Assembly: GCF_000150275.1 (NCBI RefSeq)
Contig: NW_002060946.1
Coordinates: 7,981,555 to 8,045,554, forward strand
Reading direction: 5' to 3'
DNA length: 64,000 nt
Source of the DNA: Trichoplax adhaerens
Taxonomy: Eukaryota; Animalia; Placozoa
The translations under genes and the position numbers were made by a program. Below the pieces are notes generated by a model, which searched no databases, was not told the origin of the DNA, and worked only from the letters and a program-made list of their open reading frames with translations. Below are positions 1-64,000 of the stretch, one piece after another (the stretch's first letter is position 1; every line of letters begins with the position of its first letter).

Positions 1-1000
1 GCTATTCAGATTTAAAGTAAAGGTATATTCTTGAATTAATATACCATTACATTTTGTTCCCATATTATTTACTATCTCATAGGTTATGATATTGTATAGA
101 AAGTATTCTTCCACAAAGATACAGAAGTGATAAAGTACTAAAATTGTCCATTTATCTTCAAACTTAAGCGTATAAATGGTAACGTTATCTTTAATGAGTA
201 CAATTGTAATCTTTTATTTAATATTCTTCTATCGCTAAGAAGAATCATTTGTATTACTATAATATGTCGATCTGATACACATACCGTAATATAATGTAAT
301 CGTGATCACACGCTATCTGTTTTCATAATTTATTAATATTTCCGAAGACGGATACTATTTCAGTAAGTATTTTGAGATAAAGTATATCTGCAAAGACAGC
401 ATCAAGGGTGTAATGATCGATTTTAAGGTGCATGATGTGCATCTTTGTTTTTTAAATACTGAAATATTCAAGAGTTCATAATGTACTAAAAATAATCAGT
501 TTACCTTCCAGTTTGCAAAAACGAAAAAAAATTAGCTAATGACCCAATTGTCAAAATATTATCCAATAGTGCGATACCCCTTACAACCTGCCGAATGTTA
601 GTCAAAAAAGAATTGAATGATAAATATGCAGCGGACTTATGTATTCAAATTGGGATATTCATTGAATCCTTTACTTGTCGCAATAAATAATTATTCCGAG
701 CGTAGTCACTGAATTGACTCAGTCTTTCTTTCAGCCATGGCAGAAAGACTGTTAAGATGCCAAATAGTATCCGTTGAATTCTATTAATTTCGGAATTATC
801 TAAAGTTATTGTAAAATGAAAAATATTTCCCTGTTATCAATATAATTTCAAGCATACATAATACAAATCAGATGTATGCCTATTTTACAAAGCATTTCTA
901 CATTATTTGCAAAAGTGTCAAGATTACAGAGTGACTACTGCTGTTAGTACAAGAAATGGTACAACATCAATAAAGTATAAACGCTTATTATGCTTTTCAA

Positions 1001-1824
1001 NNNNNNNNNNNNNNNNNNNNNNNNNNNNNNNNNNNNNNNNNNNNNNNNNNNNNNNNNNNNNNNNNNNNNNNNNNNNNNNNNNNNNNNNNNNNNNNNNNNN
1101 NNNNNNNNNNNNNNNNNNNNNNNNNNNNNNNNNNNNNNNNNNNNNNNNNNNNNNNNNNNNNNNNNNNNNNNNNNNNNNNNNNNNNNNNNNNNNNNNNNNN
1201 NNNNNNNNNNNNNNNNNNNNNNNNNNNNNNNNNNNNNNNNNNNNNNNNNNNNNNNNNNNNNNNNNNNNNNNNNNNNNNNNNNNNNNNNNNNNNNNNNNNN
1301 NNNNNNNNNNNNNNNNNNNNNNNNNNNNNNNNNNNNNNNNNNNNNNNNNNNNNNNNNNNNNNNNNNNNNNNNNNNNNNNNNNNNNNNNNNNNNNNNNNNN
1401 NNNNNNNNNNNNNNNNNNNNNNNNNNNNNNNNNNNNNNNNNNNNNNNNNNNNNNNNNNNNNNNNNNNNNNNNNNNNNNNNNNNNNNNNNNNNNNNNNNNN
1501 NNNNNNNNNNNNNNNNNNNNNNNNNNNNNNNNNNNNNNNNNNNNNNNNNNNNNNNNNNNNNNNNNNNNNNNNNNNNNNNNNNNNNNNNNNNNNNNNNNNN
1601 NNNNNNNNNNNNNNNNNNNNNNNNNNNNNNNNNNNNNNNNNNNNNNNNNNNNNNNNNNNNNNNNNNNNNNNNNNNNNNNNNNNNNNNNNNNNNNNNNNNN
1701 NNNNNNNNNNNNNNNNNNNNNNNNNNNNNNNNNNNNNNNNNNNNNNNNNNNNNNNNNNNNNNNNNNNNNNNNNNNNNNNNNNNNNNNNNNNNNNNNNNNN
1801 NNNNNNNNNNNNNNNNNNNNNNNN
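1001..1824. other. Assembly gap (N run)
   Basis: Continuous N bases; the two long ORFs spanning it are artefacts. Confidence 0.99.
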
Positions 1825-2482
1825 ACTTTTGCGCTATCCTACAGTCGATGCAAGGATTAGCAGTGAGTAAGTATACTTTATCTCATCGATAACGATCATC
1901 CATATATAGTCCACATCAACATGGATTACGCAAATATGCAGTCGGTTTCTCGTCCAAAATCTGGCTGTATCGATTGTTACAACTACCTTTTGTGGAGTAT
2001 TCTAAATTAAATGTTAATATCCACGATGATTTTTTGGATGAGAATTGGTACTTACTCTCCAATCGATAGAAGCAAGAGAAAAAGCTTTTCCTTTTACCTC
2101 TATGAAATGAAGCTTTTGCACCATGATGATATGTGTTAAGATGAGAATTGAAACTTAATCCTCATCTCTGATATCCATCATGATATTGACAAGGGATTTC
2201 TTAAACTTACTATCGAATTAGAGCCTAGATAATGATCAATCTTGTCGACTATTTGTGATATCAATTCTACGCTTGTATGTAGATTGCTTAATTTTATGCA
2301 TCAATCTTATCCATGTATTAAATGAATTTTCGATAGTTAACACAGATTATTTGCGATTGTCGCATTCATGGATGACTACCTTTCTACAATATTATTTACT
2401 TATAGTAATTTTGTTCCTGGGTAGTTGGATCTTGATGAAAGTCTTGAATAGCCATCATGGATATTATGTTCCTTCAGTATCT

Positions 2483-3204
2483 ACACTCTATCAACATGTA
2501 AAGTAGTTTTATTTCTGTAGTATTTTTTCTCAAAGATGGAGAATACGAGTAGCTCTTACGCGTTTGGCCTTTGAACTAGATGTGTTGATCATCATTTTGC
2601 GGTAAGCTTTCTGATGTCAGTTTGATCAATCGAAGCTAAAACTATCCTTGTACTAGTTTGTCCCTCTCCAATCCTGACATGGCATTTTATACATTGAGCA
2701 AAAAGAACATTCCTATGCATTTAGTCCTTTAATATCTACACTTTAGCAACATGTAAAGTTGCTTTTTTTACAGTATTTTTTCTCAAAGATGGAGAATACG
2801 AGTAGCTCTTACGCGTTTGGCCCTTGAACTACATGTGTTGATCATCATTTTGCGGTAAGCTTTCTGATGTCAGTTTGATCAATCGAAGCTAAAACTATCC
2901 TTGTACTAGTTTGTCCCTCTCCAATCCTGACATGGCATTTTAGACATTGAGCAAAAAGAACATTCCTATGCATTTAGTCCTTTAATATCTACACTTTATC
3001 AACATGTAAAGTTGCTTTTTTTACAGTATTTTTTCTCAAAGATGGAGAATACGAGTAGCTCTTACGCGTTTGGCCCTTGAACTACATGTGTTGATCATCA
3101 TTTTGCGGTAAGCTTTCTGATGTCAGTTTGATCAATCGAAGGTAAAACTATCCTTGTACTAGTTTGTCCCTCTCCAATCTTGACTTGGCATTTTAGACAT
3201 TGAG
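2483..3204. repeat. Tandem repeat, ~253-bp unit, ~2.8 near-identical copies
   Basis: TATTTTTTCTCAAAGATGGAGAATACGAGTAGCTCTTACGCG recurs at ~2521, ~2775 and ~3027 with near-identical intervening sequence. Confidence 0.95.
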
Positions 3205-4110
3205 CCCTACTTATCCATGTCAATGGAGTGGATCTAGACCTGAATGCAATTTTCATCGACTGATTCTGACATCCTTTCTCCAATAGAATCAACATCCAAG
3301 TGATTGTCAATGTCGCTGTTTCCTGGGTAGAAAAAATGGAACTTTTTTTCCCCTCCCCTCGCCCTTGTGATATCCAACAACATTAATTGATAACATAACA
3401 TGCCCAAGTTGATTAGTCTGACAAGAGAAGATGACATAGGATGAGAAAAATAGTCCGCGACATAGCATGAGAAAATAGTTGGCGGTCGTTGTCCTCTTGA
3501 TGACAATTTGATCATGGCTGTTTATGTGGCAGTTTGTTCTTCTCGCCCAATGTCATGGCCATGGGAATTCAATCATCATCGACAATCATACAGCTACCAA
3601 TGGTTTAAGTTGTTTGCAATACAAGACAAGAATCAAGCAAGCAACTAACCTGAGTAACTCGAGCAACAGTAGACATGGTCGTTGTGATTTCCTTTTTGCA
3701 ATTCGTCCACCAAAATATCGTCAACAAAATCAACTAGCCAAGTTCAAGCTCCTTTTGACACTTCTCAAAATCACCATTGCTTGTCCCTATCCATTTGCAT
3801 AGGAACAAGGTTATTGCTAGACTACGTTAAAGGTGTTTGGAAGTGGAGATATACCTTCCAAAGTCCAAAGGGAATGAAATTATTGCAACACTAGCGAGGA
3901 CTTTAGGGGCCCTAATTGCAAGCTGAGTCTGATCCTATTCTACCTTCCCATACAGTCTCGCTAGCTATACTGTTGTCTCATCACGAGTAGTATGCGCCAA
4001 TCACTACAGAAATTGGCAGTCGTAAGCCTAGTTAAGATTCCACATATCTTGCATTTGTATCGCCAGGTTGGAGAAAGTACTTTTGCAGCTTCCATGGCTA
4101 TCCTTAACCT

Positions 4111-4735
4111 TAAATCTTCTCTTCTTCCATCTACCCATTGCCCAATTTTTAGACTTAATCCTTTAATAAAACACCAATGCAGCCCTAAAACAGCAGTATT
4201 AGCAGATTAGTCATGCCAAGCTGTTGAAGAAGAAGTACACAAGCGATGGTTGTCGACATGTTGTGCTGGAGTTCATGATATCGATGATGGAGTAAAAATG
4301 CAAATCTTCTCTTCTTCCATCTACCCATTGCCCAATTTTTAGACTTAATCCTGTAATAAAACACCAATGCAGCCCTAAAACAGCTGTATTAGCAGATTAG
4401 TCATGCCAAGCTGTTGAAGAAGAAGTACACTAGCGATGGTTGTCGACATGTTGTGCTGGAGTTCATGACATCGAGTAAGGAATCCATCCGATCGATGATG
4501 GAGTAAAAATGCAAACCTTCTCTTCCACCATCTACCCATTGCCCAATTTTTAGACTTAATCCTGTAATAAATCACCAATGCAGCCCTAAAACAGCTGTAT
4601 TAGCAGATTAGTCATGCCAAGCTGTTGAAGAAGAAGTACACAAGCGATGGTTGCCGACATGTTGTGCTGGAGTTCATGACATCGAGTAAGGAATCCATCC
4701 GATCGATGATGGAGTAAAAATGCAAATCTTCTCTT
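4111..4735. repeat. Tandem repeat, 191-211-bp unit, ~3 copies
   Basis: AAATCTTCTCTTC...CCATCTACCCATTGCCCAATTTTTAGAC recurs at ~4111, ~4302, ~4513, with a partial copy at ~4723. It produces the three similar minus-strand ORFs. Confidence 0.95.
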
Positions 4736-4738
4736 CTG

Positions 4739-5595
4739 GATGCAATCAGGAGTAAAACCTAGGCTAATCGGCGCCAATCATTACTGGGATGAGGCAGTCT
4801 TAAGCCTTATGAAAATGCTGCATTCGTCTAGATAGCTTGGAGAAAATATTTTTTCAACCTTACGTAGTCAGCATGGTGAGAGTACGGAAGGAGTGCACGA
4901 TGATTCAATCATGCAGAATCGCAAAATGGAAGATTAGCAATTGCAATTAATCCTGCTGTAAACCCCCAATGCAGTCCCTAAAAGCTGATCGAATCCATCG
5001 GTAGATTACTGGTGTCAAGACGTTTCCATAAGTTATCGTTGTAAAGGAGTCAAGTAGAGAGTAGAGTAAATCATCCAGTTTTCTACTTTATTATCCGCGA
5101 TGCAATCATGAGTAAACATGGACGCATGCAGTTTTCACTAGGACTTGCCTTCTCTTAAGCCTTGTGAAAATGCTCCATTCGTCTAAATAGCTTACAGAAA
5201 GTGTTTTTTCAGGCCTACATAGTCAGCCTGGTGATAGCACTGTCGTAGTAGCGGCCATTTTATCATGCACAATCGTAAAATACAACATCATAAATGCCTT
5301 CTAACCCTGCAATAAATCCCCCAATGCAGTCTGCTAAAAGCAGATCGAATCCATCGGTAGATTATTGCTGTAAAGCCATTTTAAAAATCATGAGTAAACA
5401 TAGACGCATCCAGTCATCACTAAGACTTGCCTTCTCTTAAGCCTTGTGAAAATGTTCTATCCGTCTAAATAGCTAGCAGAAAGTGTTTTTTCAGGCCTAC
5501 ATAATCAGCCTGGCGATAGTACTGTGGTAGTAGCGGCCATTTTATCATGCACAATCGTAAAATATAACATCACAAATAGCATCTAACCCTGCAAC
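4739..5595. repeat. Diverged tandem repeat, ~290-360-bp unit, 3 copies
   Basis: (GATGC)AATCA(G/T)GAGTAAA at ~4739, ~5099 and ~5386, each followed by CTTAAGCCTT(A/G)TGAAAATG...GTCTA(A/G)ATAGCT...TCAGC(A/C)TGG. Confidence 0.85.
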
Positions 5596-7524
5596 GTAAA
5601 AGCCTGGTATAAGCGATGCTTTTGATCATTTAGGTAGATTGATTTCAGCTTCGTAGAAAGAGAAATACCGACGATCGATTTTTATTTGCATACCAAGTCC
5701 TAGAAGTTGGAGTGATTGATATTCAAGAATTGGGTTTACCATGTTTGTCTTGCAAAACAAATTTGCAATGATATGGAAGTCGCTGCACGATTTCTGTTAA
5801 GTTTGTTGTTGGTAGATGGAGAATTATGGTTGTTGCAACGAGTCTTTCCTTGTCTACCCAAGCTTGTTCTACGATATCGTAGAATCTCCAATGGATTGAG
5901 AATCAGTAATGCAATCTGTTATTGCATATTGATAGTGCCATTGAAATGTGGAGTAGAGTTAACAGAGCAGTTTTTTGGGGGGGATTGCCTATGGATATCA
6001 AAGACTCCCTGAGCATCACTCTACTGTAACTGTGGACTCATGATGCGTTGGAATCTCCTATGAAGAATACTTTACTTTGACGATAGCATACTCCAATAAA
6101 CGCTAATGTTGGAAATGAGTGCTGTGTAGACTTGTATAAAATAGGAAAGTACAAATGGAAGGTAGAATAACAGTTCTGAACAGATCAATAGTTGGGCTAA
6201 GGCATGCATACATGTTATAATTTCACTTCTGCGACAAGGTAAAGTCCAGTAAATGTCTACAAGTAGCTGCCGACTTCAACGCCCTTTTACTTCACGTTCA
6301 ACACAGCAAAAGACTGTCAAGATGCAACTTTTATTAGCAAAGATACATCTACAACTTTTGACCACCCCACTCCACTTTAATGTTCCCGTTTATATAGGAA
6401 CCGTCTAATTTGGAAACGGCAACAGTAGAATTCATTATTCTACCTTACTAGGAGAAACATCGCGAAGTAAGATGTTCCTTGCAACGCTTTTCTATCAGGA
6501 AATTTTATTTTAAATCGCTTACTCAAACTTCATCTTAACTCGTAGATTGTCTAATTCAACTATCATCCACTACAACTTCAATCATCTTACGGCTTAACTA
6601 TCACATAATAATAATAATCAATATCAAATATGTAATGAACTTCCACATTAAGGCATTACTTGTCTTACCTAGCACTACAAATCGGGATATTTCTCCATAC
6701 TCGCTATTACTGTCCTAATTAAACTATCCTAACGACAAGGCAACACTCTAACAATATTGTAGTAGTTAGACTGTGCTAGCTTCGTTGATCGTTGTCAAGT
6801 AAGCGATGGCGTTAATCCTTGATAGAAGAAGAGATAGTTCTACATAGGAAAGTCTAGTTGAAAGGACCAGTTGCAAGTCTTGTAGCTATCATCAATTGGC
6901 AATAAACCAACTCAAAATCGATATTGACTTTCGGCACAACCGGCCATGACAACGTCAGATCGTTGCTCTGTGCATGCTATCGCCATACTTTCAAAGCATG
7001 CAAGTAAGGCAATGAACTGAAATGACTACAATCATATTAGGTTTAGAATGACGAAAAGATTATACTTCGAGTTGCCATGATATCGATCATGTAAGTGCCT
7101 ATCGTTACTGCTAAGAAAAGGTAACTGATAATCCATGGTAAAAGAACTGTTTGACAGTGTGGAACAGAACAAAGTTGAACAAGAAAAATGGAGCCTTGGC
7201 ATGTTACGAATTATGCTTGGAGGTGAATGGTATGTCCACTCGTCTATACGGTAATAAATGTAAAAATATCTCACGATGATTCGAGCTAAGCTAGTCTAAT
7301 TCTTACAAAATAAACTATCTCAGGCAGATAGAATCAAAAAAGTCTTTTAGGACAGAGCTAAGAATAGTAGAGCAATCATGAACTACAACAGAATCTGATG
7401 GAAAGTATCTTGAGCTTAAAAAAAAGTGTCGTCTAGTCTAGTGCAAGCTGATCTCTCCAGTTCTTCAACACATTTCTTAACTTCTGAATCAATTTCATTT
7501 CTTTCTAATTCTTAATTTCTTAAA

Positions 7525-7702
7525 TTCATTTTGTTCCATCTATGGACGGTAAAAGTCGCCTAAACAGACTGGAGTTGTCAAATAGACCACTTTTCCTCAA
7601 CTAGATCATCTATACATTTTGTTCCATCTATGGACGGTAAAAGTCGCCTACAAACAGACTCGAGCCGTCAAATAGACCACTTTTCCTCAACTACATTATC
7701 AA
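7525..7702. repeat. Tandem duplication, ~89 bp x2
   Basis: CATTTTGTTCCATCTATGGACGGTAAAAGTCGCCTA...TCAAATAGACCACTTTTCCTCAACTA occurs twice. Confidence 0.9.
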
Positions 7703-8265
7703 TACGTTTTGCACTACGAATTAATCTATTTAAAGTTTCATTACTCTAACATGAATGTCTAACACTATAAGTTATTGGCCATCATCACCATGATAGCCCA
7801 TCAAGTTACATAAATCTTGCACCATAGTTTACAAACTGGCTAATACCGTGAGATTGGAAGATAGAGTTTCAAGATCGATTGCAATTGGCAAGAGAGAAAG
7901 AAACAGTCCTTGATAGAAGAACTGATCTACCAAACAGCGTGCAATTTAGCAAGAGATCAGAGTCTCCATTTTACTTTCAAGGCAAATGTAAATTGCCACT
8001 GCATACAGAAATATACGTATAGAGTCCTTGGTAGAAGAATTAATTTATATCAACAACATAAAGTTAATAAGAAGCCGAAGTTTTGTTACATTATTTTGGA
8101 GACACTGCATCATAACTCATCTCCCTGTTGCAGTGTTATGGCTCTGTAGAGTAGAGATTCGAGTAGAAATATTGATATTAGGACAATTTTATTAGCTTGC
8201 CCATATTTAATCAGCTTCTAATTTAGACATATTGCATTTTAATATAATAGTGACTTTTTTGTGAG

Positions 8266-9000
8266 ACTGTGATATATCTATGACAGATATCTATTCTGAA
8301 ACTGTTAGCTACCTGTTAGATCGGGTAAATCGGTCAATTTTTAAAACATAAACGATATTTTTTTCATTGTCGTTCACATCTCATCAACGCGAGGGCCAAT
8401 GCTTGAAAATTGTTTTTAATTTTATTTACTTTAATAGGGAGTTAACTGTGATATATCTTTGACAGATATCTATTCTGAAACTGCTAGCTACCCGTTAGAT
8501 CGGGTAAATCGATCAATTTTTAAAACATAAACGATATTTTTTCCCCGTTGTCGTTCACATCTCATCAACACGGGGCCAATGCTTGGAAATTGTTTTTAAT
8601 TAATTTTATTTACTTTAATAGGGAGTTAACTGCGATATACCTTTGACAGATATCTATTCTGAAATTGCTAGCTACCCACTAGATCGGGTAAATCGGTCAA
8701 TTTTTTGTAAACATAAACGATATTTTTTTCCCGTTGTCGTTCACATCTCATCAACACGAGGGCCAATGCTTGGAAATTGTTTTTAATTAATTTTATTTAC
8801 TTTAATAGGGAGTTAACTGCGATATACCTTGGACAGATATCTATTCTGAAATTGCTAGCTACCCACTAGATCGGGTAAATCGGTCAATTTTTTATAAACA
8901 TAAACGATATTTTTTTCCCGTTGTCGTTCACATCTCATCAACACGAGGGCCAATGCTTGGAAATTGCTCTTAATTTTATTTACTTTAATGGGGAGTTAAT
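8266..9000. repeat. Tandem repeat, ~180-187-bp unit, 4 copies
   Basis: ACTG(T/C)GATATA...GACAGATATCTATTCTGAAA...TAGATCGGGTAAATCG...GGGAGTTAA at ~8266, ~8446, ~8629 and ~8816. Confidence 0.95.
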
Positions 9001-9322
9001 AACATAATACGAAACTGGCCGAATAAGGCAATCTAGTGATATATTAGAAGGGAATGGAGAATAATCTATTTATAGTTCCAATCACTGTCATTGTAAGTAA
9101 CTAAGGAAAGTTCTAGATGAGCTCCAAAAAATATTCCGTGTATAAACATAATGCAATCTCATTACCTTCAAGAATTTTTTTCGATGTCTATCTTTGTAAA
9201 TACTGTTGCCTTCATTAGGTAGCAGTAGATGTTACAAATATAAATTTGTAACAAGGAAAAGTGAAACAAATATAGAAATTTAAATACTCTCTACTGTCAG
9301 GTTTGTCCTGCCTGACCTTTAA

Positions 9323-9642
9323 CTACGGTACGACTACAACTACTGACAATTTTCCTATCGTTAGGAGAAACAGTCAACACCACTAGTCTCTCCAATCATA
9401 ATTGAACCCAAACTTTATTGAAAAAGTCAAATCAATTAATCGAAAATCGATATCAACTAATATTAACCTATCAGTTTTTAGATAACCTACGGTACAACTA
9501 CAACTACTGACAATTTTCCTATCGTTAGGAGAAACAGTCAACACCACTAGTCTCTCCAATCATAATTTGAACCCAAACTTTATTGAAAAAATCAATCGAA
9601 AATCGACATCCACTAATATTAACCTATCAGTTTTTAGATAAT
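9323..9642. repeat. Tandem duplication, ~163 bp x2
   Basis: CTACGGTAC(G/A)ACTACAACTACTGACAATTTTCCTATCGTTAGGAGAAACAG... occurs at ~9323 and ~9487. Confidence 0.9.
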
Positions 9643-11953
9643 ATTATACAACGATTCAGTTATCGATGAAAAGTATGTACAACATTATAGATAATTTACT
9701 AGATAAGTTATTTTTAAAGAGATCATGTTACGGCAGCGAAGCAATAATTGAACCCATAGCGGTAGACAAAATGAGTCGCTGATCCATTGGAAGATTTCAA
9801 ACTGAATAATATCAACACTAGGACACCTAAATTACGGTAAAAGTGTATCAAAATGCGCTATGCCGTGTAAGTAAGAAAATACTTCTTAAAATTAGAGTTG
9901 AACTTAATCGACGAGGTGTCTAAATCTTTGCTTTGCTCACTAGCACAGGAAAAATGTTCCCGATAACGCAGATATCATTCCTGATAGGTGATTCAAGAGT
10001 GCGACTTAATTATTGATCGTAAATGACCTCGTCTGGCTTTAATGTAATAATCCCAGAATCAACTGGGGAAGGAGCTTATTCAACGTCATTAAAATTGATC
10101 ATTTTTCAATTGCCACTGCAGAGAGAGGAATGTACGTCTATAGTTCTTAGTTGAAGAATCAAGTTATATACGTGTATGGAATTGCCCCTAGTTAGCCGAA
10201 AAGGATGCTATCGTTTTAATACGATTAACTGTACTATAGTTCAACATGGATGGTATCATGGTTTATCATTATCGCAAGGAGAATGAGCTTTGCAATTAAT
10301 ACATTTAGCAAGACTATAATCCATCTTCGCCATAGCTTCATGATTCAAATGATAATTATACGATATTCATTTCTTCCGAGTATATTACTAGCAGAAATCC
10401 ACATTTGGAACCAACTTCAGTAGAGCTTTATTCTTTATTGATGGTAAACTGACAGAAAAACGTTTTCTTGTCTACTTGATTGCGCAGTAGTTCCTTGCTA
10501 AAAGCAACTACATTCCCCGTGAATTCTTCACTTTTTCAACGTGTACCATATTGACTAGCATGAATACTTGAAAGATGATTCGAATAAAAGATCAACTCAA
10601 TTCTGTAATCAAATCAAGAAGAATCATAATTTATATCATCATTATGGATGCTTTCATGGTCACTTTTTGTTCGTCATTTTCTGCAATCACTTGCTATTAC
10701 ACAGTCTGTTATAGTAATTGATGTATCTAATTCTACCATTTTGTTCTTTAGATGATGTCTTCTCTCTCTTAAGCTATCAATACTAACGATTTCTATCTCA
10801 GATTTACTTGCAGCAGTAGCAGTATTACTATTTTTCTACGTTACTCCACGATGGCTTACATGCACTGCTCTACAGTAACTATCACATTATATACAATCCT
10901 AATCTATAATAAAGTCTTCATTTTTCTCTTAAAATCTTGTGTAATTCTCTGCGTGGTAACGAAGTCCACTACTGCTGATATATCCGAATCCTCTATCATA
11001 ATGATTTTCAAAATTTTCCAGTATTTAGGTATCTTAACCATCTTATATTATCGGGACACCTGGTAAATCGCTATAGAATAATCTCACAATAGCACCACAA
11101 GGAAAGATATAATGTATAAATTACAACTGGGGCTTCGAAAATAGTTATTCCTTGCCAGTAACTGGAATCTCCATATTTAAAACAGACTACAATGGAAAAT
11201 TTTATTCTTGATAATAAATTGACAGACAAGCGTTTTTCTTGTCTACTTAATAGCAGTGTAATTCATTGTGATAGTAAATTATGATCTAAGATTGCATGGC
11301 ATTCATTTAAATCTCACTACCATTAATTACATGGACGATTAATCCATTTGTTGTGCTATACTGTATGATATCCAATTGCTTGCTAAAAGCAGCTCAATTT
11401 CCATCACACTCTTCATCTTCTGAATGTGTACAATATTGATTAGCGTGGATAATTAAGAGATCATTCAAATAAAATATCACCTAAATTGTGTAATAAAATA
11501 AAAAATAATTTATAACGTTGTAGAAATACCTTCACTCTCATAAAACTACTCAAGAATAATCCGATAGGAGTATTCGTATCAATTTTTAGTCAAGCAAATA
11601 AAATGGCTCTTTTAAGTTAAATTTAAGTTCATAAAAGAAAAGCGTAGCTTGAGTTAAGGCTTCAAGTTGGTATTTTACAGATTTTCAAGCTTGTTAACAA
11701 TTTCTTTACAGCTATAAATACTATCAACACTTGCTACAAATGCATAAAGAATTCCGGTAGAATCACGTATTTTAGCTATGTACAAGATAGAATCCTAAAT
11801 AGTATGCTAAAGTATTATCGTAAAAGATACAAATGACCTCAACAAAACATCGGTTATGATACATTTTAGCTTCTTAGAAGCAATTGTAACCACCATTTAA
11901 AGATGAAGAGCAATTAAAATCGAGATAAAAGAATAAGCTAAAACCGATTCATT

Positions 11954-13051
11954 TTAAACTGAATAACTATTATGGCGTGAATAATGGTCGTTATAGCAAA
12001 AATCGCGAAATAGTTTAACTTGGTGAACAGCTAATTTATTATTTGTATAATTAGATTGACTTAGTTCCATAGAAGAATTTCGTTCACGTCTTGAAAGAAA
12101 ATTCCTTGCGAAAGAGTCACGAAATGACTGATGAGATCGAGCATAAATAATAGGATTAATAGCACCATTAACGTAACTTACAACGTGAGCAAAGGAATAA
12201 ACAATTCGAAATGTATTAATATTTTGTGAAATTATCCTTGGCGCAAAGGTAATTAACAAGAAACATGTATAAAGAGGAATCCAACAGATGAACATCAAAC
12301 CGACAATAATAACTAACATTTTAAATACTTTCTTATTAATTCGATTGAATGTTTGACGATTTTGACTTGCTTGGCGGCCCTGGCGATCTTTTAAGAAGAC
12401 ACCAACACGCCAATATAATATACTGGTAGTACATAGCGGTAGAATAAAAATCAGCACAGTTAACGAAATGATGTAGACTTGATCCAATATAGCCCGTAAG
12501 GATCGATTCGCATGGAAGACATGCACACATACTTGGACACCATTTAATACGTAGTAGTTCACGCTGGCAATAATTGGTAATGCAGTTAATATAGCTGCAA
12601 TCCATATTACACCGATAATCCAAAAAGTGGTACGGGCAGTAATCTTACGTTTATGTGGATGACAAATATAACGATAGCGTTCAATGGCGATAATCATAGC
12701 TGTAAAGCCCGATGCAGCTACAAAAGCATTTGGTAAGCCATGAAAGATGTGGCATGCTATACGTCCAAAAACCCAATTTCTCTTGGTTATATTACGACTA
12801 AAATTAACTGGCATGGTAATTAGTGTAACACATAAATCACAAATTGCCAAGTTTACAATTAGGATATTCATCGGGATTCTCATACGTCGCCTTTTATCCA
12901 ATATATAGCAAACTACAACTAAAGAATTGCCAACGGCAGACATTATAAATATTATGCTGTAAAGTGTACTTAAAATGATAGTATAAGCTAGTGGTTGCTG
13001 GAACGTTACTTTCGTTGTTGGATAGATGGTCGTATAATTGCTAACAGCCAT
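11954..13051 (-). CDS. Rhodopsin-class (class A) GPCR, peptide-receptor-like, intronless CDS, 365 aa
   Basis: Seven hydrophobic segments with GNSLV (TM1), NLAICD (TM2), W-x-FG-xx-AC before TM3, AIERYRYICHP (E/DRY), FILP..LY (TM5), FICWIPLY (CWxP) and NGAINPIIY (NPxxY). Confidence 0.95.
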   Translation of the reverse strand: MAVSNYTTIYPTTKVTFQQPLAYTIILSTLYSIIFIMSAVGNSLVVVCYILDKRRRMRIPMNILIVNLAICDLCVTLITMPVNFSRNITKRNWVFGRIACHIFHGLPNAFVAASGFTAMIIAIERYRYICHPHKRKITARTTFWIIGVIWIAAILTALPIIASVNYYVLNGVQVCVHVFHANRSLRAILDQVYIISLTVLIFILPLCTTSILYWRVGVFLKDRQGRQASQNRQTFNRINKKVFKMLVIIVGLMFICWIPLYTCFLLITFAPRIISQNINTFRIVYSFAHVVSYVNGAINPIIYARSHQSFRDSFARNFLSRRERNSSMELSQSNYTNNKLAVHQVKLFRDFCYNDHYSRHNSYSV

Positions 13052-14479
13052 ATTTTTACCATTGATCTTAATCTGAGCAAATCGGTATCACGGAGAAGAA
13101 TTTTTTTAATAGGCAGATGAATCAGCAGTTTTGAAGGACCAATTAATAATGTATCTGGTCTTGAATCACTTCGTAAAATGAAGAAATCATTGGATCATCA
13201 TTGCCAAGAGGAATACACACCGCTAGCTAAATTTCTAATCATTTAATAGTATATCCCATCAGCAGTATAATCCAATCAAAATCTAGACTAAACCTGGTGT
13301 TGTACACTCGTCGTAAAGAAGGTAAGCTAGTCCGTCAAAATTTCACGGAATAGCTAAATAGTTTATGCATACGAAAGTAGCAATCTGTTAAGTCAAAATC
13401 GATATTTACCTGAGATGGAGATGATATTTAATTGGTTGTGCATTTATATGTCAATATTGCAATACTGTATCCGACCTTCAACTTATTGCTATCATCAATA
13501 AGGTCATCAGGATAATCTAGATCATTATCAAAGCGTAGTATTTAGTCGTAATGGTATCGATGCAGAAAACAAAAGAGGATAGTCTGATTAATTAAAATAC
13601 GATCATGGAACAAATCAAGCCTAGTATAGAAACAAAGATAGAATGAATCAAATGAGGTATTGAAAAGTAGATCTGGGGTTCATATATTATCTAGAAATTT
13701 CTCAATTAAATATGATCTGTAGCGATAGGATAATCGTAATCTACTTTAGCATTAGCTTAACTTGAGTCTTAGCAATGTTGAAGGCGCCAAATTTTAGCAT
13801 TAATGCAAGATTAACACAATCATATCAAACAAAGTTACACTTATAAATGCCCATTTATAAGGTACTCAATAAAATATGAAATCGGAAAATTATCCTTCCT
13901 TATAGATCATAGCGAATTGATGTATTGATATAGCAAAAAGTCCTTTTTGCTATGGAACAGACCTAATAAACAATTGACTACAAATAAAAATATTGGCGTA
14001 ACATAAGACTAGCATATGCCTTTCCTTGTTTTATCAATGTTGTATTTACTTAACCGAATTGATACTAAAAATATAAGATTCAAGGCGCAATTAGAATAAC
14101 AAGAGTTCATTCAAATTGTCCCATTTATTCATCATGATTTATGACGTTATAAAACGTGGTATACAAGTAGTAATTCAATTTGGTAATGAATAAGCCCACT
14201 GCTAAAAACTATGTTATTATACATCCATCAAGCAAATATATTACAATTTAATGCTATATCGATTGGCTTAACGTTCCATTTCGCTGTGTTCGAAATTATC
14301 TACACATGTGCATGCACAATCCTTGGCCATCTTTCAATCTAATGAATATAATGTTTACAACGTAACAGATGATCCATTATTATTTACTAATATAATCCTA
14401 TTACTAATGTAGCATCCTAGAATACTAATTCAATCTCGACGTTTTGGGCTGTACAGCCTTAATAACTATATTGTCATTC

Positions 14480-17400
14480 TTATATTTTGCCAGTGAATTT
14501 ATAAAACTTAAGATAGTCCGCATGTAATGCTTTCAGCGAATCTTTCATAGTTTCCTTGACGCACGAATTCAAGTAAGTAAAATCCGAATCGTGGCAAAAT
14601 TCAATAATCTGAAATATCCCTTCATGTAGTAGTTGCTGAATAGAAAAATAATTGAAAACAGGTTATTACTTTTCTAATCAAATATTGAAGGCGATTAAAC
14701 ATTAGTTAGCTAAAATCAATACGATAAACTTCACATGTGTAACCCATTTCATACCTTCAATTTAAATTCGAGGACGCATGGAGATACGTAATAAATGTAA
14801 TCAGCTACTAGATGAAGGCGGGCCTAGCACCATTGTAAGGCAAAACAAGTCTCAAAGTCTGTCAAAAAGTTTATGTTGGCTTATAATTTTTTCCTAAATT
14901 GTTAGCTTACCTTTCCCGCCAATTCTTTTTGCTTACTAATATCACCATATAATCTGATATGCCAAGGGATACAGAAATAAAATTAAATGTAAGTTATTAT
15001 CTAATGATACTACAAGAAATTGTTTTAATAGCATGTGAGGATTTTACAACAAACAAACAAGTACACCAACCTTGTCAAACACAAAATACAATTTCTAATA
15101 GACAATGGTGATAATTGATGTAATCCTTCCGGTGAGTAATTGTTTATTCTAGAGGTGAAATGAACTAATAGCACTGGAAATGATTAAGGAAGAGCGATCT
15201 TAAAGTAGTAAAAGTTAGCTAGTTAATATATTTCTAGACAATAGCAACATCATAAAGGATATTTCTAACGCTGGCAACGCAAATTGCCAAGTTTTTATAG
15301 GCCAAATTCGGAAAATTGAATGTAATTGCACTTAATATTGCTGAAATTGCATCGAATATATCTGGAAAGCTATTGAGACAACATAATTTAAAAGAAGATG
15401 TTTGATTCAAAATGCAATCACCTCCATGAAATCCTTTCAACAAAACTTCCAAATAAACGTGTTTCAAAATATTAACTATGAGCGCAGGTAAGGCACTTAC
15501 TTGCTGCTTATACAATTCTTTTCATATGGCCATGTGGAGCATATTTGAAAGGCACTCCTCACTGCATCTCTTGTTAAAGAGTTCTAGTAAACCGAGTAAA
15601 ATCATTTGTAATGTTGATGAAGCCTTTAGTTAACATACCTTACAGATTACTATAAAGACTGAAAACGTTCGCTAACCTTCCCTTGCGTTAATAGTTGTTT
15701 AATCAGTTTCAAAATGAGAAGACAAGTCTCACTATCCAACAACTTATTTGACATGCCTTCCAAGTTATATGACATACGAACTAAAGTCAATAGTAACTGA
15801 AACGGAATACCACACCGATAAAAGAAATTACGACTCTATTAGCTGCATTTAAACCATTCACTAGATCAATATCTATTACACTCACTGTTGAAAATGCATC
15901 TTTATACTCTGCCTTCTTTCGCTCTATTGTTAGTTTAGCAATCAATTCTGTCCATACATACAAGCGCACTTTCAGATTTGATAAGTCCAAAATCAGATTG
16001 TCTGAGACCTACAATTGGCAATAAATCAACTCATGAGCTATAATATCACGACAAAAGCTGTCTAAAAATATAGGATCGATATTTAAACCCAAATCGTTCT
16101 ATACAGTATGTCATAAGCAACAGCTCTCTTAACATGTATTATATATACTCGTATTATTAACTATACCGTTTTAGTTTCACATAGTAAATTATCAAAAGTT
16201 GATGTATTTTCCCTCGAAAATGATTTCACAACCAGCTTGACAATGGCTTGTTGTAGACAGTTACGAAATTCAGCGACTAAGAGAAAAGTTAAATATGTGG
16301 CATTTACTAAATTTCACTCATACTGCCTTCCTAAACTAGATAAGTACGCACAACTCGAGGCGAGTAGACAAAAATTTCAAACATTAAATATTATTTTCAA
16401 TGAAACCTTCATTAATTTGATGGTTGTCGATTTTAGTAGATGAACTGTTTCTTAAGCCATTTGATTGCGTCAGCAGTTTTAATAATAATGTTATGAAATT
16501 ATTGACCGTATTAGACGTTTCCTCATCGTTTGTTTCATAATGATGATACTCCAAGAACGTGGATGTATACATAACGTAAGATGTACATAACGCTGAGTCA
16601 TTCTAAAAATAAAATAAGTTTCAAAGTAAATTACATACCTACACGCCACTTAAAAACACCAACTAAGCATTAATACTTACAATTAACACCGTATCTTCTA
16701 AAAGTGGCACCAAATCACTCGCAAAATTTGACAATTCTTGGAAAGCAATTTTATACAAATCGTGTATTTCCTGATTGAAACTGAATTCGACACTGTAACA
16801 TAGCACATTTAAGATTTTGAGCACTTCTAATTGGAGGAATTATACCGTAGTACAAAAATTATACTTACTTAGGTTCAACTAACTGTAACAACAATCGAAA
16901 AATATCTATCAAGATTCGACAACTCTTAAATATATTAACAACATCTCCCTTCGCTTCCACTATTCTACCATCTTTACTCTTTATTTTCGATGCTTTGCTT
17001 AACTTTAAACGTTTGGCTACAGCAAATATAAGTACAATTATTCCATACATGGTACTCTTCAAATGAATTATAATGATTGTATGAAAATTAAAATTAACAA
17101 CATACTTTTCGGTACTTCATCAGACTGGTACAAGATATGACCACAAATTTTAAATAATATGATGAAATTATCTCTTTCTTGGTTAAAAATTGCTACAGCT
17201 TCCTGGCTTAACGCAATCTAAAGTCCAAATTATATTGCACAATTGTCAATAATAAATTTTCTACTTTAATTGAACTACTTTAGCTTTTTAGCTCTAACCT
17301 GTTCCAACACCGAAAATATAAATTTCAGAAGGAGACTGTGTTCCAAGATAACCTGTTCTATTTCAGAAGTTGAAGAAACCTGCATAATTTCTTGAACGAA

Positions 17401-20400
17401 ATCATCAATCCGTGGCCTCAGCTATGAAACATTAATTCAGAATGAATCTACTAGCATAATACAGTAACTAGCGATTGCTGCTTTCGCAGTTTTATCTATA
17501 GAAGGCAAAGAATACCTGTTTTATTAAATTAGAGGCAAATTTAAGTAATGTTTTACCACCTAGCCAGTTACGAAAAGCAGAGCTAACGATATCTGTTGTG
17601 ATTTTGTGCAATTCTTTTGTTTCTTTAGAGCTCACTCGTCGATCAGCGCTAGCATTTTTCTATCATTGGATTATCACAAAAGATTAATCAATAAATCCTA
17701 GTTTCTCAATAGAGATTTACCAATATGAACTATTTACCGAATTTAGCGATGAAAGATCGGTCAATAAATGATTATCAAGAACCGTGAGAGGATTTAGTCT
17801 TTTAAGAAAGCGATGACAGGTATTAATCAATGTTACACGAGGATTCAAGAGAAGCCACATTATCTGTCGCAATTCCAGTTGAAGGCGATATCTCCAGTCT
17901 ATTTCCTGTAATAACCCATTGACGAAGTTATCAATGAATATTGTGTTATATCACTAACAACTACAAAAGTATCATTGAAGTATATTAACGATAAATTTAT
18001 ATACAAAAATTAACAATATACCGTTTCCAAGGCGCCTGAAATAATCCAATCCCAACATATAAGAGATAGAAAACATCTGGTATAATTGACTGGGAGTAAA
18101 CAATCCAAAGGAAGCATATAGAAAATCTAAACATTATTATAAGGCAAAAGAATTTGAAAAGGTTACTGCTTCTTTTACACAAACTCACAGTAAATTTGTT
18201 TAAATCGTATTTCAACTAGTTAGTTAATAAAAATTGATGCAGTACCACTGTTTTAATAAATATGTTCAGTATTAAATACAAACCTTGATTAGTCTATGCA
18301 TATCATTCAACGAGCTAAGTTCCTCAGAATGAAGCGGCTTATGAACGATACACCATCTCATTTCACTAGCACCTATAAGCCTTTGAGCATGTTCTATAAT
18401 ATCCCAGGCTTCAGAGTTAACGGATTTACTTGCTTTGTCTTTAGGTAGTAACCGAGAAAGTTAAGGCACACAAAGATGAATAATAAAACTTCAGTAATAA
18501 CACAAAGTACCATCTGAGCTAGGGTACAAAGATGAATAATAAAACTTCTATAATAACAAAAGTACCATCTGAGCTAGGGTAGTGAAGGGCACTCTGCCAT
18601 TCAAATGATGGCCTAGCCAAATTACCAAGAGCTTCAAAGACTACGCTTTGCAGATTAAGAGAATTCCTTAATGATTAAAAATTAATCGGGTTACTACAAA
18701 CTCATAATTATTACCTTATAATGATAAAAAATTATTACCTTATAGGATTAAACAGTTGTTTCATTTCATCTAAAATACATGACATTAAGCACGACTGAAA
18801 AGGTTGTAAGTCGATCAATGTTGCTTGCATAATAGCTCCACAAGAAATCGAATAATAACTGCTATTGCTATATGAATAAATCATAGAGCCAAATTGCTAT
18901 AAGCTTAAGATTTTCGATATGAAAGTAACTTATAACATAAAATTAATTACCGTTTAGTAGTACAACTGTTGGGGCAAGAGTACATCGTCTTAATTAGAGA
19001 TCGGCATATATCTAATATTTGACTATTATTCAAATAAGCTATGTAAAATGGCAACTTGTCCAACAATAATTTCCAAGAATAAAGAGGGAAAGTCTTTTCA
19101 TTAATTACAAGCATCTAGTATGAAGAATAATCAATTGTTAGTGTACATATTGAATTGTACACTGATATTATCCTTTAAGTCTTACCAATGCTACTGGGCT
19201 GCTATCTAAGTTCGCATTATCTTCAGAGTTGACATCATTTATCAATAAATCATTTTTATTAAATGGCAATTCATTGATAAAATATAGATAATCTTCAAAG
19301 ACAAATGATTGTTCTTCATTCTGCGGCATCAATAACGAATACACCGATCTTTGAACGGCATAAATTGTCTGTAAATAAATTGATAAGTCGTTACGAAGCC
19401 GATACTGTATAACAACCGCAGTGCAACAATTTACCACCTAAGAATGATTAACATTATACGTACCAACAAATATCGAATCTTAAAGTTTTCTAATGCCAAA
19501 TCACATTGCCTTTGTGACCAATTCACGACCTGAATTCTCTTATCCTTCCACTGCAGAGAAATTATCGCATTATACATATCTGTAGGTATTTCTTTACCAT
19601 TACATTGAAAGGCAGTGAAAACTTCCAGCAACGTATAGGACATCAATAAAGCCGAAAATTGGACATAGGAAATGAATTCGTAGTCCTGTGTTATCATACA
19701 ACACAAACAGTGAAGTAAAAATTAATAATTAGAAAATATAAATCATCCCATGCTATGCCTATCATTAAATTGCAACAACCACCTTTCTAGTCGTTTCTGC
19801 CATACATTGTCGTAATGGTATTACAACTTTATGGCAGCAAGATTGAAGAAAGTCGATTACTGATTTTTTAACAGACAGCGGCAAGTCGCTTTGTGACGTT
19901 GTTAAAATTTTTGAATTAAGTAAGCAGCAGCATAACAGTGTTATCGCGTGTTGCATGCAACTATAGAAGACACCATTGAGTTTTCGCTCTTCGCTATTTT
20001 CGCCTAAATTTATAACATTCGCACAGGAAGGTTATCCCAGCTATTATCTGTTATTTAAAGAAATAAAATAAAACATTTCTCACTAACCAACGAACTTCGA
20101 CAAGTAATATTCGCAAATTTCGCCACTAATCAAGTTGCCAACATCGATCGCACTAGTCGGAGTTAATTCACGGATGCATTGTTCAAATCTTTGAAATATG
20201 TTAAACTCGGGCTTAGTCGACATAATTCGTAAATTTTACAAACATGAGAATACCTTGAGCTATTATTAAAATTTCCACTACTACGAGTATACCTTGTCAA
20301 AAAATTAACAGGTAAATTAAAAACTGTAACCATGTCTGAATTTTCCAGAATTGTACGAAAACAAGTAAATAGAATAGATAATAATTTGTCCACCTAATAT

Positions 20401-23400
20401 AAAAAAATTAAACCAAATTGCATTATTTATCGTCTTATGCATATATTTTAGTATGTAATATCCCGGTCATAAATCTCATAAACCAATAATTAAGAAATGC
20501 TGCGCCTGATATATTGATATATCGAAAATCATAGTTGGTAATTCACTTCATTTATCCACACCTGGTGAAGTTTAGAATATGTTGATAGTAACTGAACTAG
20601 GAAAATTCCATCTTTGGTGTCTATTACTTCATTAACAGAGTCCTAAATCATGGGTAACATTATATGATTATCGTAATGAAGTATTATAGATACCTGTGGA
20701 TTCATAAAATCTAGCACACTCACATCAGATGTAAACATAAAAGACAATATTCGGACCAAGTGTGATTCCATAGATCGATAATTTAACTTAAGAAAGGTTC
20801 GCAGACACGACAAGACATCCATATTTATTCTATCAAAAGGAATTCTTATTATAGCGGACCAATTATCATGCTAAGGACTAAACTCATTTAATATCAGTGA
20901 CTATCATCATAAAATAGAGACCTTCCTACTAAATCTTCACATCTATTTTTCATCCATGTAAGCTGAGTATTACCAGCTACGCTATCAACAGAGGGCTGTA
21001 ACGCAAAATTATCTTACTAAGATTTTCAATTGAAGAATGAGATGTAACTTATTCCATAATTCCAGATATCGGTACTATTTCTATAAATTTACTATACCTG
21101 ATAGATATCAAACTTTATGACGATATCAGTTAAAGCATTAAATGCAGATGCAGTATTTTGACGTATAGTTTGATTTTGATCAAACATTTTCTCTAGTTGA
21201 ATTAACTTTACCAACTCTACGTAGAAGTTGAATTCCGCTGAAGTAACAATTTTCTTCATCTCTCTAAATAAAATTTAAGACAGAATTTGAATCTTCTTAG
21301 GAATTACATGACTGATGGAGCAAATGTGGAAAATATCAACAATGCACCTGCTGGATTGCAAATATTGTTCATATATAAAAGGTAAGGAAACCAACGCTGA
21401 TCTACTGAGGTTAAGATTAAGTTCTAGCTGTTGAAGTTAAATTAAGAGCTACATTTAATGTCGAATAGGAAATGTAATGACTTTAACAAAGCAAAATTGC
21501 GCAATGATTACATTAAAAGATATCTTTCGGCATAATTCTGTATCTTCATTTCTAATTAAATTCAATATTCTAAATAAAATTTCATGGTAACTTAAATTCA
21601 ATTCACGTCCACTGTTGGAGACAGGATGTCTAAAACCCATTTGGTAATCTGTTAGATGATCTCTATAAATAATATTAACAGATTGATTAACATTATTTTT
21701 TTAAAATTGATACTATTCATATTAGAAGTTATACCCATTCATTCATTCAGAATTACCTATGAAATAATATCCCAGCCAGAAGTCTTTCTACTGCATTGAG
21801 TACATTTTCTAGCAATTTTGTATTATATGGCATCTGAGATGTAAGTAATTGCCGAAGGCTATATCGAAGGACAATATTGTTTGCCAGTAGCAATTCGCAA
21901 TATACTACAAAGACCTACGCGAGACGGTGAACACACATGTCATACAGCTTGCAACAGTAGCTGGAAGTTACAAAAATTTGAGCTATTAGCTAAGCTACGG
22001 ACCTTTTTTTGATTCGATTGCTGACTAAGCATACGGTTAGTGTATTGAATAATGCACAGTAATAAATTGAGTATCGTCTCGCTGAACGAGTTTTCATTCT
22101 TGGTTGATACAATCCACAGAGCAATAAAGGAAGCAAGAAAGGTCGCCTATCAATTTTAGCAGTATCTAATTAGTATAGGCTAAGTATAAAGTTACTTTGC
22201 AATATAATCAACTCAAATGATATTACTAACAAGTCCTTCGATATTCAAATTTGCAATATCAATGTTCAAATTGGCTTGTTTATTGAAAAGGCTCCCACAG
22301 CAAGATAAAAGTATTTTTATTTCATCTTGAAAACCGGTGTTCTGATGGTTATCAGCTTTGATAACCTGCAACATTCTTTCAGCTAATGCCTACAGTAGCA
22401 GTTTGCAAATTAAAAGATGCATGGCCTATGATTTGGAAGCTCATCATCGACAGTACTATTTTACGAAGATTTACAATGGCTGTTCCCGAATTAGTATAAA
22501 TTGAGCTTTGTCCATAGGCTTAGTAAGCAGTGAAATAATCTTAGAGGTTGTATAGAATAACACCTTCAGATATGAAGATACGCACTCATCATTAAGTACA
22601 TACTAGTCCTACACCGTGTCGCGTTGCTGACAAATTACACATGTTGTATTTAGGAGTATTGCACTGTACAACATTGCAGACACTTTACTTATATTTCCAT
22701 TTCAATAATACACATTCTAGCCATACTATACTGCAGTTAGTCCTAAGTTACGAATTTGGTCGCATTACTTGCGTGCAACATTACCTAAATACTAACTAAC
22801 CTGGAGAATCAGAGCTTTAACTGTACCATGATTAGACATTGTTGGCAAGATGCTATCAAACAACTCCCATAGCATTTGCGTTGCGGCCCCTCTGTCTTGT
22901 GATCTGTGATATTTAAGTTTGAAATTTAATTGTATCTACCACACACAAATCACAAATGCATCATCTCCAATATCACATTAACTAGTATTTATAACCTTAT
23001 TAGCTTCTAGTGAGTTCTAAGTCATTATTCCACACTGACTATAATAGGGTCTACAGTTACTATCATGTCACATACGTAAGTACTTGTCAAGAGCTACATC
23101 GTCATGTTAATTATCTACTACACTTATTTCTATTAAAATCACAAATTAATGAATACCAATTTACAATAATATCTAGCTAGTGAAAATGATAATGTACTGC
23201 GATACTGCTGTATGAATTAAGCAAACTCGTCTGGTAAAATCTAGTTTTCAAATGCTTGATTACATGCGTGCAATAGTAAATATGAACTCGCAATGTCCTT
23301 GTGCTAGCAGATAAGAAGTCAAGCGCTGATCAGTTCAAGATTTTTCAACCATTTCCTACAAATATCATTTTGAACTTAATAGGAATCTAGCATTGCAATA

Positions 23401-23583
23401 CCTTCTGCTAATAGTTATCAGCTGATCTACCACCCAATCACAAACAACTTGAAACTTATTCGGTATAAATAATGTTGAATTATTTGGATGCCAAAGTGCC
23501 GTCTTAATCCATGCAATTTTATCCTCCAATTTAATGCTCGAATTGCGTAATTGTGGCGGTACAAATGTCTTCCAGCTCATCAT
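14480..23583 (-). CDS. URB2: Nucleolar pre-ribosomal-associated protein URB2/Npa2, many short exons; internal exon boundaries not all resolved
   Basis: N-terminus ..LRNSSIKLEDKIAWIKTALWHPNNSTLFIPNKFQVVCDWVVDQL resembles the URB2 N-terminus (WEDKLK..FAW..FLPNKEQVLLDW). The last exon LLHEGIFQIIEFCHDSDFTYLNSCVKETMKDSLKALHADYLKFYKFTGKI* resembles the Urb2 C-terminal domain. Helical Leu-rich exons with GT-AG boundaries lie between. Confidence 0.85.
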
Positions 23584-24498
23584 GATGTAGACTATAAATG
23601 AAGTATGAAGTTATTATGATTAAAGCAACTCTAAATAAGATCTCAACTGCACTTTTATAGTCGAGAATTTCCAAATGGATGCGATCGAGCAGTTCCTGTT
23701 CAGCAATTTCCGCTCGCTTATTCAGCTGGCTGCAAGTACCCCCTTAGCTAAACAGCATGGTTGTAATGCATACTCAGTCACCATACACTGTACAATTAGT
23801 ACAGACACACTGGATTATAATGTCCTGTATTGAACAGTAACCTAAGTTTAATAGTATTGTCTATCTTAACCTTAATTACGTACCGTAGAGTCATACAGTA
23901 CACTATACTGAACGGAGCACCGAGCAAGGAGCTGCCTGCTGCAGCTCATGGAGACTCCGAGCTATCGCCTAGTACGTTTATAGCGATATTGGCGACTATC
24001 TTAATGCTTAAAATGCAATAAGTGGACAAAATCTTGAAATTGATACTGCTATTATAACGTAGGCTATATCGTATTTCCAATAGTTAACGTTTAAAATCCA
24101 TGAGATTGATGAGAATAATTCATAGATTGCATTTCGGATTGTGAACGTTTAATTAATTAAACCCAATAAATCTACCAAACTGTTGGGAAGATTTTAGTAT
24201 TCAAGTAGTATGTAGTGTCTGGTAGGTATACAGCATGTTACAATCAACTATAATTTCCTAGTTGTTTAAAATTTAATGCAATTTATGCGAAATTTAAAGT
24301 ACAATCATTCCTCAGTCACCCTTTGTCGTAAAAATACGACCTTAATTATTGATAGGGGATTAAGATATCCTAAAATTTATTTAGGGAAAGGCTCCTACAG
24401 TGCTATTTAGAAGGAGCAACTAACTCATCAGAATGACTATGCTCTTACTAAACAAAATTTGGGAAATTTTAAAAAGTTGCAGCAAATCTTAGATAGAG

Positions 24499-24604
24499 CG
24501 AGCTCAGATCAAGTGTAATTACCATTCATTAGCAGTATATGTCTATACCATAAAAAGTATAGCATACCACTTCGGTCAATTAAGAATTGCTTCATCATAG
24601 CTCA
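24499..24604 (-). ncRNA. Box C/D sno/scaRNA module predicted to guide 2'-O-methylation of U2 snRNA A30 (snoU2-30 / 3' half of SCARNA9-like)
   Basis: Minus strand reads GAGC-T-ATGATGA (C box, 24598-24592) ... TACACTTGAT-CTGA (D box, 24507-24504)-GCTC, with a 4-bp terminal stem in k-turn register. The guide is complementary to U2 AUCAAGUGUA (nt 26-35) and the D+5 rule points to A30. Confidence 0.85.
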
Positions 24605-24852
24605 AATTATACAATAAACAGAAGAGAAAAACATACAGTAACATTACAGTATTGCGTGAAGACTATTAAGAAATATTAAAGAACTATACAATTTATCCTA
24701 AAATCACTACTCACGCTTACTCAAAATCTAGATACTACAGTATGTATCCAACTGTCATTAAAGTAGCAGCAATGACAACTACCATGTTGTAAATTATCAC
24801 TACTGCACTATACAATTTACAATAAAACAAAAAAATCAATAATATAATTTAA

Positions 24853-24937
24853 TCGCTTAAGTAATAGATTCGGCTAGTGTTATCATCATTACGCTTCAAA
24901 GCGCTTCAGTATTGGCTAGAGGTCTTCATGAATAAGC
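24853..24937 (-). ncRNA. Box C/D-like module predicted to guide U2 snRNA G19 methylation (snoU2-19 / 5' half of SCARNA9-like)
   Basis: Minus strand reads ATGAAGA (C-like) cct CTAGCCAATA-CTGA (D'), a short hairpin, ATGATGA (C'), then a second antisense element ACTAGCCGAAT. TAGCCAA pairs with U2 nt 17-23 and the +5 rule gives G19. The terminal D box is degenerate. Confidence 0.6.
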
Positions 24938-26202
24938 TGATTTGAAGAAAACAATAAAAATAATGGAGAGATGTTAGTGAAGAAGATTTGCACCCAATTA
25001 TAACACATCATGAATGCTGCAGATACTGTACAATGTACGCGTACATGTGCAAATCAATTCCTATCATCATTTTAACGAAAATTTTTGCTCATCTTTTTTG
25101 CTATATGCTAGCGATATAGCTTATCGATATACACCACACTCTATTATAATATATCAGAGTATACTGTACTTGAATAATACTATCTGCTTGGCATCATTAC
25201 TCGTACAACCTTGCAACAGTTAGAGCATCGAATGAAACTACAAGTTGGTACACTTAAAAATCAGTTCTTGGCAGAATGTTTACAACTTTTTAAGAGCTAG
25301 TAATCCACTGTAAAAGCGAATAACTCACACAAGCGTATACATGTACTGTACGGTAATATCTTATCGTAAAATAATTTCAGTTTAGGCACATGCTTATAGG
25401 TATAATATTTCCATATTCGTGATAACAAATCTTATTAATGCTCCTTAAATCAGGAATAATGTCGTTGCTTACCTTCAGACCTGAATTTGAATGAAATGAA
25501 ATCACAGTACAGTACTGTAGTGACTGGTCGCAGACCAAATACAGTACAGTATACAGTACTGTAATAAATCGACTTGACACTGTAAAATAAAGGGTACAGA
25601 CTGCCGCACCGCACAGTAGTCTAGGTAGTATGTACTGTAGTACTGTACTCACTATGGAGTACGTAGGACACAGTTAAGTATGACACTATTTTTGCGTTGC
25701 CGGTGTTACAACTGTATGTGTCTGTAACGGCTAAGTAGCACTAATAATGTCACGTTAAAGATTTGCACAGTTTAACCAACACAAATTGAGAGTGAGTGAT
25801 TGCGAACCAAAGATGCTATAACAGCGCTCAAAACTACTTTATTTTCGATCATGGCTGATTAACTAGCTACTGCAGTAGACAGAGCGGTACACTATTAACA
25901 TATCAGGTCACAGACAAGTTCATATTGGCGGTGAATGCCAATAATGCAATTGCAGTGTGGTTTTGCGCAGGTCACTGGTGCAGAACGGTAGCGCAGATCG
26001 CTAGCGAGCAGGGGAGTTTTTGAAGAAAACTTAATCTTAAAAGTCCTTAATTGCCAGCAGCAATATAGTATAGTACAGTGCAGTAAAGTACTGTAGATGA
26101 CTGAACCAATAGCCCTTATTTGAAACCATGGACTACTTGTTTAGTACTCTATGCTGTCCTAGCAGTAGTCCGTGACCAAAACTTTTGCTTCCTTAAGGCT
26201 TC

Positions 26203-26216
26203 GTTACTATGGTAAC
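26203..26216 (+). promoter_or_regulatory. RFX X-box upstream of the ciliary gene IQCG
   Basis: GTTACTATGGTAAC is a near-palindromic match to the X-box consensus GTTNCCATGGNAAC, ~380 bp upstream of the IQCG ATG. Confidence 0.7.
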
Positions 26217-26594
26217 TGATCAACAGCAATCTCAACTTCTTATGCTATACAGAAGTATGACACTGCCCAGAATAATATTCAGTCATTAGTTTTTATACGC
26301 CAATTACTGTATATCGCACCATAACTACAATACAGTACAGTTATTAGAAATAAAATCTGTTTCGTAGGTATAGTACGTGTTTATTAACTACGCTCGAATA
26401 GGGCTGTCATACTGTAGTATCCGTTTAGAATCTACTCGTATTTCCGAAATTCTTGGAAAAAAATATTCTTTCAATTCTTCAGCGAGACGAGAGTTTGATC
26501 GTTTAAATATATATATTATTACGCGATTGTAATTATTTTACAAGACGCCTGTATTACTCTAAATTTTACTCAGTAACCCCAGCGAATTATAATC

Positions 26595-29211
26595 ATGGCT
26601 GCAGTCGATGCTATGTCAACGACTGAATCGATAGACGAAGCAAACGAAAATGTTTCGGCCTTACCTGGCCCGCCTGCAATCAATATCCAAGATCGAATAC
26701 ATATTAACACGGTGTTTCAAGACTCTATCGATCAGTTGGCAGTACTAGGAACAATTTTACCAATTTCGCTTGAACACAGTGCAAAAGCTGATTATGTTGA
26801 AAAGGTAAATAGCTCTACGAATAATATTGCGTTAACATAATTGCTTTACAGTTAGTCATAGTAGTATCGGAATGTTCTGCTTATGTTATATTCGTTCAAT
26901 AGTTCTACTTTTATTAAATGATCATAGTAGCAGTTATAAATCGAATCATTTCTCTCATAAAGGTTGTTGGTGACGAAATTAGTAAGATAGTTGAAGGACA
27001 AAGGCAGCTGGAATCGAAATTCGAGAAGGTCTGTATACACTCACAATAATTAACTTAATTGATTCTTTACTGTGTCCTAGAGCTCTACATAATGTAATAC
27101 TTGCCATAACCCGAATTGATTATGTATTCTAATCATTTATAGCTTATTATGGAGAAAGGGGATGGCAGAGACCGTAAAGTTAAACTTGGTGATAATGATG
27201 ATTATTATGATGTAACGAAATCAATTAAAAGTAGCACACAAGGTTAGAATGGCACTAGAAATACAATCATCGACATTGCATACTTATTATTTGTATTGAT
27301 TAACTACTGTAGGTCAGGTTAAATAAAATTTGATTAACATATATTCAATTATATAAATATATATAGCACTTGGTAGAAGTTTGAAAACTAATCCTCTAGG
27401 TACCGATATATTACTGAAAATGCAAGATGACAGGTACCTAGACGCATGTAGTGCTTTTTAAGATATGTAATGATGCTTACCACCAATACGTATGTTTCTG
27501 ACTATGAACTTGTACCTTTTTACACAATCATATTAGAGGGTTTCTACAAGATATAATGGAAGAGGCAATGGCTGAGGTTCACGAACACGGAAGCTTTAGT
27601 TGTATGGCGGAATCAGTTAAAACCGAACAAAAAAAGAAGAGTGACTTATTACAAATTATACAAAAGTAAATTTTTAGTATGCAATTACTATCCATTATCT
27701 AGTTCATAGAATCATTGTATCTTATATTGTCATTTTGGGGGACTTTCAGGGAAGAGGCTGCTCGCAAGAAAGTAAAAACATTACAAAAACAACTCCAAGA
27801 AATCAAACGTGACAAAGAAGTTCAAATTCAGGTTAATAAATTATGATTAAAGCATTGGTATCCATTTTATATTTAAAAGTAATGCTAGATAAGATATAGG
27901 TTTGTTGATGCCGACTTAAACTAGACTATTTCTTTAATCATTTATTGCATATAAATAGCAACGAAATGAGATGATTGCACACTTGAAAGATCAACTACAA
28001 GAAATGAAGGCAAAGACGAGTATGGAAGGGAAGTATATAAAGAAAGAAGCTGAAGTAAGAGTATTATGTACTCAAAAGAAATGTCAGCAATCTGAAAGTG
28101 AACTGAAAGAAGATTATCAAGTAATAACTACACTTATGCCTTTAATGACAATTATTTAATCATTTCTCATCGTTGAAATATCCTGTGAATTAATTTAACT
28201 TAAATGTGAACTACTGTAGGGATTGCAAAGCAAGATTGATGATGAAAACAGAACTAACAATGAAATTGAAACTTATCTACGACAACAACATAAGGTTAGT
28301 TCACTAAGTAAAAACTGAAAGCCTAAATTTCATTAGGCTTGACTGTTATAGCAATAATTCCAATTTTCACAAATGCTAACTATATCACTAAATACTCAAA
28401 AGAATTTTATGCTTATCAGACTGTTTAATTAGATTACTAATTAATTTCCTTTTTGCTATTTTTATTACGACAGATTCTTGAAGAAAAGGTCGAATATTGG
28501 ATGGAAAAGCATGAGAAAGAAGTTGAAGCAAAGCAGCGTGATTTAGATACATTGAAAGTATGAAAAATAACTAGCTACTAAATCATAGTTTGTTTAATTA
28601 TCTATAATTTGCTAATTTATATTAAACTGTTTCTTCCTTTCACTATATAGTCGAATCGTGCTAATGACTTAGCAAGACTACAAGAATTGACGCAACTGGT
28701 AAAAGCTAACTACTCGTATATCCAACATGCTTGATTTTTCAATCTATTTTAACATTTACTTTCTTTATCAGTATCAACAATATGAAGAAGTTGTTATAGA
28801 AGATAGATTAGAAAAGGAGAAAGCTAAAAAATTAGAAGAGCAAAAATGGAAAGAAAATAGAGCTGCTATTAAGGTACTTTTTTGACTAATTTTAGCATTA
28901 ACAGCCCTATATCTATATGAAGTATAGTAGATTTTGAAGCATCTACCTTATTAATTGAAACCTTATAATTAGTATTGTTTAAATACGGTTAAATTGCAGC
29001 ATCACTGTTTTCTAAGTAAATAAATGAAATTAATTGCGTACAACAGATACAAGCATGGTGGAGAGGAGTAATGGTTCGAAAGCGATTACATAGCAAACGC
29101 AAAAAAAGAAAGGGAAAAGGAAAAAAAGGTAAAGGCAAAGGCAAAGGAAAAGGAAAAGGAAAAGGAAGAGCTAAAGGAATTGGCAAAACACGGCCAATTA
29201 AAAGAAAATAA
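26595..29211 (+). CDS. IQCG: IQ domain-containing protein G / dynein regulatory complex subunit 9, multi-exon
   Basis: Coiled-coil exons (QRNEMIAHLKDQLQEMKAKTSMEGKYIKKEAE; LEEKVEYWMEKHEKEVEAKQRDLDTLK; SNRANDLARLQEL), IQ motif AAIK|IQAWWRGVMVRK and a Lys/Gly-rich tail. Stop TAA at 29209-29211. Confidence 0.9.
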
Positions 29212-30455
29212 GTCTTTTACCAGTCGGACTGTTATCGATCACTGGCAGCAAGACATTTTAATATGTATTAGTTACCAGCGGAAGATTGCTCTTATATCGC
29301 TCGAAATCATAAACCAAAAATTGGAATGCATGTCGAAGTTACTAACATTATACTGCTTAAAGGAATTTTAATTTAAGTAAACAATTTCATTTTTATCGTA
29401 TTGAGAATTTACTGTTGATTTTTCACGTTAAATATACAATATTTTACGCTTTTCATACCGTCTTAAAGTAAGTGTAATTAATTTTACTGTACAAATCATC
29501 ATAAACTTTGTAGATAATTAATAAGTATCACAATTTCATTTCCATGCTTTGCCTGCCTATTCTATTGGTTAAATACGATTTAATATGAACATTTATATAA
29601 TAGAGTAACTAGCCTGCCAAAGCAGTGTTATTTGATTCGCTAGCAATAATTAGCTAATAAACTGCCTGTCGATTCGCCATTTCGTAATAAAAAGAAGAAA
29701 TTGTAAATTGTGCTTTACTTGCTGTAGGCATTACAGTTAACAGCTTAGACGATAAAGTTATTGCTCATAATTTCACTTCATGCGAAAGGTATCTGAGTAA
29801 ATACGAGTATAGGAAATATCATTTACGCATGATAGCAATCAAGACTTGATAACTGACAACTCGCTATTCGTAAAATATATCAGTCGATAGTCCAAGCTAC
29901 AAGCTTATAGCCCGATGCTAATATCTATCACTATACACTTTTTGTATTTTGGGAGTATCCACTGCAATTTTTTCCCCATAATGTTTAAAAAGATCCACCG
30001 CATTTAATTAGAAAGGCTAGTTATATTGTGTATATACAGTAGTAACCTGATTAGCAATTCACTAATCCTTCTTACAAAAGCAGACACTAAATCACGAGTG
30101 TGCTTGATAAATAAATTTGTAACATCTTAAGTTTACTCCCATACCTACTGAGTAATGGCAGAACAAGTTACAAAAGTAACGCTTTCAAATTTTTAGCTGC
30201 CGTAGCATAATCTTTCAGCTAGCACTATAGTTCTGACTACACTAATATAAAGCCTACTTGATCAACAGCTGACAAGAACATTAGAACTTCAGCAGCCTCA
30301 AGTCATCACTAAATGCCACTAATTGCGGTAGAATACGCTCCATTACAATTTTAGGCTACCACTTATAATTATCAGAAACAATAACTTTCACAACCCGAGT
30401 GTACACATAGAACTTTACATTTTATTCAGTTTAGTATACAAACAACTTCCTAAGA

Positions 30456-31651
30456 TTACACTCTGGAAGGATAGAGCATCTAGCAAAAATAGAAGAAAGG
30501 ATGATCGATTAATACAGTTATTTACAACAACTTTCCATCTAAAAGATGTCATAATAGCACAACAAGACTTATAACAAGATTGAATCAAGTTAAGTGATAA
30601 TTAAAAGTTTGTAAGCACCGGATGAGGGTAATCACTATATGTTGATTGTGAATGTAAAGTAATGTACATTGCGAAATTATAGCAACAGTGTCAATTGTAA
30701 GTACGTCAAGCATGTTTATTCGTACAGTACTATAATTCTGGATCTTTATGCTGTAAAATAAATACAGAAGATTAAAGATTTATAGTAAAACTAATGATAA
30801 CCTAGCGGGATCATCAAAGACACATTGTATTATACTGTAGGAAATAACTAATGGCAAGAATGGTGTCATAGTAAAGGGCACTACATTATCCAGATACTGT
30901 AGCGTATGACTAAAATTTTTTGTCAGAATCTGGTAATACCTTCACACCAGCATGCTAGCAACTGCAGTACTTCAACAACCATAACATAGAGTATCTACAG
31001 TAGCGAATAGTACCCAATCTTTCTAATCTTTACCTATTGGCAGATGAAATATTTCTGCGACGGAATATCTTTTTTATTACTTGGCAGATTTATATTATAG
31101 TACTGTGCTATCTATCAGTGTTTGATTTGCTTTCAGACTATTATGACAATAATCATTGCTAGGAAAGTACGATCGTTATTTAATTCTAACTGTCAATAAC
31201 ATACCACATGAACAGTTGCACCCATTGATTTAGGAGGAAGATTGTGTCTAAACTTTGCACGGACTACTCCACTATTACCGTGTGATCTTGTAACCTTGCC
31301 CCACATCACTCTAAATTTGGAAGCATTACGCGTTTTTCGTAAAGTGGCTTTCGTCTTCTTTTGAGCACGGTAAATATATGCGACTCTCTTGCCCAAGTAA
31401 AATTCAGTTTCGTTCTTATTATTTACACCTTCGATACGAATGAGAGATGTATTCGTATGTTGATTGCGTAAGCCTCGCTTATAGCCAAGTATTAAGCCTT
31501 TCGTGTATAGTCTAACGACCAATAATGAAGTGAAATATTTCATTACATTGGACTATACAAAGACAAGGAGTTTCCTACGTATTGCAATCAATTATGTATA
31601 TTCTACTAGCATATCGACAAGGTATGGCGCTAACCTGGTTGAGTTGGACAT
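30456..31651 (-). CDS. RPL35A: 60S ribosomal protein L35a (eL33); coding exons 31651-31635, 31511-31205, 30479-30456
   Basis: Spliced product MSNSTR|[29 protein letters not shown]...[33 protein letters not shown]|MLYPSRV*. Confidence 0.97.
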
Positions 31652-31975
31652 TGTGATAATATTACGACTCCAAAGCCTATTAATACATCCAAGAAATACT
31701 ACATTATACATTGCCAATGCAAAAGTTAAACAACATTGAGCCTATCCAGTAGAACAAGTAAGGGATATCAAGTCATCAACATGGCGTCTATCCACGCCAA
31801 CTAGTGACAGTAATAAAATACTGCTACAGCATCACTAAACATCCATCGGGTAAAAATCAGTCAATATCCGTTCATAATGGATGATAATACAATTATTTAA
31901 GCTTAAAGAATTATCATCAAGATATTTTCTAGGTAGAAAAAATAAAAAATTTTACGGCACATCTAAAATGCTCAC

Positions 31976-32012
31976 CCAGTCTGACAGCAACAATTCGAGA
32001 AGAAGGAAGAGA
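31976..32012 (-). promoter_or_regulatory. Probable non-coding first exon of RPL35A starting with a 5'TOP/TCT pyrimidine tract
   Basis: Minus strand TCTCTTCCTTCTTCTC (32012-31997) followed by donor TGG|GTGAGC at 31975, typical of ribosomal protein gene starts. Confidence 0.7.
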
Positions 32013-32914
32013 TTGTGGCAGCGAGGTAATTTTGCGACTGCGCAATTTAAATACCATCATGACGCATGCTTCCTTTTTCAAGGTACTTCGGACGTGCGGA
32101 CGATCGGCCTCAATAACGCCTTAAAAAAAGGTGCGTTCACACGATGAACTTTTTCCAGGGTAAGGGTACTAGCCGCAAGTTTCAGACGGGCGGACTTTCA
32201 GACCACGTAAGGCCGAAAATATCGAGACTATTTCAATAGTACCAAACTTCTGTGTCTGTTTTCTTATGCACTATTTTAATTTAGAAATGATTGATGAAGT
32301 TATATAACTGCTTTCAAGCAAAAACTTAGTCCAATAGAATAGAGCTCAATGAAATATTACTTATTCAATTAGAAAAAATAAGTCAAACATGGAATCGAGC
32401 ATCACCATACTGCCGACTAGAAAACGAATACAAGTGTTTGGAACAGACAGACAGGCAATACTGTTCAGTCAGTGTTCACTCATTGTTGTGTTTTTTAAGT
32501 GGTTGAAGTCTCTCATAGGCAGAAAGAGACGGGACAGACAACAAACGGTTGTTCACAATAGTCATCATGTGGAGGCTGGCTCTTTTGTTGGTCATTTCAA
32601 CTGTATCGCATGTCTGTAACGATACACTATACTGTCAGCGATTGACATCCAAATTAGCCTGCTAAGTTGATTTTGTGCAGTATGGTATACTGTATACTTT
32701 GATTGGTCCAGCTTGTATTTCCCACGGATGTAAGCAATGTTCTATACAGTACAGTACTGTACCATAGCAATCAAGATGCCGACCGCCTGTACTCCACTAC
32801 AGTACTGTGCATTAGCCCTGTCAAGAACATGTCTCTTCATTCTTCAATTCTTTGCTGGAATTCTTCAACTTTCATGTCAGCAAAAGAATTTAAGGAGTGG
32901 AGACGTAATGTGCC

Positions 32915-33295
32915 GTGTACAGTGTACAGTGTACAAAAGTCTACAGTTTACAGTACTTTACATTGTACTGTCTTAGCAAGTACATTACAGTACAGTACTA
33001 CACCACTGAGAGTGTACTGAATACAGTAGGACGTCAATGGTACAATGTACAGTACTGTACGTACTTACTTGTGACTGAAGTTGTGAGTTCAAGTACAGTG
33101 TACAGTGTACAGTACTGTACCGCATTCTTGATGTACTGTACAGTACAGGACATTGTACAATAGTCTACAGTTTACAGTACTTTACACTGTATTGTATTAA
33201 CAAGTACAGTACGGCACCACTGAGTGTGTACTGAATAGGACGTCAATGTTACGATGGACGTACAGTACTTACTTGCGACTGAAGTGGTGAGTTGT
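32915..33295. repeat. TACAGTA/TACTGTA-rich ~225-bp duplication between the RPL35A and CCNB3 promoters
   Basis: AGTCTACAGTTTACAGTACTTTACA...CACCACTGAG..TGTACTGAATA..GGACGTCAATG..GACTGAAGT occurs twice (~32938 and ~33162). Confidence 0.8.
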
Positions 33296-33414
33296 GATTC
33301 CAATTTTGCTTTTTCTTTGTTCTGTTTCGTTGGTCACATGACATCTGCTCAACCAACCCGTAGCCAGGCTTGAACTAGTGCCTGGGGTAGATTTAAATCG
33401 CATCTTCATGATCG

Positions 33415-33450
33415 CTGATTGGCCAACTCAGCCTAAGCGTCAACTTTGAA
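33415..33450 (+). promoter_or_regulatory. CCAAT box (reverse) plus CHR element in the cyclin B3 promoter
   Basis: CTGATTGGCC (~33415-33424) and TTTGAA (33445-33450); a TTTAAA variant lies at ~33392. This is the usual G2/M gene promoter layout. Confidence 0.5.
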
Positions 33451-33763
33451 AATAACCGCATCCTTCTACAACATCGACATCATCGCGACGCTTGACACAC
33501 TGACTGACGTCAGGCTGATTTACCAAACAAGCGTTTCGACTGGAGGACGTGAAGTAGGTTGAAGCTTGATCGTGTCACCCCACTCGGTTGACCACGTCTG
33601 TGTACATCAGTCTCGGCAACTGCTTGACGTTGCCATTGTTATTCTTGACCTGCCAAGTCAATTTCAGCTTATCCCATACAAATTGCTACAAGCAAGACAG
33701 AAACTTCACCAGCGTTGATTTTCTTCATTTTCAGCCTTCACTGAGGGTAAAATTCATTGAAAA

Positions 33764-36700
33764 ATGGCTCAACTGATTGATAAATTGAATTTAATGGTCA
33801 ATAGTAAAGGCCTTCAGGTAAATCGATCGATCCTAGATTGAAATTTCATGTCGTGGAGTAGCCGGTAGATGTCAACTCGCTCTTTGTCAGTTTTGCCATT
33901 TTTGTGTACACAGTATCAAACCTTCAATGAACAACATGACTGTCATTCTATCCTATCCCTAAATATCATTTCAGCCTTGAATTTTCAATAGATTCATTCT
34001 GTCTAGTCCATTGAAATCATGACTAATCTTGTCATGACAGTTTATAAAAGATAATTGTATCAAGAGGATTCAAATCTTGCATGACATTGAATCATTTTGC
34101 TCTTTCTCTCTCTGACTCTCTCTTTCTCTTGCTGCACTTTTCAAACGTTTTTTTCTCCTTGTATTTTTTCCTCTTTTCAACCGTACACGCCCCCCTCTCT
34201 ATGGTCAAGCATCCCAAAGCCAATTCAGTAACGGCTGCCAAGAAAAGAACGATCGAAGAATCATCCGATGATTATCCATTAACCAGTAAGAAAAGAGCTG
34301 TACTAGAAGATTTAACGAATGTAAGTACATCAAGAATTGAATCCCTTGATCGTCATGTTTGCAATTTTTATCTCTCTCTTTCTCTTCCATGCATATTGCT
34401 AATCAGATCATAGTGTATGGGTAATAACGACAAATGGATAAGAATGGAAAACAAACTTGAAATTTTCCATCTTACTTTACAGTCGACAACTTGATTCTAC
34501 ATTTCATTCTATTGATTACTCGTGGATTACGTAATGTATCCAGATATCCTCTAGACCGTAGACGTTTCATGATGTAACATTTTAAGCATTATGTATTGTA
34601 ACACGATACCATGGCAAAGGAAAGAATCGTAAATTGTAGTGTACTTTAAAGGATGGTACCTCCTCCATCAATCTCAACTTTCTTACATGACCAAAATCGA
34701 AAAAGGACCAATTTTTGACACGTTTCATGACAGGATCTTTCCCGTAAGATGTTTACAATATGTATAACCAACCATATCCAGACACGTAGACTTTGATTTA
34801 GGTTCAATTGAACCAAAAAAATGACAAGTTTATTCACAACGAGAATATATAATCATTATACTGCGTATAAAATGTTGTTAGTGGATAAATTCATTTAGCA
34901 AGAACGATATCGTCAATAGGAACTGGTTTTTCAATTGGTCATAATTTGTAGTAGATACTGCATGGAATAGATAGAATTAAAGATAGAAATACATTTTTCG
35001 TCAAATATAAATTATAAATCAAAAGCTACTTTCAATCCCGAAACAGTTGTATTTTCAGATTAGAACGTAATATTCAAGAGAACAGTGTCAATGGATATTA
35101 CAATTATCAGAGTGGTATCGAAATGGTAAACTATGCTCAATAAGGAGAGAAGTAGTATAATAAATAGAGGATAATAGGTCGATTAAAAATACGTGACGAG
35201 TTGATATACTATCGTAATCCTGTCCATGTATACCAACAAGAACTATACTAATTACAATCCACTGATGTAAACCGTCACTTGAGTACAGTATACTGTATAA
35301 TGTACTACTTTACCTCACCATATTGCAACAATTTATGAAGGCGTTCCGATTGTAAAGTTATACTGTGTATGACTAATTTTATCGACTGTATAATCCGTGT
35401 CAAACACGAATTCTCCGCAATAATTACTATTGTTGAAGAAATCAGCTTTGTTGACTCTACATAACAAATATTTTTCCTGGCATGGTGTCATTACTGTAGA
35501 GAGTGTAAGTTTAGCAGTGAGTTACCTAAGAAATAATGGATCAATTTACTTACATGTTAATTAAAATAATGGCTCAGTAACATGATTTAAATTGACAACG
35601 GGTCATACATGCATAGAATGAAATGCTAGTGCTAGCAATACAACAGATGTTTATTATCTACCAAAGAATAATGAAAAGACAACATTTTTGACAGCTTGTG
35701 ATCGAGGAGTGGGAAAATCCGTATTCGCTTCTTTGCTATTGCCTAATCAAGTATCTCAAAGTATACATATACCATGCATATTATTGTGAAACTACAGTCC
35801 AAACAATAGCTGCTGATGATTCATTACAAACAAAGTTATCATAACTTCAGCCCATTCAAACGATTTATGCTTTAAAGTCGTATTCTAATTAATAAATGCC
35901 ATGTTGAAAACGATATGAATTCAGTTAAAGAAAATTAAAAAGAATTTTCAGCAGACATAGGCTCTTAAAGTTTAATATCCGCAAAAAGTAATTCTAGATC
36001 TACTGGATTACATTGCGTGAAACTACAGTGTAAAAGAATTGACCTATTGAATAGTTGACTAAGCTACCGTAAATTATAGCTTCATAAATGCAAGTATTAA
36101 ATTAATGTATTGATTTTCTAGGCTAGCCAAGACACCTTATTAAAATGGCATAATCTAAAGAAGCAACAAACGAATAAGAACAACGTCGAGCAAGTGCAAC
36201 AACAAAATGAAGTTAAAGATCATGAGAGTGATTTAGGTCGAATTAAAACTAATATACATGAATTCCTCAAATGCGATGAAGATGATGTCGTCGATGGTAA
36301 AAGGTATTACAAACTTGTATGATATGTGTGTTTTTGAACCTGAAAATTTCAAATTTGAAAGGATATAAATTTATTCTGAAAGCAGTATATTTACACGATA
36401 AATTACATTTGCCTAATATTGCATAAAAATTTTATGACTTATCAGAATACTTTATTTTTTTAGCAGCTGTAATGAAAATGAAGAATCTAAAATTTCAACA
36501 GCACACCTTTCAACGATACTCAGTGAGGTAAAATAACTAATATCTTTACTTACAATGTTACGACGCATTAGTTTGAACTACATTTAACTTACATTTCGAT
36601 TACAGTGTAAACCCTGATCTACTAGTACTACATAATAATATGATATATAAGGGTTTCACTCGTTACCAACATCACTTTGCGAGTACTTTAATTTAATTTC

Positions 36701-38460
36701 TTAGAAACTAATGTAGCAAGCGTAGTAATACCTGATAGTGAACTGAGCGAATAATTAATTATTGTACAATAGCAATGAAACTTATTTTTGTGCTTCCTGA
36801 TAACATAAAAGATCTACGTTATCTTCTTTTGGACTCGCATTTAAACATCTTCAAATATTATTTTGATCATTATGCCAAACTTTATCATTTTAACAGGAGG
36901 TGCAGCGCGTACTGACATTACCCAACGATGTCGCGGACATTGACGAAGCTGATTTAACTGACCCTTTCCGTGTTGCTGATTACGCTCCAATAATATTTGA
37001 AAACATGAAACAAAGAGAAGTAAATATACACGCTTACACTATCGATTATAAACTTTTAATTCGAATGATGTAGCTACATTAGCAATTAATCTACTATTAT
37101 GACTAGCAAGACTTTTTATTAGATCAGTTTCTATATTAAAACGCTTTAGTAATTATCTAATTAATAATTTGTAACAGTTGTTGTACAGAAATGTTTTAAT
37201 CGATCTATGTAAATTTGTAGGCGCAACTAGTCGTCAATGATTATTTAGAACGTCAAAATGATATTACAGAGCAAATGAGAATGATACTTATTGACTGGCT
37301 TTGTGAAGTACAACAAAATTTCGAGTTATTTCACGAAACATTATATCTAGCTGTTAAAATTGTCGACCGATTTCTATCAGCTCGTGTCGTCTCAAGAGAC
37401 GCTCTACAGCTTATAGGAGCTACGGCTATGCTGATGTCATCTAAAATTGAAGTAAGCCTACTCTACCATATATTTGCTTGTCATTTTCAAATTGTATTAC
37501 AGTATTATTTCTTCATTTTTTTTGCTGAAGATTGATTACTTATAAACTCTAAATAATTATAGGAAAGATATCCGCCATTAGTGGATGATTTTGTATATAT
37601 TTGCGATGACGCCTATAGTCGACAGGCTGTTTTGGACATGGAAAGAGATATTTGCTACGCTTTAGATTTTGATTTAAATATTCCTATACCTTATAGATTT
37701 TTAAGAAGATACGGAAAGGTTAGAAATTTCTATATAGTGAAAGCACTGTACTTTCTTGTGTCATTGTAACAGCGCTATTACTCATACATCATTCTCATCA
37801 GTATATCAAAGTTTGCACCAGATCTAAGAATTTGATCACCATCTGTCAATAGGTAGCATCCCTCAGCATGGAAAATTTAACGTTAGCTCGATATATATTA
37901 GAGCTAACTTTACAAGAATATCAATTTGTAACTTTTAAACCATCTATGTTGGCAGCTGGATGCCTATGTCTCGCTTTGAAAATGAAAAATTGCGGTGAAT
38001 GGGTATGTATTTGCCAACATGAACTAAAATACCTTTACAATACTTAATAATTCTGGAAGTGGAATATTATGTTTAGCATCATATACAGCATATCTAGCAT
38101 ATGATAGAATGATATCATGCAATTATGGAAGTAGTTGGAATATTTTGGTATAGTATTAATTTTTTATCTTATCAGACTCAAACTCTAGTTCATTATTCTG
38201 GATATGAAGAATCTGAACTAAATGAATTAGTACAGAAATTAAACGCTATGATAGCTAAACCGGCACCAGAAAATTGCAAAGTTGTAAAGACAAAATATTC
38301 TCACACGTAAGGAAATAGATAGCGTTTAAATACATATTTCAAGTAGAAATAAATACTAAATATCATCAGTTGTAATTAATTTTTTCGTTTATTAATTGCT
38401 TTTAGGGTCTTTTATCAAGTTGCTAATATAGCACCCTTACAACTTGAAACGGATGTATGA
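33764..38460 (+). CDS. CCNB3: Cyclin B3, multi-exon; start at 33764 (alternatives 33794 or 34201)
   Basis: D-box RAVLEDLTN. Cyclin box MRMILIDWLCEVQQNFELFHETLYLAVKIVDRFL, plus DDFVYICDDAY and DLNIPIPYRFLRRY, which are B3-type. The exon ending CTTCAG|GT at 33817 splices in frame to AG|CATCCCAAA at 34210. Stop TGA at 38460. Confidence 0.92.
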
Positions 38461-41265
38461 AAATATCGACAAATTATGTCTTCTATTCTTTGATTCTATC
38501 CTGATTATAGAATAGACGTCATAAATTCTTATAGTGTGTTTATCGTCTGACCGATATCAGCTCTTTTAATTTATGCCATTAAAGGGCGATGTCTTGATTG
38601 TCATATGCCCTAAATGATATTGATACTTTCTATCTGGTTCATTTGTTTTACACAATTGAGCCTACTCAACGCGTGGAGAAGTCTCCATGTTTCAAATTAT
38701 ACATTATGTTATAGAAACACATCACTTTATTATTTTGCATCTATTACATATGATTCTCATATACTACTATCACAATTATATAAACAATTTTCTTTACGCA
38801 CCAACGTTCTACTACCTTTTACCATAAGAAGATAATGTACAATTTATTGACACGTTCACCAAATAATTTTGCAATCTATATATTTCTTTCCATTGATTGA
38901 GCTACTGAAATACTACAGCTTTGCTTTTCTGAAGTACATATATATTAGCAAATACCTACTGCTATGTTTTGATTGGTTTTATAGATCATTTTCTGAATAT
39001 TTTATTCGATTGTAAAGCATATTATTCTTTCTAAATAGCATTAATGCAAATCTATGCCAGGGAATAGATATAGTAAATCTTTTAGATATCCCTATACTTA
39101 GAATACGCATTTAAATATTTAAACAGTGTTAAGGTCACGTTATGTTATGACTTTTTCAATAATATCATGGCCTAATACTAGAACAGCTCTTTGCCCTAGC
39201 TCTGTGTATACAACCATCGTACATGTACATAGCGATACGTTAGCGCAAATTCCTAGTACCGCTCTAATCTGAAATGTTATCTTCACTATATAATACACAT
39301 TTTCTACAGTCCTCAAGTTGCAGCTCAATTTTGGATGTGCTGTGAAATGCATCATCAATTTTTTTGGAGCACTTAATAAAATGATTGATGGTAAAATAAA
39401 ATTTAGTGTATAAATCGTGTAAAAGTAATGCATAATGATTTATATGTGAATGAAATGAAGCTTAATTAATGAGATTAACGTTACTTGAGTTAACAATCCT
39501 ATTTAATTACGCTGTTATTTTATTAATGTCATTTGAGCATAATAATTATTGATGCAGCAATATTAAAATGCTGCTAACCGAGGAATAATCGCAGCTCTAC
39601 ACGAATTGATTCTAAACGTTGAAATTCTGTATTCACGTAACGAGGCGTAGAACATCACCCTATTATCATGATTAGAGGAATGTACCTTTCAATGTAAATA
39701 TCAGGTGAAGATTAACTCTCTCAATGACAACCCATCAATAAATATGATAAAAGACCAGTTGATTATTATTTTGTTAAACATAGTTTACTACTACAGGGCG
39801 AATTGAAGATCTCCACAGCCTATCATTGTTAAAGTTGAATTAAATTTACTTCCTCTTGTTGCTATTAAAACTAGTGTACTGATTTCTAGCTTCTAAGTGT
39901 CCCAAATCAACTAGACGTTTATGATACGGTGAATATTAATTAGAGTAATATTATCATGCTAGAGTCTTTATTAGATATGTCTTTGCGCATCGAACAGATT
40001 GATACGTGGATACATTTGAGCCTGTCAATTTTTTTTTAGCAACTCGATTTCATATCATGTATCAAGTAATGTTTTAAATTAACTCTTCATCGAATAATCT
40101 CAGTAGGAAGGAACGGACACTCTCAATTTTCGAAGAGGCGTTGGCAGTTGTATACTCGACAATAAGTGCTAATAAATCTAATACACAACATGCATATGTA
40201 AGTTGAGACAACGTGCTAAGTTATAGCAACCTCTTGTCGTAATTTTCACAATTTTAAGCCTAACACGGAGTTTATGACATAAAGATCCTTTCCTTCTAAA
40301 TATATTCATACTCCACGGTAACATTCTCCAGAAAACATTATTCGGTGTTATTATTTTCAGTTTCGTTCCACATCCAGCACAACTGTATGGACTTTATGAT
40401 GAAGAAAACATTCGAATTATTGCTATGTCTATATTCCTTTATACCAAGAAAATAACTTTGACAATCCAGAGTCAACAATTTTCTTCGAAATCAATAGATT
40501 GTTATTTTAACTCATGCTATTGATTGATAATATTTGTAGCTTGGATAATTTCAAATTTTCAATACTAATCTTGACATTTGAGTACTTGTAATTAATCGGC
40601 CGACGAATAACTAATTCAACATGAAGTTATTATTGATCTAATCGATCAAGATAAGCAAACAACAACCAGAGAATAAACAAAACATTCCATCATCAACTAA
40701 TGACGAACGGTAGTTAAAAATCCGCCATAGAATCCCACATTAATTTAGATTGCTCTATTATAACTCATCTTGAGAATAATAAAAAATTCTAAAGTTAAAA
40801 ATGAATAATCTAATTTACTTCCTTACTCGCTAATCGTGGTGATAAAAGTAGAAAGGGTCTTCATGTGGATACTGACTCTTTGAATATAAAAAATATCTGA
40901 AAATCTCTTCATTCCATTTGGGTTGTATTTATTCAGAGGTTAGAGCCATATCCTTACTGAAGGTTAATAACAATCATCAGTTGAAAATATTTACCCTATC
41001 AAAGCAACAATTTCAACGTAGTTTATAGAGATGGCAGGAAAACAAGTTGATTATTCTTATATTTGGCAGAAACAGTGATGACTATAATTAGAGCGTAACA
41101 AAACTGGATGACGAAAGTTTCTGTAATATGAGCACAGTCGGTAGTAAATCTATTCGATGAACGGCTAGAAATTGTCAACAGATAAGCTATCTTGCCCTAT
41201 CTGGATACCAACTTTAGATACAATTCTACCATCAACTTACTCACAAACAATAACAGTTGCTACAC

Positions 41266-41271
41266 TATAAA
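41266..41271 (+). promoter_or_regulatory. Candidate TATA box of the insulin-like peptide gene
   Basis: TATAAA ~120 bp upstream of the 5'UTR intron donor AAG|GTAACG (41392). Confidence 0.45.
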
Positions 41272-41468
41272 TTGGGTTCCTTTTCCATGAAAATTTATTC
41301 CATTGCTACGATTACACGAAAACGTGAAGTTCCAAGCTATACTACGAAGGAAATTTAATTGCTTTACGACATATCTATTCTAGAAGGAAAGGTAACGGAT
41401 AGAAGTCCTCTGAATTTAAAGATTATGATAAAGACTCACTTTCTTATTTTATCCGTACGTTGATTTAG

Positions 41469-42345
41469 ATGAAAGCGTTTACTCTTTTTGCCGTATCTTT
41501 GACCGTATTTCTTCTGGTAAATATTACTACCACATCAGCATGCATTGGTGGAATTCCCAAGGAGCAATTATGTGTTCCAGCAGCTTTCGATTGGCTTATC
41601 GATAATTGTCCAACTAGAAGTGTTCGATGTAAGTTTTTCATCCTACATCTTATCCTTTGAAAGATAGAAGTAATTTAAAAGCTTTAAATCGCTGACTACT
41701 GAAGACCGTTAGACAATTAGATAAATCTTCAGGAAATAGCAATATGTGCACTGTAATGTAAACAGATCTTTTAAAGCTTCGTATTCATTATTACGAATCA
41801 TAATTAAATCGAGCTATTTGAAGTATAAATACTTGTAATTTATAATTTTTCATCATATTATTAATTACTCTAAGTTTTAAATATCAGTTGTTCAGAAATA
41901 GACATGCATAAGAGTAAGGATTTGAAACCTAATACTACTAGCCGCAATATTTGTAAAGTAGTTTGCCAGAATAGGACTGTTTCATTTAATAAAATAACTT
42001 CAAATTCTCTTCTTGATTACTAAAATTATACAATTCTAACCCAAAACTTAGTCGTAAGTCGAAGTTGCAATATTTGTGAAGTAGTTAGATAGAATAGAAG
42101 TTTCTTTTCAAATTCTCCTTTTGACTACTGAAATGATACAATTCTGACTAAGCGCTAGTTGATAAAGTCGAAATGACGCCAAAGAATAATGATCAAACAA
42201 TTCAAGAAGTTTTTCATCTTTTCAATTAGGGGATCGTTTCCATCATTATCATGCTGCTCGACATTCGGTATATCTGCGCAATTTGCATAATGAATGCTGC
42301 ACTCCCGAAGGATGTTGTCCTGAATACGCAATGCAATATTGTTGA
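41469..42345 (+). CDS. Insulin/relaxin-superfamily prepropeptide, 91 aa; coding exons 41469-41628 and 42230-42345
   Basis: Signal peptide MKAFTLFAVSLTVFLLVNITTTSA, B-chain-like CIGGIPKEQLCVPAAFDWLIDNC (LC-x11-C), linker PTRSVR-W-DRFHHYHAARHSVYLR, A-chain-like NLHNECCTPEGCCPEYAMQYC* (CC-x4-C-x8-C). The phase-1 GT-AG intron joins the exons in frame. Confidence 0.9.
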
Positions 42346-44096
42346 AGGATTTCTATAATCGCCATCGTATAGATTTAATAATTTAATAAGTAATTATGAC
42401 AACAATTAAGATGATTTAAATTAGATGCTAACCAACACCAATAGAAGAATGGTTTAGCAACTGGATCATTTTTGGTTTGCTTACAAAATGGATCGATCAT
42501 AAATTAACTCTGTAGTACAGTAAATATAGACGAATTAGAATTGGCTATCTATCATATTTCAATTATTAGACATTTTGGTGAGGATAAATAAATGCAGTTT
42601 AACAGCTGACCTGAAATTATTATTGCTTTGATATTTGGTGCTTGTCTAACCGATGTGCAGCAGAAGAGTTTTAGATTGCCGTTCAATTTTTGTCATTAAT
42701 ATACAAAGTAACAGTATGTGAATTATAAGTGTACTCGTAGTATTATACTTACTGATCTGAATACGATTTTGTGGCGAAGTGCCTATACCGATCAATTTTT
42801 AGAGGTGATAGTTTTCAAAGCATGAAAATGAAACACAGAACGCTAATATCGTCTTAGTAGAAAAGCAGTATTTAGTTTAAGCGCTATTTTATACTACCTA
42901 TTCCATTTCCATTTCTGTTTCCATATTTGAGTATATCTAATAGGCTGATATTTATAACTTTTAATCAATGGAAATCAAACCCATGCATTGGCATTTCCAT
43001 AATTAAAATAGTCTTCTTCAATGTGATTGATAGCTTATGTGGTAGAAAGATACAATAGAAGTCTTATCAGTTAAGTTAAAGAACGCATGGTGAAAAGTCT
43101 CCATTGAAGATATTAACAGATTGAGTATCAAACAGTATTAATCTAAAGGCGATTTCTTTTCATAGTTCTTTCTGTCACCAGTCTCTGCAACCGCAATTCA
43201 GGCATTTCCTATAAAAATTAAAAATTAATATCAAGAATTTCTCGTCGAGAAACGATAATATTAAAAAAATTGCAGATTCTACACTCCACTCTGGGTGTAC
43301 GCTGCAAATCTAGCAAACAGTATAATCGGATATGGTAGTTTGGCCTATCTACAATACAAGTATATGAACTATAATTATCTCATTGATTAGATTATATTAT
43401 ATAAACATGTCAGCATGATGCAGTAATTCATTTAATATAATTAATTAATGATGATATGGTATATGACTTTGAAGTCGCAATATCAACTAGCTTTTAGGGT
43501 ATTTTAGATGTACAAGTACTAACACTGTATTTCTTCGATTAGAAATGGTTAATGTCCATTTCTTGGATAATACTGTACTAAAGTACTATTCTTCTAGCTG
43601 AATGCAAAGTTCTAGATCTGACAATGCTATCAGATACAGTCCTTTCGCCTTTATCTGAAGTGCGATTTATGTTTTTATTGTTCGATAGATTGGATTACGT
43701 ATAAAATCGATTATATCAAAGATAATATATTACATGATTGCCAAGAGCTCAAATTACAATGCCGATGAACGTAAGAGTATTTTATTGGCAGAACTGTTAG
43801 TATTGCAGCTTGTCGATTGCAAATTATTACATCTCAACTTATTAGAAAGCCTTGAGGTTGCATCTTGCAAGCTCGATGCAGATTCTGTACCATTATAGAG
43901 TTAAACTAGAGTAACAACATTGACTATTTTAGAATACTTTGTCAGCAGAATCGCTATTACTCGCATTGCCATTTCTCTATTAGAAAAGNGCTGATGCCAA
44001 TTTATTCGAAAAAAATGAGTAGATCTACAAGCCAAAAGTAGGCTCCATATCAAGCACTGCTAGCTGATACCATACTTTAGCCTTATCTAATGCTTA

Positions 44097-44146
44097 NNNN
44101 NNNNNNNNNNNNNNNNNNNNNNNNNNNNNNNNNNNNNNNNNNNNNN
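44097..44146. other. Assembly gap (N run)
   Basis: 50 Ns, with single Ns in the flanks at 43989 and 44165. Confidence 0.99.
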
Positions 44147-44156
44147 TCATTATAAT

Positions 44157-47100
44157 ATGATGGCNCACTTTTTCATCCAGTCAATCACATAAAGATGATG
44201 AGGTAAGTGAATAAAGAATAAGATATTCTATTCTCGAATTAGTGATCAAGTCCTTTGAACTCATTCCATTAATAAGTAGCTAAGATGCTATGTATACCTT
44301 TACACTAAATAGCAAAACAGTTTATGTGGTGCCTATCTTAAACCGTACGTGATCGTATCTAAATGTCGTCCAACCAAACACCGGTACAGCTAACTTCTTG
44401 GCCAAAATGTAGCCAGACCATTAGAGATTGTGACTGTTGCAAATTATCTACCTTTTTCTATTAAAATGTAGTACGGCCAGTATATCATAATAAAGTGAAT
44501 TTTTAGCTTACCACATATAATATAGTACCGGTTAGCCATAAAATCGTTAGGTTTGCAAGTATGACTATCGGAAGTACGGCCATTACATCATAATAAACTG
44601 AATGTTTAACGTACTACGCATAATATGATACCGCTTCGCCTTAAAATAACCAAATTTACAAGCATTACTATTTAAAGTACGGCCATTACATCAAGGTAAA
44701 ATGAATTTTTAACTTATCCTGCATACAGTAGTATGGTGTCGCTTTGCCTATAAAATCACCAACTTTGCAATTATTATTATTTAAAGAGCGGCCATGACAT
44801 CATAATAAAAGTGAATTTTTACCTTATTTCGTATAGTATGGCGTCTCTTAAATCATAAAATCGCCAGGTTTACAAGTACTATTATCGGAAGTAAGGCTAT
44901 TACATCATAATAAAGTGAATTTTTAACGTGCCACTCATAATATGGTGCCGCGTAGCCATAAAATCATCAAGTTTGCAAGTATTATTGAAAGTGCGGCCAT
45001 TACATCATAATAAAGTGAATTTTTAACTTATTTCGTATAGTATGGGTCTCTTAAGCCATAAAATCGCCAGGTTTACAAGTACTATTATCGAAAGTAAGGC
45101 TACTACATCATAATAAAGTGAATTTTTAACGTACCACGCATAATATGGTGCCGCTTAGCCATAAAATCATCAAGTTTGCAAGCATCATTATTGAAAGTGT
45201 GGCCGGCCATTACATCATAGTAAAGTGAATTTTAACTTATAACGTATAATTTGGTACCGTTTAGCCATGAAATCACTAAATTCATGAGTATTAATATTGT
45301 CAAACTACAACTGTCGAATTGATAATATCTTGTAATTATGAGTAACGGCAAACCTTATTTAATTATGTGATAACGATCGATAATTGATTATCAAAGTCCA
45401 TAAAAAAAGTCAATAGATAATTAAGTCCTGTTGATTACAGTGCTTAAAGATAAAAATAATTTAAAAACAACTACCGCACGGATTCATTCTTCTTTCGGGT
45501 ATTATGGAGTTCAATACTATAATCATATACTGTAGTAAGTATTTAATTAAAGATGTTAATGTGCCTGATCGTAAATCTATGCTGTGAAATAATCTTGCCT
45601 ACTATTCCGTATTATGGACAAGCTATTTAAGCCATGTCATTCTACAATAAATTCTTGTCTTTTATCAGTTTACTTGCGATGAGTAAACCAATTCAGAAAG
45701 AACTTAAAATTCATATCCATGACAGTAACAATAGAGCAAGGAATTGACTAGCAAACTCTTGTAATTACAACTATAATTATTTATATTTGTTATAGGAACA
45801 CGAAGATCAAATTCAAATAACAAGTCGTCAATCATCGAGTACTTCTCGAAATGCTTTTATTACTAATGAATATGACGACATTATGAATGGAAATAGCCTC
45901 GATAACGATGAGACGGTTAGCAATAGATGGTGTCTCCATTTACCTTGTTATGATTTTAATATATAAAATTTAAAATCGAAACACTTTATTGATTGCAATA
46001 GCTTACTCTTGTCCGGTAGTAATTAATGTTGTGCAGTGTATATTAGTAATAATTCTACAAGATAATCATTATGCTCATATTTAACCCCACCTATACGGTA
46101 CTAAGACTTTATTGATTATTAGGTAATAGTCTCGCATAATAGTGCATCAGGATATATTGGTGGATATCCTACATCCATTGCTTTAGATCGTTGCAAGCGG
46201 CATGTACTAGCGCCTTATCTGAGGTTTATTTCTTTTGTAAGTTAGACACTATTTTAAACAATAATAATCCAACCTCAGCCAAAAAGAAGAAATATCGCAG
46301 CATGACTGAAATTGCATTCTTCAATATTGTACTCAATAACCAGTTTAATTTGGGAGACTGTTAACTTTCTCAATCATTATTGAAATGTACTTTATTGCAG
46401 TTGGGCTGGTTGCCAATATTTCGAGTTGGCCCATCTAATCAATCTTTTTGCGAAAGCGCTATCAATTTCGTCTATCCTGTGCTGGTCATCTGTTTTATAT
46501 TTGGGGCTTACACGATTCAGTGTTTTACCTGCTTTCGCCGAGACACGGTATATCCAAATTACAAGCTGCTGCCACAGTAAAATGTCCTAGTTACAGCTAT
46601 AAAAGCAATTTTAGTACTCATTCCTAAAATAATCGATACAGTGAGGTTCTATCTGCTATAAATTATGCAACCAGTAATCATTATAAATCCTAGACAGTAA
46701 CATCTAATTCAGTTTTATTGGTGATGATCAATCATTTAGTTCTAGCAAAATAGTCTGATCATCGTTGTAAATATGAGTAATTTCTTCCATTACTTGAACA
46801 CGCCTTCTAGGATTAATTTAATAGTGTTAGTAATTCCCTTTTTAGTTTATTCAATTTAACATATTCTATCTCCTCCTTTATTGCAGCCCTTCATTAAAAC
46901 TATCAATGGAAGCGTCCACTGTTCTGATAGTATCATTTCGCAATATATTATCCCAGATATATTGCACTCTGTTGCCTACTTTTATTGCTTTTACTTATAT
47001 CGATTTGCTGGATCTGAACATTTACAGACAAATATGCAAAGGGTAAGCCATTTTACAATGAAATAAGGTGTAACTGCTACAGCATCATGCATGTCTAATA

Positions 47101-50100
47101 TCGCCAGAGTAGAAATGATTAAAGCGTGAAATATTACTTACCTGTAGACGTTCCTGCAAGCAAGGCCCACGGATTTCGGAGAAAATTCGCAAAAAAAATT
47201 AATCAGAATATTAAGGTTTAATATACATATTGCTCCAAGTTTCGTATAGCTTCTTTCATCTTAATTTTGTGTATTGTTATATCTAAAAAAGTAATTCTTT
47301 TGGAGCTAATATATTGACTACTACTATACGATAGTATGTATTAGGATTCGTAAAACGAAGAGGAGAAATAATTTTTTATAAATTTAGGACCATCTTTTCC
47401 TGTGAAATTACTATTTGTAGCCGCATCCTTCTTATACGATTTCATTGCTTATTTTTGGCATAAATTTAGAGTTTTCCTTTACTCCGGAATTGCCATCGTA
47501 GGTGCATCTTTCTTAATCCAACTTTTCCACTTAATTATCAGAATTAATCGTGATCAAGGATTAGCTCTGTTATGGCATCCAATGATCAAGTAAGCTTTAA
47601 CTGTGTTATACTAGAATAGTTAACTTTTAAACTAAAATTTCGTTAACTTTAGTTTGAAGAATCTTGATTCTATATCTCGTATGCGGTATGGATATTCATA
47701 GTTTTCAAGATCTATTGTAAATTTGAAAATCATAACTATTTGTGCTATTTTTAATAATTTAAATTTTTTGTAAGTACGAGAAAATTAAATGAATTTTACA
47801 CTGTAATAAACAAGTACTCCTTTCTCCTCTTCTATGCGAATCCTTGACTTTCTCTCCAAATTAAACTATGTGCGAAAATTCATTCAAGAATACACGATTC
47901 TCGACTTATTGTCTTGGGATTCTTTCTGTTAGCTGGTTTTATAATGCTTGATAGCGTTTATATAGCGCTAGTTATTAATTATGCAAGCCATTGCCAACTC
48001 TTAATAGTTTATATAAGAGGATTAAAGCAAAAGATCATAGAACGGACGTGTAATTTAGAAAACGCTATGAAGGTTAGTCATTACTGTATGGTATTACCAT
48101 ATTATTCCCTTTCGCTCTTTGATGATCGTAAATCATACGTAGATATAAAATTTAGAATTTCAATTAAACACGTATCAGAATAATTCTTTCCATACCTTTT
48201 TTACTAAAGTAAAAGAAATTGATTCCGGTCAAGCTAATTTAGAAATTACAGTAGCACACGAATATACAGTATATGCTGTTGTAAATAATAGTAAAAATTA
48301 TTTTTTAATTATAATTACTTACTAGTAGATAGTGTTGCTTATTATAATCATGCATGCAGTAACCATATACAGTACTAGTAATTAACCTCGACCAAGTTGG
48401 CTATGGAACATCTGTATCAATATTTAAGCATAAATGTATTCATTTAGACCTAAGAAATAAGCTGGAATTAGTTATAATTACTATTTCTTATGTAAAAGAA
48501 TCTACGAGCATATCATTTACAATTTCAAACATGTCATGGAATAAGGTATCACTTATTACTGAATCTAAACAAATATTGATAAGATTAGATTATTGGACAG
48601 AGTTAATGTTCACCTTCTGTAAGTCTGGTAGTGTATTATCAGAAAATATTTAGTTTTTAAGTTTCTATACCACGATATAGCATATAGACCAATTATCGTT
48701 ATAGGATAAAATTGTAATACTTGATTAGATACAGGGCTTAAGGATAGTAGTACGAGTGGAACGGAGATTTAGAGTTTCTGTTTATCAGAAATTCTCTGTA
48801 TAGCGCTAAACAATCACAAATAAAATAGAGCAACTAATTATGACTAACTATTAATGTTTATATCTAAATGCTTAATAGGAGATACAGAATACTGCTGGAT
48901 ATGTAGCAGAATTAAATGATGTTATTGCTCCCGCTGCATCGATTATTTTGTTTAATTTTGCAACATCGTCAATCTTAGGTAAATAGAGCTTTAATTAACT
49001 TGTTAACTTAATGTAGTGGTAGCTGACGAAAAGTCTTTTTACTTTATTAGATACGAGTATTTATTGCAAGCTACTAAAATAAGATCTTCTTCCAGAAGCA
49101 AATGCTAGCATTGCTTCCAACGTTGATCATTTGAAGATATAATTATTCAATTTCATATTTCGTTCTACTCTATAGGACTCAATGCTCTAATATTAGGTCG
49201 TCAGGATGATTTCGATGTCGCTACTTATGCCGATACAATTTTGTCAATTCTACTTTGGTTAACACTTCTTTCTATCCCTTTCGTTCAAGTATGATGCAGT
49301 AATAGATATATTAAAGCGTCAAAAATAATTTAACGAGAGCAATAATTTTTTGGTTACTTATCACATGAATTAGTCCATCTACCAGTGACTTTCTACACCT
49401 ATCTCTGCAATACCAATATGATCTAACCTATAGACATGCTCCATTTTGCGGCTGCACTACGCCTATGGAATCATTATACTTACCAAATTATTTTGCTACA
49501 GCATTGTTTTAGTATTAATGATAATAGGCCTAATTATCCTATCAACGTTCGCTAGTAAATGCCGGCTTTGTGTCTTCATAAATTTATTTAACGCCTATGA
49601 TTATTATTAGTTTATTTTATTCTTAGTTTAATATGATAGTTTTATTATGGAGGAAAGATAGAAGGCTGCATTTATTTTAAAACACTTATACTCTTCACGA
49701 CCTAAAAATAGTTTAGCGTAAAAGACAAGGCGATATCTTAATAAATTTATTTGATGCAATCATTGATTGAACTTAGTCTTAATTCGTTAGGCTAATTTTA
49801 TTATAGAGAAATGATAGAACGGAGAATTTATTTATATCATTTATTTCAATCATGGCTACCTAGGCATCGCGATTAACTTCCTATTGTAGATCGCTGAAAA
49901 AATTAGGAATTCGAGTTCGAGTGCGACCATTCGTTTACCAAAATGAACCTCGTGAAGATCTTGATTCCTTCCTTCAATTTACTTCAGAAATTAAAATGAG
50001 GGTAAGACTTTACATATTCAGCTAAGAAAGTTGCATCGTCATCTGGATGGGTTATAATTGCTTAAAACTAATCTTAAAGCGTTTTACTTTTTCTATTATT

Positions 50101-50229
50101 AAGGCTAAATTGTTTAAAGTTCCTGTTGTGTCATCAACCCTTTTTTTCATGCTTGTAACTATCGCTTTGGTGGCATTGATCTTATTTCAACTGGGAATAC
50201 TTTCTATCTGGTTTGCACCACAGAATTAA
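44157..50229 (+). CDS. Gustatory receptor-like (GRL, GrlHz-like) 7-transmembrane ion channel candidate, multi-exon
   Basis: Exons give ALDRCKRHVLAPYLRFISF|LGWLP..., CSDSIISQYIIPDILH, YIALVINYASHCQLLIVYIRGL, IPFVQ|ASRLT...RPFVYQNEPREDLDSFLQF...MR|AKLFKVPV...TIALVALILFQLG. The hydrophobic segments, the TM7 hhhhQ motif and the C-terminal phase-0 introns fit the GR/GRL superfamily. The first exon (44157-44202) is in frame only if the N at 44165 is spurious; the secure part starts at 45796. Confidence 0.7.
44465..45285. repeat. Intronic tandem repeat, ~103-bp unit x8
   Basis: GTACGGCCATTACATCATAATAAAGTGAATTTTTAAC-like unit at ~44471, 44575, 44677, 44786, 44891, 44991, 45093 and 45197. Confidence 0.92.
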
Positions 50230-51335
50230 TTTATGGACATACCCGACCAAGGATCTCATCAATAAACCAGCTACTTGCCGATTTTATCCTCCCTAATAGT
50301 TAATACTTTGAAAGTGCTCGGCAGGTTTAAGAATGTTAAAGTGTCTATTATTACAATGGCTGCGATGTCGATATGGATAAGTTATGACTTAAAGTGAAAT
50401 CGCTGCTGGTGATAACGATCTATTGATGGAATAAATTGGCACAAGTGCATAAGAGTTGATCGGATCCAATAGACGTATTTTAAAGTATATATCTTAATTT
50501 TTTTGTAGTATTCTCCGTATATGTCCACTGTATTACATTCGCAAATCTATAACGTCAGTTTTAAAAAATCAAAAAATGAGTATTTATGTAACATATGCGT
50601 CATATAGCAGCCAAAAACTGTACTGTATAATGGCCTAAAATATGAGAAGGTAAATATATCCGTACAAACAATTATTAGCAACTATCATTTGGTATCAAAT
50701 ATTTGCGAATTCCAGTACTTTCGCTACTATTAACAAGAAATAGGACGTACTGCAGTTCATAAACTGGATGCAAAGATCTATAACTACATATAACTGCAAG
50801 AAACAGTTCATGAATAAAAGTTGTCACTACAAAAAGATGAAATCAACTTCACGGATTTATTTGATTTTTATAAGTTTAACTTAGTAATAGAATGATAAGG
50901 TCAGGTTAGCCTTTAGAAGTACTTTGTCATAATTTCTTATTAAAGACACTGTCAAAAAAATTCTCTTAAAAAATATACAAACGAAATATGTTGCTAAAAC
51001 GAGAAACGACTGCAGATTGTACGTAGATATGTTTGCTAGAGCTAGTCAATGCAGCCATAAGCTATCATCGGTATGTTTTATGTTCATTAAAATAATTTTT
51101 TTACAATTGTTACACTAGATACATGTACAAGGAAGGTAAAGTACCCATAGACAAAATTTTCAAACCTTCAATAAATATATTTTTCCTAATAATCCACAAA
51201 GAGTGTTTATAATCAGTATTATGCATCGATAATAGTTTAATCAATAAGCTAGCTAATTTTTGGAATGTATCATTACGGTCTATGCGATTGAAACAGAAGA
51301 GGAAAATCTTTTAGTTACTAAAGATTCGATATCTG

Positions 51336-54300
51336 TTAGGATGAATCTACATCCATGAATTCATCGTCTGAAGTGCGGCTAGCATGTTCTGCACCTTCAC
51401 TTTGTTTAACACTGACGTCCATTTCCTCATCAGCGATTGACTGTTGTACGTTTCTACTGCCAATAGAAGCAGAGTTTTCACTTGGGCTAGCCACGTCCTC
51501 TTTGGATTCTACCAATATCGTAAACAAAATACTGCAATTATTAGCCATAGCTTAAACTCACGGCGTAATAGCATTGAATAGATTAGATTTTTATTTTGCT
51601 TTAAAATAAAAGCCTGTACCTTTGAGATCATCAGAATTCGAGGGATTTTGCTCTATTTTGCATTCCACATCTTCTGTATCTATTTTCTTCAAATTGTCAT
51701 TATCGACATTATCTTTCGCACCATCTTTAATAGATTCATATTACACGCAAAATTTTCGGCATTAGTACTGAATTAAAGTACATTCAACCACATAGTAACG
51801 AAATTACCTAAATTAGGCGGAGATGACTTTATAATAGGATTTGTTTGATCTTCAGTTGGATGTCGAGTTTCTATAATGTTGTTAAATGTGAGTACATGCA
51901 AATTTAACATTCTTTCAATTCTCAAGCAATGTAATATAAAATAAGAATAATACCTATGGTGCCTTGCTGTGGTGATGATAATGCTGGACCAGGTGAAGCT
52001 GACGGTTTGTCTGCGCTTGGCTGCTTTACTGCAGCTGAAGGCGGAAATTGGATACTAGTACTACTAGAAATAACCGATTGTTCCGCTGTCGATGGCACAA
52101 TAGAAGCTGGACTGTTGGCGCATTCTGATATTGTTTGATCATCAACAGAAACAGCATGAGGTTCATGATCAGATGATGAAGTTTGTGGCTTGGGAGACCG
52201 TATAGATTCGGTTTTAGATGCATTTATTTCGGATGCCGCTGTGTGCACAGTATTCACAGAAGATTCCTTACTTTCAGCATCTGGTGTTTTAGGTCTGGCT
52301 ACAATCGGAGAATGAGACGGTTCAGATGAATTTCTTTCATCCCTATTACTAGTAGAAGTAGCTAGTTCTTCAGGATCATTTCCGGCTATCGGAGGTACGG
52401 GAGATACTTCAGGATTTTCTTTTCCTTCAACAATATTTACTCCCGATTGCGATTGATCTTCTATTTGACAATCCGTTCCAGAATCATGCGACATTTCTTT
52501 ACTAACATCCTTATCGATTGATCCTTCCGGTTTATCTTCATTCTGAATTGGTAAAGGTGTCTTTGATGCATTAGTTTCTTCATCAACCACCATAGATTCG
52601 TCATCTGTCATATAAGAATTATTAGATGAGATGTCTTCACCATATTCAGAAATTATTGTAGCCAAGGATGAATGCGGTTGATTTACAGCTAGAGTAAGAG
52701 GTGGTGAAATTTCAAGTTTACTACCAGAAATACTTGGTTTTGAATTTTTCTCATCTAAAGATCCCGTTGATGAAGGCGAAGGCAATATTTCAGTCTTATT
52801 TACTAATACGTCCTCTTTATCAGGGGAAGCAGAAGGTGAAGATCCTCCTGCATCTGATAACCTGGTATTGTCATCCACCGCAGTAGGAGAAACCGTTTCT
52901 GATCCTTCAATACGACTGGGTGAGCTTGGCGAAGGCATTTTATCTTCAGCTAGTATATGTGAACCTGTTGCTTTACTAATCTCAGAAGTAGAGGGCGGTG
53001 ATGTTACATGTTTATCCGCAATTGTAGCCAATGATGCTGAAATTTTATCCGCTGATACAGATGTTTCTGGCGTCATCTTTTCGTTTCCTTCAGCAGCACC
53101 TGTAGCTGCCGATAAGGTGGTTCTGTCGTCGGCCGTGATTAGCGATGTAGGAATATTTTCCTTACAGGAATTAAGTCTTTCTATCGGCGATAAGGGTTTA
53201 TCAACAGGTTTTGTAGATGTATTACCTGATTTATCCAAATTGTCATGCTCTTCTGAAACATTTCGACTATCTCCTCCTTTAGAAGAAGCGGGAGTTGATA
53301 AATTTTCCTCCATGGGTGCATCTACTGCCGGACTATTACTTCGCTTGTTATCTACAGACGGAATAGCTGGAGAAATGTCAGATTGATCGGAAGATAAAGG
53401 AGTTCCTTTCATTACCGGCAAACTAGTTGTATCATCTGCTGTTTCTTCCATATTGTCGGTTGAGATAGGCAAGTACTCTTGCGAATCGTCGTCATCAGAA
53501 GATGATGACGATGACGGTAATTTATCTTCAACAGTCTTCTCTGATTTATAAGTAACCGGTGAGGGAATATTTTCAGATTCAGGTACTTGTGATATATTCT
53601 CATCCGATTTAGTTTTGATGATCGTATTTGTCGCATCTTTAACACTATCGCTAACGTCATCCTTAGTACTAAACTTGTTATCTTCTGTCGAATTTGATAT
53701 TTCTTTTAAAGAAGAAGAATCCCTGGAAGGTGAAGCTCTATTTGAATTTTTAGTTATTGTTTCAGTTTCAATATCACCACTACTTTTACATTTTGATTCT
53801 GAATCTAAATTTGATTTTAGAGCAACATCTGTACTATCTACAAACTCTTCCGAATCGCTACTAGATTCTTCCATAAGCTCTACTTTGGCAAGTTCCGATG
53901 TTGCCAGAACGTTTAGAAGCGATTCTGTTTTATCATCGGGATTACTGTGATCGTTTACATCAGATAAATATTTACTTCTACTTGAAGAATTGTCTACGTT
54001 ATTAGCGTTTTCGACATCATTACTACTTGACTCTATTTCCATAGCGGACTCTTCCATAGTGGACTCTTCGATAGCGGACTCTTCCATAGTGGATTCTTCC
54101 ATAGCGGACTCTGTCAGAGATTCATGTATCTTGGTGTTACTTGTGCCAGTATGTTTTTCCGAAATTTCAGACATTGAGGAATCAGTTACATCGTTACCAC
54201 CATCGGAGTTGTCAGTTTTCCGAGAATCTTTTATACCAGAACTAATAGTTACCGTATCAGCCGCATTAGGGCTAGATATATCTGTACTTTTTGTGACAGC

Positions 54301-57300
54301 AGGTTGTTCAAGAGCTTTAAAGTCTTCCTGTTTAGAAGACGTTAATGTGTTACTAGAAGTGGATAGTGTAGTAATTGAATTAGTAGTAGTGCTAGGCGAA
54401 GTTCCTGTATTGGTCTTCGTTGTTGTCAATTTTATTGACGAGGGTATAGAATATTTGAATGGCTGTAGTAGGAAAAAAAAAAAGGAAAATCAATTTAAAA
54501 ACATATAAAGTATATGGCAATCAATTTGATGTTCTCATAATAAATCTCATAATATAGTAATAGTTTATTTACTTTGTCTAAAATTTTTGGCAATAATTAG
54601 TAAGCACATACAGCAATGTAAAGTATGCCAATTTTATGAAATGTCTACGTATAGTATTCCGAATTATGTAATTATTACCGTTTCCCCAAGCATCCCTCTT
54701 GAATTAGTTTGTTTTAAATATTGAGCATTGTGAACTATAATACATCCAATGTAGCCGTACTTCTCGCGGACTGTATCCAGCGAATCATTGGAGATCGGTA
54801 ATATAAGAGCTAAATGTTGCTATATATCGTAATAATCGAATTAAGTAACGTGCCTTAGGCTCACATATTTCAATGTATGATGTTAATTTCTACACTAACT
54901 AACCACTAATAAGTCTCTCAGCTTTTCTGCGACCAGTTTGTCACTATTGATTTGCCCATTTAATGCGCATTCGATAAGATCGCTCTTTTCTTTTAATAAT
55001 GGTAGAAGGAAGCGTTTTAATGCCTAGCAACATGGTAAAAACTCAATATTAATTTAATTAATAAAACATCCTGACCTGCAAAAGAATATTATCACATGAT
55101 GAATAATTTAACAAGAAATTATTATTTGCACATACATCATTGCTACACAATTTTATCATTAGATATATTGCTCCATAATAAGTATGTAGCGGCAGTGATT
55201 CTTCTTGTAAGGCCTATTTCATTGTCCGATGGAAAAAAAGTAGAAAAATTTTGTTAATTAGACATATTATAGTAGAGGAATATGCCACCGATAATACAGT
55301 ATGAAGTATTAATTCTTACATTTGCCATAGTTTGAGTAATTCTTGATTGAACATTATTTACAGGAGAGTTGTAGATTTTATTGCTAAATAAGTTGATAGA
55401 ATTAAATGCATAATTTTATCTGAGATCATAAAATTTATTACTGGCCGCGAACGTAATACTTTTATACAGCAGAGGCAAAAATAATGATAGAAGACAATTT
55501 AGTAATACTACCTGCAAATCTTATATATTAAAGAAGCAGCATAGTGCTGAATAACGAGGCGATTATTTGGATCTTCAGAAGCTATTTGCTTATTTACTAC
55601 ACAACTCAGCGCCGTTGGTATTAATTCATGTAACTAAAATAAGAAAATTCAACGTTAATTTTTTTTTGTAATTCGTGTATTAAACGAGCATAAATAGATA
55701 GCTCCTTCCAAAATATTTACTGCAAGAGCTAGAGCAAATACTCACATATTTTTCTAGATTGAGTGTTTCATTTTGAAGTAGAGAGTCCATCATACGTAGC
55801 AGGTAAATGAGAACCGCATCTTCTGTCTCGTGAATGTTCGCACGAACCTAGATTAATTATTCGATAAGTGAAATATTCATGCACTTCGTTTTATACCCTG
55901 TGATAATTCGAGTTACATCATAGCAATATAAATACCCCTTCAGATATAAATCTGCTAAAGCGCGGCAGCAACTGATAGAGACCAGGATCATACTGTAAGC
56001 ATTCTAGCGCTTTCTGAAATTGATTAAAAATTTTCGTAGAATAAGTATGTATACATGGATTTTTACCTTCAATCGTATTTAGGTTAATGCTGCCAATGTA
56101 GTATTCTACACTAACTCTACCTTTCTCTTCTCTTCACTATTGCTAACACATGCTTCGGTGATTTCCCTAAAGAAGAGTTGTTGCTCCTAATCAAGTTAAT
56201 ACATAAATTTATTAAAATATGAACATACATAATTATTATTTATTAAATATTTACAAAGTTTAGTGAGTATGAGCTGATATCATAAATTTGCTGACTAACC
56301 AGAGATAGTTCGTGGCCACTTAATGGTTTCAAAAAAGAAGCCTTGCTAGTATCTTCTACCTTTTCTTTACTCTTTACTTCTTTACCAGCTTTCTTTTCTA
56401 CAATTAGCTTATTATCTTGAAAGGATAGAGAAAATAGCGCAGGGACTTTCTTGGGAATAAAATCATCCAAAGAGTCATCGGATGACAATCTCTTAAACTT
56501 ATGTAACGTGTCTTTAAAGAAAGATAATATAAGATATTAAATTATCTACAATTATGGTGTTTCATTTTTACGCATTATACAGTATCATAACGTGTTATAA
56601 TATCTAACGCTATCAAGGCAATTCCAGATAAATAGGCTTTGTAGCAAATACTTACCAGGATCAGGATTCTCTGGTATCAGTGGTTGGGTGCCATCGATGC
56701 TTAACCAGTGCGCTGTAACACAAATATTTTATTTTATATATACATATATTTATTGAAGAAAATTGTTTTTCCTACAACGGAAGCGACAACGATAACTACA
56801 ATTAAAGTACTATGGTTTGCATGCTATATTTGGCAATGTCATACAGTGTACCATGGTTAGAGCCTACGATTAGTGACGGTTTTTATAGGGCCATTTATGA
56901 TTTGAATAGACTAATTAAAAACGCTATGAAAATCTACCTCCATAGGCCAATAGGGAGTATCATAAAATTTACTCCACGCACATCGCAATCCGGGCTGTAA
57001 AGAAGTGCAATATCGATGATAGAGTCATTTTCTACCTTGATACTCTAGCTAGCGACTGTACTGCTATCATGGAGCGTTTAATATATATTAAATACAAATT
57101 ATCGATGAATCTGCAGTGCACTTGTTGTGGATAATCAAACATTGCCAAATGAAAACAGTGACCTATAGTACTACGTTATTAAACGAGGATTGGCACACGT
57201 GCAATATTCGTCATGCGAGAAGATAATAGCAAGGATCGTGTTGGTGTTTAATGTACAGTACTATAGTAGTTTATAAAATGAAGTTAATACAAGCTAGCCG

Positions 57301-59075
57301 ATTGGATGGTTTGTTTAGTCAATTTTTACTCCATATATGTAAGATTTGATGATCAGACTTGTGCAGATACATAACTTTAACGCTACAGGCAATAGAATGA
57401 TTGATTTATAACTTGGTATTATAATTCATTAATATTCTAATTTCCTAGCGCAACTAACAGTAAACAATCATGTTCAAGCATTAAAGTTACTGAAAAATTG
57501 TCTGTTTATATAGTAAGTATTGGTGATAGGAGAATATAACTAGATTGTCATCATTTATTGTATCAACTAAGGACTTACCCCGAGTATGATTATCTAATGG
57601 AACTTTGGACGCTTCTTGCGATGCAATAAGGTCAGTTAAATTGAACTCTTTATCCTCTTGAAAAAAGATACTTCTTCCACCACCACTGGCATAACGAAAA
57701 GGTACAAAATCTCTTGAAGTAAAGCCATATACCGGCTGGAAGAAATTGATTAATCATAATTGAATACTTATTACTTTGTAAGAATTTAACTGCTTTCTGC
57801 TGATTACATGGATCATACAACGTCTGTTATGACTTGGCAATAAGCTTCATATTTCCTCAAGATACAATACAATACTGGAAATGCGTACGTCAATCCAATG
57901 GTTATCATGACAGTATAACATCTTTACATGGATGTATTTATTTTTTTATGACCCACTATAGGTACCTAAGCATTGATTAATTATTCAACGAGTTGATGAC
58001 TTTCTTACCTCGATACTTTTAAACTTCAGAGCTAAGTCGATATCATTACGAGTTAATTTATCGCGTTTACTATGGCGCATAAATTTCAAGCCATCCTATA
58101 TGTCAATCAATCCAGGATATTTTAAATAGTTAATCAAGCTGCACAAGTAGAACATTAAAATATACAGTAATCGTTAGCCTGCAGTAATGCTCCAATCTTG
58201 TCGTAGCATTAGGTAATCCAACTCAACCTTAGCAGCTAAGAAGTTTGACTTTGAATTGATAAGTCAAACTCGAGGTTATTACAGATTGTTAATGAAATTA
58301 AACTGGATTTCAACTAGTATCACATCCTGAATTACAGGCGAGTAGCTTGGGTTATTCACTATGAAGGGCCAATGGTATACTATAGTACAGCGGTAGGGTG
58401 ATTGAAGTAAAAAGTCCATGACTGTCTTCAAGGAAAGATCCTTTTTTTCCTCCATTTTCCATACTGAGATCATCCACTAACTCAACAATGGGGTAAGGAA
58501 ACGTAAAGTTTAAGGATGCAAAAATTTCGTAAAGAGAAAAAGTAGAAAATGTCAAGGAAAATGTCGAGAATTAAGTTTTAAGTCATGGAGTGAATTCAAC
58601 TCCTTTTTCATGTAAGAAAATTCATTGAAAATACAGTACAGTACAGTGAAATGCATGGATCATGGGAAACTTTTCACAGACTTTCTTGACTGAGAATGAT
58701 GGAATTCATGTGAAAAACTGACGTATTGCCTAGCTACTTTTTTTTCCTAGTGGGTATTACTGTTCAAATTGTGGGATAGAATCGATTTGGAAGGGAAAGC
58801 AATAGAAGACTTTTAAAAACTGGCATAATTACAGTGGAATAGAAATGAAAGAGAACGACTTGGCTCTTTGCATCGACTGCCTCTTTAACTTGGCTCAATG
58901 GATTTCAATACAAAACTGTCTAGAATAAACAAACCTGGATGACTTCTCTTAATCTTGCATTTACTTCATCAGCTATTACTTGGCTACAATCATCATCAAT
59001 TGGAGCATTGCCACAACTTTCAGCTATAGATTTAATGGATTGTTTGGAAATATTATTGCTAGCACTTTCGGCCAT
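51336..59075 (-). CDS. TAF6: TFIID subunit 6 with long acidic Ser/Thr-rich C-terminal extension, multi-exon
   Basis: Histone fold SIKSIAESCG...LREVIQ|DGLKFMRHSKRDKLTRNDIDLAL, PVYGF...VPFRYASGGGR, AHWLSIDGTQPLIPENP, KPLSGHELSL|EQQLFFREITEAC, DPGLYQLLPRFS and LEKY|LHELIP. Confidence 0.93.
54038..54112 (-). repeat. Coding 15-bp tandem repeat x5 in TAF6
   Basis: Encodes ESAME-ESTME-ESAIE-ESTME-ESAME. Confidence 0.9.
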
Positions 59076-59387
59076 TATTGCAACGGACGGACCGCGTCGT
59101 CGTTGTCGTCGTTCGGACTGACTGAATAATAGCGCCTCCAAGGGTTTGAGGGTTGACTTGACGTGTACCACGTCGTTGTTGAGCTGACCACCGACGATAC
59201 TGTGACGCTAGCTGTCAACAGTACTGGTGCTAGTCCACGTTGCGCAAGTCTATACTGAACAGCTTTTAATTTTCTCTCAGGTGCTTCAATACCCCCAATC
59301 GTGTCGAGTACAGCATACAGTACGTACTGTACATATACAGTACATTGTACAGTACTTCTGCTGGACGAGAGTGGACAGCAGCTGGCA

Positions 59388-59690
59388 TAGAAATCCAATC
59401 AAATTTAGCGGGTAACAAGTACTGTTTCAGGAGTCAAAAAGATACGCACATAGAGGTACCTCTATGTCCAAGAGGATTTATCTAGAAATCCAATCAAGTT
59501 TAGCGGGTTTAAGTACTGTTTCAGGGGTCAAAATGATGGATCCTTTCAAGCATAAAGGTACCTCTATGCCCAAGAGGATTTATCTAGAAATCCAATCAAA
59601 TTTAGCGGGTACAAGTACTGTTTCAGGAGTCAAAAAGATGGATCCTTTCAAGCATAGAGGTACCTCTATGCCCAAGAGGATTTATCTTGG
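59388..59690. repeat. Tandem repeat, ~95-102-bp unit x3, upstream of TAF6
   Basis: TAGAAATCCAATCAA(A/G)TTTAGCGGGT...AAGTACTGTTTCAGG...AGGTACCTCTATG at 59388, 59483 and 59585. Confidence 0.93.
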
Positions 59691-60139
59691 AATTTTCCTT
59701 CTCGTTTTCGATTGTTGCCATGAAACTAGGAGAACATGGTATACAACTCATAGACCGATACCTCATTGCACCTTCGAACCGCTAATTGATCAAACTAGCC
59801 GAATTTTAATCCAGCTTACGATACTTGTGCTCAACTTTCCCTTTCATACGCTAAAATTGGTAAAACAAGACAGAGTCGAAATCTATCCACTGGGTCATGA
59901 TCTGTCGATCGACAGTAGTACACTGTAGTAGTCTATGACCAGGGACAATTTGTTGTCCTTGCTATGGCTGAGTACATCCTCAGATGCAAGGTTTTCCTAT
60001 TTCTAGAACTGAGTAGACAAGTATTTTAATCATCCCATGCGGTTACCGGATTTTGCTAGTGCTTACAGATGAATTGGAAGCGTATTAATGCATATGTCCA
60101 CTCAGGTCACGCGAATCATCCTAGTACATACAGTACAGT

Positions 60140-60655
60140 AAGACAAGACCTTTGTTCTCTCACCACGATGGTCCTTGCTTAATTGTATTAGTATACAGTC
60201 TTACTGTATACAAAGCTGTGCAAAAGTGGTGACGATGATGTGCTACTATAAAATAAGAATGCAGTGACATTATTTTGCTAGCGATGGGATACTGCAGCCT
60301 GCTAAACCAGAACAATATTCAAATCATCCTAGACTAGAAACGTTGTTCTTTAACCAAGTTGGTCAATGCACTATATTACTAGACAGTATTAAATGAAATG
60401 AAGCTGTGCAAAATTTGTGGCGATGACCTACTACTGTAAAGCAATAATGCAGTGACATTATTTTGCTAGCAATTGCATAATGTAGCCTGCTGATTTAGAC
60501 CTTTGTTTTCTTAACACGATGGTCAATGCATCATTGTTACTATACTGTACAGTGTTCGAGAAAGCGGTGCAAAACTTGTGACCATAACTTGATACTATAG
60601 AGCAAGAATATGATGACATTACTTTTGCTACCGATTGGATATTGCAGCCTGCTGA
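60140..60655. repeat. Diverged tandem repeat, ~160-190-bp unit x3
   Basis: AAGC(T/G)GTGCAAAA...TGACATTA(T/C)TTT(T)GCTA...(C/T)AGCCTGCT at ~60212, ~60401 and ~60562. Confidence 0.8.
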
Positions 60656-61359
60656 TGATATTCAAATCGTGAGCAAAATGAATGTCTGCACATCGTAGGG
60701 ATCTTCATCAACTGATCGAATATAGCTATACGTCAATCATTCATTTTCTTGGCTATGGAATCTGCTATCATTCTAGTTATAGTGATGACCACAGATAAAA
60801 GGGACCACCAAATTAGACATTTTTGATGCCTATTTTACACTGCAGTTACTCGTATATAATCAATTTATTTTACGGTTTGGCCTCTTGGAGTTGATTGGGT
60901 GATTTGACTAGAACCGTGGCGGGCGACCGTCGTACATCTGTACGTCTGTAGCGCTTACCCATTTCCGACGGGTCGGCGTCCTGTCTATCCATGACAGTAC
61001 TGTACTTTCGTACTTCTGTCCGTACTGTACAGTGATCGATAGTAAAATGCTGTATACTTTATAGCTGTATGGCAAGGTACCCTACCATGCACTTGTTACT
61101 GTAGTGTCTACAGTATGACTGAAAGTACTTGTAGAGAAACTTTCATAATTTGGAAGTCTCCTTCTTGGCAAAGCGGCTTGTGAACTGGCGTTTAACTTCC
61201 ACTTTTGACACTTTAACTAGACTTTCCACGGCCATCTTTAGTCCAATTCGTTCCTTAACAAACCAATTGGTCCAATAGTTAGCAACAATTTGCAGAAATT
61301 ATTCATTTTCAACCGTAATTAAGGTCAAATTATTCGAGAAATAGAGTCATTCAATCGCC

Positions 61360-63622
61360 ATGACTACAGCAGCACGTCCAACATTTGAGCCAGCTCGAGG
61401 AGGCACTGGTAAAGGTGAAAACGATTTAACTGTTTTAAGCAAGCAATACTCAAGCCGTGATTTACCTTCTCATACCAAGTTAAAAGTTCGGTATGTTTAG
61501 CTAGATTGCTTTGTAATTTGAACTAGTTTGTGATGACTAGGTAACACTAGTCTATGACTATTCTACAGCAATTTTTCAACGCTTCATCTTGGAGTTGAAA
61601 GTTTGCTTGTTGAAGCTGCAACGTCTTACGAGGGCAGAAAGCATTTAGGATACTGCAATGCTGCAATGCTTATAAATATCACCTTGAAATAGTCATCATC
61701 ATCATCATTGAACTACAAATCTTGTAAATAAAAAGATCAATCGTAATGTCTTAGTCTTATGCCTTTCTCTCTTATCAAGAGTGATGATACTCGTACTTGT
61801 CCATGTGTTGAAATTGGACATTGGAAGCTGAAATGCCTTGAGCAAAGTGTTTACTATACTGATTGCTGCAATAACGCATATGTATATCGTGTTAAAGGAT
61901 AATCATTATCTATAAATTGAAAATTTTGATATCGTCCTGCTTGTCTCTTATGCAAATACAATGATACTCATACTAGATGAGTTGAAAGTAGTCATTGAAG
62001 CTCCCATGTCGTTAGGCAAAAAGTTACAGCTGTATACAACTGCGATAATTATAATGCTTATACGTACAGTACATCGTACTGAACAATAATAATCATCTGC
62101 TGACCACAAATCTTTATAAGGATATAATCAACCTTAGGATCGTAGCTTATTATCTTTGTCTCTTGCTAAAATGCTATGATATTGACGCTATTAATTAGAC
62201 AACCTGGCCAAGGAAAGGTCGATGAAATCAAAGGACGCGACTTTCGTCGGGAATTGGAAGAAAAAGAACGAACTGCAACGCGAGATAAACAATCGACGAA
62301 CAATCGTGATCGTATTTCCGCTCGATCTATCGGTTGGTCAATCATAAAAAGCTCTTCAGTATCATTCATTTAGACGTTAGGATAGCCGTAACGTTTTACC
62401 AAGATAGATGCATTAATAAACATATTAGGAGTGTTAAAGATTGAATAAGATTCCTGTTTGTTCCATTCATATACGCATACATAGATATGCCACCGTCAAC
62501 CAAGAAACCGCGATCAGAAGAGCATCAACCTACTATAGGTAAGACGTTAAGACAGTGTTAACATAAACTATCAATACTAGTATACTATAAATGCGGGTAT
62601 TGTTACTCTTTCTTGTTAGAGGTATAACGCTTTGCTATAGACAGTAGTATCAAGCCATGTATTTATACATTGTATCATCTTTTCGAATAACCACGCAACT
62701 AACTTTGTTTTTCTATTTCAAAATTCTTTATCAACAGCCGAATTAGATGCTGATGATGTATTTGATGATGATGATGATGATGATGTTGATGTAAGTATAC
62801 CAACGTAAAGTATGTATTGTAATAGTACTTGTGAAGTAATAAAATGCCTCATTAAAAATACTAATCTTCACTTTCAACATTGTTTTAATACTTCAATTAT
62901 CGGTAATCTTCTTATTATTGCTATACTCCAACTGATGCTCTAATTATAAAGGATGAAGATAGGTATGATACAAGAAAAAGCAAGAGTATATCTTATCCAA
63001 TATTTTCTCTAGCTATAGAAATTGAAACCTACAATAGTCTGCTACTTTGTCGGCCTAAAATTGATGCTTGCTATTGTAACTAATTAACTGTTATATACTA
63101 CAGTGAAGATGATACTGCGGAATTAATGGCCGAATTGAATAGAATAAAGCGGGAAAGAGCAGTAGAACAAAAAAAAGTAGAAGAAGAAAAGAAAGCCGAT
63201 GAAGAGAGAGTGCGTATGGAGAATGTTATGTCCGCAAACCCGTTATTGAATGAAAACAGTAATTTTTCGGTCAAACGAAGGTAATAAGATACTATCAATA
63301 ATCACGATATATGCTGTATCATATTGGTATACCATCTCTATTGTTGACACCTTGACCTAAAATTTGTCGTCTTTATGTAATATCATATGTAGATGGGATG
63401 ACGAAGTAGTATTTAAAAATTGTGCTCGTGGGGAGGAAGATGCCAGAAATAAGGTTTACTAACTGATATAACGATCTTAAAGTTTCATTATAATACGCTG
63501 ATATGAATTACTTCTGAATTATTTTTTATTGATAATGATTGTTGAAACAGGAAAAAAGTTTTATAAATGACACCCTAAGATCCGGTTTTCACAGAAGATT
63601 TATGGGCAAATATATCCGTTAA
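61360..63622 (+). CDS. CWC15: Spliceosome-associated protein CWC15 (Prp19/NTC complex), multi-exon
   Basis: [44 protein letters not shown]|QPGQ...; [19 protein letters not shown]; NPLLN...FSVKRR|[13 protein letters not shown]; [20 protein letters not shown]. Confidence 0.97.
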
Positions 63623-64000
63623 AAATTACCTCTAAATCAAGCTTAGGCGATCGCACAAATAAACAACCTTACCTTTTTACGTTATTATCATCGCTAAGTC
63701 AGCTAATATCGATTATATTCAACAAAGTGCATAATGATTAATTCAAATTCGTAGTTTGATTATGCAAGTTCGTAGTATATCGTCAGTACTTAGATTACTG
63801 ATTTCGTTATTATATATTAAGATAATTTACCTAGATAGTGTGTTTGTACGCGTACTCAGCTAATACCTACTGAAAACACTATCCTATAACTGGAAGAACG
63901 ATATGAACCTTTAGCAATAATGATTTCAGTTTGTTTCTAGAAATTTTGGTAAAATAAGCTATAATTTTTCTTGTATGTATTTTCTTAATGTATGATTTTA

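Follow-up and report, generated by a model that had tools for sequence, protein, structure and literature searches.

Linked candidate box C/D guides for methylation of U2 snRNA at G19 and A30 in the placozoan Trichoplax adhaerens

Two box C/D modules with antisense elements to U2 snRNA lie in tandem on the minus strand of Trichoplax adhaerens DNA, the upstream one (M1) selecting G19 and the downstream one (M2) selecting A30. They were analysed within a 64,000-nucleotide stretch, referred to here as the window, and the reading that best accounts for them is that both work as fibrillarin-type box C/D guides for 2'-O-methylation of U2, to which we give a probability of roughly 0.6 on the basis of sequence. 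M2 would be this animal's member of a widespread eukaryotic family of U2-Am30 guides, with a D-box element complementary to U2 nt 26-37, for which the fifth pair counted from box D falls on A30. M1 would act through a D'-box element that pairs with U2 nt 15-23, with G19 at the fifth pair, and would be built inside-out, the consensus kink-turn being the internal D'-hairpin-C' and the terminal boxes being degenerate. Together with an orphan third module (M3), the two guides would most likely be excised from one RNA polymerase II precursor that starts at a GTACTGTA-repeat promoter about 0.5 kb upstream, near 25.5 kb. In guide content and order, such a locus is predicted to be the functional equivalent of vertebrate SCARNA9.

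Gm19 and Am30 are established modifications of U2, guided by scaRNA9 in human (PMC7960923, PMC6412121); human U2 Gm19 is needed for splicing activity, and m6Am30 is reported as conserved over a range that extends from S. pombe to human (PMC7960923). In the AT-rich Trichoplax genome (105.6 Mb in 1414 contigs), an Rfam search detected a single U2 gene:

L001 1501-1689 (G000:C1410:1489810-1489998): U2 gene, Rfam match of 154 bits

The 5' start of this U2 is of the usual sequence except at position 16, which is A. Position 16 of U2 is usually U. Genome-wide, U1, U4 and U5 were likewise matched once each, and U6 by two strong matches and one weak one. Both antisense elements are complementary to the host's own detected U2, and counting five positions from box D or D' leads to A30 and G19, as the earlier note had proposed from the general conservation of the U2 5' region. 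In a scan of the 64-kb window for elements of at least 8 nt beside a D-type box, those of M1 and M2 were the sole antisense elements of at least 9 nt to U2 nt 1-70 that abut CTGA. As a control, strict patterns for guides to U2 G25, C40 and U47 returned chance-level, box-less matches only, a result that does not imply absence of such guides. Matches of 9 nt between the modules and rRNA were at chance level.

The case is strongest for M2, which very probably is a genuine U2-A30 guide. Its parts can be read as follows:

24500-24603, minus strand: M2, canonical box C/D RNA (snoU2-30 match, fold, antisense element)
24603-24600 and 24503-24500, minus strand: GAGC and GCUC, the strands of a 5-bp GAGCU/AGCUC terminal stem
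24592-24598, minus strand: box C, AUGAUGA (sequence and snoU2-30 alignment)
24508-24519, minus strand: antisense element, pairs with U2 A26-U37 and selects A30 (12 pairs including one G.U)
24504-24507, minus strand: box D, CUGA (sequence and snoU2-30 alignment)

Read 5' to 3', the module thus consists of GAGC(U), AUGAUGA, a 66-nt interior, UACACUUGAU, CUGA and (A)GCUC, and at the DNA level TACACTTGAT (24517-24508) stands directly before CTGA (24507-24504). The full C box, D box and terminal stem that had been described for the downstream module are all present at 24603-24500. The duplex of the antisense element with U2 has a predicted energy of -15.8 kcal/mol, a value equalled by none of 1000 shuffled guides, and the fifth pair from box D is A30. 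Within the interior, a D'-like UUGACCGA and a C'-like AUGA flank a 16-bp hairpin, and the fold as a whole, terminal stem plus internal hairpin, has a z-score of -4.06. For the D'-like element, no target was found among snRNAs and rRNAs.

The covariance search suggested in the earlier note gave a divided result. M2 was matched end to end by Rfam snoU2-30 (RF00493), with 32.9 bits over model positions 1-70 and an E-value of 3.5e-4 in 1.5 kb, and was the top snoU2-30 candidate among those scored genome-wide (E 0.006). The score falls below the snoU2-30 gathering score of 60 bits, mainly because the interior is 66 nt in M2 and 31 nt in the model, so that the insert is penalised; in the window, no Rfam family reached its gathering threshold. 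Both ends of M2 are nearly identical to the snoU2-30 consensus, and the 3' end that the earlier note gives for the human RNA agrees with that consensus (...CUACACUUGAcCUGAGCUCA). For the G19 guide the search found nothing: Rfam snoU2_19 (RF00494) had no match with E up to 10, whether 1.5 kb, 131 nt or the whole genome was searched.

How specific the snoU2-30 match is for SCARNA9 can be judged from a metagenome control, in which one exact-pattern scan of contigs for the A30 guide returned six matches. Two of the six lie in bacterial coding sequences, and the other four (L028, L029, and L030 with L033) resemble genuine A30 guides of GC-rich eukaryotes, with the same antisense element and CTGAGC:

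L028 9494-9593, minus strand: A30 guide in metagenome contig
L029 598-696, minus strand: A30 guide in metagenome contig
L030 7511-7615, plus strand: A30 guide in metagenome contig
L033 14423-14527, minus strand: A30 guide in metagenome contig

A location of L029 in an intron of Elongin C was considered and had no Pfam support. On snoU2-30, L028 reaches 30.2 bits; its score on snoZ119, a plant family, is 36.1. Since this non-placozoan sequence scores like M2, the snoU2-30 match identifies a U2-A30 guide and not specifically a SCARNA9 orthologue. A G19 element was found near none of the four, and the linkage of G19 and A30 guides is therefore the trait that the Trichoplax locus has specifically in common with SCARNA9.

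In the case of M1, the anatomy is less orthodox:

24851-24942, minus strand: M1, atypical box C/D module with U2-G19 antisense element (stem, boxes, complementarity)
24923-24929, minus strand: variant box C, AUGAAGA, one change from RUGAUGA, at position 5
24910-24919, minus strand: antisense element CUAGCCAAUA, pairs with U2 nt 15-23 and selects G19 (9 perfect pairs)
24906-24909, minus strand: box D', CUGA, directly 3' of the antisense element
24891-24904, minus strand: 5-bp hairpin closing the internal D'/C' motif (-5.5 kcal/mol, 72% of the ensemble)
24883-24889, minus strand: box C', AUGAUGA, consensus by sequence
24864-24877, minus strand: degenerate second guide copy, CUAGCCGAAU-CUAU, in place of a D-box guide

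The order of elements is therefore a C-like box, 13 nt ending in the guide, box D', the hairpin, box C', 15 nt with the degenerate copy, and CUAU, all enclosed by a terminal stem of 9 bp with one bulged A (24942-24933 with 24859-24851). On the DNA level the guide reads CTAGCCAATA at 24919-24910, and the guide followed by CTGA that the earlier note had placed in an upstream minus-strand module is found at 24919-24906. M1 is without a box D, because the CUAU at the expected place has no GA. The boxes that conform to the consensus are the internal D'/C' pair, and the consensus kink-turn is therefore the internal D'-hairpin-C', the terminal motif being defective. Another AUGAUGA, at 25070, was considered as an alternative box for M1 and set aside, as it has neither a partner D box nor a stem. 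The degenerate copy has CUAGCC, AAU and CU in common with the D' guide, suggesting an internal duplication with a decayed D-side copy.

The M1/U2 duplex of nine perfect pairs has an energy of -13.1 kcal/mol, which 0.7% of shuffled guides also attain, and the fifth pair is G19. A U of the guide sits opposite the host-specific A16 of U2. Against a version of U2 with U16, the energy is -11.4 kcal/mol, so that 1.7 kcal/mol is lost, and seven contiguous pairs are left. M1 had no match to any Rfam family, and its whole-module fold is not better than shuffles (z = +1.1). The inside-out design, with an internal kink-turn and degenerate terminal boxes, is compatible with activity. In Drosophila scaRNA:MeU2-C28, an internal kink-turn can suffice for function (PMC6770171). 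In human, the twin scaRNAs 2 and 17 likewise have 5' domains with non-canonical boxes; alone, these domains are unstable (PMC5612246). On balance, the M1 element leans towards function as a U2-G19 guide.

What sets the locus apart in the genome is the combination of the two guides. The modules had been described as about 250 nt apart on the minus strand, and the measured gap is 247 nt; their order and orientation, G19 and then A30, also agree with the vertebrate arrangement as described. The A30 motif TACACTTGATCTGA has three copies in the 105.6-Mb genome and the G19 13-mer TAGCCAATACTGA has ten, and the two exact motifs are found together at this locus alone, 402 nt from each other on one strand, with the G19 motif first. 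For such linkage, a rough expectation, calculated post hoc, is 3 x 10/2.1e8 x 500, or about 7e-5. The 671-nt locus is single-copy in the genome. Among its ten copies, the TAGCCAATACTGA of M1 alone has both TGATGA within 20 nt downstream and a C-like box upstream; the remaining nine have no boxes. The box geometry as such is less telling: a C box, a D box and a stem of at least 5 bp together describe one candidate in the window, M2, and 0.7 are expected from Markov shuffles. Box C/D geometry alone arises at chance frequency in this AT-rich window, and the weight of the argument comes from the guides.

The other two TACACTTGATCTGA copies are either without a terminal stem or in apparent coding sequence, and have no model match. 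One of them, at L008, was rejected as an A30 guide for its place in apparent coding sequence. The other, at L010, was considered as a second A30 guide and rejected, as it shares 18 nt (TACACTTGATCTGAGCTC) with M2 but has no terminal stem and no model match. At about 1497-1625 of L010 (minus strand), these 18 nt are identical to the 3' end of M2, and a TGATGA lies about 100 nt upstream; the 14-mer is at G000:C1414:6256883-6256896, with the 18-nt identity extending 4 nt beyond it. This stretch is a chance match or a decayed copy.

The surroundings of the two modules had been taken for an apparently empty intergenic region, which holds insofar as the locus lies in a 3-kb stretch without credible ORFs between divergent genes. 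The stretch also contains a third C/D candidate, splice-like signals and promoter-type repeats, and to that extent is not empty:

25343-25640, strand not assigned: cluster of GTACTGTA repeats, probable promoter region, like repeats at snRNA genes
25467-25472, minus strand: consensus 5' splice-site-like GTAAGC (gaag|GTAAGC) just downstream of repeats, of presumed use
24762-24809, minus strand: spacer hairpin between M1 and M2, 18 bp with four G.U pairs (-22.5 kcal/mol, z = -4.85)
24301-24440, minus strand: M3, a third candidate module of C/D type (terminal stem of 10-11 bp, fold z = -3.34)

The neighbours are a multi-exon minus-strand gene, whose first coding exon begins at 23583, and a plus-strand gene that begins at 26595. 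Single exons of the downstream minus-strand gene, searched separately, gave no Pfam or PDB identification; one exon has a weak, sub-threshold match to HEAT repeats, and the first exon has counterparts in two 75-79% identical ORFs on short ENA/Logan contigs of related placozoans. A CEP295-like host was not recognised around the locus, and the plus-strand neighbour is on the opposite strand to the guides.

The spacer hairpin ranks in the top 0.1% of 61-nt windows and among the six or so most stable in the 64 kb, and could serve as a structural or RNase III-type processing element. The spacer also has splice-like signals, namely a polypyrimidine tract with AG at 24809-24808 and GTAAGC at 24720, which would delimit a possible 87-nt exon. 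No other AG in the spacer makes a good 3' splice-site-like signal, and this one overlaps the 18-bp hairpin. Signals of this kind would allow the guides to lie in consecutive introns. M3, which starts 60 nt downstream (3') of M2, has UGAUGA at 24430-24425, CUGA at 24315-24312 and three internal hairpins; it has no Rfam match, and no antisense match to U1, U2, U4, U5, U6 or rRNA was found in it. It is a candidate for an orphan guide or for a chance structure. The 60 nt between M2 and M3 leave too little room for separate introns, given a normal branch site, and at least two modules therefore probably share a precursor segment.

The GTACTGTA cluster and the splice donor lie about 0.5 kb upstream of the modules, the repeats themselves 0.4-0.7 kb. 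Similar repeats are found at -90 to -150 of the U2, U4, U5 and U6 genes, not of the U1 gene, and in the window they cluster at three places: 25343-25640, upstream of RPL35A (32000-34000), and at 58-61 kb. They appear to be a promoter or enhancer element in general use in this genome. The ORF at 31193-31543 (minus strand) is a single exon that encodes ribosomal protein L35Ae (Pfam E 3.8e-43). Each of the five snRNA genes (L001 and L034-L037) has a PSE-like CCCATAAKTGAA at about -55, and they share a TATA-like element at -30; octamers of the ATGCAAAT type accompany most of them, and the repeats between -90 and -150 of the U2, U4, U5 and U6 genes have the form GTACTGTAC. Single-copy snRNA genes and a PSE at about -55 agree with published data for Trichoplax adhaerens (PMC2655684). 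On the minus strand of 24000-27000, no PSE-like CCCATAAKTGAA was found within two mismatches.

It is conceivable, though doubtful, that M2 alone works as a guide and that CTAGCCAATA-CTGA upstream has no function, being either a coincidental match or the remnant of a decayed guide. Such a reading draws on the ten genomic copies of the G19 13-mer, on a duplex of just 9 bp, and on the defects of M1 itself, which has no box D, a variant box C, an unremarkable fold and no snoU2_19 match. It has to set aside the linkage of M1 to the A30 guide, in the SCARNA9 order and with no change of strand, for which the expectation is the small one given above, and the fact that the match extends over A16, the position peculiar to the host U2. 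Two further features would likewise have to be fortuitous, the terminal stem of 9 bp that encloses the module and the box C' of consensus sequence that follows the hairpin, and the strict patterns for G25, C40 and U47 turned up chance matches with no boxes at all. A different alternative concerns transcription: as in the case of vertebrate scaRNA2 and scaRNA17, the locus could be a gene of snRNA type, with its own transcription start and a capped product. The snRNA-like GTACTGTA repeats upstream speak for this, yet the PSE-like element that all five snRNA genes have is not found in 24000-27000, and the repeats, which are found before RPL35A as well, lie further from M1 than an snRNA-type start would allow; an arrangement of this kind is very improbable.

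A strict SCARNA9 orthologue is a further alternative. Here, M1, the 247-nt spacer and M2 would make up a single box C/D scaRNA of the twin type, about 440 nt long, in which the spacer hairpin would act as a localisation or processing element and M1 would rely on its internal kink-turn. We regard this reading as a minority possibility, and the same holds for its corollary that cleavage at the spacer hairpin would yield two monomers in part, as in human scaRNA9. The human RNA is a 353-nt intronic transcript with a 175-nt GU-rich spacer, partly processed to two monomers (PMC4395269, PMC4041459), and the guide pair and its order are the same as in Trichoplax. The degenerate terminal boxes of M1 resemble the 5' domains of human scaRNAs 2 and 17 (PMC5612246), and the unusual stability of the spacer hairpin would suit such a structural or processing role. 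Moreover, the A30 guides of other eukaryotes have no G19 partner, showing that the linkage is not universal, and the 60 nt from M2 to M3 are too close for one snoRNA per intron, which makes several modules per precursor plausible. Against this stand the lack of GU/UG repeats in the spacer, such repeats being the vertebrate Cajal-body signal and the TDP-43 site in SCARNA9-type scaRNA (PMC4041459, PMC6412121), the AG at 24809-24808 and the GTAAGC at 24720, which could bound an exon between the modules, the unmatched snoU2_19 model, and the failure to recognise a CEP295-like host in searches of single exons. The deep metazoan SCARNA9 orthologue put forward in the earlier note accordingly survives in part: the G19/A30 fit, the order and the snoU2-30 match are in its favour, the snoU2_19 model and the GU spacer are not, and no CEP295-like host was recognised. 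The genome encodes a coilin N-terminal domain (L042, G000:C1413:6303727-6304050; Coilin_N, 88 bits), and a Cajal-body scaffold protein is therefore probably present. With regard to the preferred reading, in which both modules act as U2 guides, M1 and M2 as separate RNAs are ranked somewhat ahead of a single RNA of about 440 nt. What the sequence itself establishes is the anatomy of the modules, their complementarity to the U2 of the host and their uniqueness in the genome; from these we infer expression of the locus, methylation of U2, the precursor and its processing.

In the published survey of Trichoplax non-coding RNAs, just four C/D snoRNAs that guide modification were found in addition to U3, and none of the RNAs was a guide for an snRNA (PMC2655684). 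A linked G19/A30 pair in a placozoan would make guide-directed methylation of the U2 5' region old in animals, and the linkage known from SCARNA9 may be ancestral and not a vertebrate invention. Should the single RNA of about 440 nt be real, the SCARNA9 G19/A30 doublet would predate the placozoan-bilaterian split, and its guide would have co-evolved with the lineage-specific change of U16 to A16 in U2. The guide base that matches A16 of a single-copy U2 would offer a clean and testable case of guide-target co-evolution. The gene itself is of a known kind, and does not reveal a new kind of system.

Several known systems can be compared with the locus. Among invertebrates, the Drosophila mgU2-25, -28, -41 and -48 RNAs, which are single-domain C/D scaRNAs, are also box C/D guides for U2; a guide for U2 G19 or for the A30 equivalent, or a tandem arrangement, is not among the Drosophila RNAs of PMC3884663. 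Non-coding snoRNA host genes of GAS5/UHG type and the polycistronic snoRNA clusters of yeast and plants are similar in having several C/D modules on one strand of a non-coding stretch, with a promoter-like region and a splice donor upstream and hairpins in the spacers. The targets identified for the locus are, however, in an snRNA and not in rRNA, and the 60 nt between M2 and M3 depart from the animal rule of one snoRNA per intron. The individual A30 guides offer another comparison: the snoU2-30 family (RF00493), L028 and L029 have, like M2, a box C, UACACUUGAU, a box D and a GC-containing terminal stem, and L029 also has the D'-like UUGACCGA and the C'-like AUGA. M2 differs from the snoU2-30 model in the 66-nt interior with its 16-bp hairpin, as against 31 nt, and from the other A30 guides, which stand alone, in being accompanied by a G19 guide. 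SCARNA9 itself is a further close counterpart. The Trichoplax spacer, at 247 nt and without GU repeats, differs from the human one of 175 nt, which is GU-rich; M1, which the snoU2_19 model does not recognise, has its terminal boxes degenerate and its guide at the D' box; no CEP295-like host was recognised; and the guide is fitted to a U2 with A16. What the two have in common is a pair of guides for U2 G19 and A30 on the same strand, the one for G19 coming first in the 5'-to-3' direction and the other following after a few hundred nucleotides, and a 3' domain with ends that are nearly those of the Rfam consensus (GAGC-N-AUGAUGA ... UACACUUGA-Y-CUGAGCUC).
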